DNA from: Vicinamibacteria bacterium
Lineage (GTDB): Bacteria; Acidobacteriota; Vicinamibacteria; Marinacidobacterales; Marinacidobacteraceae
NCBI GenBank assembly: GCA_963422395.1
Contig: OY729431.1
Location: 480,001 to 544,000 of the forward strand
DNA: 64,000 nt
Direction of reading: 5' to 3'
A program made the translations under genes and the position numbers. Positions within the stretch are counted from its first letter, which is position 1. Every line of letters starts with the position of its first letter. This document shows positions 1 through 64,000 of the stretch, piece after piece. The notes beneath the pieces are model-generated. The model was not told the origin of the DNA, ran no database searches, and saw only the letters and a list, made by a program, of their open reading frames with translations.

Positions 1-1555
1 TGATCGGGCCGAGCGACTCGCTCATTCCCCACTCGCAGACCATTCGGCGCGCCAGGTCGGTCGCCTTTTCGATGTCGTCGGACGCTCCGGTGGTCACCTG
101 TCCGAGGAAGATCTCTTCGGACAGCCGGCCACCCATCTTCACCGCGATCATCGCTTCCACATAGTCCCGGTCATGGGTCCGTCGATCGTCTTCCGGCAGG
201 AGCATGGTCACTCCCATCGCCACTCCACGCGGAATGATGCTCACCTTGTGGAGTGGATCGGCTTTCTCGAGGAGCGCTGCCACCACCGCATGTCCGGCTT
301 CGTGATAGGCGGTGGTGCGCTTTTCCTCGCTGGTCATGATGACCGAGCGGCGCTCGGCCCCCATGAGGACTTTGTCCTTGGCTTGTTCGAAGTCGTCCAT
401 CCGCACTTTCTTCTGCGAATGGCGCGCTGCATTCAGCGCGGCCTCGTTCACCAGGTTCGCAAGGTCGGCGCCCGAAAAACCGGGGGTGCCCCGGGCGATG
501 ATGTTGAGGTCCACTCCCTTTTCGAAGGGAATGCGGGCGCTGTGCACCTTGAGCACGCCTTCGCGTCCCTTGATGTCGGGCAGCGAAACGACCACCCGGC
601 GATCGAAGCGGCCCGGCCGAAGCAGCGCCGGATCGAGGACATCGGGCCGGTTCGTGGAGGCGATCAGGATGACTCCGTCGTTGGACTCGAAACCGTCCAT
701 CTCCACGAGCAACTGATTCAGAGTCTGTTCCCGTTCGTCGTGCCCGCCGCCGAGGCCCGCGCCCCGCTGGCGGCCGACGGCGTCGATCTCGTCGATGAAG
801 ACGATGCAGGGGGCGTTCTTCTTGCCCTGTTCGAACAGGTCGCGCACCCGGCTGGCGCCGACTCCGACGAACATCTCCACGAAGTCCGAGCCGCTGATCG
901 TGAAGAAGGGGACGTTCGCCTCCCCGGAAATGGCCCGTGCCAGGAGCGTCTTGCCGGTGCCGGGAGGGCCCATGAGCAGCACGCCCTTCGGGATCCGGCC
1001 GCCGAGCCGCTGGAATTTCTGCGGTTCCTTGAGGAAATCGATGATCTCCTGCAGCTCTTCCTTCGGTTCGTCCACTCCGGCCACATCCTTGAAGGTGACC
1101 TTCTTCTGCTGGTTCGTGGTGAGTTTCGCCCGGCTGCGCCCGAAGGACATGGCGCGATTCCCCGGCGTCTGCATCTGGCGGATCAGGAAGAAGAACAACC
1201 CGACGATGAGCAGGATCGGCAGCCAGCTGAGCAGCGTGAGGATCCACGGAGTCCGGCTCGCGTCGTCCGCCTCCACATCGATGCCCCGCTCGAGGAGGGT
1301 GGCGACGAGGCTTTCCATCTCCGGCGCGAAGGTGCGGAATTCCTTGCCGTCCACCCCGGTGCCGCTGATTTCGCTGCCCGCCCCGGTGCCGCTGATGCGA
1401 ACTTCGGCGATTCGATCCTCCTCGACCCGCTGCATGAACTGGGTGAAGGAGAGCTCGTTCTCCTCTTCTGCGAGCCGGCTCGATACATTCCAGAAGAGGA
1501 TCAGGACGAGCGACGCCGTCAGCCAGAACATCAGGTTCTTCATCGTCGAACTCAT
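1..1555 (-). CDS. ftsH: ATP-dependent zinc metalloprotease FtsH (3' end lies outside the window)
   Basis: Manual translation of the minus strand gives [12 protein letters not shown]..., two TM segments, Walker A GPPGTGKT, Walker B FIDEIDA, and the AYHEAGH zinc motif. Not in the ORF track because the stop is outside the window. Confidence 0.96.
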
Positions 1556-1629
1556 CTCAGTCCTGCCACTCCAGGGATCGGGCCTTTCTCGCGCTGGGAA
1601 CGAACGGCAACAGCGAATTATAGGCGGGG

Positions 1630-2811
1630 TCAGCGGCCTCCGGGGAGAACGCTCCCGCTGTCTGCCGGTTCCGGCGCGGAGCCGCCGCCGGTACGGCGGC
1701 CCTCCCCGACGCCGATGATCGTTAGGAATCCGCGCTCGAGGCGGACCGTCGCGCCGGGCAGATCGAGGGAGGCTCCTCCCCTTCGGGCGCAGGCGATCCG
1801 GAGCGCCGCCTCGATGTGCACGAGGCCGATGCGCCGCAGATGGCCGCGCACGGTGCGGAGTCCTTCGCGGATCAGCCTTCGTTCGAGCGCGGGCTCGGTG
1901 TTCCCGAAGGCGGACGCCGCGATCGAGACCTCGACGACGGCGCCGCGCTGTCGGACCACAGCGATTTCGGCGAATCGGCGGGCCGAAAGCCCCTGGAGGC
2001 AAGCCTCGTCCTCGCGCAGCAATTCGGCGGTCCGCCCGAGCGCGGCTTCGATCTGCGGGTTCGACGTTTTACGCAGCAGCGGGAGGACTTCTTGCCGAAT
2101 TCGGTTTCGCGAAAATTCGGGGTTGGCGTTTTCGGGGTCCGGATAGTGTTGCCAGCCTTCCGCCTCGGCGAGTACGGCGATCTCGGCGCGGGACACCCCG
2201 AGCAGCGGGCGGACGATCCGGAAACCTCGCTCGTCGGCGCGGCAGGGCGGCATGGCGCCCAGGCCGAGACCGCCGGCGCCCCGTGCGAGCCGCAGGAGCA
2301 CCGTCTCGGCCTGGTCGGTCAGCGTATGCCCGAGCGCGACGACGAAAGCCCCCCGCTCGACCGAGACCTCCCGGAAGAAATCGAGCCGCTCGAGCCGGCC
2401 GGCTTCTTCGACCGATCGCCGTTCGCGGCGCGCTCTGCGGGCGACCTCCCGCCGCCCGCCCCGAAAGGGGACCCCGAGAGACGCCGCGACCCGCGCGGCG
2501 AAGTGCGCCTGCTCCGGAGAGTCGGGGCGGAGCGCGTGGTCGAGGTGAGCGGCCACCACCGGGGCGTCTCGGGGAGTGCCGGAGCGCCGCCCGATTTCGA
2601 CCAGCAGGTGGAGGAGGACGGTCGAATCCAGCCCTCCGGAATAGCCGGCGAGGATGCCCGGTCCGCCCTTCTGACCGAACTCCGGGATGTTCTCCTGCAG
2701 CGAAGCCGAGACGCACTCCAGAATTCGAGTGCGGAGCGCCGCCGGCCGGGTTCGCCGCCGGGTCGTTCCGGCGGGTGCCGGGCTCGGATCAGACGCCGGA
2801 GGCCGCGCCAT
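1630..2811 (-). CDS. tilS: tRNA(Ile)-lysidine synthetase
   Basis: PP-loop [39 protein letters not shown] motifs; upstream of ftsH as usual. Confidence 0.95.
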
Positions 2812-4108
2812 CGGCCTGCTGTCCTTCCTCCGGCTCGCTTCCAGCGGGCGCGGGTTCGATCCGCACCTGGACTACCCGGTGCTGCTCCACTTGTTCGACA
2901 CGCACCACGGCTCCTGGAATCCGCACCGTTTCTCCGGGCCGCGGAATCCGCCCGGTTCGTTCCAGGACGAACCCCGCCAGGGTGTCGTAGTCGTCGCCGT
3001 GCGGGATCTCTATCCGGCGGGGGGAGGTCTCCGAGATTCGCCCTCCCTGCGCCAGGGCGATATTCGCTTCGGAGACGGTCAGCGTTCCGTCGAACAGGTA
3101 ACTCCCGTCGGGAGACTCGATGCTCTCCGCCGGCGGGACGCCGCGGATGGCTTCGAGCAGCGAGCTGGAGGTCACGAGTCCTTCCACCCCTCCGTGTTCA
3201 TCCACCACGATCAGCATCCGGCAGGATTGCTCCCGCATCTGGACCAGCGCTTGCGCGAGAGTCGCCGTGCCGGGGGAAAATCGTGCGGGACGCAGATGCT
3301 GCTCCACTGGAAAACGATCGCCCGTTGCCAGCGCGGGGAGGGCCTCGCGCAGGTCGAGGAGGCCGCGGATGTCGTCGAGTCCCTTTTCCACCACGGGCAT
3401 TCGAGTATGGCCGTGTTCACGGAAGAGCTGCATGATTTCCTGGGTCCCGGCCCCGATGGGCGCCGCCGCGATCGCGCGGCGCGGGGTCATCACTTCGGTC
3501 AATCGGCGTCCGGTCGCCTCCACCAGGCGGGCGAGCACCTGCTTTTCGAGTTCGTCCCCGGCGCGCGGATCGAGGCGGAAGCTCGCGCGGATTTCGGCGG
3601 CACTGATCGCCACTTCCCGCGCCGGCCGGGAGATGCCGAAGAGCCGCAATACGCCGGTGACCAGCCCCGAAAGTGAGGAAGCGATCGGGCCGAGCAGCCA
3701 GAGCACCGCCTGCACCGGCCGGATCGTCCCGAGCGACCATCGTTCGGCGTGGCGCGAGGCGATGCTCTTCGGCAACATTTCGCCGAATACCAAGAGCGCC
3801 ACTCCGACCACGAGCGTCGAGATGGTGGCCGCGCGGGCCCGCTCCTCGGTGGTTTCGGCGCCCGAGGACAGGACGATCGTTACCAGGACCCCCGCCAGCA
3901 CATTGGCGAACACATTGCCGGTCAGGATCGCTCCGAGGAAACGCTCGGGCTGGGCGGCGACTCGAAGCGCTGCGGCTGCCCTGCGGTTTTGGGAAGCGAG
4001 CGCCCGCAGCCGGTGAAGACGAACCGCCATGAAGGCGGTTTCCGAGCCGGAGAAGAACGCGGAGAGGACGAGCACGGCGAGGAGCGCCGCCGCAAACGCC
4101 CCGATCAC
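2789..4108 (-). CDS. HlyC/CorC (CNNM/DUF21 + CBS pair + CorC) membrane protein
   Basis: SAFFSGSETA, FGEMLPKS, VMTPR, HTRMPV, VDEHGGVEGLVT, YDTLAGFVL motifs. Confidence 0.92.
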   Translation of the reverse strand: MIGAFAAALLAVLVLSAFFSGSETAFMAVRLHRLRALASQNRRAAAALRVAAQPERFLGAILTGNVFANVLAGVLVTIVLSSGAETTEERARAATISTLVVGVALLVFGEMLPKSIASRHAERWSLGTIRPVQAVLWLLGPIASSLSGLVTGVLRLFGISRPAREVAISAAEIRASFRLDPRAGDELEKQVLARLVEATGRRLTEVMTPRRAIAAAPIGAGTQEIMQLFREHGHTRMPVVEKGLDDIRGLLDLREALPALATGDRFPVEQHLRPARFSPGTATLAQALVQMREQSCRMLIVVDEHGGVEGLVTSSSLLEAIRGVPPAESIESPDGSYLFDGTLTVSEANIALAQGGRISETSPRRIEIPHGDDYDTLAGFVLERTGRIPRPGETVRIPGAVVRVEQVEQHRVVQVRIEPAPAGSEPEEGQQADGAASGV

Positions 4109-4136
4109 TCGAAGGGCCGGCCCCCGGCGCCGCTGC

Positions 4137-5225
4137 TCACGGGAAACGGCGAAGGACGCGGTACCTGGTGTCCCGCTGGACGGGGGCGAAGCCCGCTTCT
4201 CGAATCAGGAGCTGCACCTCTTCGGTACTCGTCCGGTTCACGAAACCGGTACAGGCGTGGACATTCTCTTCGATGAGCGTCCCCCCGAAGTCGTCGGCGC
4301 CCCAGTGGAGACCGACCTGCCCCGCCTTCTTGCCTTCACTGAACCAGGAAGCCTGGATGTGATCGAAGTTGTCGAGCACGAGCCGGGCTACCGCGAGCAC
4401 CCGGAGGTAATCGTTCGGTCCGGCGTAGTGCGGAATCTTCCGGACCAGCGGCGTGTTGCCAGGTTTGAAGCTCCAGGGGACGAACGCGGTGAAGCCGGAG
4501 GATTCGTCCTGCAGTTCGCGGATGGCCAGCAGATGTCCGACGATGTCCTCGTTCGTCTCGAGGTGTCCGTACATCATGGTGGCGGTGCTTCGAAAACCGA
4601 GAGCATGCGCTTCCCGATGGACATCGATCCAGGCGGCCGCTCCTCCCTTCTTGTGGGAGATCTTGCGGCGAACCCGGTCGGTGAGAATCTCGGCCCCGCC
4701 GCCCGGCAAAGTATCCTGGCCGGCGTCCTTCAGGCGGCGGAGCACTTCCCGAATGCTCAGTCCGCTCACTTTCGCCATGCCTTCGATCTCCACTGCCGAC
4801 CAGAAGTGCGGGGTCACCGAGGGGAAGCGCTCCCGTGTTTCGCGCACGAGGTCGAGGTAGTAGTCGAGAGGGAGGGATTCGTTCACTCCTCCCTGTAGCA
4901 GCACCGTGGTGGCGCCCCGTTCGACGGCGCGTCCGATCCGGGTCAGCATCTCCTCGACGGTGTGGGTGTATGCCTCATCATGGCCCGGGGGTCGGTAGAA
5001 CGCGCAGAAGGTGCAGTCCACTTCGCAGACATTCGTGTAGTTCGGATTCGTGTCCACCACGAAAGTGACTTCCGGATCGGGGTGGCGGCGAAAACGCTCG
5101 TGGTTCGCCAGTTCGCCGAGCCCGAGGAGCGGCGCCTCGTCCATCAGCCAGCGCGCGTCGTTTCGGGTCATCCTCATCCGGCTTTCGGCCTTGCGTCGGA
5201 TCCGTTCCATGTCGTTGCTGTTCAT
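4137..5225 (-). CDS. mqnC: Cyclic dehypoxanthinyl futalosine synthase (radical SAM)
   Basis: NPNYTNVCEVDCTFCAF (CxxxCxxC), LLQGG, LPGGGAEIL, TATMMYGH, IQASW, GADDFGGTLIEENV. Start taken at MNSNDM, overlapping the mqnA stop. Confidence 0.92.
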   Translation of the reverse strand: MNSNDMERIRRKAESRMRMTRNDARWLMDEAPLLGLGELANHERFRRHPDPEVTFVVDTNPNYTNVCEVDCTFCAFYRPPGHDEAYTHTVEEMLTRIGRAVERGATTVLLQGGVNESLPLDYYLDLVRETRERFPSVTPHFWSAVEIEGMAKVSGLSIREVLRRLKDAGQDTLPGGGAEILTDRVRRKISHKKGGAAAWIDVHREAHALGFRSTATMMYGHLETNEDIVGHLLAIRELQDESSGFTAFVPWSFKPGNTPLVRKIPHYAGPNDYLRVLAVARLVLDNFDHIQASWFSEGKKAGQVGLHWGADDFGGTLIEENVHACTGFVNRTSTEEVQLLIREAGFAPVQRDTRYRVLRRFP

Positions 5226-6070
5226 GGTGCGGCAGACAGAGGACGGCAGGGGGCGCCGGAGTGACCGCTGGCTTCCGCTGCCGTCGGAACAGGGGAAAGG
5301 ACAGGAGAGGGAACGAGGTTCCGGCGCGCCGCCAGGCGCCGGAAGGCCTCGAAACCGCGGCGTTCCGAGGGGCCGAATCGATAGGTGAAATCGGCGAGGT
5401 AGGCACCGATCGTCTCGGCGTTTCCGAGGGAGCCGGCTGCCTCGGCGGCGATCTCCGGGATCCTCCGGATCCCGTTCTCGAGGGAATGGGCGATCCCCGC
5501 CGCGAGCCGGGAACGAGTGGACCGGGTCAGCGAGCGGCGCGCGCTCCAGACCGCGAAGACGAAGGGAAGCCCCGTCCATTCCCGCCAGCAGCTGGCGAGA
5601 TCGAAGCGAAACCGGAACGACGGGTCCGGGTTTTCGCGCTCGCGGAGCGCTTCGTCGCCGATGAGCAGGACTGCGTCCTGGCCGCGGGTCACGCCGCGGC
5701 GGTACTGCGGCGGCGAGATTCCGAGATGTTCCTCGAGCCAAAGCTTCAGCAGCAGAACCGAGGTGGAGGTTTCTCGGGTGATTTCGACGATCCGGCCGCC
5801 GAGTTCGGTCGGATCCCGCCGAGAGAGCAGGAAGACGCTGCCGGCTTGCTCGCGGCAGGCGATTCCGAAGGGGCCGCCGGCTTCGTCGAGGGGGGAGTAA
5901 CGGTCCTCGTGGCGTAGCAGATCCCCCAGCGAAAGCAGACCGGCGTCGATCTCGCCCGCGGCAGCGAGGCATCCGATCTCGGAAGGCGAGGCCCGAAAAA
6001 GGCGTACGCCGGGCAAAGGCTCGAACGGCCGGGTGTTCAGGTAGGCGAGTTGGCCGAGCAGAAGCCGCAC
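5222..6070 (-). CDS. mqnA: Chorismate dehydratase (futalosine pathway)
   Basis: YLNTRPF, TSTSVLL, LLIGDEAL, DLASCWREWTGLPFVFAVW. Confidence 0.92.
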   Translation of the reverse strand: MRLLLGQLAYLNTRPFEPLPGVRLFRASPSEIGCLAAAGEIDAGLLSLGDLLRHEDRYSPLDEAGGPFGIACREQAGSVFLLSRRDPTELGGRIVEITRETSTSVLLLKLWLEEHLGISPPQYRRGVTRGQDAVLLIGDEALRERENPDPSFRFRFDLASCWREWTGLPFVFAVWSARRSLTRSTRSRLAAGIAHSLENGIRRIPEIAAEAAGSLGNAETIGAYLADFTYRFGPSERRGFEAFRRLAARRNLVPSPVLSPVPTAAEASGHSGAPCRPLSAAP

Positions 6071-6090
6071 GGTACCGGGCCGCAGTGCAG

Positions 6091-7203
6091 TCAGGCTGCT
6101 TCCCAGACCCGCACGACGTTGTAGAGCGCGTCGCGCTCGATGGGAGTCTTGCCTGCGTCACGAATCATCCGGACGAGGCGCTCGCGCGCCACCCCGACCG
6201 GGCTCGTGGCCTGGGCGTAGTGAGCGATGCGCTCTTCGCCGATCGTGCCGTCGAGGTCGCTCGCGCCGAAGTGCAGCGCCATCGCTGCCGAATCCTCGCC
6301 GAGCATCACCCAATAGGCCTTGATGTGCGGAAAATTGTCGAGCAGAAGACGCGCGCAGGCCACCGTTCGCAGGTCTTCGAGCACCGAGGCCTGCCGTTCG
6401 GCGAGCCCGGTGTTTCCCGGCTGCAGTGCGAGGGGAATGAAGGAGGTGAAACCGGCGTCCGATGGCCCCCGGCCGTCCTGCGCCTCCCGGAGCTGCATCA
6501 TGTGATCCACCCGCTCGGCGAGGGTCTCGATGTGCCCGTAGAGCAGCGTTGCGTTCGTCATGATTCCGAGACGGTGTGCCGTGCGGTGCACTTCGAACCA
6601 GCGCTCCCGTCCGATCTTGGTGCGGAAGGTCTCCTTGCGCACTCGATCGGAGAAAACTTCCGCGCCCCCGCCGGGAAGCGTCTTGAGTCCGGCCTCCTTG
6701 AGGCGGGTGAGGATGTCCTCGATGGAGGTCTTTTCGAGGCGCGCGAACCAGTCGATCTCGACGGCGGTCCAGGCCTTGATCTGCACCTCGGGAAACCGCC
6801 GGTGGATTTCCCGCACGATCTCGAGATAGCGGTCGAATCGCCATTTCGGATGGAGGCCGCCAACGATGTGCACTTCGGAGAGTTCTTCGGACACCTGGGC
6901 GAGCACTTCCTCCAGGCTCTGCTCATAGGCGTGGTCGTCGCCCGGCTTGGCGGCGAAATCGCAAAAAGCGCAGGAAAGTACGCAGAGGTTCGTGGGATTG
7001 ATCTGGCGGTTGACCACGAACTGCACTCGATTTCCATTTCGGGTTCTCGCCGCATGGTCTGCCATCCGGCCGATTGCCGGAAGATCGAGCGTTTCGAGCA
7101 GGGTGAGCCCGTCATCGAAATCGAGCCGCTGCCCGGCGAGCACCTTTTCCCAGATGGGAACGAGAGCGCGGTCGCGGAACACGACCCCGTCGGCGAGTAG
7201 CAA
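6091..7203 (-). CDS. mqnE: Aminodeoxyfutalosine synthase (radical SAM)
   Basis: INPTNLCVLSCAFCDF, EVHIVGGLHP, IKAWTAVEI, NATLLYGHIE, HIKAYWVM, ERDALY. Confidence 0.93.
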   Translation of the reverse strand: MLLADGVVFRDRALVPIWEKVLAGQRLDFDDGLTLLETLDLPAIGRMADHAARTRNGNRVQFVVNRQINPTNLCVLSCAFCDFAAKPGDDHAYEQSLEEVLAQVSEELSEVHIVGGLHPKWRFDRYLEIVREIHRRFPEVQIKAWTAVEIDWFARLEKTSIEDILTRLKEAGLKTLPGGGAEVFSDRVRKETFRTKIGRERWFEVHRTAHRLGIMTNATLLYGHIETLAERVDHMMQLREAQDGRGPSDAGFTSFIPLALQPGNTGLAERQASVLEDLRTVACARLLLDNFPHIKAYWVMLGEDSAAMALHFGASDLDGTIGEERIAHYAQATSPVGVARERLVRMIRDAGKTPIERDALYNVVRVWEAA

Positions 7204-7352
7204 GGGATGGTCTCCGGAGGGGGTGCCTCGGGGAGCCAGGCGCCGCTACTCGGCCCTGGCTGCGAGACTTGGGGAAGAACTGAAAATCGTAGCATGGGGA
7301 CGTCCCGATTTCGGCTTGGGGCGGTCTTTACGAGACCCGGGAGAGCGGCGTC

Positions 7353-7904
7353 TCACCGAGTCTCTTCTTCGCGCCAGCCTGGCGTCTCGCTGACTCCGAG
7401 GACGCCGAGCACCTTGTCGCAGAAGCCGTCCACGAGATCGTCCGTCGAGGACGGATTTCGATACCAGGGCGGGGCGACCGGCATGACGATGCCGCCGGCT
7501 TCCGATACCCGCAGGGCGTTTTGCAGCGTGATGGCGGACCAGGGGGTCTCGCGTATGCAGAGGACGAGGGGCAGCCGCTCCTTCAGTGCGACCTGGGCGG
7601 CCCGAGTGATGAGCGTGTCGGCGATTCCATGCGCCACCTTGCCGAGTGTGGACAGACTGCAAGGAATCAGCACCAGGCCGTCATGGCGGTTGGAGCCCGA
7701 GGCCCATGGTGCAGCGAGGTCGGTGTCGCGGTGGATGCGCCGCACCTGGCCGCCGAGTTCCGCAAGAGAAAGTCCGGTCTCGAGCCGAAGGACCTCTTCG
7801 CCCCACCGGGAGACGATGAGGTGTTTTTCGCCTGGACAGCGCTTCAGGAACCGAACGCCGTACACCGCACCGGAGGATCCCGATATTCCGACGACGACCT
7901 TCAT
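7353..7904 (-). CDS. ubiX: Flavin prenyltransferase UbiX
   Basis: MKVVVGISGSSGAVYG, ASGS, PCSLSTL, RAAQVALKER, RETP. True start is inside the longer track ORF. Confidence 0.92.
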   Translation of the reverse strand: MKVVVGISGSSGAVYGVRFLKRCPGEKHLIVSRWGEEVLRLETGLSLAELGGQVRRIHRDTDLAAPWASGSNRHDGLVLIPCSLSTLGKVAHGIADTLITRAAQVALKERLPLVLCIRETPWSAITLQNALRVSEAGGIVMPVAPPWYRNPSSTDDLVDGFCDKVLGVLGVSETPGWREEETR

Positions 7905-7915
7905 GGACTCCGCCT

Positions 7916-8803
7916 TCACGGATTCCCGCCTGGCAGCGGAGTTTCGGAAAGCGCGACGCCCAGGAAGACGGCTGCGCCGATCGCCGCGTTCATCGGGAAG
8001 AAGGCGAACTCCACGCGGTGACGGAGGAGATGCTGTGCGATGAAGAGGGCACCGGCGACGGCGAAAAGCAGTGCGGCCCACAGACCGGCGAGCGCGGCGG
8101 CGAACAGGCCGGCCAACAGGAGGAACGAAGCGGCGTGAAGGCCGGCGGCGACGGAAAGCGCCGCGGGCGCGCCGATGGCGGCCGGCAGCGAGTGAACCCC
8201 GAGTCTTCGGTCCGATTCCTCGTCGAGGGTGGCGTAGCAGATGTCGAATCCGGCGGACCACAGCGTCGTGAACGCGGCGAGCAGCAGGATCGGCGTGAGA
8301 CCCTCCCATGCGAGCGAGACCGCGTAGAAGCCGCAGATCGGTCCCAGAGCGAGGGTGAGGCCAAGCCCGAGATGCGCCCAACGGGTCACCCGTTTCAACA
8401 GGGGGTACCCGAGGAACGCGCCGAGGGCCAGCGGGCCGAGGATTAGGCAGCGCGGCGAGATGGCCCAGGCGGCGAACAGCGCAACCAGGAACGCGCCGCC
8501 CGCGGCGCCCACGGCCGCCCGCCGCGTGATCCTGCCCGAGGGCAGCGCCCGGTCCATCGTCCGCGGGTTCTGTGCATCCAGACGATGGTCCAGGATTCGA
8601 TTCAGTCCGAGCGCCGTCGTCCGGGCGCCCGTCGCCGCCACCAGGATCAGCACCGCAGTGCGAACCGTCAACGGAGGCTCCGCGAGCAACGCTCCGGCGT
8701 AGATCAGTGGAAGCGAGAGCAGCGAGTGTTCCAGCTTGAGGTAATCGGCCCAGATCCGGAAACGATCGGCGACCGGTACGCTTTCGGTTTTGGCAGCGGA
8801 CAC
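7916..8803 (-). CDS. UbiA-family polyprenyltransferase (MqnP-like)
   Basis: KLEHS, GARTTALGLNRILD...DAQNPRTMDRALPSG, GFDICYATLDEESD; multi-TM; heads the mqn cluster. Confidence 0.9.
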   Translation of the reverse strand: MSAAKTESVPVADRFRIWADYLKLEHSLLSLPLIYAGALLAEPPLTVRTAVLILVAATGARTTALGLNRILDHRLDAQNPRTMDRALPSGRITRRAAVGAAGGAFLVALFAAWAISPRCLILGPLALGAFLGYPLLKRVTRWAHLGLGLTLALGPICGFYAVSLAWEGLTPILLLAAFTTLWSAGFDICYATLDEESDRRLGVHSLPAAIGAPAALSVAAGLHAASFLLLAGLFAAALAGLWAALLFAVAGALFIAQHLLRHRVEFAFFPMNAAIGAAVFLGVALSETPLPGGNP

Positions 8804-8936
8804 GGTTCCGACGGGTGAATATAGGGGAGGAATGGTGCTGACAGACGGGAGTTTCCGGACTTTACTCCGGCTTCGAACGCCGTGATACTCTTTCGGAAAT
8901 GCTGTGTGGGCGGGCGGAAAGCAACGACTTGGTTGT

Positions 8937-8974
8937 CTGACCCAAAGGGCTGACCCAAAGGCCTGAACGAAAGG
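8937..8974 (+). repeat. Three 12-bp direct repeats at 13-bp period (CTGACCCAAAGG x2, CTGAACGAAAGG) upstream of the histone-like gene
   Basis: Read directly at 8937, 8950 and 8963. The last copy ends in an SD-like AAAGGA. Function unknown. Confidence 0.6.
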
Positions 8975-8987
8975 ACGGAATCGCCCG

Positions 8988-9812
8988 ATGAAGAAAAAAG
9001 CGACGCGTAAAAAGAAGAAAGTCGCGGCGCGCGCGAGTGTTCATCGCAAGGTGACCCGCAAGAAGGCGACGCGCAAGAAAGCCGCGGCACGGAAGGCGAC
9101 CCGGAAGAAGGTGACCCGCAAGAAAGCCGTGGCGCGGAAGGCGACCCGGAAGAAGGTGACCCGCAAGAAAGCCGCGGCACGGAAGGCGACCCGGAAGAAG
9201 GCGACGCGCAAGAAAGCCGCGGCACGGAAGGCGACAAGGAAGAAAGCGACGCGCAAGAAAGCCGCGGCACGGAAGGCGACCCGGAAGAAAGCGACGCGGA
9301 AGAAGGCGACCCGGAAGAAGGCGACCCGGAAGAAGGCGACCCGGAAGAAGGCGACGCGGAAGAAAGCGACGCGGAAGAAGGCGACCCGGAAGAAAGCGAC
9401 GCGGAAGAAAGCGACCCGGAAGAAAGCGACGCGGAAGAAGGCGACGCGGAAGAAGGCGACCCGGAAGAAAGCGACCCGGAAGAAGGCGACGCGGAAGAAA
9501 GCGACCCGGAAGAAAGTGACCCGGAAGAAGGCGACCCGGAAGAAAGTGACCCGGAAGAAGGCGACCCGGAAGAAGGCCGCGGCTTCGAGTGCGGCTGCGA
9601 CCGCGGAAGAAACGCCTGCGACCGCGGAGGAAACGCCTGCGACCGCGGAGGAAACGCCTGCGACCGCAGAGGAAACGCCTGCGACCGCGGAGGAAACGCC
9701 TGCGACCGCAGAGGAAACGCCTGCGACCGCAGAGGAAACGCCTGCGACCGCAGAGGAATCTGAAGAATCTCCGGCCGCCTCGGCCGCCGTGGCGGGTCCG
9801 GACGGAGGCTGA
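8988..9812 (+). CDS. Histone H1/Hc2-like Lys/Arg-rich repeat protein with acidic C-terminal repeats
   Basis: About 35 KKATR-type pentapeptides followed by 7 ATAEETP heptads. Synonymous third-position variation between repeats supports this frame as coding. Confidence 0.8.
   Translation: MKKKATRKKKKVAARASVHRKVTRKKATRKKAAARKATRKKVTRKKAVARKATRKKVTRKKAAARKATRKKATRKKAAARKATRKKATRKKAAARKATRKKATRKKATRKKATRKKATRKKATRKKATRKKATRKKATRKKATRKKATRKKATRKKATRKKATRKKATRKKATRKKVTRKKATRKKVTRKKATRKKAAASSAAATAEETPATAEETPATAEETPATAEETPATAEETPATAEETPATAEETPATAEESEESPAASAAVAGPDGG
9048..9575 (+). repeat. 15-bp tandem repeat (AAGAA(G/A)GCGAC(C/G)CGG) encoding KKATR
   Basis: Visible directly in the sequence. Confidence 0.95.
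9597..9758 (+). repeat. 21-bp tandem repeat (GCGACCGC(G/A)GAGGAAACGCCT), 7 copies plus a partial, encoding ATAEETP
   Basis: Visible directly in the sequence. Confidence 0.95.
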
Positions 9813-10043
9813 ACCAGAGCGGGAACTCCACGAGTTCCCCGTCTCGGCTTTCGAGTCGGGTTGCCGGCGGGCGCATCCGACCGGGTCGCTGCTGTTGCGG
9901 GCTCCGGTACTCCGCTCTTCCGGAAGGGCCGGAGCGTGTTCTCCGGCGGGGAGGGGAGTCCATCGACTCACCAGTAGCCTCTGTGCTAGAATGGGCGGTT
10001 CGCTTCCCGCTTTCCTAGAATTTCGTCGGGGGAGATTTCCGTC

Positions 10044-11435
10044 TTGCGATTCGAACACCCGCCATCATCGTCTGGCGCCGCTTGGCGCCGCCTGATTCTC
10101 GTTCCAGGGGTCTCGCTGGCCGTCGCCGCAGGTGCTTGCGGCGGCACCGATACTGGGGTCACCGGAGAGGAAATCAGGCTTGGCAGCTTTGCCCCGTTGA
10201 CCGGCGAATACGCCGCTCTCGGAAATGTGGGCCGGGCCATGTCGGCGTACTTCGAATGGTTGAACGACCAGGGTGGCATCCATGGACGGAGAGTCCGCCT
10301 GATTCTCAAGGACGACCAGAACGACCCCGAAAAGACGCCCGAGCTGGTGGGGCAGATGCTTCGCCGGGGCGATGAACAGGTTTTCGCGATGGTCGGCGGG
10401 ATGAGCACCGCCAACTGTCTCGCGGTCAAGGACGACATCGGCAACCGGCTGGTGCCGTGGGTGAATCCGGGTTCGAGCGCCGGGGTCTGGACCGAACCGA
10501 TGAATGCCTACATCTTCTCGATCCTTCCTACCTCGATCACCGCGGCGCGGGTGCTCACCCGCTATGCGCTGTCCGAGCTCGGAGTGGACCGCATCGGTTC
10601 CATCGCCGAAGACACTCCCTTTGGAATCCAGGGGCAGGAGGGGTACCGGTTGGGGGTGCGCGCCTTCTACGAGGAGTTGGCGGCGAACCTCCCCGAGGGG
10701 ATCGAAGTGCGCTATGCCCGTATTTCGAGTCGCCCCCGGCGGCCCCGAACCGACGATCCGACCAGTGAGGGATGGCATGAGATCCCGGCTGGCGGCGACG
10801 GCGTCCTCTGGCGGGTCCAGCGGGAGGACGGTGGCCGCTGGGGTCGTCCGGAAGCGTCTCCGGAGGATGTGGGGATGCTTCGCGCTCCGAAGGACGGAGG
10901 GGATGTGGCGGAGACGCTCGCCCAGTTGAAGGAAAGACGAGCGGACGCGGTTGTCGTCTGGGGGGTTGCAGAATTCGGTGCCGCGGTAGCTCGGGCGATC
11001 CAGGCGGATGAAGACTGGAATCCGCAGATTCTGGGGTCGTTCGCGATGGCGGATCCGCTCATGATCGATCTCGCCGGCGAGGCGATCGAGGACACCATCG
11101 TGGTGTCCACGACCCCCGACCTCTCTCTGGAAACCGATGCGACCCGCCAGGTTCGGCAGATCCTCGACGAGTACGCCCCTGATGTGCCCTTCGGGGACTA
11201 CGCGATGCTCGGGATGGCGTGGGCGCAGCTCGCCGCAGAAGGCATGGAGAGAGCGGGGCCGGATCTCCGGCGTATCGCGCTGCTGCGGGGACTCGAGACC
11301 ATGGAAAATTGGCAGGGGCTGCTCGGCCATCCGATCACTTTCACCAGTGAGAACCACCGAGGTTTCGACGCCGTAACCCTCAAGCGCGTCGAAGACGGTC
11401 AGTTCGTGGCGATCACCGGCTGGCTCTCGGAATAA
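10044..11435 (+). CDS. LivJ/LivK-family ABC substrate-binding lipoprotein with internal insertion
   Basis: Lipobox AGAC-GG, IRLGSFAPLTG, NDQGGIHGRRVRLILKDD, ITFTSENHRG. TTG start is uncertain. Confidence 0.85.
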   Translation: MRFEHPPSSSGAAWRRLILVPGVSLAVAAGACGGTDTGVTGEEIRLGSFAPLTGEYAALGNVGRAMSAYFEWLNDQGGIHGRRVRLILKDDQNDPEKTPELVGQMLRRGDEQVFAMVGGMSTANCLAVKDDIGNRLVPWVNPGSSAGVWTEPMNAYIFSILPTSITAARVLTRYALSELGVDRIGSIAEDTPFGIQGQEGYRLGVRAFYEELAANLPEGIEVRYARISSRPRRPRTDDPTSEGWHEIPAGGDGVLWRVQREDGGRWGRPEASPEDVGMLRAPKDGGDVAETLAQLKERRADAVVVWGVAEFGAAVARAIQADEDWNPQILGSFAMADPLMIDLAGEAIEDTIVVSTTPDLSLETDATRQVRQILDEYAPDVPFGDYAMLGMAWAQLAAEGMERAGPDLRRIALLRGLETMENWQGLLGHPITFTSENHRGFDAVTLKRVEDGQFVAITGWLSE

Positions 11436-11443
11436 CCACCTCC

Positions 11444-11467
11444 CCGCCGGCGGCGCCGGCGGCTTTT
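11444..11467 (+). terminator. Possible intrinsic terminator between convergent genes
   Basis: CCGCCGGC-GGC-GCCGGCGG hairpin followed by CTTTT, just after the stop at 11435. Confidence 0.45.
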
Positions 11468-11474
11468 CCGGCTC

Positions 11475-12224
11475 TTAGGTTCCGCAGTCGGATTTCGGCT
11501 CTTCCAGGATTTCCTGTCGGCCGAGATAGGCCCGCCGCACCTCGGGATCGCGCACCAGTTCTGCCGCGCTTCCCTCCCGAACGACGCCGCCGCGTTCGAG
11601 GACATAACCCCGTTCGGCGATCTCGAGCGCCCGCACCACATTCTGCTCCACGAGCAGCACGGCGACTCCTTCGGCGCGAATGGCCGACACTGCCCTGAAC
11701 ACTGTATCCACCACCATTGGTGAGAGACCGAGCGAAGGTTCGTCCATCAGTAGCAGCGTCGGCGACGCCATCAGGGCCCGGCCGATGGCCACCATCTGGC
11801 GTTCCCCGCCCGAGAGAGTTCCCGCCAGCTGCCCGGCACGCTCCCGGAGCCGGGGAAAGAGCGTGAGAATCCAGTCGAGGCGCTCCGGGACCGCCCCCTT
11901 CCCCCGGACTGCATATGCGCCCAGCCGGACATTCTCTAGGACGGTCATTTGCGGCCAGACGCGGCTTCCCTCGGGAACATGCGCGATGCCGGACTTGACG
12001 ATCCGAGCGGCGCTGTCATGCGAAAGCAGCTCACCGGCGAGGCGGATGGTTCCCGTGTCGGGGTGGGAGAGACCGCTGATCGCCCGCAGCGTCGTCGTCT
12101 TGCCCGCGCCGTTCGCTCCCAGCAGAGCGACCACTTCCTGTGCCTCGACCCGCAGACTCACCCCGCGGAGTGCGGGAACACCGCCTCGCCGCACGGCGAG
12201 GTCCCGAATTTCCAGGAGGCTCAC
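11475..12224 (-). CDS. livF: Branched-chain amino acid ABC transporter ATPase (LivF-like)
   Basis: GANGAGKT, HVPEG, LSGGERQM, LMDEPSLGLSP, LLVEQN. Confidence 0.9.
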   Translation of the reverse strand: MSLLEIRDLAVRRGGVPALRGVSLRVEAQEVVALLGANGAGKTTTLRAISGLSHPDTGTIRLAGELLSHDSAARIVKSGIAHVPEGSRVWPQMTVLENVRLGAYAVRGKGAVPERLDWILTLFPRLRERAGQLAGTLSGGERQMVAIGRALMASPTLLLMDEPSLGLSPMVVDTVFRAVSAIRAEGVAVLLVEQNVVRALEIAERGYVLERGGVVREGSAAELVRDPEVRRAYLGRQEILEEPKSDCGT

Positions 12225-12991
12225 GGGGCGGACGCCTCTACGGGACCGGCCGAGCGGCCGAGGTAAGCCTCGACCACCGCCGGATTCCGGATCACTGTTT
12301 CGGGTCTCCCGACGGCGATCGTCGCTCCTCGGTGCAACACCTGAATCCGGTCCGAAAGGTCCATCACGGCTTCCATGACATGTTCGACATAGACGATGCC
12401 GATCCCGCGGTCGCGCACTTTTCGGAGCAGAGCCACCGTTTCGCGCACTTCCGCCGGATCGAGCCCGGCGGCCACCTCGTCCACGAGCAGCACCAGCGGT
12501 CTCGCCGCCAGCGCGCGGGCGAGGCCGAGCCGCTTCCGTTCTGCCAGGTTCAGCGAACGGACCGCCGCGTCACGACGGTCTCCGAGTCGGCACTGTTCGA
12601 GGCAACTCGCCGCGTCCTCCTTCGGTGAGGCGCCGGGTGCGGGACGACCGAACTCCGCGCCCACCAGCACGCTTTCGAAAACCGTCATGCCGAGGAACGG
12701 GCGGGGAACCTGGAAGGTGCGCGAAAGCCCCAACCTGCAGATCCGGTGGGGGGGCCGGTTCTGTATTTCCCGTCCCAGCAGGTGGATCTTTCCTCGATCG
12801 AGCCGGAGCTGGCCGCTCATCAGATGAAAGAGAGTGGTCTTGCCGGCCCCGTTGGGGCCGATGAGGCCGAGAACCTCGCCCTTCGCCAGGGTCAGATCCA
12901 CTCCCCGCACCGCAGTGAGGCCGCCGAAACGCCGAGTGACTCCGCGGGTTTCGAGCAGCGGGGCGGCACCGGTGGAATTCGCGGGATTCAT
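12221..12991 (-). CDS. livG: Branched-chain amino acid ABC transporter ATPase (LivG-like)
   Basis: FGGLTAV, GLIGPNGAGKT, RTFQ, VEHVM, VVEAYLG. Start at MNPANS overlaps the livM stop. Confidence 0.9.
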   Translation of the reverse strand: MNPANSTGAAPLLETRGVTRRFGGLTAVRGVDLTLAKGEVLGLIGPNGAGKTTLFHLMSGQLRLDRGKIHLLGREIQNRPPHRICRLGLSRTFQVPRPFLGMTVFESVLVGAEFGRPAPGASPKEDAASCLEQCRLGDRRDAAVRSLNLAERKRLGLARALAARPLVLLVDEVAAGLDPAEVRETVALLRKVRDRGIGIVYVEHVMEAVMDLSDRIQVLHRGATIAVGRPETVIRNPAVVEAYLGRSAGPVEASAP

Positions 12992-13980
12992 GGACTCTCC
13001 CGGCGGGCACTCGAGGCTCGCCGTCCCAGACGGGCGGCGAGCGAACCGAGGCGCGGCGCCAGACCCCGCGGGTCGACCAGGATGATGAGGATCAGAAGCG
13101 CGCCGAAGGCTGCGAGGTGAACCTCGGCGAGGCTCGCCAGTACGAACTGCTCCAGGAAGAGGAAGATGGCGGCGCCGAGCACGGGTCCCGCCACCGTGCC
13201 GATTCCGCCCACCAGCACCATCAGGACCAGACTGATGGAAAGGTCGAAGCCGAAGACCTTTTCCGGAACGATATAGAGAGTGAACTGGGCGTAGTAGCTG
13301 CCGCCGAGGCCGGTCAGCGCGGCGGCGACAGCGAAGACGGTTACCTGCTGTCGGGCTACGTCCACTCCCGAAGCCGCCGCCGCCCGGGCATCCTCGCGGA
13401 GCGCGATCAGTCCGAGCCCGAGGCGGGAACGCTTCACGATCTCGCTGGTCTTCACCGCGAGGACAGCGAGCAGGGCGCCGACTGCATAGAGCGGATACGG
13501 CCCGAGATCCTGTTCGAGCGGGAGGGTCAGGCCCGAGGCGCCCCCCGCAGCCTCGATGTGGTTCGCCACGATCCGGGTGGCTTCGGCTATCCCGATGGTG
13601 GCGATGGCGAAGTACGGGCCGCGCAGGCGCAGACACGGCCAGCCCCAGAGCACCCCGAACAGCGCGGCGAGTCCGGCCGCCGCCGGCATCGTCAGCAGGG
13701 GGTGGATGCCGGCCAGCCAAAGCATCGAGGTCGCGTATGCCCCGATGCCGAAGAGCGAGGCGTTTCCGAAGGAGATCTGTCCGGCGAAGCCCCCGACCAG
13801 ATTCCAGGCGCTGGCGAGGGTGATGTTCAGGAAAAGGAGCTGGGCGAGGCGCGCCGCATAGGGGTTTTCGACCAGGAGCGGCGCCGCCGCCACCCCTGCC
13901 GCGAGGGCGCTCCAAGCGGCGAGCTGCCGCTTTGCCGACTTCTTCTTGCCCGGTTGGGAGGATCCGGGAGCTCGCGGCAT
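12988..13980 (-). CDS. livM: Branched-chain amino acid ABC permease (LivM-like)
   Basis: WNLVGGFAGQISFG, LRLRGPYFAIAT, ALREDARAA, GGIGTVAGPVLGA. Confidence 0.9.
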   Translation of the reverse strand: MPRAPGSSQPGKKKSAKRQLAAWSALAAGVAAAPLLVENPYAARLAQLLFLNITLASAWNLVGGFAGQISFGNASLFGIGAYATSMLWLAGIHPLLTMPAAAGLAALFGVLWGWPCLRLRGPYFAIATIGIAEATRIVANHIEAAGGASGLTLPLEQDLGPYPLYAVGALLAVLAVKTSEIVKRSRLGLGLIALREDARAAAASGVDVARQQVTVFAVAAALTGLGGSYYAQFTLYIVPEKVFGFDLSISLVLMVLVGGIGTVAGPVLGAAIFLFLEQFVLASLAEVHLAAFGALLILIILVDPRGLAPRLGSLAARLGRRASSARRESP

Positions 13981-13986
13981 GGCTGT

Positions 13987-14841
13987 TCAGTTCTCCGCGT
14001 CTCGGCGGCGCAGCACGAGGGCTGCGGTGAGCACGAGGAAACTCACTACATCCCGGTAGCCCGTGTGGAAGTAGAAGGCGGTCAGGTCTTCGGCGATACC
14101 CAGTCCGATCCCGGCGATCAGGATGCCGCCGATGTTCGTGAGGCCGCCGAGCACGACGACGCAGAAGCTCTTCAGCAGGAACCGCGCTCCGAACTCGGGA
14201 GTGACCGAGTAGAAGAGCGACATCAGGCTTCCGGCGGACATCGCGAGCGCGGAACCGATCCCGAAAGCGATCGCCCACACTCGGTTCACCGGAATCCCGG
14301 AAAGTGAGGCAGCTTCTCTGTCCTGCGCCACCGCACGGAGCGCGAGGCCGGCCCAGGTCCGTTTCAGGAGCAGAGCGAGCAGCACGAATCCGAGCAGCGA
14401 GAATCCCGATACGATCAGCCGCGGCACGCTGAGGGTGAGCGGCCCCACCGCGATGGATTCGAGCGAATATGAGGTCAGGAGAGACCGGTCTGCTCCGCCG
14501 AAGATCAGATAGAGGACATTGCGAACGATCAGCCAGACGCCGAACAACAGCAGCAGGGTAGTGACCGGCGGGCTGTCCCGGAGTCGGAAGACCAGACTGC
14601 GCTCGATGGTGAACCCGAGGAGAAAGCCCAGGGGAACCGTGATCAGCAAGGAGACCAGCGGGTCCATTCCCCAGGTCGTGTGGAGCCACCAGGTCCCATA
14701 GACGCCGAGGGTCAGAAACGCGCCGTGGGCGAGGTTGACCACTCGCAGGACGCCGTAGATGAGGCCCAGCCCGTAGGCCATGTAGGCGTACACGGTGCCG
14801 ACGAGGATGCCCGAGGTGAGGATCGAGAAGAGATCAACCAC
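13987..14841 (-). CDS. livH: Branched-chain amino acid ABC permease (LivH-like)
   Basis: GLGLIYGVLRVVNLAHG, LRAVAQDREAASLSGI, VVVLGGL. GTG start estimated. Confidence 0.9.
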   Translation of the reverse strand: MVDLFSILTSGILVGTVYAYMAYGLGLIYGVLRVVNLAHGAFLTLGVYGTWWLHTTWGMDPLVSLLITVPLGFLLGFTIERSLVFRLRDSPPVTTLLLLFGVWLIVRNVLYLIFGGADRSLLTSYSLESIAVGPLTLSVPRLIVSGFSLLGFVLLALLLKRTWAGLALRAVAQDREAASLSGIPVNRVWAIAFGIGSALAMSAGSLMSLFYSVTPEFGARFLLKSFCVVVLGGLTNIGGILIAGIGLGIAEDLTAFYFHTGYRDVVSFLVLTAALVLRRRDAEN

Positions 14842-14938
14842 GGCGATCAGCGGAAAGGGAGGCCGGCCAGGGCAGGAAACGGCCGAATCGGGCAGCGAAA
14901 CCCAGGGGGGGCATACGGCGGAGAGGCCCCTGCGTAGC

Positions 14939-16159
14939 TCAGCGTCCGAGGAAAGCGGGTCCTTCCGCCGCGTCCGGCGGATACACGATCCGGGTTCCCC
15001 CATCTGGCAGGTTCTGCACGATCACGCAGCGATTCCGAATTTGGTAACGGCTCGCTTCGGGGAAGTGCAGGCGCTCTCCGGGCAGCAGTGAGTCCGTCAG
15101 GTCGAGTTCCTGGAGTGCGTCGCGGATCGCCTCGGGGGCCGTCGAACCGGCATGTCCGATGGCGGTGACGAGCGCCCGCGCTGCCTCGTAGGCGACCGCC
15201 GGGTAGTACTCGGTCACCGGCCCGCCGAACTCTGCTTCGTAGCTCTCGATGAAGCGGCGGGACCGTTCGTAAGGGAGCGCTCGGGTCCACCACTGCGCCG
15301 AGACCAGGTGGCGGACCGCGTTCCCCAGGCCCTCGCGGACCGAGCGCTCCGGCCCCCGCGCCCCATAACTGACGGCGAGGTGCTCGAGTCCCTGCTCCAC
15401 ATAGGCGCGGTGCTGCAAGAGGAAGTCGGGCTCGTGGGCGTCCGAAAGGAATACATCGGCTTCCACCGACCGAACCTTCACGATGAGCGAGGTGTGGTCG
15501 CTCGACAGGTGCTCGAACGACTCGTCGAGGACGAGCTGGAACCGCTCCGGTTCTGCTGCGGCGACCTGGTGCACGCCGGTTCGGTACTCCCGACCATGGT
15601 CGGTGTTCTGCCACACCAGCGCGATGCGGAGGGGAGCCGGAAGCCGCTCGTTGTCCTGCTCCCAGGACAACCACTCGAGGGTAGTGCTCGCCAGCGATTC
15701 CACCGGGCTCAGGATGCCGAAGACCCACTGGTTCCCTTCCCGAAAGATGGACCGGGAGGCGCCGCCGGCATTCAGGAACGGGATGCCGCGCCGCATCGGG
15801 ACGATGACCTGGGACTGGACCAGCGGCGTGGAGTAGCCGGAAAGCAGGGCTGCTACCCCATCCACCGCGATGAGGCGCTCGAGCAGACTCGGGGAAAGCG
15901 AGGCGTCGCTCTTGTCGTCGTAGAGCAGCAGTTCCACCGGCCGGCGGGTCCCCTCGATCTCCACCCCACCGTTCTCGTTCGCTTCCCGCACTGCGAGCTG
16001 ATAGCCGCCCCGGAAAAACCCGCCGACATTGGCGTGTTTGCCGCTCAGCGGCAACGCGGCCCCGATGCGCACCGTGTCGCCCCTGCCTCCGGAGCAGGCA
16101 GCTACGAAGAAGACCGCCAGCGCGGCGGCCCCGAGCGAGTGCGGGCGGGTGCGGGCCAT
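14939..16159 (-). CDS. Amino acid ABC transporter substrate-binding lipoprotein (LivK family)
   Basis: Lipobox VAAC-SGG, VRIGAALPLSG, ANENGGV, YDDKSD; first gene of the Liv operon. Start estimated. Confidence 0.88.
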   Translation of the reverse strand: MARTRPHSLGAAALAVFFVAACSGGRGDTVRIGAALPLSGKHANVGGFFRGGYQLAVREANENGGVEIEGTRRPVELLLYDDKSDASLSPSLLERLIAVDGVAALLSGYSTPLVQSQVIVPMRRGIPFLNAGGASRSIFREGNQWVFGILSPVESLASTTLEWLSWEQDNERLPAPLRIALVWQNTDHGREYRTGVHQVAAAEPERFQLVLDESFEHLSSDHTSLIVKVRSVEADVFLSDAHEPDFLLQHRAYVEQGLEHLAVSYGARGPERSVREGLGNAVRHLVSAQWWTRALPYERSRRFIESYEAEFGGPVTEYYPAVAYEAARALVTAIGHAGSTAPEAIRDALQELDLTDSLLPGERLHFPEASRYQIRNRCVIVQNLPDGGTRIVYPPDAAEGPAFLGR

Positions 16160-16230
16160 ACTGGACGCGACCGACACCATGTGGGCGGCGAATCCTACCA
16201 ACCGCCAGAACCGCTCCTAAAATCCCGGCG

Positions 16231-17091
16231 GTGCCCAGCGAAGGAGGAAGGGAAGTCCCGGGGGCCGGGTTCGTGGCCGCCATTCCGACCATGGAGGTCC
16301 TGCCGATCCGGGAGATTCGTTTCCATGAAGAGGTGGACCTCGCCCGGGTGGCGGCGCTGATCGAACGGCTGAGCACCGACGGCATCCTGCGCAACCCGCC
16401 GATCGTCGCCCGCCTCCCCGGCCGGGAGCGGCTTCTGCTCGACGGCGCGAACCGCATCGAAGCGCTCTCCCGGATGGGAATTCCCCACGCGCTGGTGCAG
16501 ACCGAGGAGTTCGACGATCCGCACCTCGGTCTCGCCCACTGGAACCATGTCATCCGCGCGAAAGAGGCGGCGGCCCTCGTCGAGCGCCCCCCGGCGCTGT
16601 TGAAGGCCCGCGGCGCCGAGCCGCCCGCAGACGAGACCGAACGGAATCTGCTGCCGATCTGCCGCCTGTTCCGTCCGTCGGGCGAAGAGGTCGTTTTCGT
16701 GGCGCCTTCCGACGCTTCCGTCCGCTCGGCCGCGCTGCGGGCGATCTCCTCCCGCTGCGCTCACCCTCGCGCCCGGCTGGCCCGGATCGCGCACCGCGAC
16801 CTCGATCAGGTGCGCCTCGCCTATCCGAATTTCGGCGGGCTGCTCGAATACTCCGAGGTATCCCGGGCCGAGCTGCGGAGGATGGCCGATGCCGGAGAGC
16901 GGTTGCCGTCCGGCATCACCCGTTTCGTGGTCCCCCGTCGGGTGCTGGGGTTCGATCTGCCGCTCTCCTTTCTGGCGACGAACCTGCCGCTCTCCGAAAA
17001 GCGCCGCCGGCTCGATGCTCTGGTCTCCGAGCGGTTCGATTCGGGCCGGGTCCGCTACTACGCGGAGCCGGTGTTCGTCTTCGACGATTGA
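16231..17091 (+). CDS. ParB/sulfiredoxin-fold protein, SbnI/SerK-like free L-serine kinase candidate
   Basis: IRFHEE...DGILRNPPIV...LLLDGANR...W and C-terminal LPSGITRF...RVL...PL...RYYAEPVF match my recollection of the SbnI architecture. Start may be 16273 or 16291. Confidence 0.65.
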   Translation: MPSEGGREVPGAGFVAAIPTMEVLPIREIRFHEEVDLARVAALIERLSTDGILRNPPIVARLPGRERLLLDGANRIEALSRMGIPHALVQTEEFDDPHLGLAHWNHVIRAKEAAALVERPPALLKARGAEPPADETERNLLPICRLFRPSGEEVVFVAPSDASVRSAALRAISSRCAHPRARLARIAHRDLDQVRLAYPNFGGLLEYSEVSRAELRRMADAGERLPSGITRFVVPRRVLGFDLPLSFLATNLPLSEKRRRLDALVSERFDSGRVRYYAEPVFVFDD

Positions 17092-17362
17092 CCCGGCGGG
17101 CTCACCCCGTCGGAGTTTCAGGGAAGCTGCCGGGTCGTCCACTCGGCATGTCGGATGCCTGCCGCGATCCGAATGCTGCGCACGGTGATCTTCGCGTCCG
17201 ATCGGTCGATCGCGACGCGGGCTGCTTCTCGTCCACGAACGACGCAGGGAAGGACAGGCGCATCGCTCGCGAAGACTTCGGCTGGCAGATTCGACACGCG
17301 GGCCACGAACCTCACTCCTGCAGGGGACAGGAGGTCCAGCCTGGCCTTCAGTCGGAGGAGCG

Positions 17363-18243
17363 TCACTGGTCCGAGAGCCGGCGGGCCATGAGATCGACAT
17401 AGGCCGGGTTGCAATCGATCCCGACCCACTTTCGCCCGAGGTGCTGCGCTGCGAGCAGCGTGGTGCCCGATCCGGCGTAGGGGTCGAGGACGACGCTGCC
17501 CTCCCGACTGGAGAGGGCGGCGCAGCGCCGGGCGAGGGCCAGCGGCATCACCGCCGGATGTCCCTTCCCGGCGCCGTTCGTCTTCTGCGGTTCCGTCGGA
17601 ATTTCCCAGGTCGTGCGGAGGCGTCTGCGGTTCGGTCCGCGAACCGCTTCCTGGTCGTAGAAATAATTCTGGGTCTTCGAAGCAGGAACACCGTTTCGTG
17701 GGCTTTCGTCGGACGGTCGCGCACCGACTCGGGATGAGCGTTCGGCTTGATCCACAAGACCTCGGAACGCAACCACCAGCCGGCGTCCTGGAGAGCGAAG
17801 GCGATCCTCCAAGGGATGCCGATCAGGTCCTTCGGCTTCAGGCCCCCGGGGGTCGGCGGGCGGACGCTCATTTCACGGACCCGATTCTTGCGATCCGGAG
17901 CGCGGGTGCGGCGGTTGCCGGAGGTATAGGCGTCGCCGACATTCAGCCAGACGGTTCCGTCGTCCCGCAGCACGCGCCGCAGCTGGTCGAAGACGGCGGC
18001 CAGGCTTTCGACATACTCCTCGAGGGACTCGGTGCAACCCACCTGATTCTCGGTCCGATAGTCGCGGAGCGACCAGTACGGAGGAGATGTGATCACTGTC
18101 TGGACCGAGGCGCTCGGAAGCATCGCCAGAGCCTCGCGAGCGTCTCCGCAGACGAGCAGGGACTTCTCGATGGATTCCAGCTGTAGCTCGGTGGACACCG
18201 GGATTCGGAGGAAAGCCGCCGGAGACTTCGGGCGTCTTGCCAT
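17363..18243 (-). pseudogene. Site-specific amino-DNA methyltransferase (beta class, N4-C/N6-A), frameshifted near 17680
   Basis: Motif IV TSPPY, KPKDLIGIPW and WIKPN...ESVRDRPT..HE are in one frame. HPAVMP and motif I VLDPYAGSGTT are in another. One extra T at CTT^CGAAG would restore ...FLLSKTQ. Confidence 0.85.
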
Positions 18244-18462
18244 CGGCGGGGAAGGTCCTGCCATCGGCAAGAGCGCAGCTGTCGATCCGTGCTCCGAGAG
18301 GGGCGCCGCTGCCGGAGATCGAGCCAGGCTGTTTCCCACGCGCAGTCCTCCCGGCCCGGATTCTCCCCGGCTGTCGTCCGGGAGGCAACCGTCCGGGCGG
18401 ATCTGTCGGCCTGCCGCCGGGAGGATTCGGTTACGATCCCCGCTCTTCGGAAGAGTCGCTCG

Positions 18463-19221
18463 GTGTCGGGACACAGCAAGTGGCATTCGATTCGCCACAA
18501 GAAGGCGGTTGTGGACGCCAAGCGGGGCAAGGCGTTCACCCGCCTGCTGAAGGAAGTCACGATGGCGGCGCGCCTGGGCGGCGGGGATCTGCAGTTCAAC
18601 CCTCGCCTCCGCCTCGCCGTGGAGAAAGCGAAAGCCGGGAATGTGCCGCGGGACAGCATCGACCGCGCGGTGAAGAAGGGCACCGGCGAACTCGCCGGAG
18701 TGCGACTCGAGGAAGCGAACTACGAGGGCTACGGACCCGGAGGAGTGGCGGTCATCGTCCACGCCGCGACCGACAACCGCAACCGCACGGTGAGCGATGT
18801 CCGCCACCTCTTCTCGAAGTACGGGGGCAACCTCGGGGAGACCGGATCGGTCCACTGGATGTTCGAGAAGGCCGGCCAGTTCCTGATTCCGAAAGACCGG
18901 GCGAGGGAAGACGACTTGATCGAAATCGTTCTGGCCAGCGGAGGGAGCGATGTTCTCGACGGAGGGGACCATTGGGAGGTACGCACTCCTCCCGAAGCGT
19001 TCACCGCCGTCCGGGAGGCGCTCGGCGAGTTGGGCATCCGCTGCGACAGCGAAGAGATCTCCATGCTCGCCAACCAGCATGTCCGGGTTGCCGGGGGCGA
19101 GGCCCGGCGAGTTCTGCAGCTGATGGAATCTCTCGAGGATCACGAGGATGTGATCCATGTCTGGGCGAACTTCGACATGGATGACGGGGAACTCGACGGG
19201 GAATTCCATGCCGTCTCCTGA
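18463..19221 (+). CDS. yebC: YebC/PmpR family protein
   Basis: (M)SGHSKW..IRHKK, NPRLRLA, YEGYGPGG, TDNRNRT, LEDHEDV. GTG start. Confidence 0.96.
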   Translation: MSGHSKWHSIRHKKAVVDAKRGKAFTRLLKEVTMAARLGGGDLQFNPRLRLAVEKAKAGNVPRDSIDRAVKKGTGELAGVRLEEANYEGYGPGGVAVIVHAATDNRNRTVSDVRHLFSKYGGNLGETGSVHWMFEKAGQFLIPKDRAREDDLIEIVLASGGSDVLDGGDHWEVRTPPEAFTAVREALGELGIRCDSEEISMLANQHVRVAGGEARRVLQLMESLEDHEDVIHVWANFDMDDGELDGEFHAVS

Positions 19222-19816
19222 CGGCGGATCCCTCGTTTCGGTGCATCCTTCCGAAAAGCAGGCCGCGGAAAGCATTCCGCCCGACCGGTTTCGATCCGAT
19301 CGGATTCGCGTTGTCGGCCTCGACCCGGGTTCGCGGGTCAGCGGCTTCGGGGCAGTGGAGGAGGAAGGCGGCAGGTTGCGGGTCGTGGAGTACGGCACCA
19401 TCCGTTGCCGGACCAGCGACTCCTTGGTGCAGCGGCTCGGGCAGCTGCACCGGGAGACTCGCGAGGTCATCGAGCGCCTCGCTCCGGACGAAGTGGCGGT
19501 GGAGTCGGTATTCAGCGCGGTCAGCGCCGGTTCGGCGCTGACCCTCGGCCATGCGCGCGGTGCAGTGCTCGCAGCGCTCCCGGACCTGCCGTTCGCCGAA
19601 TATGCTCCGCGCTCGATCAAGAAGGCGCTCACCGGCTACGGTGGCGCGGGGAAGGCACCGGTCGCCGTGATGGTCTCCCGGCGCCTCGGTCTCGTTGCCC
19701 CTCCGACGCCGGAGGACGCCGCCGATGCGCTGGCGGTTGCGATCTGCCACCTGGATGCTCTGCGAGCGGCGGTCCGCTTGGCCCGCGCGCACCCGGCCGC
19801 CGGACTGCCGAAGTGA
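19208..19816 (+). CDS. ruvC: Holliday junction resolvase
   Basis: VGLDPGS, AVESVF, LGHARG, EYAPRSIKKALTGYG, DAADALAVAICH. Confidence 0.95.
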   Translation: MPSPDGGSLVSVHPSEKQAAESIPPDRFRSDRIRVVGLDPGSRVSGFGAVEEEGGRLRVVEYGTIRCRTSDSLVQRLGQLHRETREVIERLAPDEVAVESVFSAVSAGSALTLGHARGAVLAALPDLPFAEYAPRSIKKALTGYGGAGKAPVAVMVSRRLGLVAPPTPEDAADALAVAICHLDALRAAVRLARAHPAAGLPK

Positions 19817-20421
19817 TCGAGCGGCTCAGCGGCACTCTCCTCGAGGCCGACGAAGGACGGGTGCTCCTGGATGTGCAGGGAGTGGGTTTCCGGGTGCGCG
19901 TCCCCGCGCTGACCAGCGCCCGGCTGCCGCAGGTGGGAAACGAAGCCTCGCTCATGGTGCGGACTCTGCTCCATCGGGAGGAGGCAGTGGTGCTCTATGG
20001 GTTTGCCTCGAAGGACGAAGCGGAGCTCTTCGATCGGCTCCGCGCGGTGAGCGGAGTAGGGCCGGGCGTTGCGCTGAACCTGCTCGCGCTTTCCCCCTCG
20101 CGCCTCCGGGAGGGGATCCGGGAAAGGGATGTCGATCTCCTGCGGGCTGCGCCCGGAGTGGGAGCGAAGCTGGCCCGGCGACTGATCACCGAACTCGCCG
20201 AAGCGCTGCCGGACGAGGAGAGTTCGGACCTGGCGCCCGAACCAGAGCTCCGGGATCCCCTCCGGGAGCAGCTCGTCAGCGCCTTCCTCCGCCTGCAATT
20301 CAGCGATCGGCGCCGCATCGAGGAAGTGGTGGACGGAGTGCGGCGGGAGATGCCCGAAGCTGAACTCCAGGATCTCTTCACGGCGGCTCTCGGCCGCCTC
20401 TCCGCGCGAGGCGGATCATGA
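19813..20421 (+). CDS. ruvA: Holliday junction branch migration protein RuvA
   Basis: (M)IERLSGTL, DVQGVGF, LYGF, VSGVGP, PGVGAKLARRLITEL. GTGA overlap with the ruvC stop. Confidence 0.93.
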   Translation: MIERLSGTLLEADEGRVLLDVQGVGFRVRVPALTSARLPQVGNEASLMVRTLLHREEAVVLYGFASKDEAELFDRLRAVSGVGPGVALNLLALSPSRLREGIRERDVDLLRAAPGVGAKLARRLITELAEALPDEESSDLAPEPELRDPLREQLVSAFLRLQFSDRRRIEEVVDGVRREMPEAELQDLFTAALGRLSARGGS

Positions 20422-22484
20422 CCTCCACTTCTCCAGCCGACAACAACGAGTTCTGGTTCGAGGCGCGCGATCGCCTGAAGGAGGCGGCGGCGCTCCTGAG
20501 CCGGGTTCGCCGGTTCTCGACCTATCGGCTCCTCGTCACCGCTTCGGCGGCGCTGGTGGCGTTCGGGGCCCTGGAAGAGCTCTTCTCCGCTGCCTGGCTA
20601 CTCGTCCCGGCCGCCGTGTTCACCGCGCTCGCGTTGGTCCACGATCGGGTCTGGCGTCGAGCGCAAGCGGTGCACCGCATCGCCGAAATGCATCACCGGG
20701 CGGCGCTGCGGGTGGACGCCGACACCGAGGGGGAGCCGGACCGGCCGGGAACTCCGGCGGCGACGATCCGCCGGGGCGGCGTTCCAGCGAGCCGGCCGTC
20801 GCTCGATGAAGAGCGGCGGCTTGCGAGCCGCCTCCATCGGATTCGCGATCTGGGAAACAGCCCATGGGCTGAGCACCTCGAGCTTTTCGGCGCAGGGCAG
20901 CTCTTCGAGCGGCTCGCCGACTGGAGGACGGACGCCGGCGGCGAGGTCCTGGCTAGGTGGATGCTGCGGCCGGCGCCGCCGGCCGAGATCAGGGAGCGGC
21001 AGGCGGCGATCCGCGAACTCGGTTCCCGGCTGGACATCCGCGAGGCGCTCGCCGCCGCCGACAGCTTGGAGGAGTGGCCGAGCGAACGGTGTTCATTCCT
21101 CCTGGACTGGCTGGGGACCGAGAGCAAAGCCCCGGCGGGAGCGGCAGGAGCCGGTCCGGGCGGCGGCGAGGAGGAAGAGGGAGCGGATGGAGTGGACGGG
21201 GCGGAAGGCGCGAAGGGAGATTCGACCGAGGGGAAGGCGCCCTGGCCGGCGCTGGCGCCCCCGAGGTTCGAGATCCTGATCTCGATGGCCGGGGGGCTGC
21301 TCAGCCTCGCGATCCTCGTCGAGGTGATCTTCTGGACCTCGAGGGGCGAAGTGCTGCTCTTCCCGATCCCGCTGCTCTTCGCGCTCGCCCTCGGCCTGCT
21401 GCGGCGCAAAGAGGTGCGTGCCCACGAGACCGTCAGCAGGGTGCTGGATCCCGAGATCGCCGGCCTGCGGGAGATCGCGGCAGCGCTGGCTTCGGAAGAT
21501 TACGAGTCTCCGCGGCTCAAGGAGCTGTACCGACGGCTCGAGGCGGCGCGCCGCCCCCTCGCCGGCCTGCAGCGGCTTCACTCCCGCTTGCGTCTGCGGC
21601 GCAACTTCCTTTTCGCGCCGGTGGCCGCCCTGGTGTTTTGGGGTACGCATCATGTGTGGGCCATCAACCGCTGGCGCCGCCGCCACGGGAACGCCATGCG
21701 CCGCTGGCTCGAGGCGGCGGGGGAGTTCGACGCCTTGGTTGCGCTCGCCCAATATGCGGTGGAACGCCCCGGCCATGTCTTCCCCGAACTGGACGAAATT
21801 CCGGGACTGGAGGCCGTCAACCTCGGGCATCCGCTGATTCCCGAGGCTCGCCTCCAGCGCAATACCGTGCGCCTCGGGCGCGGCGACGCCGAGGTGCTGA
21901 TCGTCACCGGCTCCAACATGTCGGGGAAGAGCACCCTGCTGCGCGCAATCGGCGTCAACTTCGTTCTCGCCCGGATGGGCGGCCCCACCGCTGCGACCAC
22001 CTTTCGGCTCGGCCCGCTGTCACTCGGCGCTTCCATCGCCGTCCACGACTCGCTGCGAGACGGCGTGTCGCGGTTCCTGGCGGAGTTGCTGGCGCTCCGT
22101 TCGGTGCTGGAAACCGGTTCTGCAGAGGAGCCCCTGCTCTTCCTGCTCGACGAGGTCCTGCAGGGAACGAACTCCAACGATCGGCGCGCCGCGGCTGGGG
22201 CCCTGCTCCGTGAACTCGGTCGGCGGTCGGCGGTCGGGGTGATGACCACCCATGATCTGTCGCTCACCGAGCTCGCCGACGAGCTGCCCGACCGGGTGCG
22301 GAACATGCATTTCACCGAGCGCGTCGTGGACGGAGCGATGGAGTTCGACTACCAGCTCCGCGACGGGGTGCTCCCGCACGGGAACGCCCTCGATCTGATG
22401 CGGATCCTGAAGCTGCCCGTGCCCGGAGCCGAAAGCGGCGACTTCACTTCGCTGCCGCCCCGCGGCACGGGCAGAGAGCACTGA
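20418..22484 (+). CDS. MutS-related membrane protein (TM segments plus MutS domain V ATPase; no mismatch-binding domain)
   Basis: Two hydrophobic hairpins, LGHPLI, Walker A TGSNMSGKSTLLR, DSLRDGVSRF, Walker B LLDEVLQGTNS, TTHD, FDYQLRDG. Confidence 0.88.
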   Translation: MTSTSPADNNEFWFEARDRLKEAAALLSRVRRFSTYRLLVTASAALVAFGALEELFSAAWLLVPAAVFTALALVHDRVWRRAQAVHRIAEMHHRAALRVDADTEGEPDRPGTPAATIRRGGVPASRPSLDEERRLASRLHRIRDLGNSPWAEHLELFGAGQLFERLADWRTDAGGEVLARWMLRPAPPAEIRERQAAIRELGSRLDIREALAAADSLEEWPSERCSFLLDWLGTESKAPAGAAGAGPGGGEEEEGADGVDGAEGAKGDSTEGKAPWPALAPPRFEILISMAGGLLSLAILVEVIFWTSRGEVLLFPIPLLFALALGLLRRKEVRAHETVSRVLDPEIAGLREIAAALASEDYESPRLKELYRRLEAARRPLAGLQRLHSRLRLRRNFLFAPVAALVFWGTHHVWAINRWRRRHGNAMRRWLEAAGEFDALVALAQYAVERPGHVFPELDEIPGLEAVNLGHPLIPEARLQRNTVRLGRGDAEVLIVTGSNMSGKSTLLRAIGVNFVLARMGGPTAATTFRLGPLSLGASIAVHDSLRDGVSRFLAELLALRSVLETGSAEEPLLFLLDEVLQGTNSNDRRAAAGALLRELGRRSAVGVMTTHDLSLTELADELPDRVRNMHFTERVVDGAMEFDYQLRDGVLPHGNALDLMRILKLPVPGAESGDFTSLPPRGTGREH

Positions 22485-22488
22485 GGCG

Positions 22489-23529
22489 GTGGCAGCGGGG
22501 ACGGGGGCCGGGGCCCGCCGCGAACACGAAGAGTTCCATCGGAGCCTGCGGCCGCGGAACTTCGCCGAATATGTCGGCCAGCGGGCGGTGCTCGAACAAC
22601 TGGAGATCAGCGTCCGGGCGGCGGCGAGCCGGGGCGAAGCGCTCGACCATGTTCTGCTGCACGGCCCGCCAGGGCTCGGAAAGACCTCACTGGCCGCAGT
22701 GCTCGCCCGGGAGCGCGATACCCCGATGCACACCTCGGCGGGGCCTCTGGTGCCCCGGACCGGGGACATGGTGGCCCTGCTGAACTCCCTCGCCCCGAAC
22801 GAAGTCCTGTTCGTGGACGAAATCCACCGACTCGCTCCAGCGGTCGCCGAGGTCCTGTATCCGGCGATGGAGGATCTCCATGTGGACATCATGGTGGGGG
22901 AAAAACTGGGCGCGCACACATTGCGGATCGACCTGCCATCCTTCACTCTGATCGGCGCCACCACCCGCGCCGATCTCCTGACCGGACCTCTCCGGGATCG
23001 GTTTCCGCTGGTGCACCAGCTCGAGTTCTATTCCGTGAGCGAGGTGGAACAGGTGCTCTTCCGGGCGGCGAAGGTGCTGCGGACCCGGCTCGAACCGGAT
23101 GCTTGCCGCGAGATCGCCGCGCGGGCGCGGGGGACGCCCCGGGTCGCCAACAATCTGCTGCGTCAGGTCCGCGACTATGCCGTAGTGCGCGGTGACGGCG
23201 TCGTGGACCGGAAGGCGGCGCTTTCGCTGCTCGATCTCGCCCAGGTGGACGAGCAAGGGCTCGACCGCTTCGACCGCCGCATTCTCGGGAGCTTGCTCGA
23301 CAACTTCGGCGGCGGGCCGGTGGGGGTCGCGAATCTGGCTGCCACCCTCGGGATGGACGCCCGGACGCTCGAGGAGGTGCACGAGCCCTATCTGATCTTC
23401 CGGGGTTTCCTGCGCCGAACCGCCAAGGGGAGGATGCTCACCGAACGTGGGGCGAGGCATCTGGGGCGCTGCCCGGCGGGCGGGCTCTTTTCGGGAACGC
23501 CGGACGAGGGCCCGTCGGGCGGCGGCTGA
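22489..23529 (+). CDS. ruvB: Holliday junction branch migration ATPase RuvB
   Basis: LRPRNFAEYVGQ, GPPGLGKT, FVDEIHRL, LYPAMED, GATTR, RGTPRVAN, GGPVG, EPYL. Confidence 0.97.
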   Translation: MAAGTGAGARREHEEFHRSLRPRNFAEYVGQRAVLEQLEISVRAAASRGEALDHVLLHGPPGLGKTSLAAVLARERDTPMHTSAGPLVPRTGDMVALLNSLAPNEVLFVDEIHRLAPAVAEVLYPAMEDLHVDIMVGEKLGAHTLRIDLPSFTLIGATTRADLLTGPLRDRFPLVHQLEFYSVSEVEQVLFRAAKVLRTRLEPDACREIAARARGTPRVANNLLRQVRDYAVVRGDGVVDRKAALSLLDLAQVDEQGLDRFDRRILGSLLDNFGGGPVGVANLAATLGMDARTLEEVHEPYLIFRGFLRRTAKGRMLTERGARHLGRCPAGGLFSGTPDEGPSGGG

Positions 23530-23566
23530 CCTCGCCGTCGGTTCCCGAACCGTCCGTTTCGCGGAG

Positions 23567-24634
23567 GTGAAGACCTCGGACTTCCACTTCGAATTGCCGG
23601 CCGAGCTCATCGCTCGGCATCCCGCCCCGGCGCGCGGCGATTCCCGGCTGCTCCACCTCGGGCGCGGCGGGCGGATTCGGCATCGGCGGTTCTCCGACCT
23701 GCCGGCCCTGCTTTCCTCCGGCGATCTGCTCGTCCGGAATATCTCCCGGGTCATCCCGGCGCGTATCCCGGCCGAGAAGGCCGGCCGCGGGGGCCGCGTC
23801 GAACTGCTCGTCCTGCCCCTGCCCTCCGATCGGGGAATGGTGTTCGAGGCGCTGACCCGGCCTGCCCTCCGCCGGGGAACCCGGCTGCTGGCCGGCGGTG
23901 CGGTCCTCGAGGTGGAAGATTCGATCGGCGATGGCCGGCGGCGGATCCGGATCGTCGAGGGAGCGGCGCATGTCCTGGCACTCGCCGAGCGGGCGGGCCG
24001 GACGCCGCTGCCTCCGTACCTCCGCCGCGGGAGCGCCGAGTCGTCCGCCGAGACGGAGCGGGATCGGGAGCGCTACCAGACGGTGTACGCCAGTGAGCCC
24101 GGCTCGATCGCGGCGCCCACCGCCGGGCTCCATTTCGAAGAAGCGATGTTCTCCCGGTTGGCAGCGCGAGGCGTCGATGTCCGGGATCTGATCCTCCATG
24201 TCGGTTACGGCACCTTCGCACCGGTCCGGACGGGGGACCCCCGGCATCACCAGCTCGCGGCGGAGCGGTTCGAGGTCCCGGAGCCGACCCGGCGGGCGGT
24301 GCTGGCGCAGCTCGACGCCGGACGCCGCGTGGTTGCGGTGGGTACCACCACGGTCCGGGTGCTCGAGACGCCCGGGGTCGTCGGGACGAAGGAGGCCGCC
24401 GGCGACACCTCGCTGCTGATCCTGCCCGGGCACCGGTTTCAGGTCGTCTCCGCGATGCTCACGAACTTCCACTTGCCGCAGAGTTCGCTGCTGATGCTGG
24501 TGTCCGCCCTCGGAGGCAGGGAGCAGGTCCTCGCTGCGTACCGTGAGGCAGTCCGCGAGCGCTACCGCTTCTACTCGTACGGTGACGCCATGCTCGTCGA
24601 GAAACGCGGCCGAGCAGTAACCGTTCCTCCGTAG
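23567..24634 (+). CDS. queA: SAM:tRNA ribosyltransferase-isomerase
   Basis: DFHFELPAELIA, PLPPYL, YQTVYA, AAPTAGLHF, LHVGYGTF, VGTT, TNFHLP, YRFYSYGDAML. Confidence 0.97.
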   Translation: MKTSDFHFELPAELIARHPAPARGDSRLLHLGRGGRIRHRRFSDLPALLSSGDLLVRNISRVIPARIPAEKAGRGGRVELLVLPLPSDRGMVFEALTRPALRRGTRLLAGGAVLEVEDSIGDGRRRIRIVEGAAHVLALAERAGRTPLPPYLRRGSAESSAETERDRERYQTVYASEPGSIAAPTAGLHFEEAMFSRLAARGVDVRDLILHVGYGTFAPVRTGDPRHHQLAAERFEVPEPTRRAVLAQLDAGRRVVAVGTTTVRVLETPGVVGTKEAAGDTSLLILPGHRFQVVSAMLTNFHLPQSSLLMLVSALGGREQVLAAYREAVRERYRFYSYGDAMLVEKRGRAVTVPP

Positions 24635-24635
24635 A

Positions 24636-25046
24636 ATGACGCCGATGCAGCGGCGCCGGGTCGGAAGCGGAGTGCCTTGGGAAGAGGAGTTCGGCTACTG
24701 CCGTGCGGTGCGGGTCGGTGACCGCATCCTCGTTTCGGGAACCACCGCCACCGGAAGCGGCGGACCGGTCGCCCTCGGCGATGCGCGGGAACAGACGCGA
24801 TTTGTGCTCGGCAAGATTCGCGCGGCCATCGAATCGCTCGGGGGCGCCCTCGAAGATGTGGTGCGCACCTGCATCCAGGTGCGGCCCGGCGCCGACTGGG
24901 AATCGGTCGCCCGGGTCCACGGAGAGGTGTTCGGCGCCGTCCGGCCCGCCTGCACGCTGACCTTCGCCGAGCTGGTCGGCGACGAGTATCTGGTGGAGAT
25001 CGAGGCAGAGGCGGTCGTCCGCGGGTCGGCGCCCGAAAACGAATGA
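24636..25046 (+). CDS. RidA/Rid family protein
   Basis: WEEEFGYCRAVRVG, VSGTT, DVVRT, RPACT, LVEIEAEA. Confidence 0.9.
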   Translation: MTPMQRRRVGSGVPWEEEFGYCRAVRVGDRILVSGTTATGSGGPVALGDAREQTRFVLGKIRAAIESLGGALEDVVRTCIQVRPGADWESVARVHGEVFGAVRPACTLTFAELVGDEYLVEIEAEAVVRGSAPENE

Positions 25047-28000
25047 GGATGCGGTCTCCGGCGGCGCCGCCCGGTCTTCCCCTCCGCCGTCTCCGGCACT
25101 GGGTGCCGGCGCCGATCCTCCCGGCGTTGGCGGCCTTCGGGGTTGCGGTGTCCTCGGTTGCAGCGTCCGCGGTCGTGCAAGGCCCCGTTCGCCGAGCGGA
25201 AGTTCCCGACGGGTTTTCCGTGCCGGCCGAGGTTCTCGGGGCTTTCGACTTTCGGATGGTCGGACCGTCGCGGGGCGGTCGGGTCACTACGGTGACGGGG
25301 GTTCGGGAAGAGCCGCATGTCTTCTACCTGGGTTCGACGGGCGGCGGAGTGTGGAAGACCGAAAATGCCGGGGTTTCCTGGACCGACATCTCCGACCGGG
25401 AGTTCGCGGTGGGTTCCATCGGCGCGGTGGCGGTCGCGCCCTCGGACCCGAATGTGGTCTATGTCGGAACCGGCTCCGCCTGCCCGCGCGGCAATGTCTC
25501 GGTTGGGAACGGGGTGTACCGCAGTACCGACGCCGGTCGCTCCTGGACCCACGCCGGCCTCGATCGGGCCGGGCTCATCGGGCGAATCGTGGTGGACCCG
25601 CGAGATCCGGACCGGATCTTCATTGCGGTACTCGGCCAGATCTTCGGCCGCTCGTCCGAGCGCGGGGTGTACCGCAGCGAAGACGGCGGCAACACCTGGG
25701 AAGCGGTGCTGCAGGTCTCGGAGAGCACCGGAGCGGTGGACCTGACCGTGAACCCGGCGAATCCCCGGGAGCTGTTCGCCGCCATGTGGCAGGCGGAACG
25801 AAAGCCGTGGACCCTGATCGACGGCGGCGCCGAGAGCGGTCTCTACCGTACCCGCAACGGCGGGGATCACTGGGAGCGGCTCGAAGGGGGCCTGCCGCAA
25901 GCTTCTGAGGACGCTCCGATCGGGCGCATCGGGGTCTCGATCGCAGCTTCCGACCCCCGGCGGGTCTATGCGCTCGTGACCGCGGCGGCGGAACGGGGCG
26001 GGCTCTACCGGAGCGATGACGGCGGCGACCGCTGGTCGCGGGTGAACGGCGACCGCCGGCTGCGCACTCGCGGCTGGTATTACAGCCATGTGGTCGCCGA
26101 TCCGACGGATCCGGACACGGTGTATGTCCTGAACGCTCCCTTGCTGCAATCGGTGGATGCCGGGGCCTCGTTCCGGCCGGTGCGGGTTCCGCATGGGGAC
26201 AACCACGACCTCTGGATCCATCCTGAAGATGCCCGCATCATGGTGGAGGCGAACGACGGCGGTGCCACGGTGTCCCTCGACGGCGGCGAGAATTGGTCCT
26301 CCCTCCACAATCAGCCCACCGCCGAGTTCTACCGCCTCACCTTGGACGATCGGTTCCCCCGCCGGCTCTACGGCGCGCAGCAGGACAACACCACGATCAG
26401 CGTGCCGGCCTGGACCGACGGCGGCCTGTCTCCCGAGACCCACTGGCGGGATGTCGCCGGAGGCGAGAGCGGACACATCGCGGTGACCCCCGGTCGGCCG
26501 GAGCTGACCTACGCCGGCAACTACATCGGCCAGATAGATCGTCGGGACGCTGCTGAGGCCGGGGCGCGCAATGTGATCCTCTACCCGGAGCTCGCCGACG
26601 GAGTGGCTCCCAGGGATCTGCGCTACCGGTTCCAGTGGAACGCCCCGATCCTGGTTTCCCGCCACGATCCGGAAGTCGTCTTCCACGCTTCGAACTTCGT
26701 CCACCGAACGAACGATGGCGGGCTCTCTTGGCGGACGATCTCGCCGGATCTGACCGCCGACGATCCGGAGAAGCAAGCGCTTCCGGGCGGCCCCGTCCAG
26801 TACGACCACACCGGCGTCGAGGTGTACGGCACGGTGTTCGCCCTCGCTGAATCGCCGCGGCAGGCGGGAATCCTCTGGGCCGGGACCGATGACGGCCGGG
26901 TCCACCTGTCGCGCGACGGGGGAGAGAGCTGGACCGAGGTGACCCCGCCGGAGATGCCGCCGGGAGCGACGGTGAACAGCGTGGACGCCTCCAGCCACCG
27001 CGACGGCGGCGCGATCCTCGCGGTGCATCGCTATCGGGAGAACGACTTCGCGCCGTATCTCTTCAGTACCGAGGACTTCGGGACGAACTGGACCCGGCGG
27101 GGTGCGGACGGGGGCCTTCCGGAGGGGCATCCGGTGCGAGTGGCCCGCCAGGATCCGACAGATGAACGGATTCTCTATCTGGGGACCGAATTCGGCCTCT
27201 TCCTCAGCCTGGACGGGGGCGCCGCCTTCGCCCCCTTCGGGGATCTGCCGGCGACCCCGATCACCGACCTTCGGGTGGCGGGTGACGAATTGTTCGTCGC
27301 CACCCAGGGCCGCTCCTTCTGGATACTCGACGACCTGAGCCCGGTGCGGGCGCTCGCCGGCCGCTCCTGGGATGTGCCCGCGCTCCTTCCCGCCGGGCCG
27401 GCAGTACGGCTCGCGACCGGCGGCGGGCGACCGTTCCGCGGCCCGGGAGCCCCCGAGAATCGCCCGCCGGGCGTCCTTCTCCATTACTTCCTCCCGGAGG
27501 ATCTCCCGGCAGGGAGTGCGCTCCGGATCACCATCACCGATGGTGCCGGCGCGACCGTCCGGGAGTTCACCCGGAAGCCGTCCCCGGCCGCTTCCGCGGG
27601 TGCGCGGGGCGGAGAACGCCCGGATCCGGACGCGGTGGATTCCGTTGGGGACTCCGCAGTGGATGCAATCCTCGATGCGGAAGCGGGGCTCCAGCGGATC
27701 GCCTGGGACCTGAAATACCGGAGGCCGAAACTCCAGCAGGGAGCGGTGATGTCCATTTCCTACACCGGCGGGATGTTCGTGCTTCCGGGGGACTACAGCG
27801 CTTCGCTGTGGACTACCGAGGGCGGCGCGGAAGACCGGGCGGAGAGATCGGTGGGGAGCGTGCCGCTCGTGGTGCGCGCCGATCCCAGGGTTTCGGCGGC
27901 GGCCGGCGATCTCCGCCAGCAGCACGACCTGGCGAGGCGGGCGCAGGCGCTTCTCGAAAGAGTCCACGAGCGGATCGGCGCCCTGCGGGAGGCGCGGCGC

Positions 28001-28384
28001 CAGCTCGATGCGCTTCTGGAGCGGGGGCGAGCGGCTTCGCTTTGGAGCGATGCCCTCGAGGAGCAGGCCGAAGCCCTGCGTAAACGACTCTCCGAGGTGG
28101 AGGAGCTCCTGATCCAGACGAAGAACGAGTCTGGCCAGGACCCCATCAACTTTCCGCCGAAGCTGGACAATCAGATCGCGTATCTCTACGGCCACATCGC
28201 CCGCAACTACGGACGCCCGACCGGCGGATCCTTCTCGCGCCTCGGCGACCTCGAAGCCGAAGCCGCACCGTTGCTGGCGCGCCTCGGGGAACTGCTCGGC
28301 GCGGGGGTCGCCGACCTGAACCGTGCTCTCGAAGAGGCAGGGATTACCGGCGAGGTGCTCGTGACCGGCACACCTTTCCCGTGA
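25043..28384 (+). CDS. Secreted VPS10/BNR-repeat (sialidase-like) glycosyl hydrolase
   Basis: Signal-like N-terminus, GPSRGGRV, repeated Asp-box SxDGGxxW motifs, HGDNHDLWI, YRFQWNAPI, ATQGRSFWILDD. Confidence 0.88.
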   Translation: MRMRSPAAPPGLPLRRLRHWVPAPILPALAAFGVAVSSVAASAVVQGPVRRAEVPDGFSVPAEVLGAFDFRMVGPSRGGRVTTVTGVREEPHVFYLGSTGGGVWKTENAGVSWTDISDREFAVGSIGAVAVAPSDPNVVYVGTGSACPRGNVSVGNGVYRSTDAGRSWTHAGLDRAGLIGRIVVDPRDPDRIFIAVLGQIFGRSSERGVYRSEDGGNTWEAVLQVSESTGAVDLTVNPANPRELFAAMWQAERKPWTLIDGGAESGLYRTRNGGDHWERLEGGLPQASEDAPIGRIGVSIAASDPRRVYALVTAAAERGGLYRSDDGGDRWSRVNGDRRLRTRGWYYSHVVADPTDPDTVYVLNAPLLQSVDAGASFRPVRVPHGDNHDLWIHPEDARIMVEANDGGATVSLDGGENWSSLHNQPTAEFYRLTLDDRFPRRLYGAQQDNTTISVPAWTDGGLSPETHWRDVAGGESGHIAVTPGRPELTYAGNYIGQIDRRDAAEAGARNVILYPELADGVAPRDLRYRFQWNAPILVSRHDPEVVFHASNFVHRTNDGGLSWRTISPDLTADDPEKQALPGGPVQYDHTGVEVYGTVFALAESPRQAGILWAGTDDGRVHLSRDGGESWTEVTPPEMPPGATVNSVDASSHRDGGAILAVHRYRENDFAPYLFSTEDFGTNWTRRGADGGLPEGHPVRVARQDPTDERILYLGTEFGLFLSLDGGAAFAPFGDLPATPITDLRVAGDELFVATQGRSFWILDDLSPVRALAGRSWDVPALLPAGPAVRLATGGGRPFRGPGAPENRPPGVLLHYFLPEDLPAGSALRITITDGAGATVREFTRKPSPAASAGARGGERPDPDAVDSVGDSAVDAILDAEAGLQRIAWDLKYRRPKLQQGAVMSISYTGGMFVLPGDYSASLWTTEGGAEDRAERSVGSVPLVVRADPRVSAAAGDLRQQHDLARRAQALLERVHERIGALREARRQLDALLERGRAASLWSDALEEQAEALRKRLSEVEELLIQTKNESGQDPINFPPKLDNQIAYLYGHIARNYGRPTGGSFSRLGDLEAEAAPLLARLGELLGAGVADLNRALEEAGITGEVLVTGTPFP

Positions 28385-28569
28385 GCCTTGATGCCGGCCT
28401 CGCCACTTTCGACCGTGCGCTCGATGTGGCCTGGAGGCGCCGAACCCGACCCCGTCACCCCAACTGAAGTCCCATCCGGTCGTTGCCGACGGATGCGGGC
28501 CGCCCCCTTGCCTCCCGGTGCGAATCCCTGCGTCTCATTTAGGATTCCCGTCTTCCAGGAAGCACCTTT

Positions 28570-30192
28570 TTGGCCCGGATCGAGTCCCGCATCTCCACCT
28601 GGTCCGATGAGTTCCGCGCCAACGAGGGGCACAACCTGAGGCTTTGCGAAACGCTTCGGGAGCGGATCGAGGAAGCCCGCGAGGGCGGGGGAGAGCGGGC
28701 GCGCGAGCGCCACGCCGAGCAGGGCAAGCTGTTCGTCCGGGAACGGATCGAGCGGCTCGCCGATCCCGGGACCCCCTTCCTCGAGATCGCCCCGCTCGCC
28801 GGTCTCGGCTGTTACGACACACCCACTCCGGCGGCGGGGCTGGTCGCGGGGGTCTCCTCGGTGTCGGGACGGCTGGTCATGGTGGCCGCCAACGACGCCA
28901 CCGTGAAGGGCGGGGCCTATTACCCGCTCACCGTGAAGAAACACCTCCGTGCCCAGGAGATCGCCGCCGACTGCAATCTGCCGTGCGTATATCTGGTGGA
29001 CAGCGGCGGGGCCTTCCTGCCGCTCCAGGCGGAGGTGTTTCCCGACCGCGACCACTTCGGCCGCATCTTCCGCAACCAAGCGGTGATGAGCGCCCGCGGC
29101 GTTCCCCAGCTGTCGGCGGTGATGGGGATGTGCACTGCAGGGGGTGCGTATGTGCCGGCGATGAGCGACGAGGCAGTCATCGTCTCGGGCACGGGGACGA
29201 TCTACCTCGGCGGCCCGCCGCTGGTGAAGGCGGCCACCGGCGAGGAAGTGACCCCCGAGGAGCTGGGCGGCGCGCGAGTCCACACCGAGCGTTCCGGAGT
29301 GGCCGACCACTTCGCGGCGGACGACGAGGCAGCGATCCGCGTTTTGCGCGACGCCGTGGGTCGGCTCTCTGCGGGTCCCGCCGGTTCGCTCCGCGACCGG
29401 GATCCGGAGCCTCCCGAGTACCCGGAGGAAGAGATCCTCGGCATCTGGCCCCGCGACCGTCGGACCCGGGTGGACATCCGGGAAACCCTCGCGCGTTTGC
29501 TCGACGGGAGCCGCCTCGACGAGTTCAAGGAGCGCTATGGCGCGACCCTGGTCACCGGTTTCGCGCACCTCGAGGGGATCGCCGTCGGAGTGGTGGCGAG
29601 CAACGGGGTACTTTTCAGCGAGAGCGGCCTCAAGGGGGCCCACTTCATCCAGATCTGCGCCCGGGAAGGGCTGCCGCTGCTGTTCGTCCAGGACATCACC
29701 GGGTTCATGGTGGGCGCCCGCTACGAACGGGCCGGCATCGCGAAGGACGGCGCCAAGCTGGTGCACGCGGTTGCAACCGCCGGGGTCCCGAAGGTCACCC
29801 TGATCGCCGGCGGGAGTTTCGGGGCCGGGAACTACGCGATGTGCGGACGCGCCTACGACCCCTCCTTCCTCTGGTCCTGGCCTTCGAGCCGCATTTCGGT
29901 GATGGGCGGCGAGCAGGCGGCCTCGGTACTGGTGCAGGTCAAGCGGGAGCAGCGAGAGCGTGCCGGAAAGGCGCTGTCCGAAGCCGAGGCCGGAGCGATC
30001 GCGGCCCCGGTGCGAGAACGGTACGAGCGCGAGGGCGACCCTTTCTACGCGACCGCCCGGCTCTGGGACGACGGCATCCTCGACATGCGCGACACTCGGA
30101 GGACGCTCTCGCTCAGCCTCGCCGCGGCGCTCGCTGCGCGCGAGGGCAACGCCTCCCCCCGCTGGTCCCGCCACGGGATCTTCCGGATGTGA
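28570..30192 (+). CDS. 3-methylcrotonyl/geranyl-CoA carboxylase beta subunit (LiuB/AtuC-like)
   Basis: ANDATVKGG, KKHLRAQEIA, VDSGGAFLP, CTAGGAYVPAMSD, GGSFGAGNYAMCGRAY, ARLWDDG, GIFRM. Confidence 0.93.
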   Translation: MARIESRISTWSDEFRANEGHNLRLCETLRERIEEAREGGGERARERHAEQGKLFVRERIERLADPGTPFLEIAPLAGLGCYDTPTPAAGLVAGVSSVSGRLVMVAANDATVKGGAYYPLTVKKHLRAQEIAADCNLPCVYLVDSGGAFLPLQAEVFPDRDHFGRIFRNQAVMSARGVPQLSAVMGMCTAGGAYVPAMSDEAVIVSGTGTIYLGGPPLVKAATGEEVTPEELGGARVHTERSGVADHFAADDEAAIRVLRDAVGRLSAGPAGSLRDRDPEPPEYPEEEILGIWPRDRRTRVDIRETLARLLDGSRLDEFKERYGATLVTGFAHLEGIAVGVVASNGVLFSESGLKGAHFIQICAREGLPLLFVQDITGFMVGARYERAGIAKDGAKLVHAVATAGVPKVTLIAGGSFGAGNYAMCGRAYDPSFLWSWPSSRISVMGGEQAASVLVQVKREQRERAGKALSEAEAGAIAAPVRERYEREGDPFYATARLWDDGILDMRDTRRTLSLSLAAALAAREGNASPRWSRHGIFRM

Positions 30193-32111
30193 CGCCGGTG
30201 ACCGCGCCGTCGAAAAAGATCGTCCGGGTCGGGAACGCCGGGGGCTATTGGGGCGACGATCCCGGAGCGCTCCGGCGCCAGGTTCTCGGCCCGAGTCCGC
30301 CGGATTTCGTGACCGCCGACTTCCTGGCTGAGATCACCATGGGCATTTTGCAAAAGCAGCGTGTCCGCGACCCAGCAGCAGGGTATGCCCGCGACTTCGT
30401 GGACCAGCTCGCTCCGCTCCTCGGGGCGATTCGGCAGCGGGAGATCACAGTCATCACCAACGCCGGGGGGGTGAACCCCGAGGGCTGCGCCCAAGCCGTG
30501 CTCGAGGCAGCCCGGCGGGAGGGCCTTGGGCTCACGGTGGCGGTCGTGGACGGCGACGACCTGCTGCCCCGGATGGAGGAACTGCGGGCGGCAGGTTTCC
30601 GGTTCGACAATCTGGAGACGGAGGAACCCCTCGAATCCGGGGGCCGCCGGTTGCTTTCGGCGCATGCCTACCTGGGGGCCGAACCGGTCGTGCGGGCGCT
30701 CGCCCATCAGCCCGATGTCGTCGTCACGGGGCGGGTTACCGACCCGGCACTCACCCTGGCGGCGTTTCGCCACGCCTTCGGCTGGGAGCCGACCGATTGG
30801 GACCGGATCGCGGCCGGTATCGTGGCCGGGCATCTGCTCGAATGCGGGGCCCAGGCCACTGGCGGGAACTTCACCGACTGGCAGCGGGTCTCCGGCATCG
30901 GTGCCCAGGGTTTCCCGATCGTCGAGGGGGAAGAGGACGGGCGCTTCGTGCTGACGAAGCAGCCAGGCACCGGCGGGCTCGTGTCCCCGGCGGTGGTCAA
31001 GGAGCAGCTCCTCTACGAGCTGGGAGACCCCGAGTGCTATCTCTGCCCCGACGCGGTGGTCGATTTCTCGGGACTCACCGCGGAGACTTGGGGCAGGGAT
31101 CGGGTGCGGGTCGAGGGCGCCCGCGGCGCCCCGCCGCCTCTGGATCTCAAGGTGAGCGCGTCGGTCGCCGGAGGCTTTACGGCGCGGGCCAGTTTGGTGG
31201 TCGGCGGCCCCGATGCCGCCGGCAAGACGGAGGTGCTGGAAGAAGCGTTCCGCGGGCGCCTTGCGGAGGCCTGCGCGGCCGCAGGGGTTGCCGAGCCGGA
31301 AGAGCTGCGCTTCGACCTGGTGGGTCGGAACGCGGCGCAGCGCGGGCTCAGCGGCTCCGGGCTTTCCGAACCCGCCGAGGGTCTCGTTCGCCTCGCAGCC
31401 TGGAGCCCGCAGCGGGAACCGCTTCTCCTGTTCCGCAAGCTGGCGCCGAGCTTCTTGCTGAGCGGACCGCCGGGTCTCGCGGTCACCGGCGGAGCGCCGA
31501 AGGTCTCTGAAGTGATCGGCTACTGGCCGGCGCTCATCCCGCGGGAATTCGTTCCCGCCCGGGTTCGGGTACTTCGGGTCTCGCCCGGGGGAACTCCGGA
31601 ATCCATCGCCGAAGAAGAAGTGCGCCTGGGCGAGCCGACCGAAGCCGTCGGCTGCTTCCCGTCGGCTGCTTCCCGCCGTTCGGAGGCGCTCGATCGTCCG
31701 CGATCCCCTGCCGCCGTATCCGGCCGGGAGGTGGTCGCTCCGCTCGGAGCGGTGGCCCACGCTCGAAGCGGCGACAAGGGGAACTCGGCGAACATCGGAG
31801 TCATCGGTCGGAGCGAAGCCTGCTACCGGTGGTTGACCGAGACCCTGACCGTGCCGGTGGTGGCCGGGTGGGCCGATGGGGTCGCCGCGGGTCCGGTGAA
31901 ACGCTATGAACTGCCCGGGCTCCGGGCGCTGAACTTCGTGTTCGAAGGCGCCCTCGGCGGCGGCGGGACCCGGAGCCTCCTGCTCGACCCCCAGGGGAAA
32001 ACCCTGGCCCAGGGGCTGCTCCAGCGGCAGATCCGGCTGCCGGCGGCGCTCCTCGACACCATCGCCCCCGAGGATCGACCGGTCTCGCCGGCCTTCGCCG
32101 TCCGGTCATGA
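30189..32111 (+). CDS. Acyclic terpene utilization AtuA-family protein (DUF1446 plus C-terminal domain)
   Basis: VRVGNAGGYWGD, DFLAEITM, TNAGG, AYLG, GHLLECGAQATGGN, EQLLYE, HARSGDKG, DPQGK. Confidence 0.9.
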   Translation: MTPVTAPSKKIVRVGNAGGYWGDDPGALRRQVLGPSPPDFVTADFLAEITMGILQKQRVRDPAAGYARDFVDQLAPLLGAIRQREITVITNAGGVNPEGCAQAVLEAARREGLGLTVAVVDGDDLLPRMEELRAAGFRFDNLETEEPLESGGRRLLSAHAYLGAEPVVRALAHQPDVVVTGRVTDPALTLAAFRHAFGWEPTDWDRIAAGIVAGHLLECGAQATGGNFTDWQRVSGIGAQGFPIVEGEEDGRFVLTKQPGTGGLVSPAVVKEQLLYELGDPECYLCPDAVVDFSGLTAETWGRDRVRVEGARGAPPPLDLKVSASVAGGFTARASLVVGGPDAAGKTEVLEEAFRGRLAEACAAAGVAEPEELRFDLVGRNAAQRGLSGSGLSEPAEGLVRLAAWSPQREPLLLFRKLAPSFLLSGPPGLAVTGGAPKVSEVIGYWPALIPREFVPARVRVLRVSPGGTPESIAEEEVRLGEPTEAVGCFPSAASRRSEALDRPRSPAAVSGREVVAPLGAVAHARSGDKGNSANIGVIGRSEACYRWLTETLTVPVVAGWADGVAAGPVKRYELPGLRALNFVFEGALGGGGTRSLLLDPQGKTLAQGLLQRQIRLPAALLDTIAPEDRPVSPAFAVRS

Positions 32112-32926
32112 CCACTCCCCACCTCGAGCTCCAACCGGGAAGCGACGGGGTCGTCCATCTGACCCTGCGCCGGCCCGAGGCGCGGAACGCGCTGACCTCG
32201 GAGATGGTCGCCGGAATTCCGCTGCTGCTCGAGGAGGCGGCGTCGCTCGCGCCAGAGCGTTGCCGCGTGCTCGTACTTCGGGGCGAAGGGAGAATTTTCT
32301 GCGCCGGGGCAGACCTTCGGGCGATGCGCGCTTCGGGACAGGCGGGCGAGGCGGTGAACCGCGAGGATGCGCGGCGCTTCGCGGCCCTCTTCCGCGCCGT
32401 GGCGTCGTTCCCGGCGCCGGTGGTCGCTGCGGTTCAGGGAGCAGCGATCGGGGGCGGCTTCGGGCTCGCGGTCGCAAGCGATCAGGTGCTGGCCGAGGAG
32501 AACGCCCGCTTCGGGACGCCGGAGGTGCGGCTCGGGCTGGTTCCGGCGGTCATCTCTCCGTATGTGGTGCGCCGACTGGGACCCGGTAGGGCGGGTCCGT
32601 TCCTGCTCGGCGGCGCGTTCGCCTCCGGTCCGGAGGCCCTCGGCGCCGGAATCGTTCATGAGCTGACCTCGGTGGGAGATGTCGAGGCCGCGCTCGAGCA
32701 GACGCTGGAAGGTTTCCTCAAGAGCGCCCCGCGGGCAGTGCGGCGGGCCAAGGCGTTGATGCTCCGAGCCGTGCCGCTGCCTCCCCCGGACCTCGAGGAG
32801 CTGACGATCCAGACGATCGTCGAAGCGCGGGCTTCCGCTGAGGGACAGGCGGGAACGGCCGCGTTCTTCGCGAAGACCCCGCCGCCTTGGGTGCCGGCGA
32901 GAGGTTCGGGCGGGAGCGCCCGCTGA
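32108..32926 (+). CDS. Enoyl-CoA hydratase (methylglutaconyl-CoA hydratase LiuC/AtuE-like)
   Basis: RPEARNAL, FCAGADL, GAAIGGG, EVRLGLVPAVISPYV. Confidence 0.9.
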   Translation: MTTPHLELQPGSDGVVHLTLRRPEARNALTSEMVAGIPLLLEEAASLAPERCRVLVLRGEGRIFCAGADLRAMRASGQAGEAVNREDARRFAALFRAVASFPAPVVAAVQGAAIGGGFGLAVASDQVLAEENARFGTPEVRLGLVPAVISPYVVRRLGPGRAGPFLLGGAFASGPEALGAGIVHELTSVGDVEAALEQTLEGFLKSAPRAVRRAKALMLRAVPLPPPDLEELTIQTIVEARASAEGQAGTAAFFAKTPPPWVPARGSGGSAR

Positions 32927-32946
32927 CCGGAGCCTGCCGCCCCACC

Positions 32947-34908
32947 GTGCCGCGCCGCGCCGGATCGGCTCCGGTTCGACTCCTGATCGCCAACCGGGGC
33001 GAGATCGCCCGGCGGGTGCTCCGTTCGGCGCGGCGGTCGGGTTTCCAGGTGGGGGTCGTTTCCACGGCTTCCGACCGCGGCGCTCCGATCCGAGCCGAGG
33101 TGGACCGGGTGTTCGAGGTGCCGAACTTCCTCGATGTCGATGCGGTGGTGGCGGCGGCCTCCGACTGGCAAGCCGACCTGCTGCATCCGGGCTATGGGTT
33201 CCTGTCGGAAAACGCGGACTTCGCCGCCGCGGTCGAGAGTGCCGGGATCGGTTTCGTCGGGCCGACTCCGGAGGCGATGCGCAGCCTGGGCGACAAACAG
33301 GAGGCGCGGCGGCTGGCGGTTGCCGCGGAGGTCCCGGTGCTGCCGGCGCTTTCTTCTGCGCACCTCGCCGCGGTTCGGGACCCGGCGATGGCGCTGGAAC
33401 GGAGTGGTGTTGGCTTCCCCTGCGCAGTGAAGGCGGCGTTCGGAGGCGGCGGCCTCGGGATCCGGATCGTGCGCCGCCCTGCGGAACTCGACGAAGCGCT
33501 GGCGAAGGCGTCCGCGGAGGCGCGATCGGCCTTCGGCGATGGAACGGTCTATCTCGAGCGCTGGCTGGAACGGGCGCGGCATGTGGAGATCCAGGTCTTC
33601 GGGGACGGGCGGGGCGGCGGGATCCACCTCGGAGAGCGGGAATGCTCGGTCCAGCGCCGTCGGCAGAAACTGGTGGAGTGGTCCCCGGCGTTCGGGATGT
33701 CGGAAGAGCTCCGGCGGCGCTTGGGACAGGCGGCGCTGCGGCTGGTGCGGGAGTGCCGCTACCGGAACGCGGGGACGGTGGAGTTCCTGCTGGACGGCGA
33801 CGGAGCGTTCCACTTCCTCGAAGGGAACGCCCGGCTGCAAGTGGAGCATCCGGTCACCGAAATGGCGTACGGGGTGGATCTGGTGGACGCCCAGCTGTCG
33901 CAGGCGGCGGGAGAGTGGCCCCGATCGCTTCCCGATCCGGTGGATCGACCCGAGGTGTTCGAACCGGCCATTCCCCGGTTCGCCGCCGTCGAAGCCCGGA
34001 TCCTCGCCGAATCCCCTCGCGGCGGCTTCGCTCCGAGCCCCGGACAGGTGCGGCGTTACCGTGAGCCGGCCGGTCAGGGCATCCGGGTGGATTCCGGAAT
34101 CACCGCGGGCACCGTGGTTCCTCCCGGGTACGACTCGCTACTCGCCAAGGGGATCGCCGCGGGCGGAACGATGGCCGAGGCGGCGGAACGGCTTTCGGCG
34201 TGGATCGAGGAGATGGTCGTCCACGGCGTGGATACGAACTTCTCGCTGCTGCTCGCTATCCTCCGGCATCCGGATTTCCTCGCCGGACGGACGCATTCGA
34301 GTTGGGTCGAGGAGAGGGTGGACGAACTCGCAGTCTCGAAGCTGCCGCCGCTCCTCGATGTGCTCTTGCGTCGGGAACGAGTCGCGCAGTCGCTGGCGGA
34401 AGCGGCTTCGGGTCGGTCAGAGAGCCGGGGCGCGCGCTTTTTCCGCTCGGCGGGCGGGAACTGGAAGGCGCCCGCGGCGTTTCCGCAGATCGAGCCGGGA
34501 GACCGGCCAGGAGAGGTGCTGCTCTCCGGCGGAGCGGTCCGGGCGACGGGAGTCCGGGAACCGCTCCGACTCACCGCGACGGAGTTCGGCGGCGGGCGGA
34601 GAGTCGCAGTTTCCGCTTTCGGAGAGACCGTCGTTCTCCCGCTCCGAAGTGCCGGGGAAGAGTCCGATGTTTCCACCCGGGAGCGGGAAGTCCGGGCGCC
34701 TCTCGCCGGTCGGCTGTTGAGCATCCGCACCGACACCGGAAGCCGGGTGGAACGGGGGGAACAGGTCGCCGTCATCGAGTCCATGAAGATGCATTGGCAG
34801 ATCCGTGCCCCGGCGGATGGAGTGCTCGGGGAACCCGCCGCAGCTCCTGGCCAGACGGTGACCGCCGGCGCCCTCCTGTTCGCAGTCGCTCCGCCGTCAG
34901 CCGGCTGA
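32947..34908 (+). CDS. Biotin carboxylase / biotin carrier alpha subunit (LiuD/AtuF-like)
   Basis: LLIANRGEIA, HPGYGFLSEN, RHVEIQ, ERECSVQRRRQK, RLQVEHPVTE, YDSLLAK, ESMKM biotinylation motif. Start uncertain (32923 or 32947). Confidence 0.92.
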   Translation: MPRRAGSAPVRLLIANRGEIARRVLRSARRSGFQVGVVSTASDRGAPIRAEVDRVFEVPNFLDVDAVVAAASDWQADLLHPGYGFLSENADFAAAVESAGIGFVGPTPEAMRSLGDKQEARRLAVAAEVPVLPALSSAHLAAVRDPAMALERSGVGFPCAVKAAFGGGGLGIRIVRRPAELDEALAKASAEARSAFGDGTVYLERWLERARHVEIQVFGDGRGGGIHLGERECSVQRRRQKLVEWSPAFGMSEELRRRLGQAALRLVRECRYRNAGTVEFLLDGDGAFHFLEGNARLQVEHPVTEMAYGVDLVDAQLSQAAGEWPRSLPDPVDRPEVFEPAIPRFAAVEARILAESPRGGFAPSPGQVRRYREPAGQGIRVDSGITAGTVVPPGYDSLLAKGIAAGGTMAEAAERLSAWIEEMVVHGVDTNFSLLLAILRHPDFLAGRTHSSWVEERVDELAVSKLPPLLDVLLRRERVAQSLAEAASGRSESRGARFFRSAGGNWKAPAAFPQIEPGDRPGEVLLSGGAVRATGVREPLRLTATEFGGGRRVAVSAFGETVVLPLRSAGEESDVSTREREVRAPLAGRLLSIRTDTGSRVERGEQVAVIESMKMHWQIRAPADGVLGEPAAAPGQTVTAGALLFAVAPPSAG

Positions 34909-35822
34909 GCTGCGGCGCCGGAGGATCGGTTGGCGGCGATCCGGGCGGCGAAGGTGCAGCTGGAAGCGGAGCAGCGGGCGCGGGACGAGGCGCGGGGGCG
35001 GGTCCCCGGACAGACCCACAGTCCGGGGAACGGTCGGCGCTACCAGCGCGCGCATGGGGAGCCGAAGGCGGAAGCGCAGGGGAACTTCACCGACCCCGAG
35101 AGCCGGATCATGAAGACGAGCGCCGAGGGGTTCCAGCAGTGCTACAACGCGCAGATGGCGGTGGACGGAGAGAACCAGCTGGTGGTGTCGAACCAGCTGA
35201 CGGCGAATGCGGGCGACCAGGGGCAGCTGCCGGCGCTGCTGGACCGGGTGCGAGAAGAGTTGGGCGCGGTGCCGGCGGTGGTGATGGCTGATGCCGGATA
35301 CTGCAACGAGCGGGACCTGGCGCTGCTGGAGACCCGCGGGATAGACGGGTATGTCGCCGTCGGACGGGAAGGGCGGAAGCGGGCGGCGGGCACTCCGCGA
35401 AGCATCACCCGGCGACCCGCCGGATGAGAGAAAAACTGGCGGCTCACGCCGGGCGGAAGATCTACGCGGCGCGGAAGTGGCTGTCCGAGGCGCCCCACGG
35501 GTGGATCAAGGAGGTGATGGGGTTCCGGCGGTTCAGCTTCCGGGGGCTGCGCAAGGCGCAAGGAGAGTGGGACCTGGTCTGCCTGGCGTTGAACCTGCGA
35601 CGGCTCCCGGGGTTGCTGGCAGCGTAAACGCCTGCCCCGCCCCGCCCTGGCCCCATCAACCCGCCCAATGGCCCTCCGGAGCGCCTTCCCGAACTCCCCT
35701 CCCACCCGAAAACTGCGCGATCCCGCCCCATGACTCCGATCACGCGCTCCCGAACCCCCGAATCTCCCACGCGCTCCCGAACCCCCGATCCGCCCCAACC
35801 TTTCTGCAGCGCAGACTCCTAG
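34902..35822 (+). mobile_element. Truncated IS1182-family insertion sequence (3' half of transposase, frameshifted, with right end)
   Basis: PAELRRREDRL...NFTDPESRIMK...QCYNAQ...MADAGY, then a second frame YAARKWLSEAPHGWIKEVMGFRRFSFRGLRKAQGEWDLVCLALNLRRL. Ends with CAGACTCCTAG, resembling IS5/IS1182-type ends. 5' half is absent. Confidence 0.85.
35741..35788 (+). repeat. 21-bp direct repeat CACGCGCTCCCGAACCCCCGA x2 (27-bp period) in the IS 3' region
   Basis: Copies at 35741 and 35768. Confidence 0.85.
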
Positions 35823-36010
35823 TAGCCTGTGGATGAAGTGGCGCGAGCCCCAAGATCGGTGAGGCGCGCGGCGGACAAGGCGCGATTCGGGAGGCATACC
35901 GGGAGTATTCCGACGGAATCGCAACGCCGAGCGAAGCGGTTCAGGCGGGGCCCCCACCGGGAGAACTGGGCATCGCCGACCTTTGGTCGTGTGACTTTGT
36001 CCACGGGCTG

Positions 36011-39000
36011 CTAAGCCTCCATTCCCGCTCGCTCGCGCTGAGCCGCCCTTTGGAGCAGACGCTCCCAGGCTGCGGCGGAACCGCCGATACCGACGGTCAG
36101 GACCGCAGCGATGAGCAGGACTGGCCATCGTTTTCCCGGATCGGCGCCGGCGGCGAGGAGCGCCGCGATCACGGCGGGTTCCGGGTTGTTCCTGCCGGCC
36201 TCGTGGAGGGGAGTGTTGCCGGCTTCGTCGCGGCTGTTGGGATCGGCACCGGCGGCGATCAGCGCTGCGATCACGGCGGGGTTCGGGTTGTTCCAGGCGG
36301 CTTGGTGGAGGGGGGTGTTGCCATGCACGTCGCGGCTGTCGGGGTCGGCGCCGGCGGCGAGGAGTGCTGTGATCACGGCGGGTTTCGGGTTGCCCCAGGC
36401 GGTCTGGTGGAGCGGCGTGCTGCCCTGCGCGTCGCGTGCCTCGGGGTCGGCACCGGCGGCGATCAGCGCCTCGATCATCGCAGAGGCCCCGGTCGTCGCC
36501 GCCGCTTGGAGGGGGGTGCTGCCGTTCGCGTCGCGGCTGTTGGGATCGGCGCCGGCGGCGAGGAGTGCTGTGATCACGGCGGGTTCCGGGTTGTTCCTGC
36601 CGGCCTCGTGGAGGGGAGTGTTGCCGGCTTCGTCGCGGCTGTTGGGATCGGCACCGGCGGCGATCAGCGCTGCGATCACGGCGGGGTTCGGGTTGTTCCA
36701 GGCGGCTTGGTGGAGGGGGGTGTTGCCATGCACGTCGCGGCTGTCGGGGTCGGCGCCGGCGGCGAGGAGTGCTGTGATCACGGCAGGTTTCGGGTTGCCC
36801 CAGGCGGTCTGGTGGAGCGGCGTGCTGCCCTGCGCGTCGCGTGCCTCGGGGTCGGCACCGGCGGCGATCAGCGCCTCGATCATCGCAGAGGCCCCGGTCG
36901 TCGCCGCCGCTTGGAGGGGGGTGCTGCCGTTCGCGTCGCGGCTGTCGGGATCGGCGCCGGCGGCGAGGAGTGCTGTGATCACGGCGGGGTTCGGGTTGTT
37001 CTTGACGGCCTCGTGGAGGGGGGTGTTGCCGGCTTCGTCGCGGCTGTCGGGGTCGGCGCCGGCGGCGGCGAGCGCCGCGATCACGGCGGGGTTCGGGTTG
37101 TTCGAGGCGGCCTGATGGAGGGGGGTGTTGCCGTCCGCGTCGCGGCTGTCGGGGTCGGCGCCGGCGGCGGCGAGCGCCGCGAGCACGGCGGGTTCCGGGT
37201 TGTTCCAGGCGGCTTGCTGCAGCGGGGTGCTGCCGTTCGCGTCGCGGCTGTTGGGATCGGCGCCGGCGGCGGCGAGCGCTGCGATCACGGCGGGTTCCGG
37301 GTTGTTCTTGACGGCCTCGTGGAGGGGGGTGTTGCCGTTCGCGTCGCGGCTGTCGGGGTCGGCGCCGGCGGCGGCGAGCGCTGTGATCACAGCGGGGTCC
37401 GGGTTGTTCGAGGCGGCCTGATGGAGGGGGGTGTTGCCGTTCGCGTCGCGGCTGTCGGGGTCGGCGCCGGCGGCGGCGAGCGCTGCGATCACGGCGGGTT
37501 CCGGGTTGTTCTTGACGGCCTCGTGGAGGGGGGTGTTGCCGGCTTCGTCGCGGCTGTCGGGGTCGGCGCCGGCGGCGGCGAGCGCCGCGATCACGGCGGG
37601 GTTCGGGTTGTTCGAGGCGGCCTGATGGAGGGGGGTGTTGCCGTCCGCGTCGCGGCTGTCGGGGTCGGCGCCGGCGGCGGTGAGCGCTGCGATCACGGCG
37701 GGGTCCGGGTTGCTCCAGGCGGTCTGGTGGAGCAGCGTGCTGCCGTTCGCGTCGCGTGCCTCGGGGTCGGCGCCGGCGGCGACGAGCGCCGCGAGCACGG
37801 CGGGGTTCGGGTTGTTCCAGGCGGCTCGCTGCAGCGGGGTGCTGCCGTTCGCGTCGCGGCTGTCGGGGTCGGCGCCGGCGGCGGCGAGCGCTGTGATCAC
37901 AGCGGGGTCCGGGTTGTTCGAGGCGGCCTGATGGAGGGGGGTGTTGCCGTTCGCGTCGCGGCTGTCGGGGTCGGCGCCGGCGGCGGCGAGCGCTGCGATC
38001 ACGGCGGGTTCCGGGTTGTTCTTGACGGCCTCGTGGAGGGGGGTGTTGCCGGCTTCGTCGCGGCTGTCGGGGTCGGCGCCGGCGGCGGCGAGCGCTGCGA
38101 TCACGGCGGGGTTCGGGTTGTTCGAGGCGGCCTGATGGAGGGGGGTGTTGCCGTCCGCGTCGCGGCTGTCGGGGTCGGCGCCGGCGGCGGTGAGCGCTGC
38201 GATCACGGCGGGGTCCGGGTTGCTCCAGGCGGTCTGGTGGAGCAGCGTGCTGCCGTTCGCGTCGCGTGCCTCGGGGTCGGCGCCGGCGGCGACGAGCGCC
38301 GCGAGCACGGCGGGGTTCGGGTTGTTCCAGGCGGCTCGCTGCAGCGGGGTGCTGCCGTTCGCGTCGCGGCTGTCGGGATCGGCGCCGGCGGCGGCGAGCG
38401 CTGCGATCACAGCGGGGTCCGGGTTGTTCGAGGCGGCCTGATGGAGGGGGGTGTTGCCGTTCGCGTCGCGGCTGTCGGGGTCGGCGCCGGCGGCGGCGAG
38501 CGCTGTGATCACAGCGGGGTCCGGGTTGTTCGAGGCGGCCTGATGGAGGGGGGTGTTGCCGTTCGCGTCGCGGCTGTCGGGGTCGGCGCCGGCGGCGGCG
38601 AGCGCTGCGATCACGGCGGGTTCCGGGTTGCTCCAGGCGGCCTGATGGAGGGGGGTGTCGCCGTTCGCGTCGCGGCTGTCGGGATCGGCGCCGGCGGCGG
38701 CGAGCGCTGCGATCACGGCGGGTTCCGGGTTGTTCCTGACGGCCTGATGGAGCGGGGTGCTGCCGTTCGCGTCGCGGCTGTCGGGATCGGCGCCGGCGGC
38801 GGCGAGCGCTGCGATCACGGCGGGTTCCGGGTTGTTCTTGACGGCCTCGTGGAGGGGGGTGTTGCCGGCTTCGTCGCGGCTGTCGGGGTCGGCGCCGGCG
38901 GCGGCGAGCGCTGCGATCACGGCGGGGTTCGGGTTGTTCGAGGCGGCCTGATGGAGGGGGGTGTTGCCGTCCGCGTCGCGGCTGTCGGGGTCGGCGCCGG

Positions 39001-42000
39001 CGGCGGCGAGCGCTGCGATCACGGCGGGGTCCGGGTTGCTCCAGGCGGTCTGGTGGAGCAGCGTGCTGCCGTTCGCGTCGCGTGCCTCGGGGTCGGCGCC
39101 GGCGGCGACGAGCGCCGCGAGCACGGCGGGGTCCGGGTTGTTCCAGGCGGCTCGCTGCAGCGGGGTGCTGCCGTTCGCGTCGCGGCTGTCGGGGTCGGCG
39201 CCGGCGGCGGCGAGCGCTGCGATCACGGCGGGTTCCGGGTTGTTCTTGACGGCCTCGTGGAGGGGGGTGTTGCCGGCTTCGTCGCGGCTGTCGGGGTCGG
39301 CGCCGGCGGCGGCGAGCGCTGCGATCACGGCGGGGTTCGGGTTGTTCGAGGCGGCCTGATGGAGGGGGGTGTTGCCGTCCGCGTCGCGGCTGTCGGGGTC
39401 GGCGCCGGCGGCGGCGAGCGCTGCGATCACGGCGGGGTCCGGGTTGCTCCAGGCGGTCTGGTGGAGCAGCGTGCTGCCGTTCGCGTCGCGTGCCTCGGGG
39501 TCGGCGCCGGCGGCGGCGAGCGCCGCGAGCACGGCGGGGTTCGGGTTGTTCCAGGCGGCTCGCTGCAGCGGGGTGCTGCCGTTCGCGTCGCGGCTGTCGG
39601 GATCGGCGCCGGCGGCGGCGAGCGCTGCGATCACGGCGGGTTCCGGGTTGTTCCTGACGGCCTGGTGGAGGGGGGTGTTGCCGTTCGCGTCGCGGCTGTC
39701 GGGGTCGGCGCCGGCGGCGGCGAGCGCTGTGATCACAGCGGGGTCCGGGTTGTTCGAGGCGGCCTGATGGAGGGGGGTGTTGCCGTTCGCGTCGCGGCTG
39801 TCGGGGTCGGCGCCGGCGGCGGCGAGCGCTGCGATCACGGCGGGTTCCGGGTTGCTCCAGGCGGCCTGATGGAGGGGGGTGTCGCCGTTCGCGTCGCGGC
39901 TGTCGGGGTCGGCGCCGGCGGCGGCGAGCGCTGCGATCACGGCGGGGTTCGGGTTGTTCGAGGCGGCCTGATGGAGCGGGGTGCTGCCGTTCGCGTCGCG
40001 GCTGTCGGGATCGGCGCCGGCGGCGGCGAGCGCTGCGATCACGGCGGGTTCCGGGTTGTTCTTGACGGCCTCGTGGAGGGGGGTGTTGCCGGCTTCGTCG
40101 CGGCTGTCGGGGTCGGCGCCGGCGGCGGCGAGCGCTGCGATCACGGCGGGGTTCGGGTTGTTCGAGGCGGCCTGGTGGAGGGGGGTGTTGCCGTCCGCGT
40201 CGCGGCTGTCGGGGTCGGCGCCGGCGGCGGCGAGCGCTGCGATCACGGCGGGGTCCGGGTTGCTCCAGGCGGTCTGGTGGAGCAGCGTGCTGCCGTTCGC
40301 GTCGCGTGCCTCGGGGTCGGCGCCGGCGGCGACGAGCGCTGCGAGCACGGCGGGGTTCGGGTTGTTCCTGACGGCCTGGTGGAGGGGGGTGTTGCCGTTC
40401 GCGTCGCGGCTGTCGGGATCGGCGCCGGCGGCGGCGAGCGCTGCGATCACGGTGGGTTCCGGGTTGTTCCTGACGGCCTCGTGGAGGGGGGTGTTGCCGG
40501 CTTCGTCGCGGCTGTCGGGGTTGGCGCCGGCGGCGGCGAGCGCTGCGATCACGGCGGGGTTCGGGTTGTTCGAGGCGGCCTGATGGAGGGGGGTGTTGCC
40601 GTCCGCGTCGCGGCTGTCGGGGTCGGCGCCGGCGGCGGCGAGCGCTGCGATCACGGCGGGGTCCGGGTTGCTCCAGGCGGTCTGGTGGAGCAGCGTGCTG
40701 CCGTTCGCGTCGCGTGCCTCGGGGTCGGCGCCGGCGGCGGCGAGCGTCGCGAGCACGGCGGGGTTCGGGTTGTTCCAGGCGGCTCGCTGCAGCGGGGTGC
40801 TGCCGTTCGCGTCGCGGCTGTCGGGATCGGCGCCGGCGGCGGCGAGCGCTGCGATCACGGCGGGTTCCGGGTTGTTCGAGGCGGCCTGGTGGAGGGGGGT
40901 GTTGCCGTTCGCGTCGCGGCTGTCGGGGTCGGCGCCGGCGGCGGCGAGCGCTGTGATCACAGCGGGGTCCGGGTTGTTCGAGGCGGCCTGATGGAGGGGG
41001 GTGTTGCCGTTCGCGTCGCGGCTGTCGGGGTCGGCGCCGGCGGCGGCGAGCGCTGTGATCACAGCGGGGTCCGGGTTGTTCCTGACGGCCTGGTGGAGGG
41101 GGGTGTTGCCGTTCGCGTCGCGGCTGTCGGGGTCGGCGCCGGCGGCGGCGAGCGCTGCGATCACGGCGGGTTCCGGGTTGTTCTTGACGGCCTCGTGGAG
41201 GGGGGTGTTGCCGGCTTCGTCGCGGCTGTCGGGGTCGGCGCCGGCGGCGGCGAGCGCTGCGATCACGGCGGGGTTCGGGTTGTTCGAGGCGGCCTGATGG
41301 AGGGGGGTGTTGCCGTCCGCGTCGCGGCTGTCGGGGTCGGCGCCGGCGGCGGTGAGCGCTGCGATCACGGCGGGGTCCGGGTTGCTCCAGGCGGTCTGGT
41401 GGAGCAGCGTGCTGCCGTTCGCGTCGCGTGCCTCGGGGTCGGCGCCGGCGGCGACGAGCGCCGCGAGCACGGCGGGGTTCGGGTTGTTCCAGGCGGCTCG
41501 CTGCAGCGGGGTGCTGCCGTTCGCGTCGCGGCTGTCGGGATCGGCGCCGGCGGCGGCGAGCGCTGCGATCACGGCGGGTTCCGGGTTGTTCCTGACGGCC
41601 TGGTGGAGGGGGGTGTTGCCGTTCGCGTCGCGGCTGTCGGGGTCGGCGCCGGCGGCGGCGAGCGCTGTGATCACAGCGGGGTCCGGGTTGTTCGAGGCGG
41701 CCTGATGGAGGGGGGTGTTGCCGTTCGCGTCGCGGCTGTCGGGGTCGGCGCCGGCGGCGGCGAGCGCTGCGATCACGGCGGGTTCCGGGTTGTTCTTGAC
41801 GGCCTCGTGGAGGGGGGTGTTGCCGGCTTCGTCGCGGCTGTCGGGGTCGGCGCCGGCGGCGGCGAGCGCTGCGATCACGGCGGGGTTCGGGTTGTTCGAG
41901 GCGGCCTGATGGAGGGGGGTGTTGCCGTCCGCGTCGCGGCTGTCGGGGTCGGCGCCGGCGGCGGTGAGCGCTGCGATCACGGCGGGGTCCGGGTTGCTCC

Positions 42001-43464
42001 AGGCGGTCTGGTGGAGCAGCGTGCTGCCGTTCGCGTCGCGTGCCTCGGGGTCGGCGCCGGCGGCGACGAGCGCCGCGAGCACGGCGGGGTTCGGGTTGTT
42101 CCAGGCGGCTCGCTGCAGCGGGGTGCTGCCGTTCGCGTCGCGGCTGTCGGGATCGGCGCCGGCGGCGGCGAGCGCTGCGATCACAGCGGGGTCCGGGTTG
42201 TTCGAGGCGGCCTGATGGAGGGGGGTGTTGCCGTTCGCGTCGCGGCTGTCGGGGTCGGCGCCGGCGGCGGCGAGCGCTGTGATCACAGCGGGGTCCGGGT
42301 TGTTCGAGGCGGCCTGATGGAGGGGGGTGTTGCCGTTCGCGTCGCGGCTGTCGGGGTCGGCGCCGGCGGCGGCGAGCGCTGCGATCACGGCGGGGTCCGG
42401 GTTGCTCCAGGCGGCCTGATGGAGGGGGGTGTCGCCGTTCGCGTCGCGGCTGTCGGGATCGGCGCCGGCGGCGGCGAGCGCTGCGATCACGGCGGGGTTC
42501 GGGTTGTTCGAGGCGGCCTGATAGAGCGGGGTGCTGCCGGCTCTGTCGCGTGCCTCGGGGTCGGCGCCGGCGGCGGCGAGCGCTGCGATCACGGCGGGTT
42601 CCGGGTTGTTCTTGACGGCCTCGTGGAGGGGGGTGTTGCCGGCTTCGTCGCGGCTGTCGGGGTCGGCGCCGGCGGCGGCGAGCGCTGCGATCACGGCGGG
42701 GTTCGGGTTGTTCGAGGCGGCCTGATGGAGGGGGGTGTTGCCGTCCGCGTCGCGGCTGTCGGGGTCGGCGCCGGCGGCGGCGAGCGCTGCGATCACGGCG
42801 GGGTCCGGGTTGCTCCAGGCGGTCTGGTGGAGCAGCGTGCTGCCGTTCGCGTCGCGTGCCTCGGGGTCGGCGCCGGCGGCGGCGAGCGCCGCGAGCACGG
42901 CGGGGTTCGGGTTGTTCTTGACGGCCTCGTGGAGGGGGGTGTTGCCGGCTTCGTCGCGGCTGTCGGGGTCGGCGCCGGCGGCGGCGAGCGCTGCGATCAC
43001 GGCGGGGTTCGGGTTGTTCGAGGCGGCCTGATGGAGGGGGGTGTTGCCGTCCGCGTCGCGGCTGTCGGGGTCGGCGCCGGCGGCGGCGAGCGCTGCGATC
43101 ACGGCGGGGTCCGGGTTGCTCCAGGCGGTCTGGTGGAGCAGCGTGCTGCCGTTCGCGTCGCGTGCCTCGGGGTCGGCGCCGGCGGCGACGAGCGCCGCGA
43201 GCACGGCGGGGTTCGGGTGGAGCAGCGTGCTGCCGTGTTCCAGGCGGCTCGCTGCAGGGGGGTGCTGCCGTTCGCGTCGCGTGCCTCGGGGTCGGCGCCG
43301 GCGGCGAGACAGGCGGCCACTTCGTCCGGGGTGGCCCTCTCGAAGAAAGCCCAGGTGTTCCACGTGCTGCAGTCCAAAGTCTGCCTCTCGGCCGCTGCCG
43401 AACAGACTGTCACCATGAGGAACGAGGCCGCCGCAGCCAGAAAGCTCGTAGGAACCCGGATCAT
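36011..43464 (-). CDS. Giant ankyrin-repeat protein (~70 repeats) with N-terminal signal peptide and C-terminal TM anchor; frameshifted by a 17-bp insertion at 43219-43235
   Basis: 34-aa repeats DxxGxTPLHxAxxNNPxPAVIAALAAAGADPDSR. Signal and cap (MIRVPTSFLAAAASFLM...CSTWNTWAFFERATPDEVAACL) are in ORF 43099..43470; the array and WPVLLIAAVLTVGIGG are in ORF 36011..43363. Confidence 0.9.
36130..43305 (-). repeat. 102-bp tandem repeat array, ~70 copies, with higher-order blocks
   Basis: 69 repeats counted in the 2450-aa ORF plus one disrupted repeat. Two units near the C-terminus are 99 bp. Confidence 0.97.
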
Positions 43465-43617
43465 CACCACACCATTATCGGTGCACTTGGGGAAGCCCCG
43501 CTTTCACGGATTCGTCGAGACGCGCCGAATACCGGGGATGTTGCGATGTGAGACGCCTTTTCTGCGGGCTGCGCCCCGAGAAGACTTCCGACCCTTCGTC
43601 GCTTGCCGTGCGGGCCG

Positions 43618-44658
43618 TCAGGGCTCGCCGCCGGCGAGTTGGCGGAAGGCCGCGGCGATCTCTTCCGGGCTGCTGCCGGCGCCGAGGGCGGCGGTGAGGA
43701 GCATCCGCGCTTTCAGGCCGTCGAGGTCTTCTCCGGAGACCACGCCGAGCTCCTGCTGGGATCCGGAGAGGACGACTCGCCCGCTTCCGGTGCGAGTCGT
43801 GAAGACCACTGCGGCCCCTGCTTCGCGCACCGCACCCACCGCCTCCATCACCGGCGGCGGAGCGTTGCCCCGTCCAAAGACTTCGACCACGACCCCGCGC
43901 ATTCCTCTCTCGGCAGCGGCGCGGATGGCTGCTGCGCCGCCGCCGGCAGTGAGACGGACGAGTTCCACGCGAGGCTCGATCTCCTCGGCCGGAAGATGGA
44001 TCCGGCGGCGCGGAGTGTGGAAGAGCAGGATTTCGCCCGCGTCCACCGCGCCCACCGGCCCGGTGTCCGGGGAGGCGAAGGCGTGGAGGGCGACAGAGTG
44101 GGTCTTTTCGACCTCCCGGGCGGCGTGGATCTGCCCGTTCAGCACCACCAGCACTCCGAGGTTCCGCGTCCGGGACGAGCCCGCTACCCGGATCGCGTCC
44201 AGCAGGTTGCGGGGGCCGTCGGTGTCCGGGGAGCGGGGCGCCCGCTGCGCGGCGGCGAAGACCACCGGGCGGCCGGCGGGAAGGAGCAGATCGAGCAGAA
44301 ACGCGGTCTCCTCCAGCGAGTCGGTGCCGTGGCTCACCACGATTCCCGCGAGCTCGGGGCGGCCCCCGAAGACCTCTGCGATCCGGTTGGCGAGGCGGAA
44401 CTGCAGCTCGGGATGCATGCGGGAGCTCCCGATCCGAGAGAAGTCTTCGGTGGTGAGCTGTGCCATCCTGCCGAGGTCTGGCAGCCGGGCGCGGAGATCG
44501 GCGGCTTCGAGCGGTCCGCTGGCTCCGCCGGAGATCGTGCCGCCGGTGCCGATCAGGTGGACCTCCGGCAGGGGCTGGGGTCGAGCGGCGGGCAGAGTCG
44601 GGAGCAAGAGTGTCAGGAGGGCCGCGACGGGGGCGGGCCCGAGAGATAGGAACTGCAT
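43618..44658 (-). CDS. L-asparaginase (type II-like, secreted)
   Basis: IGTGGTI, HGTDSLEET, AAQR, DGPRNL, KTHS, FGRGN; signal-like N-terminus. Confidence 0.92.
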   Translation of the reverse strand: MQFLSLGPAPVAALLTLLLPTLPAARPQPLPEVHLIGTGGTISGGASGPLEAADLRARLPDLGRMAQLTTEDFSRIGSSRMHPELQFRLANRIAEVFGGRPELAGIVVSHGTDSLEETAFLLDLLLPAGRPVVFAAAQRAPRSPDTDGPRNLLDAIRVAGSSRTRNLGVLVVLNGQIHAAREVEKTHSVALHAFASPDTGPVGAVDAGEILLFHTPRRRIHLPAEEIEPRVELVRLTAGGGAAAIRAAAERGMRGVVVEVFGRGNAPPPVMEAVGAVREAGAAVVFTTRTGSGRVVLSGSQQELGVVSGEDLDGLKARMLLTAALGAGSSPEEIAAAFRQLAGGEP

Positions 44659-44762
44659 GAGGCGCTCTTTATACCGGGCCTTTCCTGCTCGGAGCTCCGA
44701 TGCTTCGGGCTACCGCAGTTTGCCGCGGAGCGGCCCCCGGAGCAGCCCGCCCGATTCCGCCG

Positions 44763-45584
44763 TCAGGAACCTCCGGTCCCGATGTGGATGGCGCCGTTCA
44801 CGGTGCGTACCCGGCACTCGCCTCCCCCCTCGTCCAACTGGACGGTTTTTCGGCGCCGGGTCGGGATATCCAGCTCCTCGGCGCCCGCGAGCTCCATGAC
44901 CACCCGCCCATTCACTGCCTGCGCGTCCACGCGTCCGTTCGCTTCGGAATCGAGGGTCAGCAGTACCTTTCCGTTCACGGTGCGGAAGGAGTGCTCGTCA
45001 CCCGGGCCGAAGCGGTCGAACGCGCACTCGATCCGCCCGTTCACGGTCTGGGCGTTCACGCTGCCGCGCTGCCCGGTGAGCAGGAGCGAGCCGTTCACCG
45101 TCTGGATGGCGACTTCGCCCGAAATGCCGGAGACCTCCACCGAGCCATTCACCGTTTCGATTCTCAGGTCGGCGCGCTCTGGCAGACGGATCGCGTAGTG
45201 GACGGCGCCGTGTTTCCCTCCCCACATCCCGCGCCGTTTCGGCCGCCGGGTGCGGACTTGAAGGCCCATGGAGGTCTGCTGGATCTCAACGGAGACCTCG
45301 TCGAGAGCGGAGTCGTCGGCTCCGACCTTTCGGGCGGTGATCTCCGCTTGGGAGCGGTCCCAAGCGGCGATCGAGACTCGTCCGTTCACATTCCTGAGAT
45401 CGAGCAGATCGCCGGAGTGGAACTCTTCCGTGAAGATCTCGGTTGCCTCGGCGTTCGGCTCCCAGGGGAGGGCGGTCGCGCACCCGGACGCCCCGGCGAG
45501 ACCGGGGACGAGAAGCAGGGCAGGCAGGCGATGGGGCAGCCCGGAACCGCGGGCTGCATTTCGAATTGCCGTCAGGCCGACCAT
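44763..45584 (-). CDS. DUF4097 beta-strand repeat lipoprotein
   Basis: Six [T/N/A]VNG repeats; possible lipobox ASGC. Confidence 0.8.
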   Translation of the reverse strand: MVGLTAIRNAARGSGLPHRLPALLLVPGLAGASGCATALPWEPNAEATEIFTEEFHSGDLLDLRNVNGRVSIAAWDRSQAEITARKVGADDSALDEVSVEIQQTSMGLQVRTRRPKRRGMWGGKHGAVHYAIRLPERADLRIETVNGSVEVSGISGEVAIQTVNGSLLLTGQRGSVNAQTVNGRIECAFDRFGPGDEHSFRTVNGKVLLTLDSEANGRVDAQAVNGRVVMELAGAEELDIPTRRRKTVQLDEGGGECRVRTVNGAIHIGTGGS

Positions 45585-45733
45585 GACAGATCTTCGATAC
45601 GCACCCGGACTCCAAAGGGTTCCCTCGGCGGCCGATGCAGGGGGCTGCCCCCTCGTCGAGGACTCCGGTACCGCGGGTTCCCGTATTCTCCGGCATCCAC
45701 GCTCCGGCGTTTCCAGTATCCGGGAGGGTCCCC

Positions 45734-46960
45734 ATGCTTCGTACTCTCGGAGAGGCTGCGCGGCCCGTCAGCCTGTTCCTGTTTCTCGTCCTTCTCCTCG
45801 CTTCGTTCGCTTCCGCACAACGAGACGAGCGGCCCCGTGCCCGGGACATCGGCCTCTCGCCCGGCATCCTCCCCCCCGGTCCCGAAAATGCGATCACCGA
45901 TGTTCCGGGCGTGCTCGTCGGGCAGGTGACGCTCGTCGAGGGCGAGGCGATCCGCACCGGGGTCACTGCGATCCTGCCTCATGACGGCAACATCTTCCAG
46001 GAGAAGGTTCCCGGTGCGGTCCATGTGGGAAACGCCTTCGGCAAACTGGTCGGGTCTCCCCAGGTGGTCGAGCTCGGAACGATCGAGACCCCCATCGTGC
46101 TGACGAACACGCTCTCGGTATGGGATGCCGCGCGCGCGGTCGTGATCCATGCGTTGTCCCTCCCGGGCAACGAGGAAGTGCGTTCGGTGAACCCGCTCGT
46201 CGGGGAGACGAACGACGGTTATCTGAACGACATCCGGAGCCTCCGGGTGCAGGAGAGTCATGTGCTGGAGGCGATCCGGACCGCGGCCTCCGGCCCGGTC
46301 GCCGAAGGCGCGGTAGGAGCCGGGACCGGCACCTCGGCGTTCGGCTGGAAAGGCGGAATCGGTACCTCTTCCCGCCGGCTTCCCGAGGAACTCGGCGGCT
46401 TCACCGTCGGGGCGCTCGTCCAGAGCAACTACGGTGGGGTGCTGATGATGGACGGGCTTCCGGTGGGCGAGGAGCTCGACCGCTTCTACCTGCGCGACCA
46501 GCTGCGCGGCAATGCGGGAGGCGGCTCCAGCCGGGATGGGGCCGCCGCCGAGGACCCGGACGGATCGATCATGATGGTGCTGGCTACCGACGCTCCGGTC
46601 CGGTCGCCCGGACTGACCCGGCTGGCGCGGCGGGCCATGCTCGGTCTCGCCCGGACCGGCGCCACTTCTTCGCACGGGAGCGGAGACTTCGTGATCGCCT
46701 TCTCGAATGCCGCATCGCTTCGCAGTCCGTTCCGGAGTGTCTCGACGATGGAGTCCGGCAGCGTCCTGCGCGGCGACCGCCTCTCTCCGCTCTTCCAGGC
46801 GGCCATCGAAGCCACGGAAGAGGCGGTGTACAACTCGATGCTGCAGGCGATCACGGTCACGGGCCGAAACGGCCACCGCCGCGAGGCCCTGCCCCTCGAA
46901 GACCTGCTCGCGGTGGGCCGCAAGTACAACCGACTGCATCCGCCCGGCGAACCCCCATGA
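45734..46960 (+). CDS. P1/S58-family (DmpA-like) aminopeptidase, secreted
   Basis: NAITDVPGVLVG, TGVTAILP, NAFGK, GETNDG, EGAVGAGTG, GWKGGIGTSSR, DG/SI autocleavage site, SHGSGD. Confidence 0.92.
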   Translation: MLRTLGEAARPVSLFLFLVLLLASFASAQRDERPRARDIGLSPGILPPGPENAITDVPGVLVGQVTLVEGEAIRTGVTAILPHDGNIFQEKVPGAVHVGNAFGKLVGSPQVVELGTIETPIVLTNTLSVWDAARAVVIHALSLPGNEEVRSVNPLVGETNDGYLNDIRSLRVQESHVLEAIRTAASGPVAEGAVGAGTGTSAFGWKGGIGTSSRRLPEELGGFTVGALVQSNYGGVLMMDGLPVGEELDRFYLRDQLRGNAGGGSSRDGAAAEDPDGSIMMVLATDAPVRSPGLTRLARRAMLGLARTGATSSHGSGDFVIAFSNAASLRSPFRSVSTMESGSVLRGDRLSPLFQAAIEATEEAVYNSMLQAITVTGRNGHRREALPLEDLLAVGRKYNRLHPPGEPP

Positions 46961-48111
46961 AGTCGGTTCGGCCCGGGGAACCGATTCAGATCGCCGGGGC
47001 CGGGCTTTCTGGGCTCTCCGCGGCGATCTCCCTCCGGGACCGGGGCTTCGAGGTCGAGGTCTTCGAGAAGCATCAGAGCCTCGGGAGCCGGTTTCCCGGA
47101 TCGCTTCAGATTCTCGACAACTTCACCTATCCCGGCGACTCTCTCGACGAGCTGCGCCGTCTGGGCGTTCTACCGTCGTTCGTGCGGCACCCTTTCTTCG
47201 GCTCGCGTTTCTTCACCCGCACCCGTTCCGGAGACGATCCCGGTGCCCATCGATATTGCGACCTAACGGGTGACCGCCCCTACGGCTACTGCGTGCGTCG
47301 GGGTGCGGAGCCCGGATGCCTCGATTTCGAACTGGCTCGGCAGGCGGAGGGCCGCGGTGCGCGGATCCGTTTCGGGACCTTTCTGGATCCCGAGAGCGCC
47401 GATATAGTCGCCACCGGACCGCGCGAAGCCGACGGCATCGCCGCCGAGCTCCATTTCTCGACGGGTGGCTCCGATCGGCTGGAAACCCTCTGGGATGAGG
47501 AGATCTTTCCGGGCGGCGGGTATTCCTATCGGATCGTGAGCCAAGGCCGCGGGATCCTCGCCATCGCTCTCATCGGCGCTGCCGACCGCCCGCGCGGGCG
47601 TTATGACGACCGCCTAGAGCGCAGTTGGGACTTCTTCCAGCGGCGCGACCCGATTCCCATGGTGCGCGGCCGGGTGCAGTGGTCACGGGTGAATTTCTAC
47701 CTTTGCGATTTCGCCCGTGCCGCGAAACCACTCCCGGGAGAAGCCGGCGGACTCATCGATTACACCGCCGGATTCGGCATTCGCGCAGCGATCGTTTCGG
47801 GATACCTCGCGGGGGTCAGTCTCGCCGAGGGGCTTCCCTTCGAGCGCCTGATCCGCCGGCGGTTCGGGCGCAGCCTGCGAGGGGCGATCGTGACCCGTGC
47901 ACTCATCGAGCGATTCGGCTTCGGCCCCTTCCTCCGCATCGCCGCGCACTCCGATTTTCGCCGTTTCATCGCCCGATTCGCTGGTCCCGGTCGATTCCGG
48001 GCGTTCCTGGCGCCGCTCGCCCAGCGCGCGCTCGGGCGAGCTGACCGCTGCCATCACACCGGTCCCTGCACCTGGTGCCGCCCCCGTTCGGTCTCGAGTG
48101 GTGCTGACTGA
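46957..48111 (+). CDS. FAD-dependent oxidoreductase, geranylgeranyl-reductase-like
   Basis: IAGAGLSGLSAA, VEVFEK, RRG...D..L, IVATGP, GEAGGLID...GFGIRAAIVSG; C-terminal CHHTGPCTWC. Confidence 0.78.
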   Translation: MKSVRPGEPIQIAGAGLSGLSAAISLRDRGFEVEVFEKHQSLGSRFPGSLQILDNFTYPGDSLDELRRLGVLPSFVRHPFFGSRFFTRTRSGDDPGAHRYCDLTGDRPYGYCVRRGAEPGCLDFELARQAEGRGARIRFGTFLDPESADIVATGPREADGIAAELHFSTGGSDRLETLWDEEIFPGGGYSYRIVSQGRGILAIALIGAADRPRGRYDDRLERSWDFFQRRDPIPMVRGRVQWSRVNFYLCDFARAAKPLPGEAGGLIDYTAGFGIRAAIVSGYLAGVSLAEGLPFERLIRRRFGRSLRGAIVTRALIERFGFGPFLRIAAHSDFRRFIARFAGPGRFRAFLAPLAQRALGRADRCHHTGPCTWCRPRSVSSGAD

Positions 48112-48973
48112 CCGGCAGAGGGACGCGGCGGCAGACCGGCTCTGCCGGCGGGTCGCACATCGGGCCGGCCCGAACTTCTCGGTGGGTTTCCGGCTGCTCC
48201 CGCGCCCGAAGCGCCGGGCGGTCTATGCCGCGTACGCATTCTGCCGCTTCGTGGATGACGAGGTGGACGAGGCGGCCGCCGCGGGCGGCATCGAGAACGC
48301 CCTCGACGCGTGGGAGGCGGAGCTGATGCGGGTGTACGAGGGGCGGCCGGAGCTCACCGTCGGGCTCGCGCTCGCGCGCAGCCTCGAACGGTTTCCGATC
48401 CCCCGGACGGCCTTCGAAGGTCTGATCGCCGGTTGCCGGCTCGACCTCTCGAAGACGCGGTATGCCGACTTCGACGAGCTGCTGGAGTACTGCCGGCTGG
48501 TGGCGGGGACGATCTCGACGATCTCCCTGGCGATCTTCGGCTTCGAAGACGAAGAGGCAGTTCGGCGCGGCGACCAGCTCGCCACCGCCTTCCAGTTGAC
48601 GAATGTGCTCCGCGATGTGGGGGAGGACATCCGGGAAAGGAATCGGATCTATGTCCCCGCTGACGAGATGGAGCGCTTCGGCGTCACCGAGGAAGATCTC
48701 CTCGCCGGCCGCCGTACCGAGCCGTTCCGCGAATTCATGATGTTCCAGCTGCAGCGGGCCCGGACCTGCTACCTCCGCGCCGAGCCCCTGCTTCGTCTGG
48801 TCCGGGAGGATGCGCGCCGCTGCATCTGGCTCATGGGGCGCGTGTATCTCGACATCCTCGATCGCATCGAAGCGAGCGGCTTCGCCGTCTTCGGCCCGCG
48901 TATCGGGATCCCGGCCGTCGGGAAAGCCGCCCTCGTTCTCAGGAGCCTCCGCGCCGACCTCAGCGGCTGGTGA
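48098..48973 (+). CDS. Squalene/phytoene synthase family (HpnD/CrtB-like)
   Basis: NFSVGFRLLP, YAFCRFVDDEVD, YCRLVAG, FQLTNVLRDVGED, RIYVP. Confidence 0.9.
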   Translation: MVLTDRQRDAAADRLCRRVAHRAGPNFSVGFRLLPRPKRRAVYAAYAFCRFVDDEVDEAAAAGGIENALDAWEAELMRVYEGRPELTVGLALARSLERFPIPRTAFEGLIAGCRLDLSKTRYADFDELLEYCRLVAGTISTISLAIFGFEDEEAVRRGDQLATAFQLTNVLRDVGEDIRERNRIYVPADEMERFGVTEEDLLAGRRTEPFREFMMFQLQRARTCYLRAEPLLRLVREDARRCIWLMGRVYLDILDRIEASGFAVFGPRIGIPAVGKAALVLRSLRADLSGW

Positions 48974-48983
48974 AGCGGCCCGG

Positions 48984-49667
48984 TCAGAGGGGCCATGCTT
49001 CCTGGCGCCAGGCCATGTCCCAGAACATCCACTCGTAGCGGGCGCTCATGGCGAAGTGCCGCGCCATGGCCCGCCGGGCGGGAACAGCGAGCGGGGCTGC
49101 GATCTGGTCGGTGAGATCCACCACCCGCTGCACCACGGCGTCGTATTCGGTGCTGCCGTAACTCTCGATCCAGCGCCGGTAGAGAGGATCGGGCGAAGGG
49201 GGCCGCCCGAGCAGCTCCTTGCCGACCTCCGCGTAGATCCAGTAGCACGGAAGGATGGCGGCGAGGCCTTCGTGGAAAGGGCGCGAATGCACCTGGGAGA
49301 GAAAGTAGCTGGTGTAGGCGAGGTTCGTCGGAGCCGGCTGGCGGGCGAAAAGATCGGCCCGTGCCCCGCCGAGTTCCGCAAGGAAACCTCCGAGCTGCTC
49401 GCGCTCTGCCTGCACCGTGGCTACTGCATCGCCGCAGAGCGCCGCGGTGATGTCCGGGTGGGGCGCCTTGCCGCCGAGAATCGCTACCGCCCGGGCGAAT
49501 TGGTGGAGGTAGAGCGCGTCCTCGATCACATAGAAGCGGAACACCTGGCGGTCCAGGCTGCCGTCGGCGAGCCTGCTGAGGAAGGGGTGGCGGAGGATCT
49601 CCGCGAAGGTAGGTTCGATGCCGGCCCAGAGGCGGCGGGTGAAACGGTCACTTCGGTTTTCCTTCAT
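48984..49667 (-). CDS. tenA: Thiaminase II / TenA family
   Basis: HPFL..LADGSL, FYVIEDALYL, AILPCYWIY, YRRWIESY, YEWMFWD. Confidence 0.92.
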   Translation of the reverse strand: MKENRSDRFTRRLWAGIEPTFAEILRHPFLSRLADGSLDRQVFRFYVIEDALYLHQFARAVAILGGKAPHPDITAALCGDAVATVQAEREQLGGFLAELGGARADLFARQPAPTNLAYTSYFLSQVHSRPFHEGLAAILPCYWIYAEVGKELLGRPPSPDPLYRRWIESYGSTEYDAVVQRVVDLTDQIAAPLAVPARRAMARHFAMSARYEWMFWDMAWRQEAWPL

Positions 49668-49697
49668 GCGCCCGAATGCTAATGGGTCGAACGCCGC

Positions 49698-51149
49698 CTA
49701 ACCGAATACCACCGGCACCCAGAACACCGCGAACAGGCTCGCGAGGACGGCGCCGATGATGTTCACCCCGATCCCGGCGCGCACCATCTGCGGGATCGTG
49801 AAGTGGCCGGTTCCGAACACGATGGCGTTCGGAGGAGTGGCCGCCGGCAGCATGAAGGCGCAGGAGGCGGCGACGGTCGCCGGGACGAGGAGTACGAGGG
49901 GAGGGATCCCGGCGCCCGCCGACACCGCGGCGAGGATCGGAACGATCATCGCCGTCGAGGCGAGGTTCGAGGCGAGTTCGGTGAGGAGGATCACGAACAA
50001 CACCACGAGCACACAGAACACCGGGGTCGGAAGCGCCGATGCTCCAGCGAGGCCGTCGCCGAGCACCCGCGAGAGCCCGCTCACCTCCAGCCCGTTCGCC
50101 AGGGAAAACCCGCCGCCGAACAGCAAGAGCACATCCCAGGGGATCTTCACCCCCCATCGCCAATCGAGGATGCGCGCGCCGGCGGCGCCCGATCCGGCGG
50201 GAACGAGAAAACAGAGAACGGTGGCCGCCATGGCGATGGTGGAATCGGTGATGAACGCTCCGTTCGGCACGACTGCCGTCCACACCGGGCGCAGCATCCA
50301 CAGGAGCGCAGTTGCGCCGAAGAGCGCCGCCACCCGTTTTTCGGGCGTTGAAATCGGACCGAGCTCACGGTAGGCGGCCTGGATCGGCGCAGCGCCTCCG
50401 GGAAGTTCTCGCAGGCGAATCGGGAACGCGAAACGGGTGAGCCAGAGCCAGGTGGCGGGGAGGAACAGCAGAGTCAGCGGCAGGGCGAAGGCCAGCCAGC
50501 GCAAGAAAGTGATCCGGAGGCCCAGCTCCGCCTCGAGGAATCCGGCGAGGAAGACATTCGGGGGGGTCCCGATCGGGGTGGCGAAACCTCCGATGGAAGC
50601 CGCGTAGGCGCAGCCGAGCATGAGACAGACCGCGAACGGGAACGCACCGGGGCCGGGCCGTCGGTCGGCCCCGTGCACTGCGGCGGAGACCTCCCGGATC
50701 ACGGCCATGCCGATCGGCATCATCATCGCGGTGGTCGCGGTGTTCGACATCCACATGGAAAGCAGCGCCGAAGCCGCCATGAACCCGAGCACGAGCCGGC
50801 GGGGCGAACTGCCGATGGCCAGCACGATGCGAAGGGCGATCCGCCGGTGCAGGTTCCAGCGCTCGATCGCCCGGGCGATCATGAAACCGCCCAGAAAGAG
50901 ATACACGAGGTGGTTCGCGTAGGGAGCCGCAGCTCCGGCGGCGTCGGCGATCCCGAGCACCGGGAAGAACACCAGGGGCAGCAGCGAAGTGACGGCGAGC
51001 GGCACCGCCTCGCTGACCCACCAGGTCGCCATGATCGCGGCGACCGCGAGCATCCGCCGCGCCTCGTCGGGCAATCCCGGAATCGGGATCGCGGCGATCG
51101 CGGCGAAGAGCCCCAGTCCGAGGACGAGCCCGATCCGCTCCCGCTGCAT
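49698..51149 (-). CDS. DASS/SLC13 sodium:di-/tricarboxylate or sulfate symporter
   Basis: WWVSEAVP, LSMWMSNTAT, ATPIGTPPN, TELASN, AFMLPAATPPNAI. Confidence 0.93.
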   Translation of the reverse strand: MQRERIGLVLGLGLFAAIAAIPIPGLPDEARRMLAVAAIMATWWVSEAVPLAVTSLLPLVFFPVLGIADAAGAAAPYANHLVYLFLGGFMIARAIERWNLHRRIALRIVLAIGSSPRRLVLGFMAASALLSMWMSNTATTAMMMPIGMAVIREVSAAVHGADRRPGPGAFPFAVCLMLGCAYAASIGGFATPIGTPPNVFLAGFLEAELGLRITFLRWLAFALPLTLLFLPATWLWLTRFAFPIRLRELPGGAAPIQAAYRELGPISTPEKRVAALFGATALLWMLRPVWTAVVPNGAFITDSTIAMAATVLCFLVPAGSGAAGARILDWRWGVKIPWDVLLLFGGGFSLANGLEVSGLSRVLGDGLAGASALPTPVFCVLVVLFVILLTELASNLASTAMIVPILAAVSAGAGIPPLVLLVPATVAASCAFMLPAATPPNAIVFGTGHFTIPQMVRAGIGVNIIGAVLASLFAVFWVPVVFG

Positions 51150-51372
51150 CAGTCCTGCTTCCGGCGAGACGAATCGCCGGGATGCGTTCCGGAAGTATGC
51201 CGACCGCATCGCAACGCCGGGCGGCTTCGTCCACAGGCTGCTGGAGCCCGCGGAACCTCATCCGGGGGTCTCGGGTTCGTCATCGGATGGCGCTACCGGG
51301 TGCGGCCCGCGATGTCGCCATGGATTTCCACGGGATGCTCCCCTTCGCGGCTAGGGTACTTTCCGCCGTCCC

Positions 51373-52197
51373 ATGAACGACGAAGCGCTGCGGCGGCTCC
51401 TGGGTCAGGTCGCCGCCGGCGAGGTCGCTCCCGGCGATGCGGAGCGCCGGCTGCGCCTCCCCTTCGAGGCGATCGGCGAGGAGGGGGAAACGCCGTTTGC
51501 GCGGCTCGACCACTATCGCGAGTTCCGCCGTGGGTTCCCCGAAGTCGTCCTGGCTGAGGGAAAGACTGCACCGCAGGTCGCGGCGATCGTTCGGGCGCTC
51601 TCCCGGACGGCCGGGCAGACGCTCGTGACCCGCGCTTCCCCGGAAGTCGCCGAGGCGGTCGCCGGCGCGGTGGAAAGCGCCGAGTGGCGTCCCGAAGCCC
51701 GGGCGATCGTGGTGTCCCGCGTTGCTCCCGAGCCGCTTCACGCCCGGGTCGGGGTCGTTTCCGCCGGAACCTCGGACATTCCGGTCGCCGAGGAAGCGGC
51801 GCTCACCGCCGAGCTGATGGGCGCCGAAGTTCGGCGTATCTTCGATGTGGGAGTCGCCGGCCTCGGGCGGCTGCTGGCCGAGGCGCCGGGATTTTGGGAT
51901 CTGCACTCGTTGGTGGTGGTCGCCGGCATGGAGGCGGCGCTCGCCCCGGTGGCCGCCGGCCTCGCGCCCTGTCCGGTGATCGCGGTCCCGACCTCCACCG
52001 GCTACGGGGCGTCCTGGGGGGGCCTCACTGCGCTCCTGTCGCTGCTCAACAGCTGCGCCCCCGGCGTCACCGTGGTGAACATCGACAACGGTTTCGGCGG
52101 CGGTTACGCCGCCGCTCTCGCGGTCGCGCACTTCCGCCGGCTGGAGTCCCGACATTCCGGGAGCCCGACGATTCCCGATCGCCTCGAACGCCGGTGA
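51373..52197 (+). CDS. larB: Nickel pincer cofactor biosynthesis protein LarB
   Basis: ARLDHYR..RRGFPEVV..EGK, AGTSDIPVAEEA, DVGVAGL, AGMEAAL, PTSTGYGA, NSCAPGVTVVNIDNGFG. Confidence 0.93.
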   Translation: MNDEALRRLLGQVAAGEVAPGDAERRLRLPFEAIGEEGETPFARLDHYREFRRGFPEVVLAEGKTAPQVAAIVRALSRTAGQTLVTRASPEVAEAVAGAVESAEWRPEARAIVVSRVAPEPLHARVGVVSAGTSDIPVAEEAALTAELMGAEVRRIFDVGVAGLGRLLAEAPGFWDLHSLVVVAGMEAALAPVAAGLAPCPVIAVPTSTGYGASWGGLTALLSLLNSCAPGVTVVNIDNGFGGGYAAALAVAHFRRLESRHSGSPTIPDRLERR

Positions 52198-53557
52198 GGA
52201 GCGCGGCGGCGACGACGGGGAGGTATTCGGCGATCCGGATCCAGGGCGGCAGCGACCATTCGAGGCCCGCCGGAGTGTTCCAGAGTGCGTGGTAGCTGAG
52301 CGCCGCGGTCAGGGTCAGGGTGAGTCCGGCGGCCAGCAGGCTGCGGCGTTCGGGGTGGAGGATGAGGAAAGGCAGCGACCAGAGGAGGTACCAGGGATGG
52401 GCGACGGGAGTGAGGAGGAAGGCGCTCCCGGAGAGGACGGCGATGGCGAGAGCGGGCGGCGTTCCCCGGAGTGCCAGCGCGGCGCCGGCGGCGGCCAGGA
52501 TGCCGAGAGTGATCGGGCGGGCGGCCGCCCCGAACGCCGCTTCGGTCAGGAAGAAAAGGCTCTCGTTGAAGCGCCAGTGCCGGGCGTAGAGCGAGAGGCT
52601 GAAGAGGAATTCCCCGGCGCGGGCGGCGAAACCGTCCCGGAACCGTTCCGGGGTGAGAAACGGCAGCAGCGGCAGGGCGGCGGCAGCAGCCGACACCGCG
52701 AGCAGCAGCGCCTTCCGGCGGACTCCGGCGGCGGCCCGGACCAGGAAGGGCAGGAGGGCGAACCCGGCGAGCTTCGCCATCCCGGAAAGCGCGGCGAGGC
52801 CGGCTCCGGCGGCGAGTCTCCCCCGTTCGGCAGCGAGCACTGCGAGAGCGAGGAGCGCCACTCCGAGAACGTCGGCGTGTCCGCTCCCCGCGATCTCGGT
52901 GAGAGGCAGCGGATTCCAGGCATACCCGACGATCAGCAGGGGGTTCCGGTCCCGCCTCCTCAGCAGGCCGAGGAGTGCCGCGATCAGGATCGCTTCGACG
53001 GCCACGAACGCCCCTTTCAGCGCCAGCGGCTTCGGTGATGCTGCCCCGACCGCTGCCCGGAAGAGTTGGGCGAGTGCCGGATCGATGGCCGGCAGTTTCC
53101 AGAATCCCACCCGGGCGCGGAGCTCGGGAAAGGTCTCCCGCAGTTCGCCGAGCACCGGGTGGTCGGGAGGGTGGGCCCAGGGATCGTGACCGGCGAGGAC
53201 GACCTGCCCCTCCCAGACCGAGCGGTACAGGTCGTCCGAGAGGACCGGCGGAGTCGGCAGCAGGAAGATGCGCAGGAGCGCCGCAGCCCCGAGCACGATC
53301 GCGAGTTCCCGCCCGCCCGAGCGCGCGGACCCCCGGAGGACCGCCACGACGACGATCCCGAGCGGGACGAAGAGCGCCGCATGGAGCCCGAAGTGCCAGG
53401 CTAACCCGGCCCGGGTGGCGAGCGCCGCGCCCAGGCCGGCGGCGAGGACGACCTGAACCGCGCCGAGTCCGAGGAGATGCCGGCGGCTCAGAATTCCTGG
53501 AAACCCCGGACCGATCGTCGGAGGAGCCGCCGCACTCTCGGACGGATCAGCCGGCAT
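52067..53557 (-). CDS. GT-C membrane glycosyltransferase (GT87/DUF2029-like)
   Basis: LSDDLYRSVWEG...GHDPW..PP, YAWNPL..EIAGSGHAD, WRFNES, HPWYLLW; many TM helices. Start estimated; 3' end overlaps larB. Confidence 0.8.
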   Translation of the reverse strand: MPADPSESAAAPPTIGPGFPGILSRRHLLGLGAVQVVLAAGLGAALATRAGLAWHFGLHAALFVPLGIVVVAVLRGSARSGGRELAIVLGAAALLRIFLLPTPPVLSDDLYRSVWEGQVVLAGHDPWAHPPDHPVLGELRETFPELRARVGFWKLPAIDPALAQLFRAAVGAASPKPLALKGAFVAVEAILIAALLGLLRRRDRNPLLIVGYAWNPLPLTEIAGSGHADVLGVALLALAVLAAERGRLAAGAGLAALSGMAKLAGFALLPFLVRAAAGVRRKALLLAVSAAAAALPLLPFLTPERFRDGFAARAGEFLFSLSLYARHWRFNESLFFLTEAAFGAAARPITLGILAAAGAALALRGTPPALAIAVLSGSAFLLTPVAHPWYLLWSLPFLILHPERRSLLAAGLTLTLTAALSYHALWNTPAGLEWSLPPWIRIAEYLPVVAAALLTGVRGDRESSGSRNVGTPAGGSARPRERRRNRRRNRCRCSPR

Positions 53558-53849
53558 CGCCAACGGGACCGACTTGGGACCGTCCGCATCTCCCACTCGG
53601 GAACTCCGCACGGGTGGCAACCGACCGCCGGGGGAGCCGAATCCTGGTTCTGGTGGGTCGTCGCCGGCATTCCAGGAGGATCGAGCGAATGCGGGGAGCT
53701 CCGCGCCGCCGTTGCCGCTGGTGACCGCCTCCGGGAGTGCCCACGCCCACGGATTGCGGATCGTAACTGTCGGCGGCGGGCCCCGGCGGGGGGGTGATCG
53801 GGCCCTCGCTCTCGCCGGACGCGGCCTGCGCAGACACAATTCCCTCAGG

Positions 53850-55412
53850 ATGCTCCTCGCCGACGCGGTCCTGACCGCGTACTTCACCGTTCTACTCCTC
53901 CTCGCGCTCTACGGATCGCATCGCTTCCGGCTGCTCTTCGGCCTGGCCCGCCACGGGGCGGCTGCGGCCGCGGCGGCGGAGCGGCTCCGCGCCCGGGGCG
54001 CCCCGCTGCTCGAACGGGATCCGCCGCCGGTGCTGGTGCAGCTCCCGGTCTTCAACGAGAGGTATGTGGTGGAGCGGCTGATCCGGGCGGTGGCAGCGCT
54101 CGACTACCCGAAGTCCCGGCTCGCGGTGCAGATTCTCGATGACTCCACCGACGACACCGGGGCCATCGCCGACCGGGTGGCGGCCGAATGCGCGGCTGCC
54201 GGCCTCGAGATCCGGCGGCTCCATCGGCAGGACCGCCGGGGCTTCAAAGCGGGGGCGCTCGCCGCCGGCCTCCAGGCTTCCGAGGCGCCGTTCGTCGCCA
54301 TCTTCGACGCCGATTTCGTCCCGAAACCCGATTTCCTCCGCGCTACCCTCCCCTGTCTGCTCGCCGACGAGCGGACGGGCTTGGTCCAGGCGCGCTGGGA
54401 GCATCTGAATCGGGACGATTCCATCCTGACCGGCGTCCAGGCGGTCCTGCTCGACGGGCACTTCATCGCCGAGCACGGTGCCCGCCACGCGATGGGCTGC
54501 TTTTTCAACTTCAACGGCACCGCCGGGGTCTGGCGCCGTTCGGCGATCCGCGATGCGGGCGGCTGGGCGGGGGACACCCTGACCGAGGACCTCGACCTGT
54601 CCTATCGGGCGCAACTCCGGGGCTGGCGTTTCGTTTTCCTGCCAGAAGTCGCGGCCCCTGCGGAACTGCCGGTTTCCATGGGTGCGTTCAAGGCGCAGCA
54701 GCGCCGCTGGGCCAAGGGCTCTTTCCAGACGGCGCGGAAATTGCTGCCTCAGGTGCTCGCTTCGCCGCTGCCGATCCGGGTCCGGGTCGAGGCGTTCTTC
54801 CACCTGAGTGCCAATCTGGCCTACCCGCTGATGTCCCTGCTCAGCCTGTTGATGGTTCCCGCGCTGTTCGTCCGGGTGGACACCGGCCTCCGGGAGATGG
54901 CGCTGCTCGACATCCCCATCTTCGTCGCGGCGACGATTTCGGTGGTTTCCTTCTACGCGGTGTCCGAGCACCGGGTGTTCCACCTCGCTCCCGAGGCGGG
55001 GCGGGGCCGGCTCCTCCGGCGGCTGCGCCATCTTCCGGTGAGTCTCGCGGTCGGCATCGGTCTTTCGTTCAGCAATGCTGCCGCGGTCCTCGGGGGAGTG
55101 ATGGGCCGCCGGACGCCGTTCGTCCGCACTCCGAAGTACGGGATCGTCCGATCGGACCGAGGGGAGAGCCGCCCCTGGATCCGGAAGTCCTATCGTGCCC
55201 ATGAGGGCGCGATCCTGTTCCTCGAGTTGACCGTCGGCGCGGTGATGGCGGCTGCCACCCTCTATGCGATCCTCGAGGGGGTGATCGCTTCGGCTCCGTT
55301 CCTGCTGCTCTTCGCCGTCGGATACCTCTATGTGGGAGGCCGTTCGCTCGCGGAGTCGCGGCGCCGGGCCGCACCCGGAAGTGCTGCGGTTCGAAGCGGG
55401 ATTTCCGGATGA
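53850..55412 (+). CDS. GT2 processive glycosyltransferase (cellulose-synthase-like, CslA-type)
   Basis: VQLPVFNE, DDSTD, KAG, FDADF, QARW, FNGTAG, TED, QQRRW (QxxRW), FVRTPK. Confidence 0.92.
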   Translation: MLLADAVLTAYFTVLLLLALYGSHRFRLLFGLARHGAAAAAAAERLRARGAPLLERDPPPVLVQLPVFNERYVVERLIRAVAALDYPKSRLAVQILDDSTDDTGAIADRVAAECAAAGLEIRRLHRQDRRGFKAGALAAGLQASEAPFVAIFDADFVPKPDFLRATLPCLLADERTGLVQARWEHLNRDDSILTGVQAVLLDGHFIAEHGARHAMGCFFNFNGTAGVWRRSAIRDAGGWAGDTLTEDLDLSYRAQLRGWRFVFLPEVAAPAELPVSMGAFKAQQRRWAKGSFQTARKLLPQVLASPLPIRVRVEAFFHLSANLAYPLMSLLSLLMVPALFVRVDTGLREMALLDIPIFVAATISVVSFYAVSEHRVFHLAPEAGRGRLLRRLRHLPVSLAVGIGLSFSNAAAVLGGVMGRRTPFVRTPKYGIVRSDRGESRPWIRKSYRAHEGAILFLELTVGAVMAAATLYAILEGVIASAPFLLLFAVGYLYVGGRSLAESRRRAAPGSAAVRSGISG

Positions 55413-55978
55413 CCCGCCTCACGGAACGCGGCCTCTTCTTCGGCGCCGGACTTCTTTTCGGCGCGGCGCTCGGCTTTCTCGCAAGCCGCACCCCCGAGCC
55501 GTCGAGGGCCCCGCCCGGGGTCGGCGCCGCTGCCGAACCCGAGGCGCGCCCCCTGGATCCAGGCCGGATGGAGGCACTGCTCGCCGAAGTCGAGGCCCGC
55601 CCGGAAGACCCGGCGGCGCGCGCTCGAGTCGGCGATCTCCATCTCGAAGCGCGCGCATTCCGCGATGCGGTGTACTGGCTGCAACAGGCGAGGAATCTGG
55701 ATCCGGCCGACCCCGATATTCGAAGCCGGCTGGCTTTCGCGCTCTTCGGTCTCGGCGAGGTGTCCGGCGCTGCTCGAGAGTACGAAGCGGCGCTGGCCGC
55801 AGATTCCGAGCACTTTCCCAGCCTCCTCGGCCTCGGCCGCCTTCGCCTCTACGCGGAACAGGATCTCGCTGCCGGCCTCGCGTTGTGGGAGAGGGCGATC
55901 GCAGCCGCCCCGGATTCTCCGGGAGCCGCCGCTCTCCGGGCGGAGATCGAGGCGCTCCGCTCGGCCCACCCCGAGTAG
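55409..55978 (+). CDS. Membrane-anchored tetratricopeptide repeat protein
   Basis: N-terminal TM segment followed by TPR-like helices; ATGA overlap with the GT2 stop. Confidence 0.75.
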   Translation: MTRLTERGLFFGAGLLFGAALGFLASRTPEPSRAPPGVGAAAEPEARPLDPGRMEALLAEVEARPEDPAARARVGDLHLEARAFRDAVYWLQQARNLDPADPDIRSRLAFALFGLGEVSGAAREYEAALAADSEHFPSLLGLGRLRLYAEQDLAAGLALWERAIAAAPDSPGAAALRAEIEALRSAHPE

Positions 55979-55996
55979 AAATATCTGTCGCTGGGA

Positions 55997-57904
<1,908 letters not shown>

Positions 57905-57912
57905 TCAGACGC

Positions 57913-58950
57913 ATGAACCCTCTCCCCCTTCCGGACTTCTTCGACTCCGAGCGCGTCGGCCAGCTGTACCGGGTCCCGTATCAGGACCGCGCCCGCACGG
58001 CGCGCCGCTGGGCCGGCGTCCATGGGCTGCGGCCCGCTGCCCACGACGCGCCGCGGGTGGGTCTGCTGCTCGTGGACTGTCAGAACACGTTCTGTCTGCC
58101 GGGCGGGGAACTCTTCGTCGCGGGGCGCTCGGGGCTCGGTGCGGTGAAGGATTCGTGGCGTCTCTGCCAGTTCCTCTATCGTCATCTCCAGCGGATCACC
58201 GAGATCGTGCTGACCCTCGACACCCACACGGCGATCCAGGTGTTCCATCCGCACTTCTTCCGGGATGCGAACGGAGAACCGCCGCCTCCCTATACGCAGA
58301 TCACCGCCGGCGATCTCGAAGCGGGCCGCTACCGGGTGAACCCCGATGCGGCAGCGGCGGCGGGCCTCGACGCCGACGGGCTCGCGCGCCACGCGCTCCA
58401 CTACTGCCGCCGTCTCGAGGCGAAAGGCAAGTATTCGCTGGTCATCTGGCCGTACCACGCCATGCTCGGGGGAGCCGGTCACGCGCTCGTTCCCGCGATC
58501 GAGGAAGCCGTCTTCTTCCATTCCATCGCCCGTTCCGCCCAACCGGTATTCGAACCGAAGGGGCGGAATCCGCTGACCGAGAACTATTCGGTGCTCCGTC
58601 CCGAAGTCCTGGAGGGCGCAGACGGCGCGCCGATCGCCGAGCCGAACCGCGAGCTGCTGGACCGGCTGCTCGGTTACGAGGCCCTCCTGGTCGCCGGGCA
58701 GGCGAAGAGCCACTGCGTCGCCTGGACGGTCTCGGACCTCCGGGACGAGATCGCGGCCCGGGACCCGCACGGCTCGCTCGGGCTCGCCCGGCGAGTGTTC
58801 CTGCTCGAAGACGCAACCTCTCCGGTGGTGGTTCCGGGCGCGGATTTCACCGATGCCGCGGACGCTGCATACGCCGATTTCGAGCGTGCCGGCATGGTTC
58901 GGGTGCGAAGCACCGACCCACTCGAGGATTGGCCCGGCTTCCCGATCTGA
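57913..58950 (+). CDS. Long-form isochorismatase-family cysteine hydrolase, probable nicotinamidase (PncA-like)
   Basis: LLVDCQNTFC, TLDTH, WPYH, KG, GQAKSHCV, LLEDATS; adjacent to pncB. Confidence 0.85.
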   Translation: MNPLPLPDFFDSERVGQLYRVPYQDRARTARRWAGVHGLRPAAHDAPRVGLLLVDCQNTFCLPGGELFVAGRSGLGAVKDSWRLCQFLYRHLQRITEIVLTLDTHTAIQVFHPHFFRDANGEPPPPYTQITAGDLEAGRYRVNPDAAAAAGLDADGLARHALHYCRRLEAKGKYSLVIWPYHAMLGGAGHALVPAIEEAVFFHSIARSAQPVFEPKGRNPLTENYSVLRPEVLEGADGAPIAEPNRELLDRLLGYEALLVAGQAKSHCVAWTVSDLRDEIAARDPHGSLGLARRVFLLEDATSPVVVPGADFTDAADAAYADFERAGMVRVRSTDPLEDWPGFPI

Positions 58951-60179
58951 GCGCCGAACCACCGGTCGCGTCCCTCCTCGATGTGGACTTCTACAAGTTC
59001 ACGATGGGGCAGTTCGTCTTTCGACACCACCCCGGGGTCGTCGTCCGTTACCGGTTCACCTGCCGCACGCCGCGGGCGAATCTTCCCGGCCTCGTTCCAG
59101 CGGAATCCCTTCGGGACGCCCTCGATGCCGTCCGGTCGCTCTCCTTCACTCGGGCGGAACTCGATTACTTGAGCGGTCTGCCGCCGGATGGGCTCTTCGG
59201 GAGCGATTTCCTCGCCTTTCTCGCCCGTCTCCGGCTTCCCCCCGTCCATCTCGAAGTCCGGGGGGGCGCCTTCCGACTGGAATTCGAGGCTCCCTGGCCC
59301 GAGGGGATCCTCTGGGAGACGCTCATCCTTTCGACGGTCAGCGAATTGCTCGGCCGCGCCGCGCTCGCAAGAGGGGGTGCTGGCGCCGGTCGGTCGGCGC
59401 TCGAGACCGGCCGCGAGCGCCTCGCCCGGAAGGTCGCGGTGCTTCGGGAGCGGCCCGGAATCCGCTTCGCCTCCTTCGGCACCCGGCGTCGTTTTTCGCG
59501 CGCCTGGCAGTTCGAGGCAGAGAGTCGGTTGGCGCGCGCCGTCCCCGACCAGTTCGTCGGTACTTCCTGTGTGGCCTCGGCGTTCCGGCACGGGCTCGCT
59601 CCGGTGGGCACGATCGCCCACGAGATATTCATGGTCGGCGCGGTGCTCGGCGGAACCTCGGACGAGGGCATCCGGAATTCCGGCCGCCGGGTGTTGGACT
59701 CCTGGTGGGGGATGTATGGAGAGCCCTTCTCGATCTTCCTGACGGATACCTGGGGTTCTGCGTTCTTCTTCGCCGATACCGGGGCCGCTCGGGCACGCCG
59801 TTTTCGCGGCCTCCGCCACGATTCCGGGGATCCCGCCGCCTTCGGCGAGCGGGTGATCGGCTGGTACGAGGGATTCGGCGTCGATCCGCGCCGGAAGTCG
59901 CTGGTGTTCAGCGACGGGCTCGAACTGCCGGAGATCCTCGCGCTCGACCGGCGTTTTTCCGGCCGTATCGCGGTTCGCTTCGGGTGGGGAACGAACCTCA
60001 CGAACGACTGCGGTTTGCCGAACTACTCGCTGGTGGTGAAGCCGGTCCGGGCAGGCGGCATCCCGCTGGTCAAGCTCAGCGACGACGAGGGCAAGCGCAG
60101 CGGCGCCGGCGCCGAGATCGCCCGCTACCGCCGTATCTTCGGCGCGGGACCGGGCGATTTCCGCATCTCGAAATCCTGA
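58947..60179 (+). CDS. pncB: Nicotinate phosphoribosyltransferase (probable CTG start)
   Basis: SLLDVDFYKFTM, FGTRRRFS, GTS, GTIAHE, DTWG, RHDSGDP, FSDGL, FGWGTNLTND, VKLSDD. Confidence 0.93.
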   Translation: MSAEPPVASLLDVDFYKFTMGQFVFRHHPGVVVRYRFTCRTPRANLPGLVPAESLRDALDAVRSLSFTRAELDYLSGLPPDGLFGSDFLAFLARLRLPPVHLEVRGGAFRLEFEAPWPEGILWETLILSTVSELLGRAALARGGAGAGRSALETGRERLARKVAVLRERPGIRFASFGTRRRFSRAWQFEAESRLARAVPDQFVGTSCVASAFRHGLAPVGTIAHEIFMVGAVLGGTSDEGIRNSGRRVLDSWWGMYGEPFSIFLTDTWGSAFFFADTGAARARRFRGLRHDSGDPAAFGERVIGWYEGFGVDPRRKSLVFSDGLELPEILALDRRFSGRIAVRFGWGTNLTNDCGLPNYSLVVKPVRAGGIPLVKLSDDEGKRSGAGAEIARYRRIFGAGPGDFRISKS

Positions 60180-60201
60180 TCCCGGTTCGACCGCCGAGCG
60201 G

Positions 60202-61131
60202 TCAACTGCGGGGGTGGGTGCGGGTGTACACCTCGAAGAGCTTCGCGGTCGAGACATGGGTGTACTTCTGGGTCGTCGCCAGGCTGGAATGGCCGAGCAG
60301 CTCCTGGATCGCCCGCAGATCGGCGCCGCCGTCGAGCAGGTGGGTGGCGAAGGCGTGGCGAAGGGTGTGCGGTGACACCGCGCCGGCGAGCCGGGGAAGC
60401 CCCGCTTCGCCGAGATAGCGCCGCACGATGGTGCGCACCGACCGGTCGGAGAGCCTGCCGCCCCTGGCGTTCAGGAAGAGCGCATCGGGCTCGCCCCGCT
60501 TTCCGAGCAACCCGGTCCGGACTCGCAGCCAGGACGAAAGCGCATCGGCGGCCATCTCCCCGAAGGGGACGATTCGCTCCTTGCCGCCCTTGCCGAATGC
60601 CCGCAGGATGCGCTGGCCCGGATCGATGTCCGGAAGGTCGAGGCCGACGAGTTCGGAAACCCGGACGCCGGTTCCGTAGAGAAGTTCCAGAATCGCAAGG
60701 TCTCGCTGGCCGAGTGGAGTTTCCGGGTCTGGGGCGTGGAGCAGCGCCTCCACTTCGTCCTGCTCCATCCGGGTCGGAATCCGTTCGGGAACCCGCGGCG
60801 TCCGGAGGGACCGGGACGGATCTCGGGATACCGTGCCGGACCGGGTGAGATAGCGGTAGAGCGAGCGCAGTGCGGCCAACTTGCGGGCCACCGTGGAGCG
60901 GGACAGACCTCGCCCGTGGAGAGAGGCGAGGAAGGCGCGGAGCCGGCCTCCGTCGAGTCCTGTGGTGGTGGAGCTCCGGGATTCCTCGTCTCTCGGGCTG
61001 GCGCCGGAGTCCCGAGCGGCGAGGAACGAAAGGAACTGCTCGAGATCGCTCCGGTAGCTTCGGACGGTGTTCGGGGAGGCCCCCTGGCGCTGGGCGAGAT
61101 CCGCCAGAAAGCTCTCGACCAGCGGCCGCAT
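60202..61131 (-). CDS. xerC: Tyrosine recombinase XerC
   Basis: SPNTVRSYRSDL, RDLAILELLYGTGVRVSE, GKGGKERIVP, PHTLRHAFATHLL, QELLGH, TQKYTH; follows topA. Alternative TTG start at 61170. Confidence 0.9.
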   Translation of the reverse strand: MRPLVESFLADLAQRQGASPNTVRSYRSDLEQFLSFLAARDSGASPRDEESRSSTTTGLDGGRLRAFLASLHGRGLSRSTVARKLAALRSLYRYLTRSGTVSRDPSRSLRTPRVPERIPTRMEQDEVEALLHAPDPETPLGQRDLAILELLYGTGVRVSELVGLDLPDIDPGQRILRAFGKGGKERIVPFGEMAADALSSWLRVRTGLLGKRGEPDALFLNARGGRLSDRSVRTIVRRYLGEAGLPRLAGAVSPHTLRHAFATHLLDGGADLRAIQELLGHSSLATTQKYTHVSTAKLFEVYTRTHPRS

Positions 61132-61166
61132 CGGGGAGGGCGGCCCGGTCTTGGAGCCCGCCGGGG

Positions 61167-63479
61167 TCAAGGCGCCGCGGCGGAGGCGGCTCGGCGCCTG
61201 GCCGGCGGTGACCCTTTCTTCCGGGAGGCTGCCTTCTTCTTCGTCTTCTTCGCTGCCTTCTTCTTCGTCTTGCCCGGTTCGGGCTCGATGTAGCGGCACC
61301 GGGGGAAGCCGCCGCAGCCGACGAACGGCCCCCGGCGGCCCTGTCGACGCACGAGCTGCCGATCGCACTCGGGGCACTTCCTGTCCACGGGTTCCGGCGC
61401 GGCGCGCCGCACCAGGCTTCCGTTCCGGACATTGAGGATCGTTTTGCAGTCGGGGTACCGGGTACAGCCGAGGAAGGAGCCGAAGCGGCCCCGTTTTTCC
61501 GCCAGCGGAGCCCCGCACTCGGGACAGGGGGGCGCTTCGTCCCCGCCGGACTCTTCGGCCCCTTCGTCGAGCGAACGGCTGCCCCGGCATTCGGGGAACC
61601 CCAGACAACCGAGGAACTTCTCGCCTCCCGACCAGCGAAGAACGAGACCGCGATCACACTCTTCGCAGGTTTCGGCGGTCGGCAGTCCTTTCACCCGCGG
61701 CATCTCGAGCACCGCGCGCTCGAGGTCGCTGGCGAACGGGCGGTAGAAGGTTTCCAGGGTGCCTTCGAAGTCCGCCGCTCCCTGTTCGATCCGGTCCAGA
61801 TTCTCCTCCATCGCCGCGGTGTAGCGGACATCGAAGAGTGCGTCGAAGCTGGTCGAAAGCAGATCGCTGACCAACATCCCCACCGGGGTGGGGACGAAGA
61901 CCCGCTTCTTCGTGCGGACATATTCCCGATCCTTGATCTTGCGCAGGATCGGCACATAGGTACTGGGCCGGCCGATGCCGTTCTGTTCCAGCTTGCGGAT
62001 CAGTCCCGCTTCGCTGTAGCGCTTCGGCGGCGCAGTGAAGTGCTGCACGGGAACGATCCGCTCCTTCTCGAGCGGCTGGCCGCGCTGAAGCGGGGGCAGG
62101 AGCGTCTTGGAGTCCGTTCCCTCGGAAGGAGTGCCGGGATCCTCGGCGGTCTCCCGATAGAGCACGCGGTACCCGGGTTTCGCCAGCACCGAACCGCTGG
62201 CGTTCAGCCGATCCGGCGCCCGCCCGAAGCCCGGGATATCCGGCACCTCTCCTCCGGGAGGCTCGGCCCGGATCGCTACCCGGGTGTCTTGCCAAACCGC
62301 CGGAGTCATCTGGGAGGCGACGAACCGCTCCCAGATCATCCGGTAGAGCTTCCGCTGATCCTCGTTCAGATGCGCCGCTATCTGCGCCGGGTTGCGGGCG
62401 ATCGAAGTGGGCCGAATAGCCTCGTGGGCATCCTGTGCCGCCTTCTGCTTGCGGAACCGATTGGGCTTCTCCGGAAGGAATTCGGGGCCGAACTGCTCCG
62501 AGATCAGAGCGCGCACTTCCTGGAGCGCCGCTTCCGAGACCCTGGTGGAGTCGGTGCGGAGGTAGGTGATGAGACCCACCCGGTCGCCCGAGCCGAGATC
62601 GACTCCCTCGTAGAGCACCTGGGCGGTCCGCATGGTGCGGGCGGCCGGAAAACGGAAGGCGGAAGCCGCCTGCCGCTGCATGGTGCTCGTGATGAAGGGA
62701 GGCGGCGCCTTCTCCCGGCGCTCCTTGGATTCCACCTCGAGAACCTCGAATCGGCATTCCTCGAGGTGGCGCGTGATGGCCTGGGCGGGCGCCTCCTCCC
62801 GGAGCGCCGGTTTTCGGGGGAGCGCCTTCGGCCGGTCGGCGGTCGCCCGAATTTTTTCGCCGTCTTCGGTCAGCAACCGGGCATCGATCGTCCAGTACTC
62901 CTCGACGGTAAAAGCGCGGACCTCACGCTCCTTGGCGCAGATCAGATGCAGCGCTACCGACTGCACCCTTCCTGCGGAAAGCCGCGGAGCGACCTTGCGC
63001 CACAAGATCGACGAGATCTTGTACCCCACGATCCGGTCCAGCACCCGGCGAGTCTGCTGAGCCTTCACCTTGTTCCCATCGATTTCTCCGGCGTTCTCGA
63101 TGGCGGCCCGTACCGCCGGTGGAGTGATCTCGTGGAAGACGATCCGTTCGATCGGAACTCGCCGGCTATCCCCGAGCGCACTCGAAAACTCTTCGGCGAG
63201 GTCGTGGCTGATCGCCTCGCCCTCGCGGTCCGGGTCGGTCGCCAGGTAGATTCGCGACGCCTTCCGGGCCGCGCGCTTCAGCGTTTCGAGGATCTTCGCC
63301 CGGTCGGGTACGACCTCGAACTGCGGACGGAACCCGTTCTCGATGTCCACCGAGAGGCCCCGATGCGGGAGGTCCCGCACATGGCCGCCCGACGCCATCA
63401 CCCGATAACTGCGCCCGAGGAATCGTTCGATGGTCTTCGCCTTGGCGGCGGATTCGACGACGATGAGAGCGGGATCCAT
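61167..63479 (-). CDS. topA: DNA topoisomerase I (type IA) with zinc ribbons and Lys-rich tail
   Basis: VES.AKAKTI, GHVRDL, DPDREGEAI, SAGRVQS, ITYLRTDS, AHEAIRP, GIGRPSTY, three Cys4 ribbons. Confidence 0.97.
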   Translation of the reverse strand: MDPALIVVESAAKAKTIERFLGRSYRVMASGGHVRDLPHRGLSVDIENGFRPQFEVVPDRAKILETLKRAARKASRIYLATDPDREGEAISHDLAEEFSSALGDSRRVPIERIVFHEITPPAVRAAIENAGEIDGNKVKAQQTRRVLDRIVGYKISSILWRKVAPRLSAGRVQSVALHLICAKEREVRAFTVEEYWTIDARLLTEDGEKIRATADRPKALPRKPALREEAPAQAITRHLEECRFEVLEVESKERREKAPPPFITSTMQRQAASAFRFPAARTMRTAQVLYEGVDLGSGDRVGLITYLRTDSTRVSEAALQEVRALISEQFGPEFLPEKPNRFRKQKAAQDAHEAIRPTSIARNPAQIAAHLNEDQRKLYRMIWERFVASQMTPAVWQDTRVAIRAEPPGGEVPDIPGFGRAPDRLNASGSVLAKPGYRVLYRETAEDPGTPSEGTDSKTLLPPLQRGQPLEKERIVPVQHFTAPPKRYSEAGLIRKLEQNGIGRPSTYVPILRKIKDREYVRTKKRVFVPTPVGMLVSDLLSTSFDALFDVRYTAAMEENLDRIEQGAADFEGTLETFYRPFASDLERAVLEMPRVKGLPTAETCEECDRGLVLRWSGGEKFLGCLGFPECRGSRSLDEGAEESGGDEAPPCPECGAPLAEKRGRFGSFLGCTRYPDCKTILNVRNGSLVRRAAPEPVDRKCPECDRQLVRRQGRRGPFVGCGGFPRCRYIEPEPGKTKKKAAKKTKKKAASRKKGSPPARRRAASAAAP

Positions 63480-63533
63480 GGAGGTTCGGGGTCCGGGAGG
63501 CGGCGGGGGCAGTGTAACGACGCCCATCGCGTT

Positions 63534-64000
63534 TCAGCCGGATGCTTTCATGAAGTCTCCGGGGAAGCGCCGCACCAGCCCCCGCCGCTCGAGTTCGGAG
63601 ACCGCGGCGAGCGCGGCTTCGACCGGGAGCCCGCAACCGGACAGCAGTTCGTCGAGATCCGCCCCGGAGGGGAAGGCGCGGAGAACGCGCAGGAGCTGGG
63701 CGGCATCGGCGCCTGATGGCGGAATCGGTTCGTTCCCGACTGCTGCCGGGCGCGGGTCCGGATCGAGAGGCCTCGCCGGAGCCGGCGAGGAGGCGGGGAT
63801 CCCGAGATCTTCGAGGAGGTGCCGGACCGAGCCTACGAGTGCGGCGCCCTCCCGGATCAGAGCGTGACAGCCGGCGCTGGTCTCCGAGTGGATCGGACCG
63901 GGCACGGCGAACACTTCCCGGCCGGAATCCACGGCGTGGCGGGCGGTGGATAGCGAGCCGCTGCGCTCGGCGGCCTCCACGACCACGGTCCCGATCGTCA
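63534..64000 (-). CDS. dprA: DNA-processing protein DprA (5' end lies outside the window)
   Basis: VVVEAAERSGSLSTA, GREVFAVPG, GCHALIREGA, C-terminal winged helix; canonical dprA-topA-xerC order. Confidence 0.93.
   Translation of the reverse strand, partial: TIGTVVVEAAERSGSLSTARHAVDSGREVFAVPGPIHSETSAGCHALIREGAALVGSVRHLLEDLGIPASSPAPARPLDPDPRPAAVGNEPIPPSGADAAQLLRVLRAFPSGADLDELLSGCGLPVEAALAAVSELERRGLVRRFPGDFMKASG

What the first reader, a model, noticed from the sequence alone, without database searches (positions are those of the whole stretch)
36011..43464. Giant cell-surface ankyrin array with an almost invariant scaffold and a small set of variants at the binding face
Seen: ~70 tandem 34-aa (102-bp) repeats, nearly identical at DNA level. 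Variation is concentrated in the beta-hairpin tip (DAN/DAD/DEA/DRA-G-N/S/D) and the end of helix 1 (HQAAS, HEAVK, HQAVR, QRAAW, HQTAW, HQAAW, YQAAS). There is a predicted signal peptide and a C-terminal TM helix followed by basic residues. Known: these positions form the target-binding face of ankyrins, the face randomised in DARPins. Canonical ankyrin repeats are 33 aa, and most ankyrin proteins have far fewer, more divergent repeats. Expanded ankyrin proteins in sponge symbionts are reported to modulate phagocytosis. Inference: a membrane-tethered extracellular solenoid whose specificity could be set by repeat order and rewritten by recombination between units. The resemblance to TALE 34-aa repeats is an analogy, not homology.
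Basis: partly seen in the sequence, partly recalled or inferred. Interest (0 to 1): 0.85.

Follow-up and report, generated by a model that had tools for sequence, protein, structure and literature searches.

The report
Giant near-identical ankyrin array, frameshifted
An uncultured marine acidobacterium carries a gene made of about 70 almost identical ankyrin repeats that differ mostly on the usual ankyrin binding face, but in this assembly a 17-base insertion cuts the export signal off from the repeats, so it may be switched off.

Summary
The array is real. It has 69.5 copies of a 102-bp unit (36141-43218) and lies on the minus strand. It encodes 69 whole ankyrin units (67 of 34 aa, 2 of 33 aa) plus one split first unit, a C-terminal membrane helix and a basic tail. 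The signal peptide and a cysteine-bearing N-cap lie in another frame. A 17-nt insertion (43219-43235) copied from the neighbouring unit breaks the gene.

Unit order is not free. It is an A-B-C core, then 0-5 spacer units, then E. Exact DNA repeats reach 778 bp, and rare units are exact mosaics of common ones. This fits growth by unequal recombination.

Amino-acid variation is enriched on the hairpin and inner helix, but it is not confined there. It does not clearly exceed silent change (pN/pS about 1 against 0.6 elsewhere).

No orthologue exists at this locus in 19 related loci. No retrieved homologue is as self-similar. A genome of another genus in the same family has its own large 33-aa array, under much clearer selection.

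Closest known are the highly internally conserved ankyrin repeats of fungal NLRs and the ankyrin "eukaryotic-like proteins" of sponge symbionts.

This scan noted similar 34-aa arrays before on other DNA (e1-2413009, e1-566055).

Verdict: new variant of a known kind, moderately interesting.

The parts
43237..43470 (-). Signal peptide (about 27 aa: R5, hydrophobic core, AAA-E) and cysteine-bearing N-terminal cap (C..WNT..FF..A.....V..CL.AGADP). This is the first 78 codons of ORF 43099-43470.
   Evidence: Weak Pfam Ank_4 match at residues 49-78. The same cap motif occurs in 78 of 289 retrieved homologues and in a paralogue at genome 1889462-1891207.
43219..43235 (-). 17-nt insertion that breaks the reading frame inside the first (E-type) unit. 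Its sequence is identical to a piece of the next (A-type) unit.
   Evidence: Alignment of the junction with two intact E-to-A unit boundaries. Translations.
43175..43293 (-). First, split ankyrin unit (E-type, 102 + 17 nt).
36953..43174 (-). Core array: units 1-61, all 34 aa. Order: ABC ABC lgddE ABC dfE ABC fddE ABm f ABC ngdfE ABC E ABC ogddE ABC dE ABC dpq BC.
   Evidence: Mean pairwise DNA identity 0.894. Longest exact internal repeat is 778 bp at an offset of 37 units.
36143..36952 (-). Older C-terminal block: units 62-69. These are two 405-nt copies (98.8% identical) of a four-unit set h-i-j-k, which corresponds to E-A-B-C. Unit h has 33 aa.
36065..36127 (-). Predicted C-terminal transmembrane helix.
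   Evidence: Kyte-Doolittle(19) 2.02, the only segment above 1.6 in the ORF. No similar tail elsewhere in the genome.
36011..36064 (-). Basic 17-aa tail (ERLLQRAAQRERAGMEA) and TAG stop.
35819..36013 (.). One copy of a dispersed repeat of about 195 bp whose last bases include the ankyrin gene's stop codon.
   Evidence: 40 copies of at least 120 bp in the genome.
34900..35822 (+). IS-like element with a DDE transposase fragment. It lies between the ankyrin gene and the biotin carboxylase gene.
   Evidence: Pfam DDE_Tnp_1 on ORF 34930-35427. Three other copies in the genome at 94-99% identity.

Best explanation
This is a lineage-specific ankyrin-repeat gene of an uncultured marine Acidobacteriota bacterium (Vicinamibacteria-like). 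It has been blown up recently to about 70 units by unequal homologous recombination.

Shown:
- The units fold as a canonical ankyrin stack, with one extra residue in the turn between the two helices.
- The array is built from an older four-unit founder (E-A-B-C, still visible as units 62-69). The founder was amplified as blocks of 3-8 units: an A-B-C core, then 0-5 spacer units, then E.
- Rare unit types are exact or near-exact two-parent mosaics of common ones, with crossovers between hairpin and helix 1.
- Differences between units fall preferentially on the hairpin tip and inner helix.

Inferred:
- The intact gene product would be exported by the Sec pathway. Its N-cap would be stabilised by a disulfide. 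It would stay tethered to the inner membrane by its C-terminal helix, with the solenoid in the periplasm unless it is released.
- About 11 tandem copies of the same A-B-C surface would make a multivalent binder, most likely for a partner from a host or the environment, as proposed for ankyrin 'eukaryotic-like proteins' of symbionts.
- In this assembly a 17-nt templated insertion separates the export signal from the array. The gene is therefore probably inactive, or only recently inactivated, in the sequenced population.
For: - Array, frame and units.
- Ankyrin identity: Pfam. AlphaFold2 pLDDT 85.7, pTM 0.75. Foldseek gives 463 PDB matches at E <= 0.001, led by DARPins, ankyrin-1/B and MIB1. 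phmmer against PDB gives ankyrin-1 at 1.2e-82 and a DARPin at 6.5e-81, with a one-residue gap in the helix-helix turn.
- Block structure: 35 distinct DNA units of 69 and 17 face signatures. Exact repeats of 778, 479, 479, 363 and 338 bp lie at offsets of 37, 31, 6, 33 and 19 units.
- Mosaics: units 32 and 58 are 0-mismatch two-parent mosaics, against 4 mismatches to the best single parent. Units 8, 16, 33 and 35 have 2 mismatches against 6.
- Face enrichment: the six DARPin-type positions hold 39% of the entropy against 18% expected. pN is 0.213 at the seven face codons and 0.071 elsewhere, reached by 106 of 20000 random codon sets. My count of distinct codon changes from the table gives 10 non-synonymous and 0 synonymous at face codons, against 20 and 9 elsewhere (Fisher p = 0.047).
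- Export design: hydrophobic N-terminus and C-terminal helix. 184 of 289 retrieved homologues are signal-peptide-like, and 78 of 289 carry the Cys-pair cap motif.
- Lineage-specific: 0 of 19 related loci around the neighbouring asparaginase have an ankyrin gene. In 4 of them asparaginase is followed within 3-4 kb by biotin carboxylase and AtuA, as in the window but without the ankyrin gene and IS. The best identity in 40 relatives is 55%. The best in the protein collection is 57-58%.
- Not assembly inflation, weakly: in two runs the repeat-derived unitigs have a summed k-mer depth 14 and 32 times that of the single-copy flank.
- Taxon: orthologues of the neighbouring gene at 73-79% identity lie in MAGs titled Vicinamibacteria, Candidatus Marinacidobacterium or Acidobacteria.
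Against: - The 17-nt insertion means the assembled gene cannot make the exported protein.
- pN/pS outside the face is only 0.60-0.64 and at the face about 1.0. Selection on the scaffold is therefore weak or too recent to see, and positive selection is not shown.
- The gene sits against an IS-like element and a dispersed repeat. It has no orthologue, as expected also for junk that expanded.
- No RNA run holds the locus, so expression is unknown.
- 0 of 289 retrieved homologues combine a signal peptide with a C-terminal helix, so the topology has no precedent among them.
- Host association was not shown. The run labels are coded, and the record titles do not name a host.
- Logan contigs break at the first repeat (43292 and 43278). 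Neither the array length, the unit order nor the insertion could be checked on reads.
Confidence: 0.55

Rival explanations
1. It is a dead or dying gene. On this view a neutral, runaway expansion of a recombination-prone repeat is already frameshifted, and the pattern of variation is simply inherited from four or five founder units that differed where all ankyrin repeats differ.
For: - Frameshift by a 17-nt insertion.
- Scaffold pN/pS of 0.6, and face pN/pS not above 1.
- Neighbouring IS-like element and dispersed repeat.
- No orthologue.
- The open frame through the array is not informative, because the opposite strand is open too.
- The founder types E, A, B and C already differ at the face in the older units 62-69.
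Against: - All 69 units keep lengths of 102 or 99 nt, with no stop or indel other than the one at the 5' end.
- New face combinations arose after the founders, by mosaic recombination.
- A related genome keeps a comparable array under strong scaffold constraint, with pN/pS of 0.05-0.12 and face values of 1.6-3.7. Such arrays can therefore be functional in this family.
Confidence: 0.3
2. It is partly an assembly artefact. On this view the array length, the unit order or the 17-nt insertion were created by the assembler in a repeat it could not resolve.
For: - Near-identical 102-bp units with exact repeats up to 778 bp are hard to assemble.
- The inserted 17 nt are a copy of sequence about 85 nt away.
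- The depth of Logan unitigs over 43240-43279 is below that of the flank in all three runs, although the bins are only partly covered.
Against: - The genome is a single 2.9-Mb contig, which suggests long accurate reads (inference).
- In two runs the repeat unitigs sum to 14 and 32 times the flank depth, the order expected for 10-11 copies of that unit type.
- A related complete genome shows an array of similar size.
Confidence: 0.15
3. It is a programmed diversification or phase-variation device. On this view the cell actively rewrites unit order or face residues (cassette-like recombination or a diversity-generating retroelement), and the frameshift is an OFF state.
For: - Mosaic units show that recombination creates new hairpin/helix combinations.
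- Several variable codons are AAC-derived (AAC/GAC/GCC, AAC/AGC/GAC), as in retroelement targets.
- The insertion is templated from the neighbouring unit.
Against: - No reverse transcriptase was found anywhere in the genome, which is 93.8% complete.
- Other variable codons (TGG/TCG/AAG/AGG, GCG/GAA/AGA) do not fit adenine-specific change.
- There is no simple-sequence tract at the frameshift.
- The order follows a fixed grammar.
- No strain data exist.
Confidence: 0.08
4. It is a structural tether or spring rather than a binder. On this view a very long, acidic ankyrin superhelix anchored in the inner membrane acts as a spacer or elastic element in the cell envelope.
For: - About 70 stacked repeats and a single membrane anchor.
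- The array composition gives 286 acidic against 98 basic residues.
- The 29-repeat NOMPC ankyrin spring is among the sequence matches. Its spring role is recalled, not from a call.
Against: - A pure spacer needs no variation focused on the binding face.
- There is no conserved partner gene nearby; the neighbours are metabolic.
- There is no orthologue in relatives.
Confidence: 0.08

Closest known systems
Highly internally conserved ankyrin (and WD40, TPR) repeats of fungal NOD-like receptors (Dyrka et al. 2014, PMC4986451; section 13 and passages read)
   Same: - The repeats of one gene are near-identical.
- Repeat length is 33-34 aa.
- Variable positions lie on the inner helix and hairpin of the concave face.
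- Evolution is by repeat shuffling and concerted evolution.
   Different: - Those arrays sit behind a NACHT/NB-ARC NTPase and an effector domain in cytoplasmic receptors, and had up to 21 repeats in the cases described.
- This one has about 70 repeats, a signal peptide, an N-cap with a Cys pair, a C-terminal membrane helix and no NTPase.
- Positive selection and repeat-number polymorphism are shown there, not here.
Ankyrin-repeat 'eukaryotic-like proteins' of sponge and other symbionts (PMC13747020, passages read; it cites Nguyen et al. 2014 and Jahn et al. 2019, which I did not read)
   Same: Bacterial ankyrin proteins, often with export signals, enriched in host-associated bacteria. This genome has at least seven other ankyrin genes.
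   Different: - Described examples are short, with diverged repeats.
- None that I saw is a 70-unit near-identical array with a membrane anchor.
- Neither an effect on phagocytosis nor sponge origin was tested here.
Designed ankyrin repeat proteins, DARPins (PMC8683736, passages read; PDB 6mol, 6mok)
   Same: - Consensus-like self-compatible repeats with a fixed framework.
- Variation at surface positions that form the paratope.
- Best sequence and fold matches.
   Different: - DARPin repeats are 33 aa, and a domain has 2-3 internal repeats plus caps.
- Here the unit has 34 aa, with one extra residue in the helix-helix turn.
- Variation also touches positions 22 and 30.
- The DARPin randomised position numbers (2, 3, 5, 13, 14, 33) are recalled, not taken from a call.
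Ankyrin arrays of a related genome (handle G005, same family, other genus; locus L011)
   Same: - A 99-bp ankyrin tandem array, which TRF reports as 69.3 copies over 6.9 kb.
- Near-identical units (self-identity 0.82 and 0.58).
- Variation at unit positions 6, 7, 8, 10, 15, 18 and 19.
   Different: - The unit is 33 aa with a different sequence.
- The array is split into two genes, one fused to a protein kinase, with no signal peptide seen.
- Silent divergence is much greater (pS 0.2-0.25), with an almost invariant scaffold (pN/pS 0.05-0.12) and face pN/pS of 1.6-3.7.
PRDM9 zinc-finger arrays and TALE repeats (Persi et al. 2016, PMC5120217, passages read for PRDM9; TALE recalled)
   Same: Tandem near-identical repeats in which a few contact residues per unit vary, and unequal recombination reshuffles units.
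   Different: The folds and targets (DNA) are different. These are analogies only.

Membership tests
Ankyrin repeat superfamily (Pfam PF00023 / PF12796) | Profile match above the curated threshold | tested here: met
   Ank 213 bits (cut-off 21.1) and Ank_2 206.8 bits (cut-off 27.3) on the last 396 aa. Similar scores on the first 454 aa.
Ankyrin repeat superfamily (Pfam PF00023 / PF12796) | Helix-turn-helix plus hairpin units stacked into a solenoid | tested here: met
   The AlphaFold2 model of 8 units has pLDDT 85.7, with two helices per unit (12-19 and 23-31). Foldseek top matches are DARPins, ankyrin-1/B and MIB1, with TM up to 0.67.
Ankyrin repeat superfamily (Pfam PF00023 / PF12796) | 33-residue period | tested here: not met
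   67 of 69 spacings are 34 aa. The extra residue falls in the helix-helix turn. The 34-aa spacing is common among retrieved homologues, so this is a tolerated variant.
Highly internally conserved repeat arrays of NLR/STAND receptors | Repeats of one protein highly similar to each other (85% over at least 100 aa in Dyrka et al.) | tested here: met
   Exact DNA repeats up to 778 bp. Protein self-identity at period 34 is 0.76 overall. Units of the same class are 97-100% identical.
Highly internally conserved repeat arrays of NLR/STAND receptors | Variation and positive selection at the binding face | tested here: inconclusive
   Enrichment of non-synonymous change at the face was found (106 of 20000 permutations). 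However, pN/pS there is about 1.0, or 2.5 on only six codons with few events.
Highly internally conserved repeat arrays of NLR/STAND receptors | NACHT/NB-ARC NTPase and effector domain in front of the repeats | tested here: not met
   The N-terminus is a signal peptide and an ankyrin cap. Only ankyrin families matched.
Highly internally conserved repeat arrays of NLR/STAND receptors | Repeat-number polymorphism between strains | not testable with these tools
   Logan contigs end at the first repeat. No near-identical fragment or locus was found elsewhere.
Symbiont ankyrin 'eukaryotic-like proteins' that alter phagocytosis | Encoded by a host-associated (sponge) symbiont | not tested
   Run labels are coded. 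Related record titles name marine Acidobacteriota MAGs but no host.
Symbiont ankyrin 'eukaryotic-like proteins' that alter phagocytosis | Exported, and acts on host cells | not testable with these tools
   The signal peptide is present but out of frame. There is no functional assay.
TALE repeats | 34-aa TALE helical hairpin with a repeat-variable di-residue that binds DNA | tested here: not met
   Only the period is shared. Sequence and fold are ankyrin.
C-terminal sorting signals (PEP-CTERM, LPXTG and similar) | Signature motif, then a helix, then a short basic cluster, recognised by curated models | tested here: not met
   No such NCBIfam model matched the last 145 aa at E <= 1. Only sub-threshold ankyrin matches appeared. 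The tail after the helix is 17 aa.
Diversity-generating retroelement targets | Reverse transcriptase and a template repeat | tested here: not met
   No RVT_1 match in the genome, which is 93.8% complete.

The most novel reading that the evidence does not exclude
Marine, probably animal-associated, Vicinamibacteria keep giant, highly internally conserved ankyrin arrays as evolvable multivalent binders. Recombination among units homogenises the scaffold. It also keeps producing new hairpin/helix combinations on the binding face. This would be a bacterial counterpart of fungal NLR repeat arrays and PRDM9. It would have arisen independently in at least two genera: an exported, membrane-tethered 34-aa form here and a cytoplasmic, kinase-linked 33-aa form in a relative. 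Short-read metagenomes would have hidden it. The frameshift here would then be one transient state of a fast-turnover locus.
Probability: 0.25. Interest if true: 0.75.

Novelty: new variant of a known kind. Interest (0 to 1): 0.5.

Why it matters
- Ankyrin proteins are the best-known candidates for how symbionts talk to animal hosts, yet their targets and evolution are poorly known.
- Arrays like this collapse in short-read assemblies, so their size and internal order have been invisible.
- If the array is functional, it offers about 11 tandem copies of a defined three-repeat surface, plus natural mosaics. That makes it a ready-made set of constructs for finding the ligand.
- Together with the relative's array, it would show that the 'conserved scaffold, variable face, recombining repeats' mode of receptor evolution known from fungi also operates in bacteria outside NLR-type proteins.
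- If it is a relic, it still documents how fast a 7-kb coding repeat can arise and break.

Tried and rejected
- **Expression.** No RNA holder was listed among 18 runs.
- **Reads.** Read laying on 43120-44300 in four runs. The Hi-C raw reads (about 1 in 100 read) laid nothing. Logan contigs from the flank stop at 43292 (two runs) and 43278 (one run). The insertion, array length and order therefore stay unchecked.
- **Strain or orthologue comparison.**
  - The protein collection gave at most 57% identity (longer class, best 120 of 2180 listed) and 58% (shorter class, best 120 of 3536 listed). Short near-identical fragments could hide below the listed rows.
  - An exact 30-nt N-cap word found 0 metagenome contigs.
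  - The N-terminal protein found 36 metagenome loci, none above 58% over more than a fragment.
  - Viral contigs gave 7 pattern matches and 0 relatives.
- **Synteny.** 0 of 19 related loci carry an ankyrin gene beside the asparaginase.
- **Other large arrays in relatives.** I ran TRF on 21 ankyrin-rich loci that I chose from 12 genomes. Only L011 has more than 6 copies. L009, L130 and L131 have 2.6-5.4 copies.
- **Sorting signal.** None found.
- **Retroelement.** None found.
- **Rfam.** No family in the window.
- **Promoter and terminator scan.** 0 promoter-like sites, and 2 terminator-like sites against 8.6 expected. Uninformative.
- **Lipoprotein reading of the signal.** Rejected by eye, because V precedes the Cys.
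- **Programmed ribosomal frameshift across the 17-nt insert.** I saw no slippery motif. Not tested further.
- **Gemmatimonadota origin.** This was my first guess from named homologues. I rejected it in favour of Acidobacteriota from the neighbouring gene's orthologues.
- **Literature.** 'Marinacidobacter' is in 0 papers. I found no paper describing a bacterial ankyrin array of this size among the listings. Supplements were not seen.

Full report
**What is there**

Tandem Repeats Finder reports a single array at 36141-43218, with period 102, 69.5 copies, 87% matches and 1% indels. Both strands are open across it: 36011-43363 on the minus strand (2450 aa) and 36050-44899 on the plus strand (2949 aa). 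Only the minus-strand product is ankyrin. Pfam Ank and Ank_2 score more than 200 bits on either end of it. The first 400 residues of the plus-strand frame match no family.

The minus-strand protein splits at GA|DP boundaries into 69 units, 67 of 34 aa and 2 of 33 aa. After them comes DPGKR, then a 21-residue hydrophobic helix, then a 17-residue basic tail. That helix is the only segment of the ORF above the usual hydropathy threshold (2.02; next best 1.28).

The array is the highest-scoring tandem repeat of the genome (10225 against 2074 for the next). The genome is a single 2.91-Mb contig with 68.4% G+C.

**The 5' end is broken**

The signal-peptide-like N-terminus has R5, a hydrophobic core and an AAA-E site. 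It is followed by an ankyrin N-cap with two cysteines (C..WNT..FF...V..CL.AGADP). Both lie in a different ORF, 43099-43470.

I aligned the junction with two intact E-to-A unit boundaries. The junction differs by exactly 17 extra bases at 43219-43235, and these are identical to a piece of the next unit. The start of the main ORF is the same DNA as the signal region, read out of frame.

As assembled, translation from the signal peptide stops after 123 codons, and the array has no export signal of its own. I could not check the insertion on reads. In three runs that hold the flank, Logan contigs stop at 43292 or 43278, where the repeat begins. The one raw-read run laid nothing.

In two runs the repeat unitigs sum to 14 and 32 times the flank depth. 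That is the order expected for a unit type present 10-11 times. It is only weak support for the copy number.

**Anatomy of the array**

I classified units by hairpin and helix-1 residues, which gives 17 signatures. The order reads ABC ABC lgddE ABC dfE ABC fddE ABm f ABC ngdfE ABC E ABC ogddE ABC dE ABC dpq BC hijk hijk.
- A is always followed by B.
- B is always followed by C (or its one-residue variant m).
- E is followed by A in all but the last case.

The last eight units are two 98.8%-identical copies of a more diverged four-unit set. That set corresponds to E, A, B and C, so it looks like the founder.

There are 35 distinct DNA units among the 69. The mean pairwise DNA identity of the 61 core units is 0.894. 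Exact repeats of 778, 479, 479, 363 and 338 bp lie at offsets of 37, 31, 6, 33 and 19 units.

Rare unit types are mosaics of common ones. Units 32 and 58 are reproduced with 0 mismatches by two parents with one crossover between hairpin and helix 1, against 4 mismatches for the best single parent. Units 8, 16, 33 and 35 have 2 mismatches against 6.

The array therefore grew and diversified by unequal and intra-unit homologous recombination.

**Where the variation lies**

The AlphaFold2 model of units 4-11 is confident (pLDDT 85.7). It places helix 1 at unit positions 12-19 and helix 2 at 23-31. Foldseek and phmmer put DARPins and ankyrin-1/B on top. The alignment to a DARPin puts the extra 34th residue in the helix-helix turn.

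Entropy per position is highest at 18, 22, 8 and 30, then 15, 10, 7 and 17. The hairpin holds 23% and helix 1 holds 40%, so together 63% of the entropy falls in 14 of 34 positions. The six DARPin-type positions hold 39% against 18% expected. Their numbering is recalled, not taken from a call.

At codon level, pN/pS over all pairs of distinct core units is:

| Codon set | pN/pS |
|---|---|
| all 34 codons | 0.85 |
| six DARPin-type codons | 2.47 |
| remaining 28 codons | 0.60 |

I also used a seven-codon face defined independently from the relative's array (6, 7, 8, 10, 15, 18, 19). There pN is 0.213 and pS is 0.197. Elsewhere pN is 0.071 and pS is 0.112. Only 106 of 20000 random seven-codon sets reach this pN excess.

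The concentration on the binding face is therefore real. The ratio to silent change is about 1, the events are few and not independent, and the scaffold ratio of about 0.6 shows only mild constraint. This is the generic ankyrin pattern, sharpened by recent amplification. It is not proof of diversifying selection.

**Context**

The neighbours are metabolic: an asparaginase upstream on the same strand, an S58 peptidase, and biotin carboxylase and AtuA on the other side. An IS-like element with a DDE transposase fragment lies between the ankyrin stop and the biotin carboxylase gene (34900-35822; three other copies in the genome). So does one copy of a dispersed repeat of about 195 bp (35819-36013; 40 copies of at least 120 bp). 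The end of that repeat includes the TAG stop.

Orthologues of the asparaginase at 73-79% identity lie in MAGs titled Vicinamibacteria bacterium, Candidatus Marinacidobacterium sp. or Acidobacteria bacterium. The organism is therefore an Acidobacteriota of that marine group. My earlier guess of Gemmatimonadota, from named homologues of the N-cap, was wrong.

None of 19 related loci has an ankyrin gene within 10 kb of the asparaginase. In four more distant ones the asparaginase is followed within 3-4 kb by biotin carboxylase and AtuA. The ankyrin gene with its mobile-element neighbours therefore looks inserted here.

All 41 genomes searched have ankyrin matches. These are this genome and 40 relatives, one of which (G033) is flagged unpublished and used only in this tally. 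The best identity to eight of our units is 55%. The genome itself has at least seven other ankyrin genes, one with the same N-cap.

**Comparison with other ankyrin proteins**

Among 289 homologues retrieved in three searches:
- none has a period self-identity of 0.5 or more (ours is 0.76);
- 184 look signal-peptide-bearing;
- 78 carry the Cys-pair cap motif near the N-terminus;
- 2 have a C-terminal hydrophobic helix, and none has both a signal and such a helix.

The 34-aa spacing is the commonest one in many of them, so it is not a peculiarity of this gene. No sorting-signal model matches the C-terminus. No reverse transcriptase is found in the genome.

**A second array in the family**

One relative of another genus (handle G005, locus L011) has a 99-bp ankyrin array that TRF reports as 69.3 copies over 6.9 kb. 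It lies in two adjacent genes. One has 32 units (self-identity 0.82). The other has a protein kinase followed by 18-20 units.

There the scaffold is invariant in amino acids despite much silent divergence (pS 0.21-0.25; scaffold pN/pS 0.05 and 0.12). Positions 6, 7, 8, 10, 15, 18 and 19 carry up to seven residues each (pN/pS 1.64 and 3.73).

This is a much cleaner case of 'fixed scaffold, variable face'. It shows that such arrays can be maintained by selection in this family.

I chose 21 ankyrin-rich loci from 12 relatives. Only this one has more than six tandem copies, and three others have 2.6-5.4 copies.

**How it probably works**

Shown: an ankyrin solenoid gene built by block amplification, with face-biased differences and mosaic units, now interrupted.

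Inferred:
- The intact form is exported by Sec.
- The two cap cysteines suggest a disulfide, and hence an oxidising compartment.
- The C-terminal helix with its basic tail would keep it in the inner membrane with the repeats in the periplasm. 'Cell-surface' is therefore not supported for a two-membrane bacterium unless the protein is released.
- Because the same A-B-C triplet recurs 11 times, I read the array as many copies of one binding module, giving avidity for a repeated or polymeric partner. I do not read it as a code written in unit order.

The partner is unknown. A host factor is plausible by analogy with symbiont ankyrin proteins (PMC13747020, passages read), but the host association itself was not shown here.

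**What is known already**

The combination of near-identical repeats, variation on the concave face and reshuffling is described for ANK, TPR and WD40 repeats of fungal NLRs (Dyrka et al. 2014, PMC4986451; section 13 and passages read). Young, highly repetitive WD40 proteins are described in prokaryotes (Hu et al. 2017, PMC5587647; abstract read). Accelerated divergence between repeats of one protein, with PRDM9 as the positive-selection example, is in Persi et al. 2016 (PMC5120217; passages read).

Earlier notes of this scan report similar young 34-residue ankyrin repeats in a Bdellovibrio-like bacterium and a short-repeat array in a picoalga. They pointed me to the first two papers above.

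What is new here:
- the scale (about 70 units);
- the architecture (signal peptide, Cys-pair cap, membrane anchor, no NTPase);
- the bacterial lineage;
- the independent second array in a sister genus.

I found no paper describing such a bacterial array in the listings.

**Verdict**

The feature is real and striking, and it is a new variant of a known kind. Its present state is probably non-functional, and its function is unproven. Interest 0.5.

Noticed in passing
window 35819-36013: A dispersed repeat of about 195 bp has 40 copies of at least 120 bp in the 2.9-Mb genome, on both strands. Here its end supplies or overlaps the TAG stop of the ankyrin gene. Another copy abuts the end of a second ankyrin gene at genome 2010975-2011169. 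It may be a MITE that targets stop-codon-like sites.
   Followed up: partly
window 34900-35822: An IS-like element with a DDE_Tnp_1 transposase fragment split over two frames. Three other copies in the genome are 94-99% identical.
   Followed up: partly
L011:3367-10294 (handle G005): A related genome carries a 99-bp ankyrin array, which TRF reports as 69.3 copies, in two genes. One gene is fused to a protein kinase. The scaffold is invariant (pN/pS 0.05-0.12) and seven face positions are hypervariable (pN/pS 1.6-3.7). Both ORFs end abruptly inside a repeat, so frameshifts may occur there too.
   Followed up: partly
window 8988-9812 (+): An ORF of 274 aa made of about 40 ATRKK/VTRKK pentapeptides, followed by eight acidic TAEETPA heptads. 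The underlying tandem repeats are 15/30/45 bp and 21 bp. This resembles a histone-H1-like basic protein. The AT skew of this stretch is +0.43.
   Followed up: no
genome 1889462-1891207 (-), outside the window: A paralogous ankyrin gene with a signal peptide uses the same Cys-pair N-cap motif twice. The motif recurs inside many homologues from MAGs (78 of 289 near the N-terminus). It looks like an uncurated cap module of exported bacterial ankyrin domains.
   Followed up: partly
window 36001-44000: The array has extreme strand asymmetry on the plus strand (GC skew +0.16 to +0.27, AT skew -0.28 to -0.52) and 74-76% G+C, against 68% for the genome. This is a consequence of the unit's own composition. 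It also leaves a 2949-aa open frame on the non-coding strand with no family match.
   Followed up: yes
genome 751335-753977 and 760917-762854, outside the window: Two ankyrin genes with near-identical N-terminal halves, both ending in ...NN(H/N)xCVGC. These are the twin operons already noted by this scan (e1-1204702).
   Followed up: no
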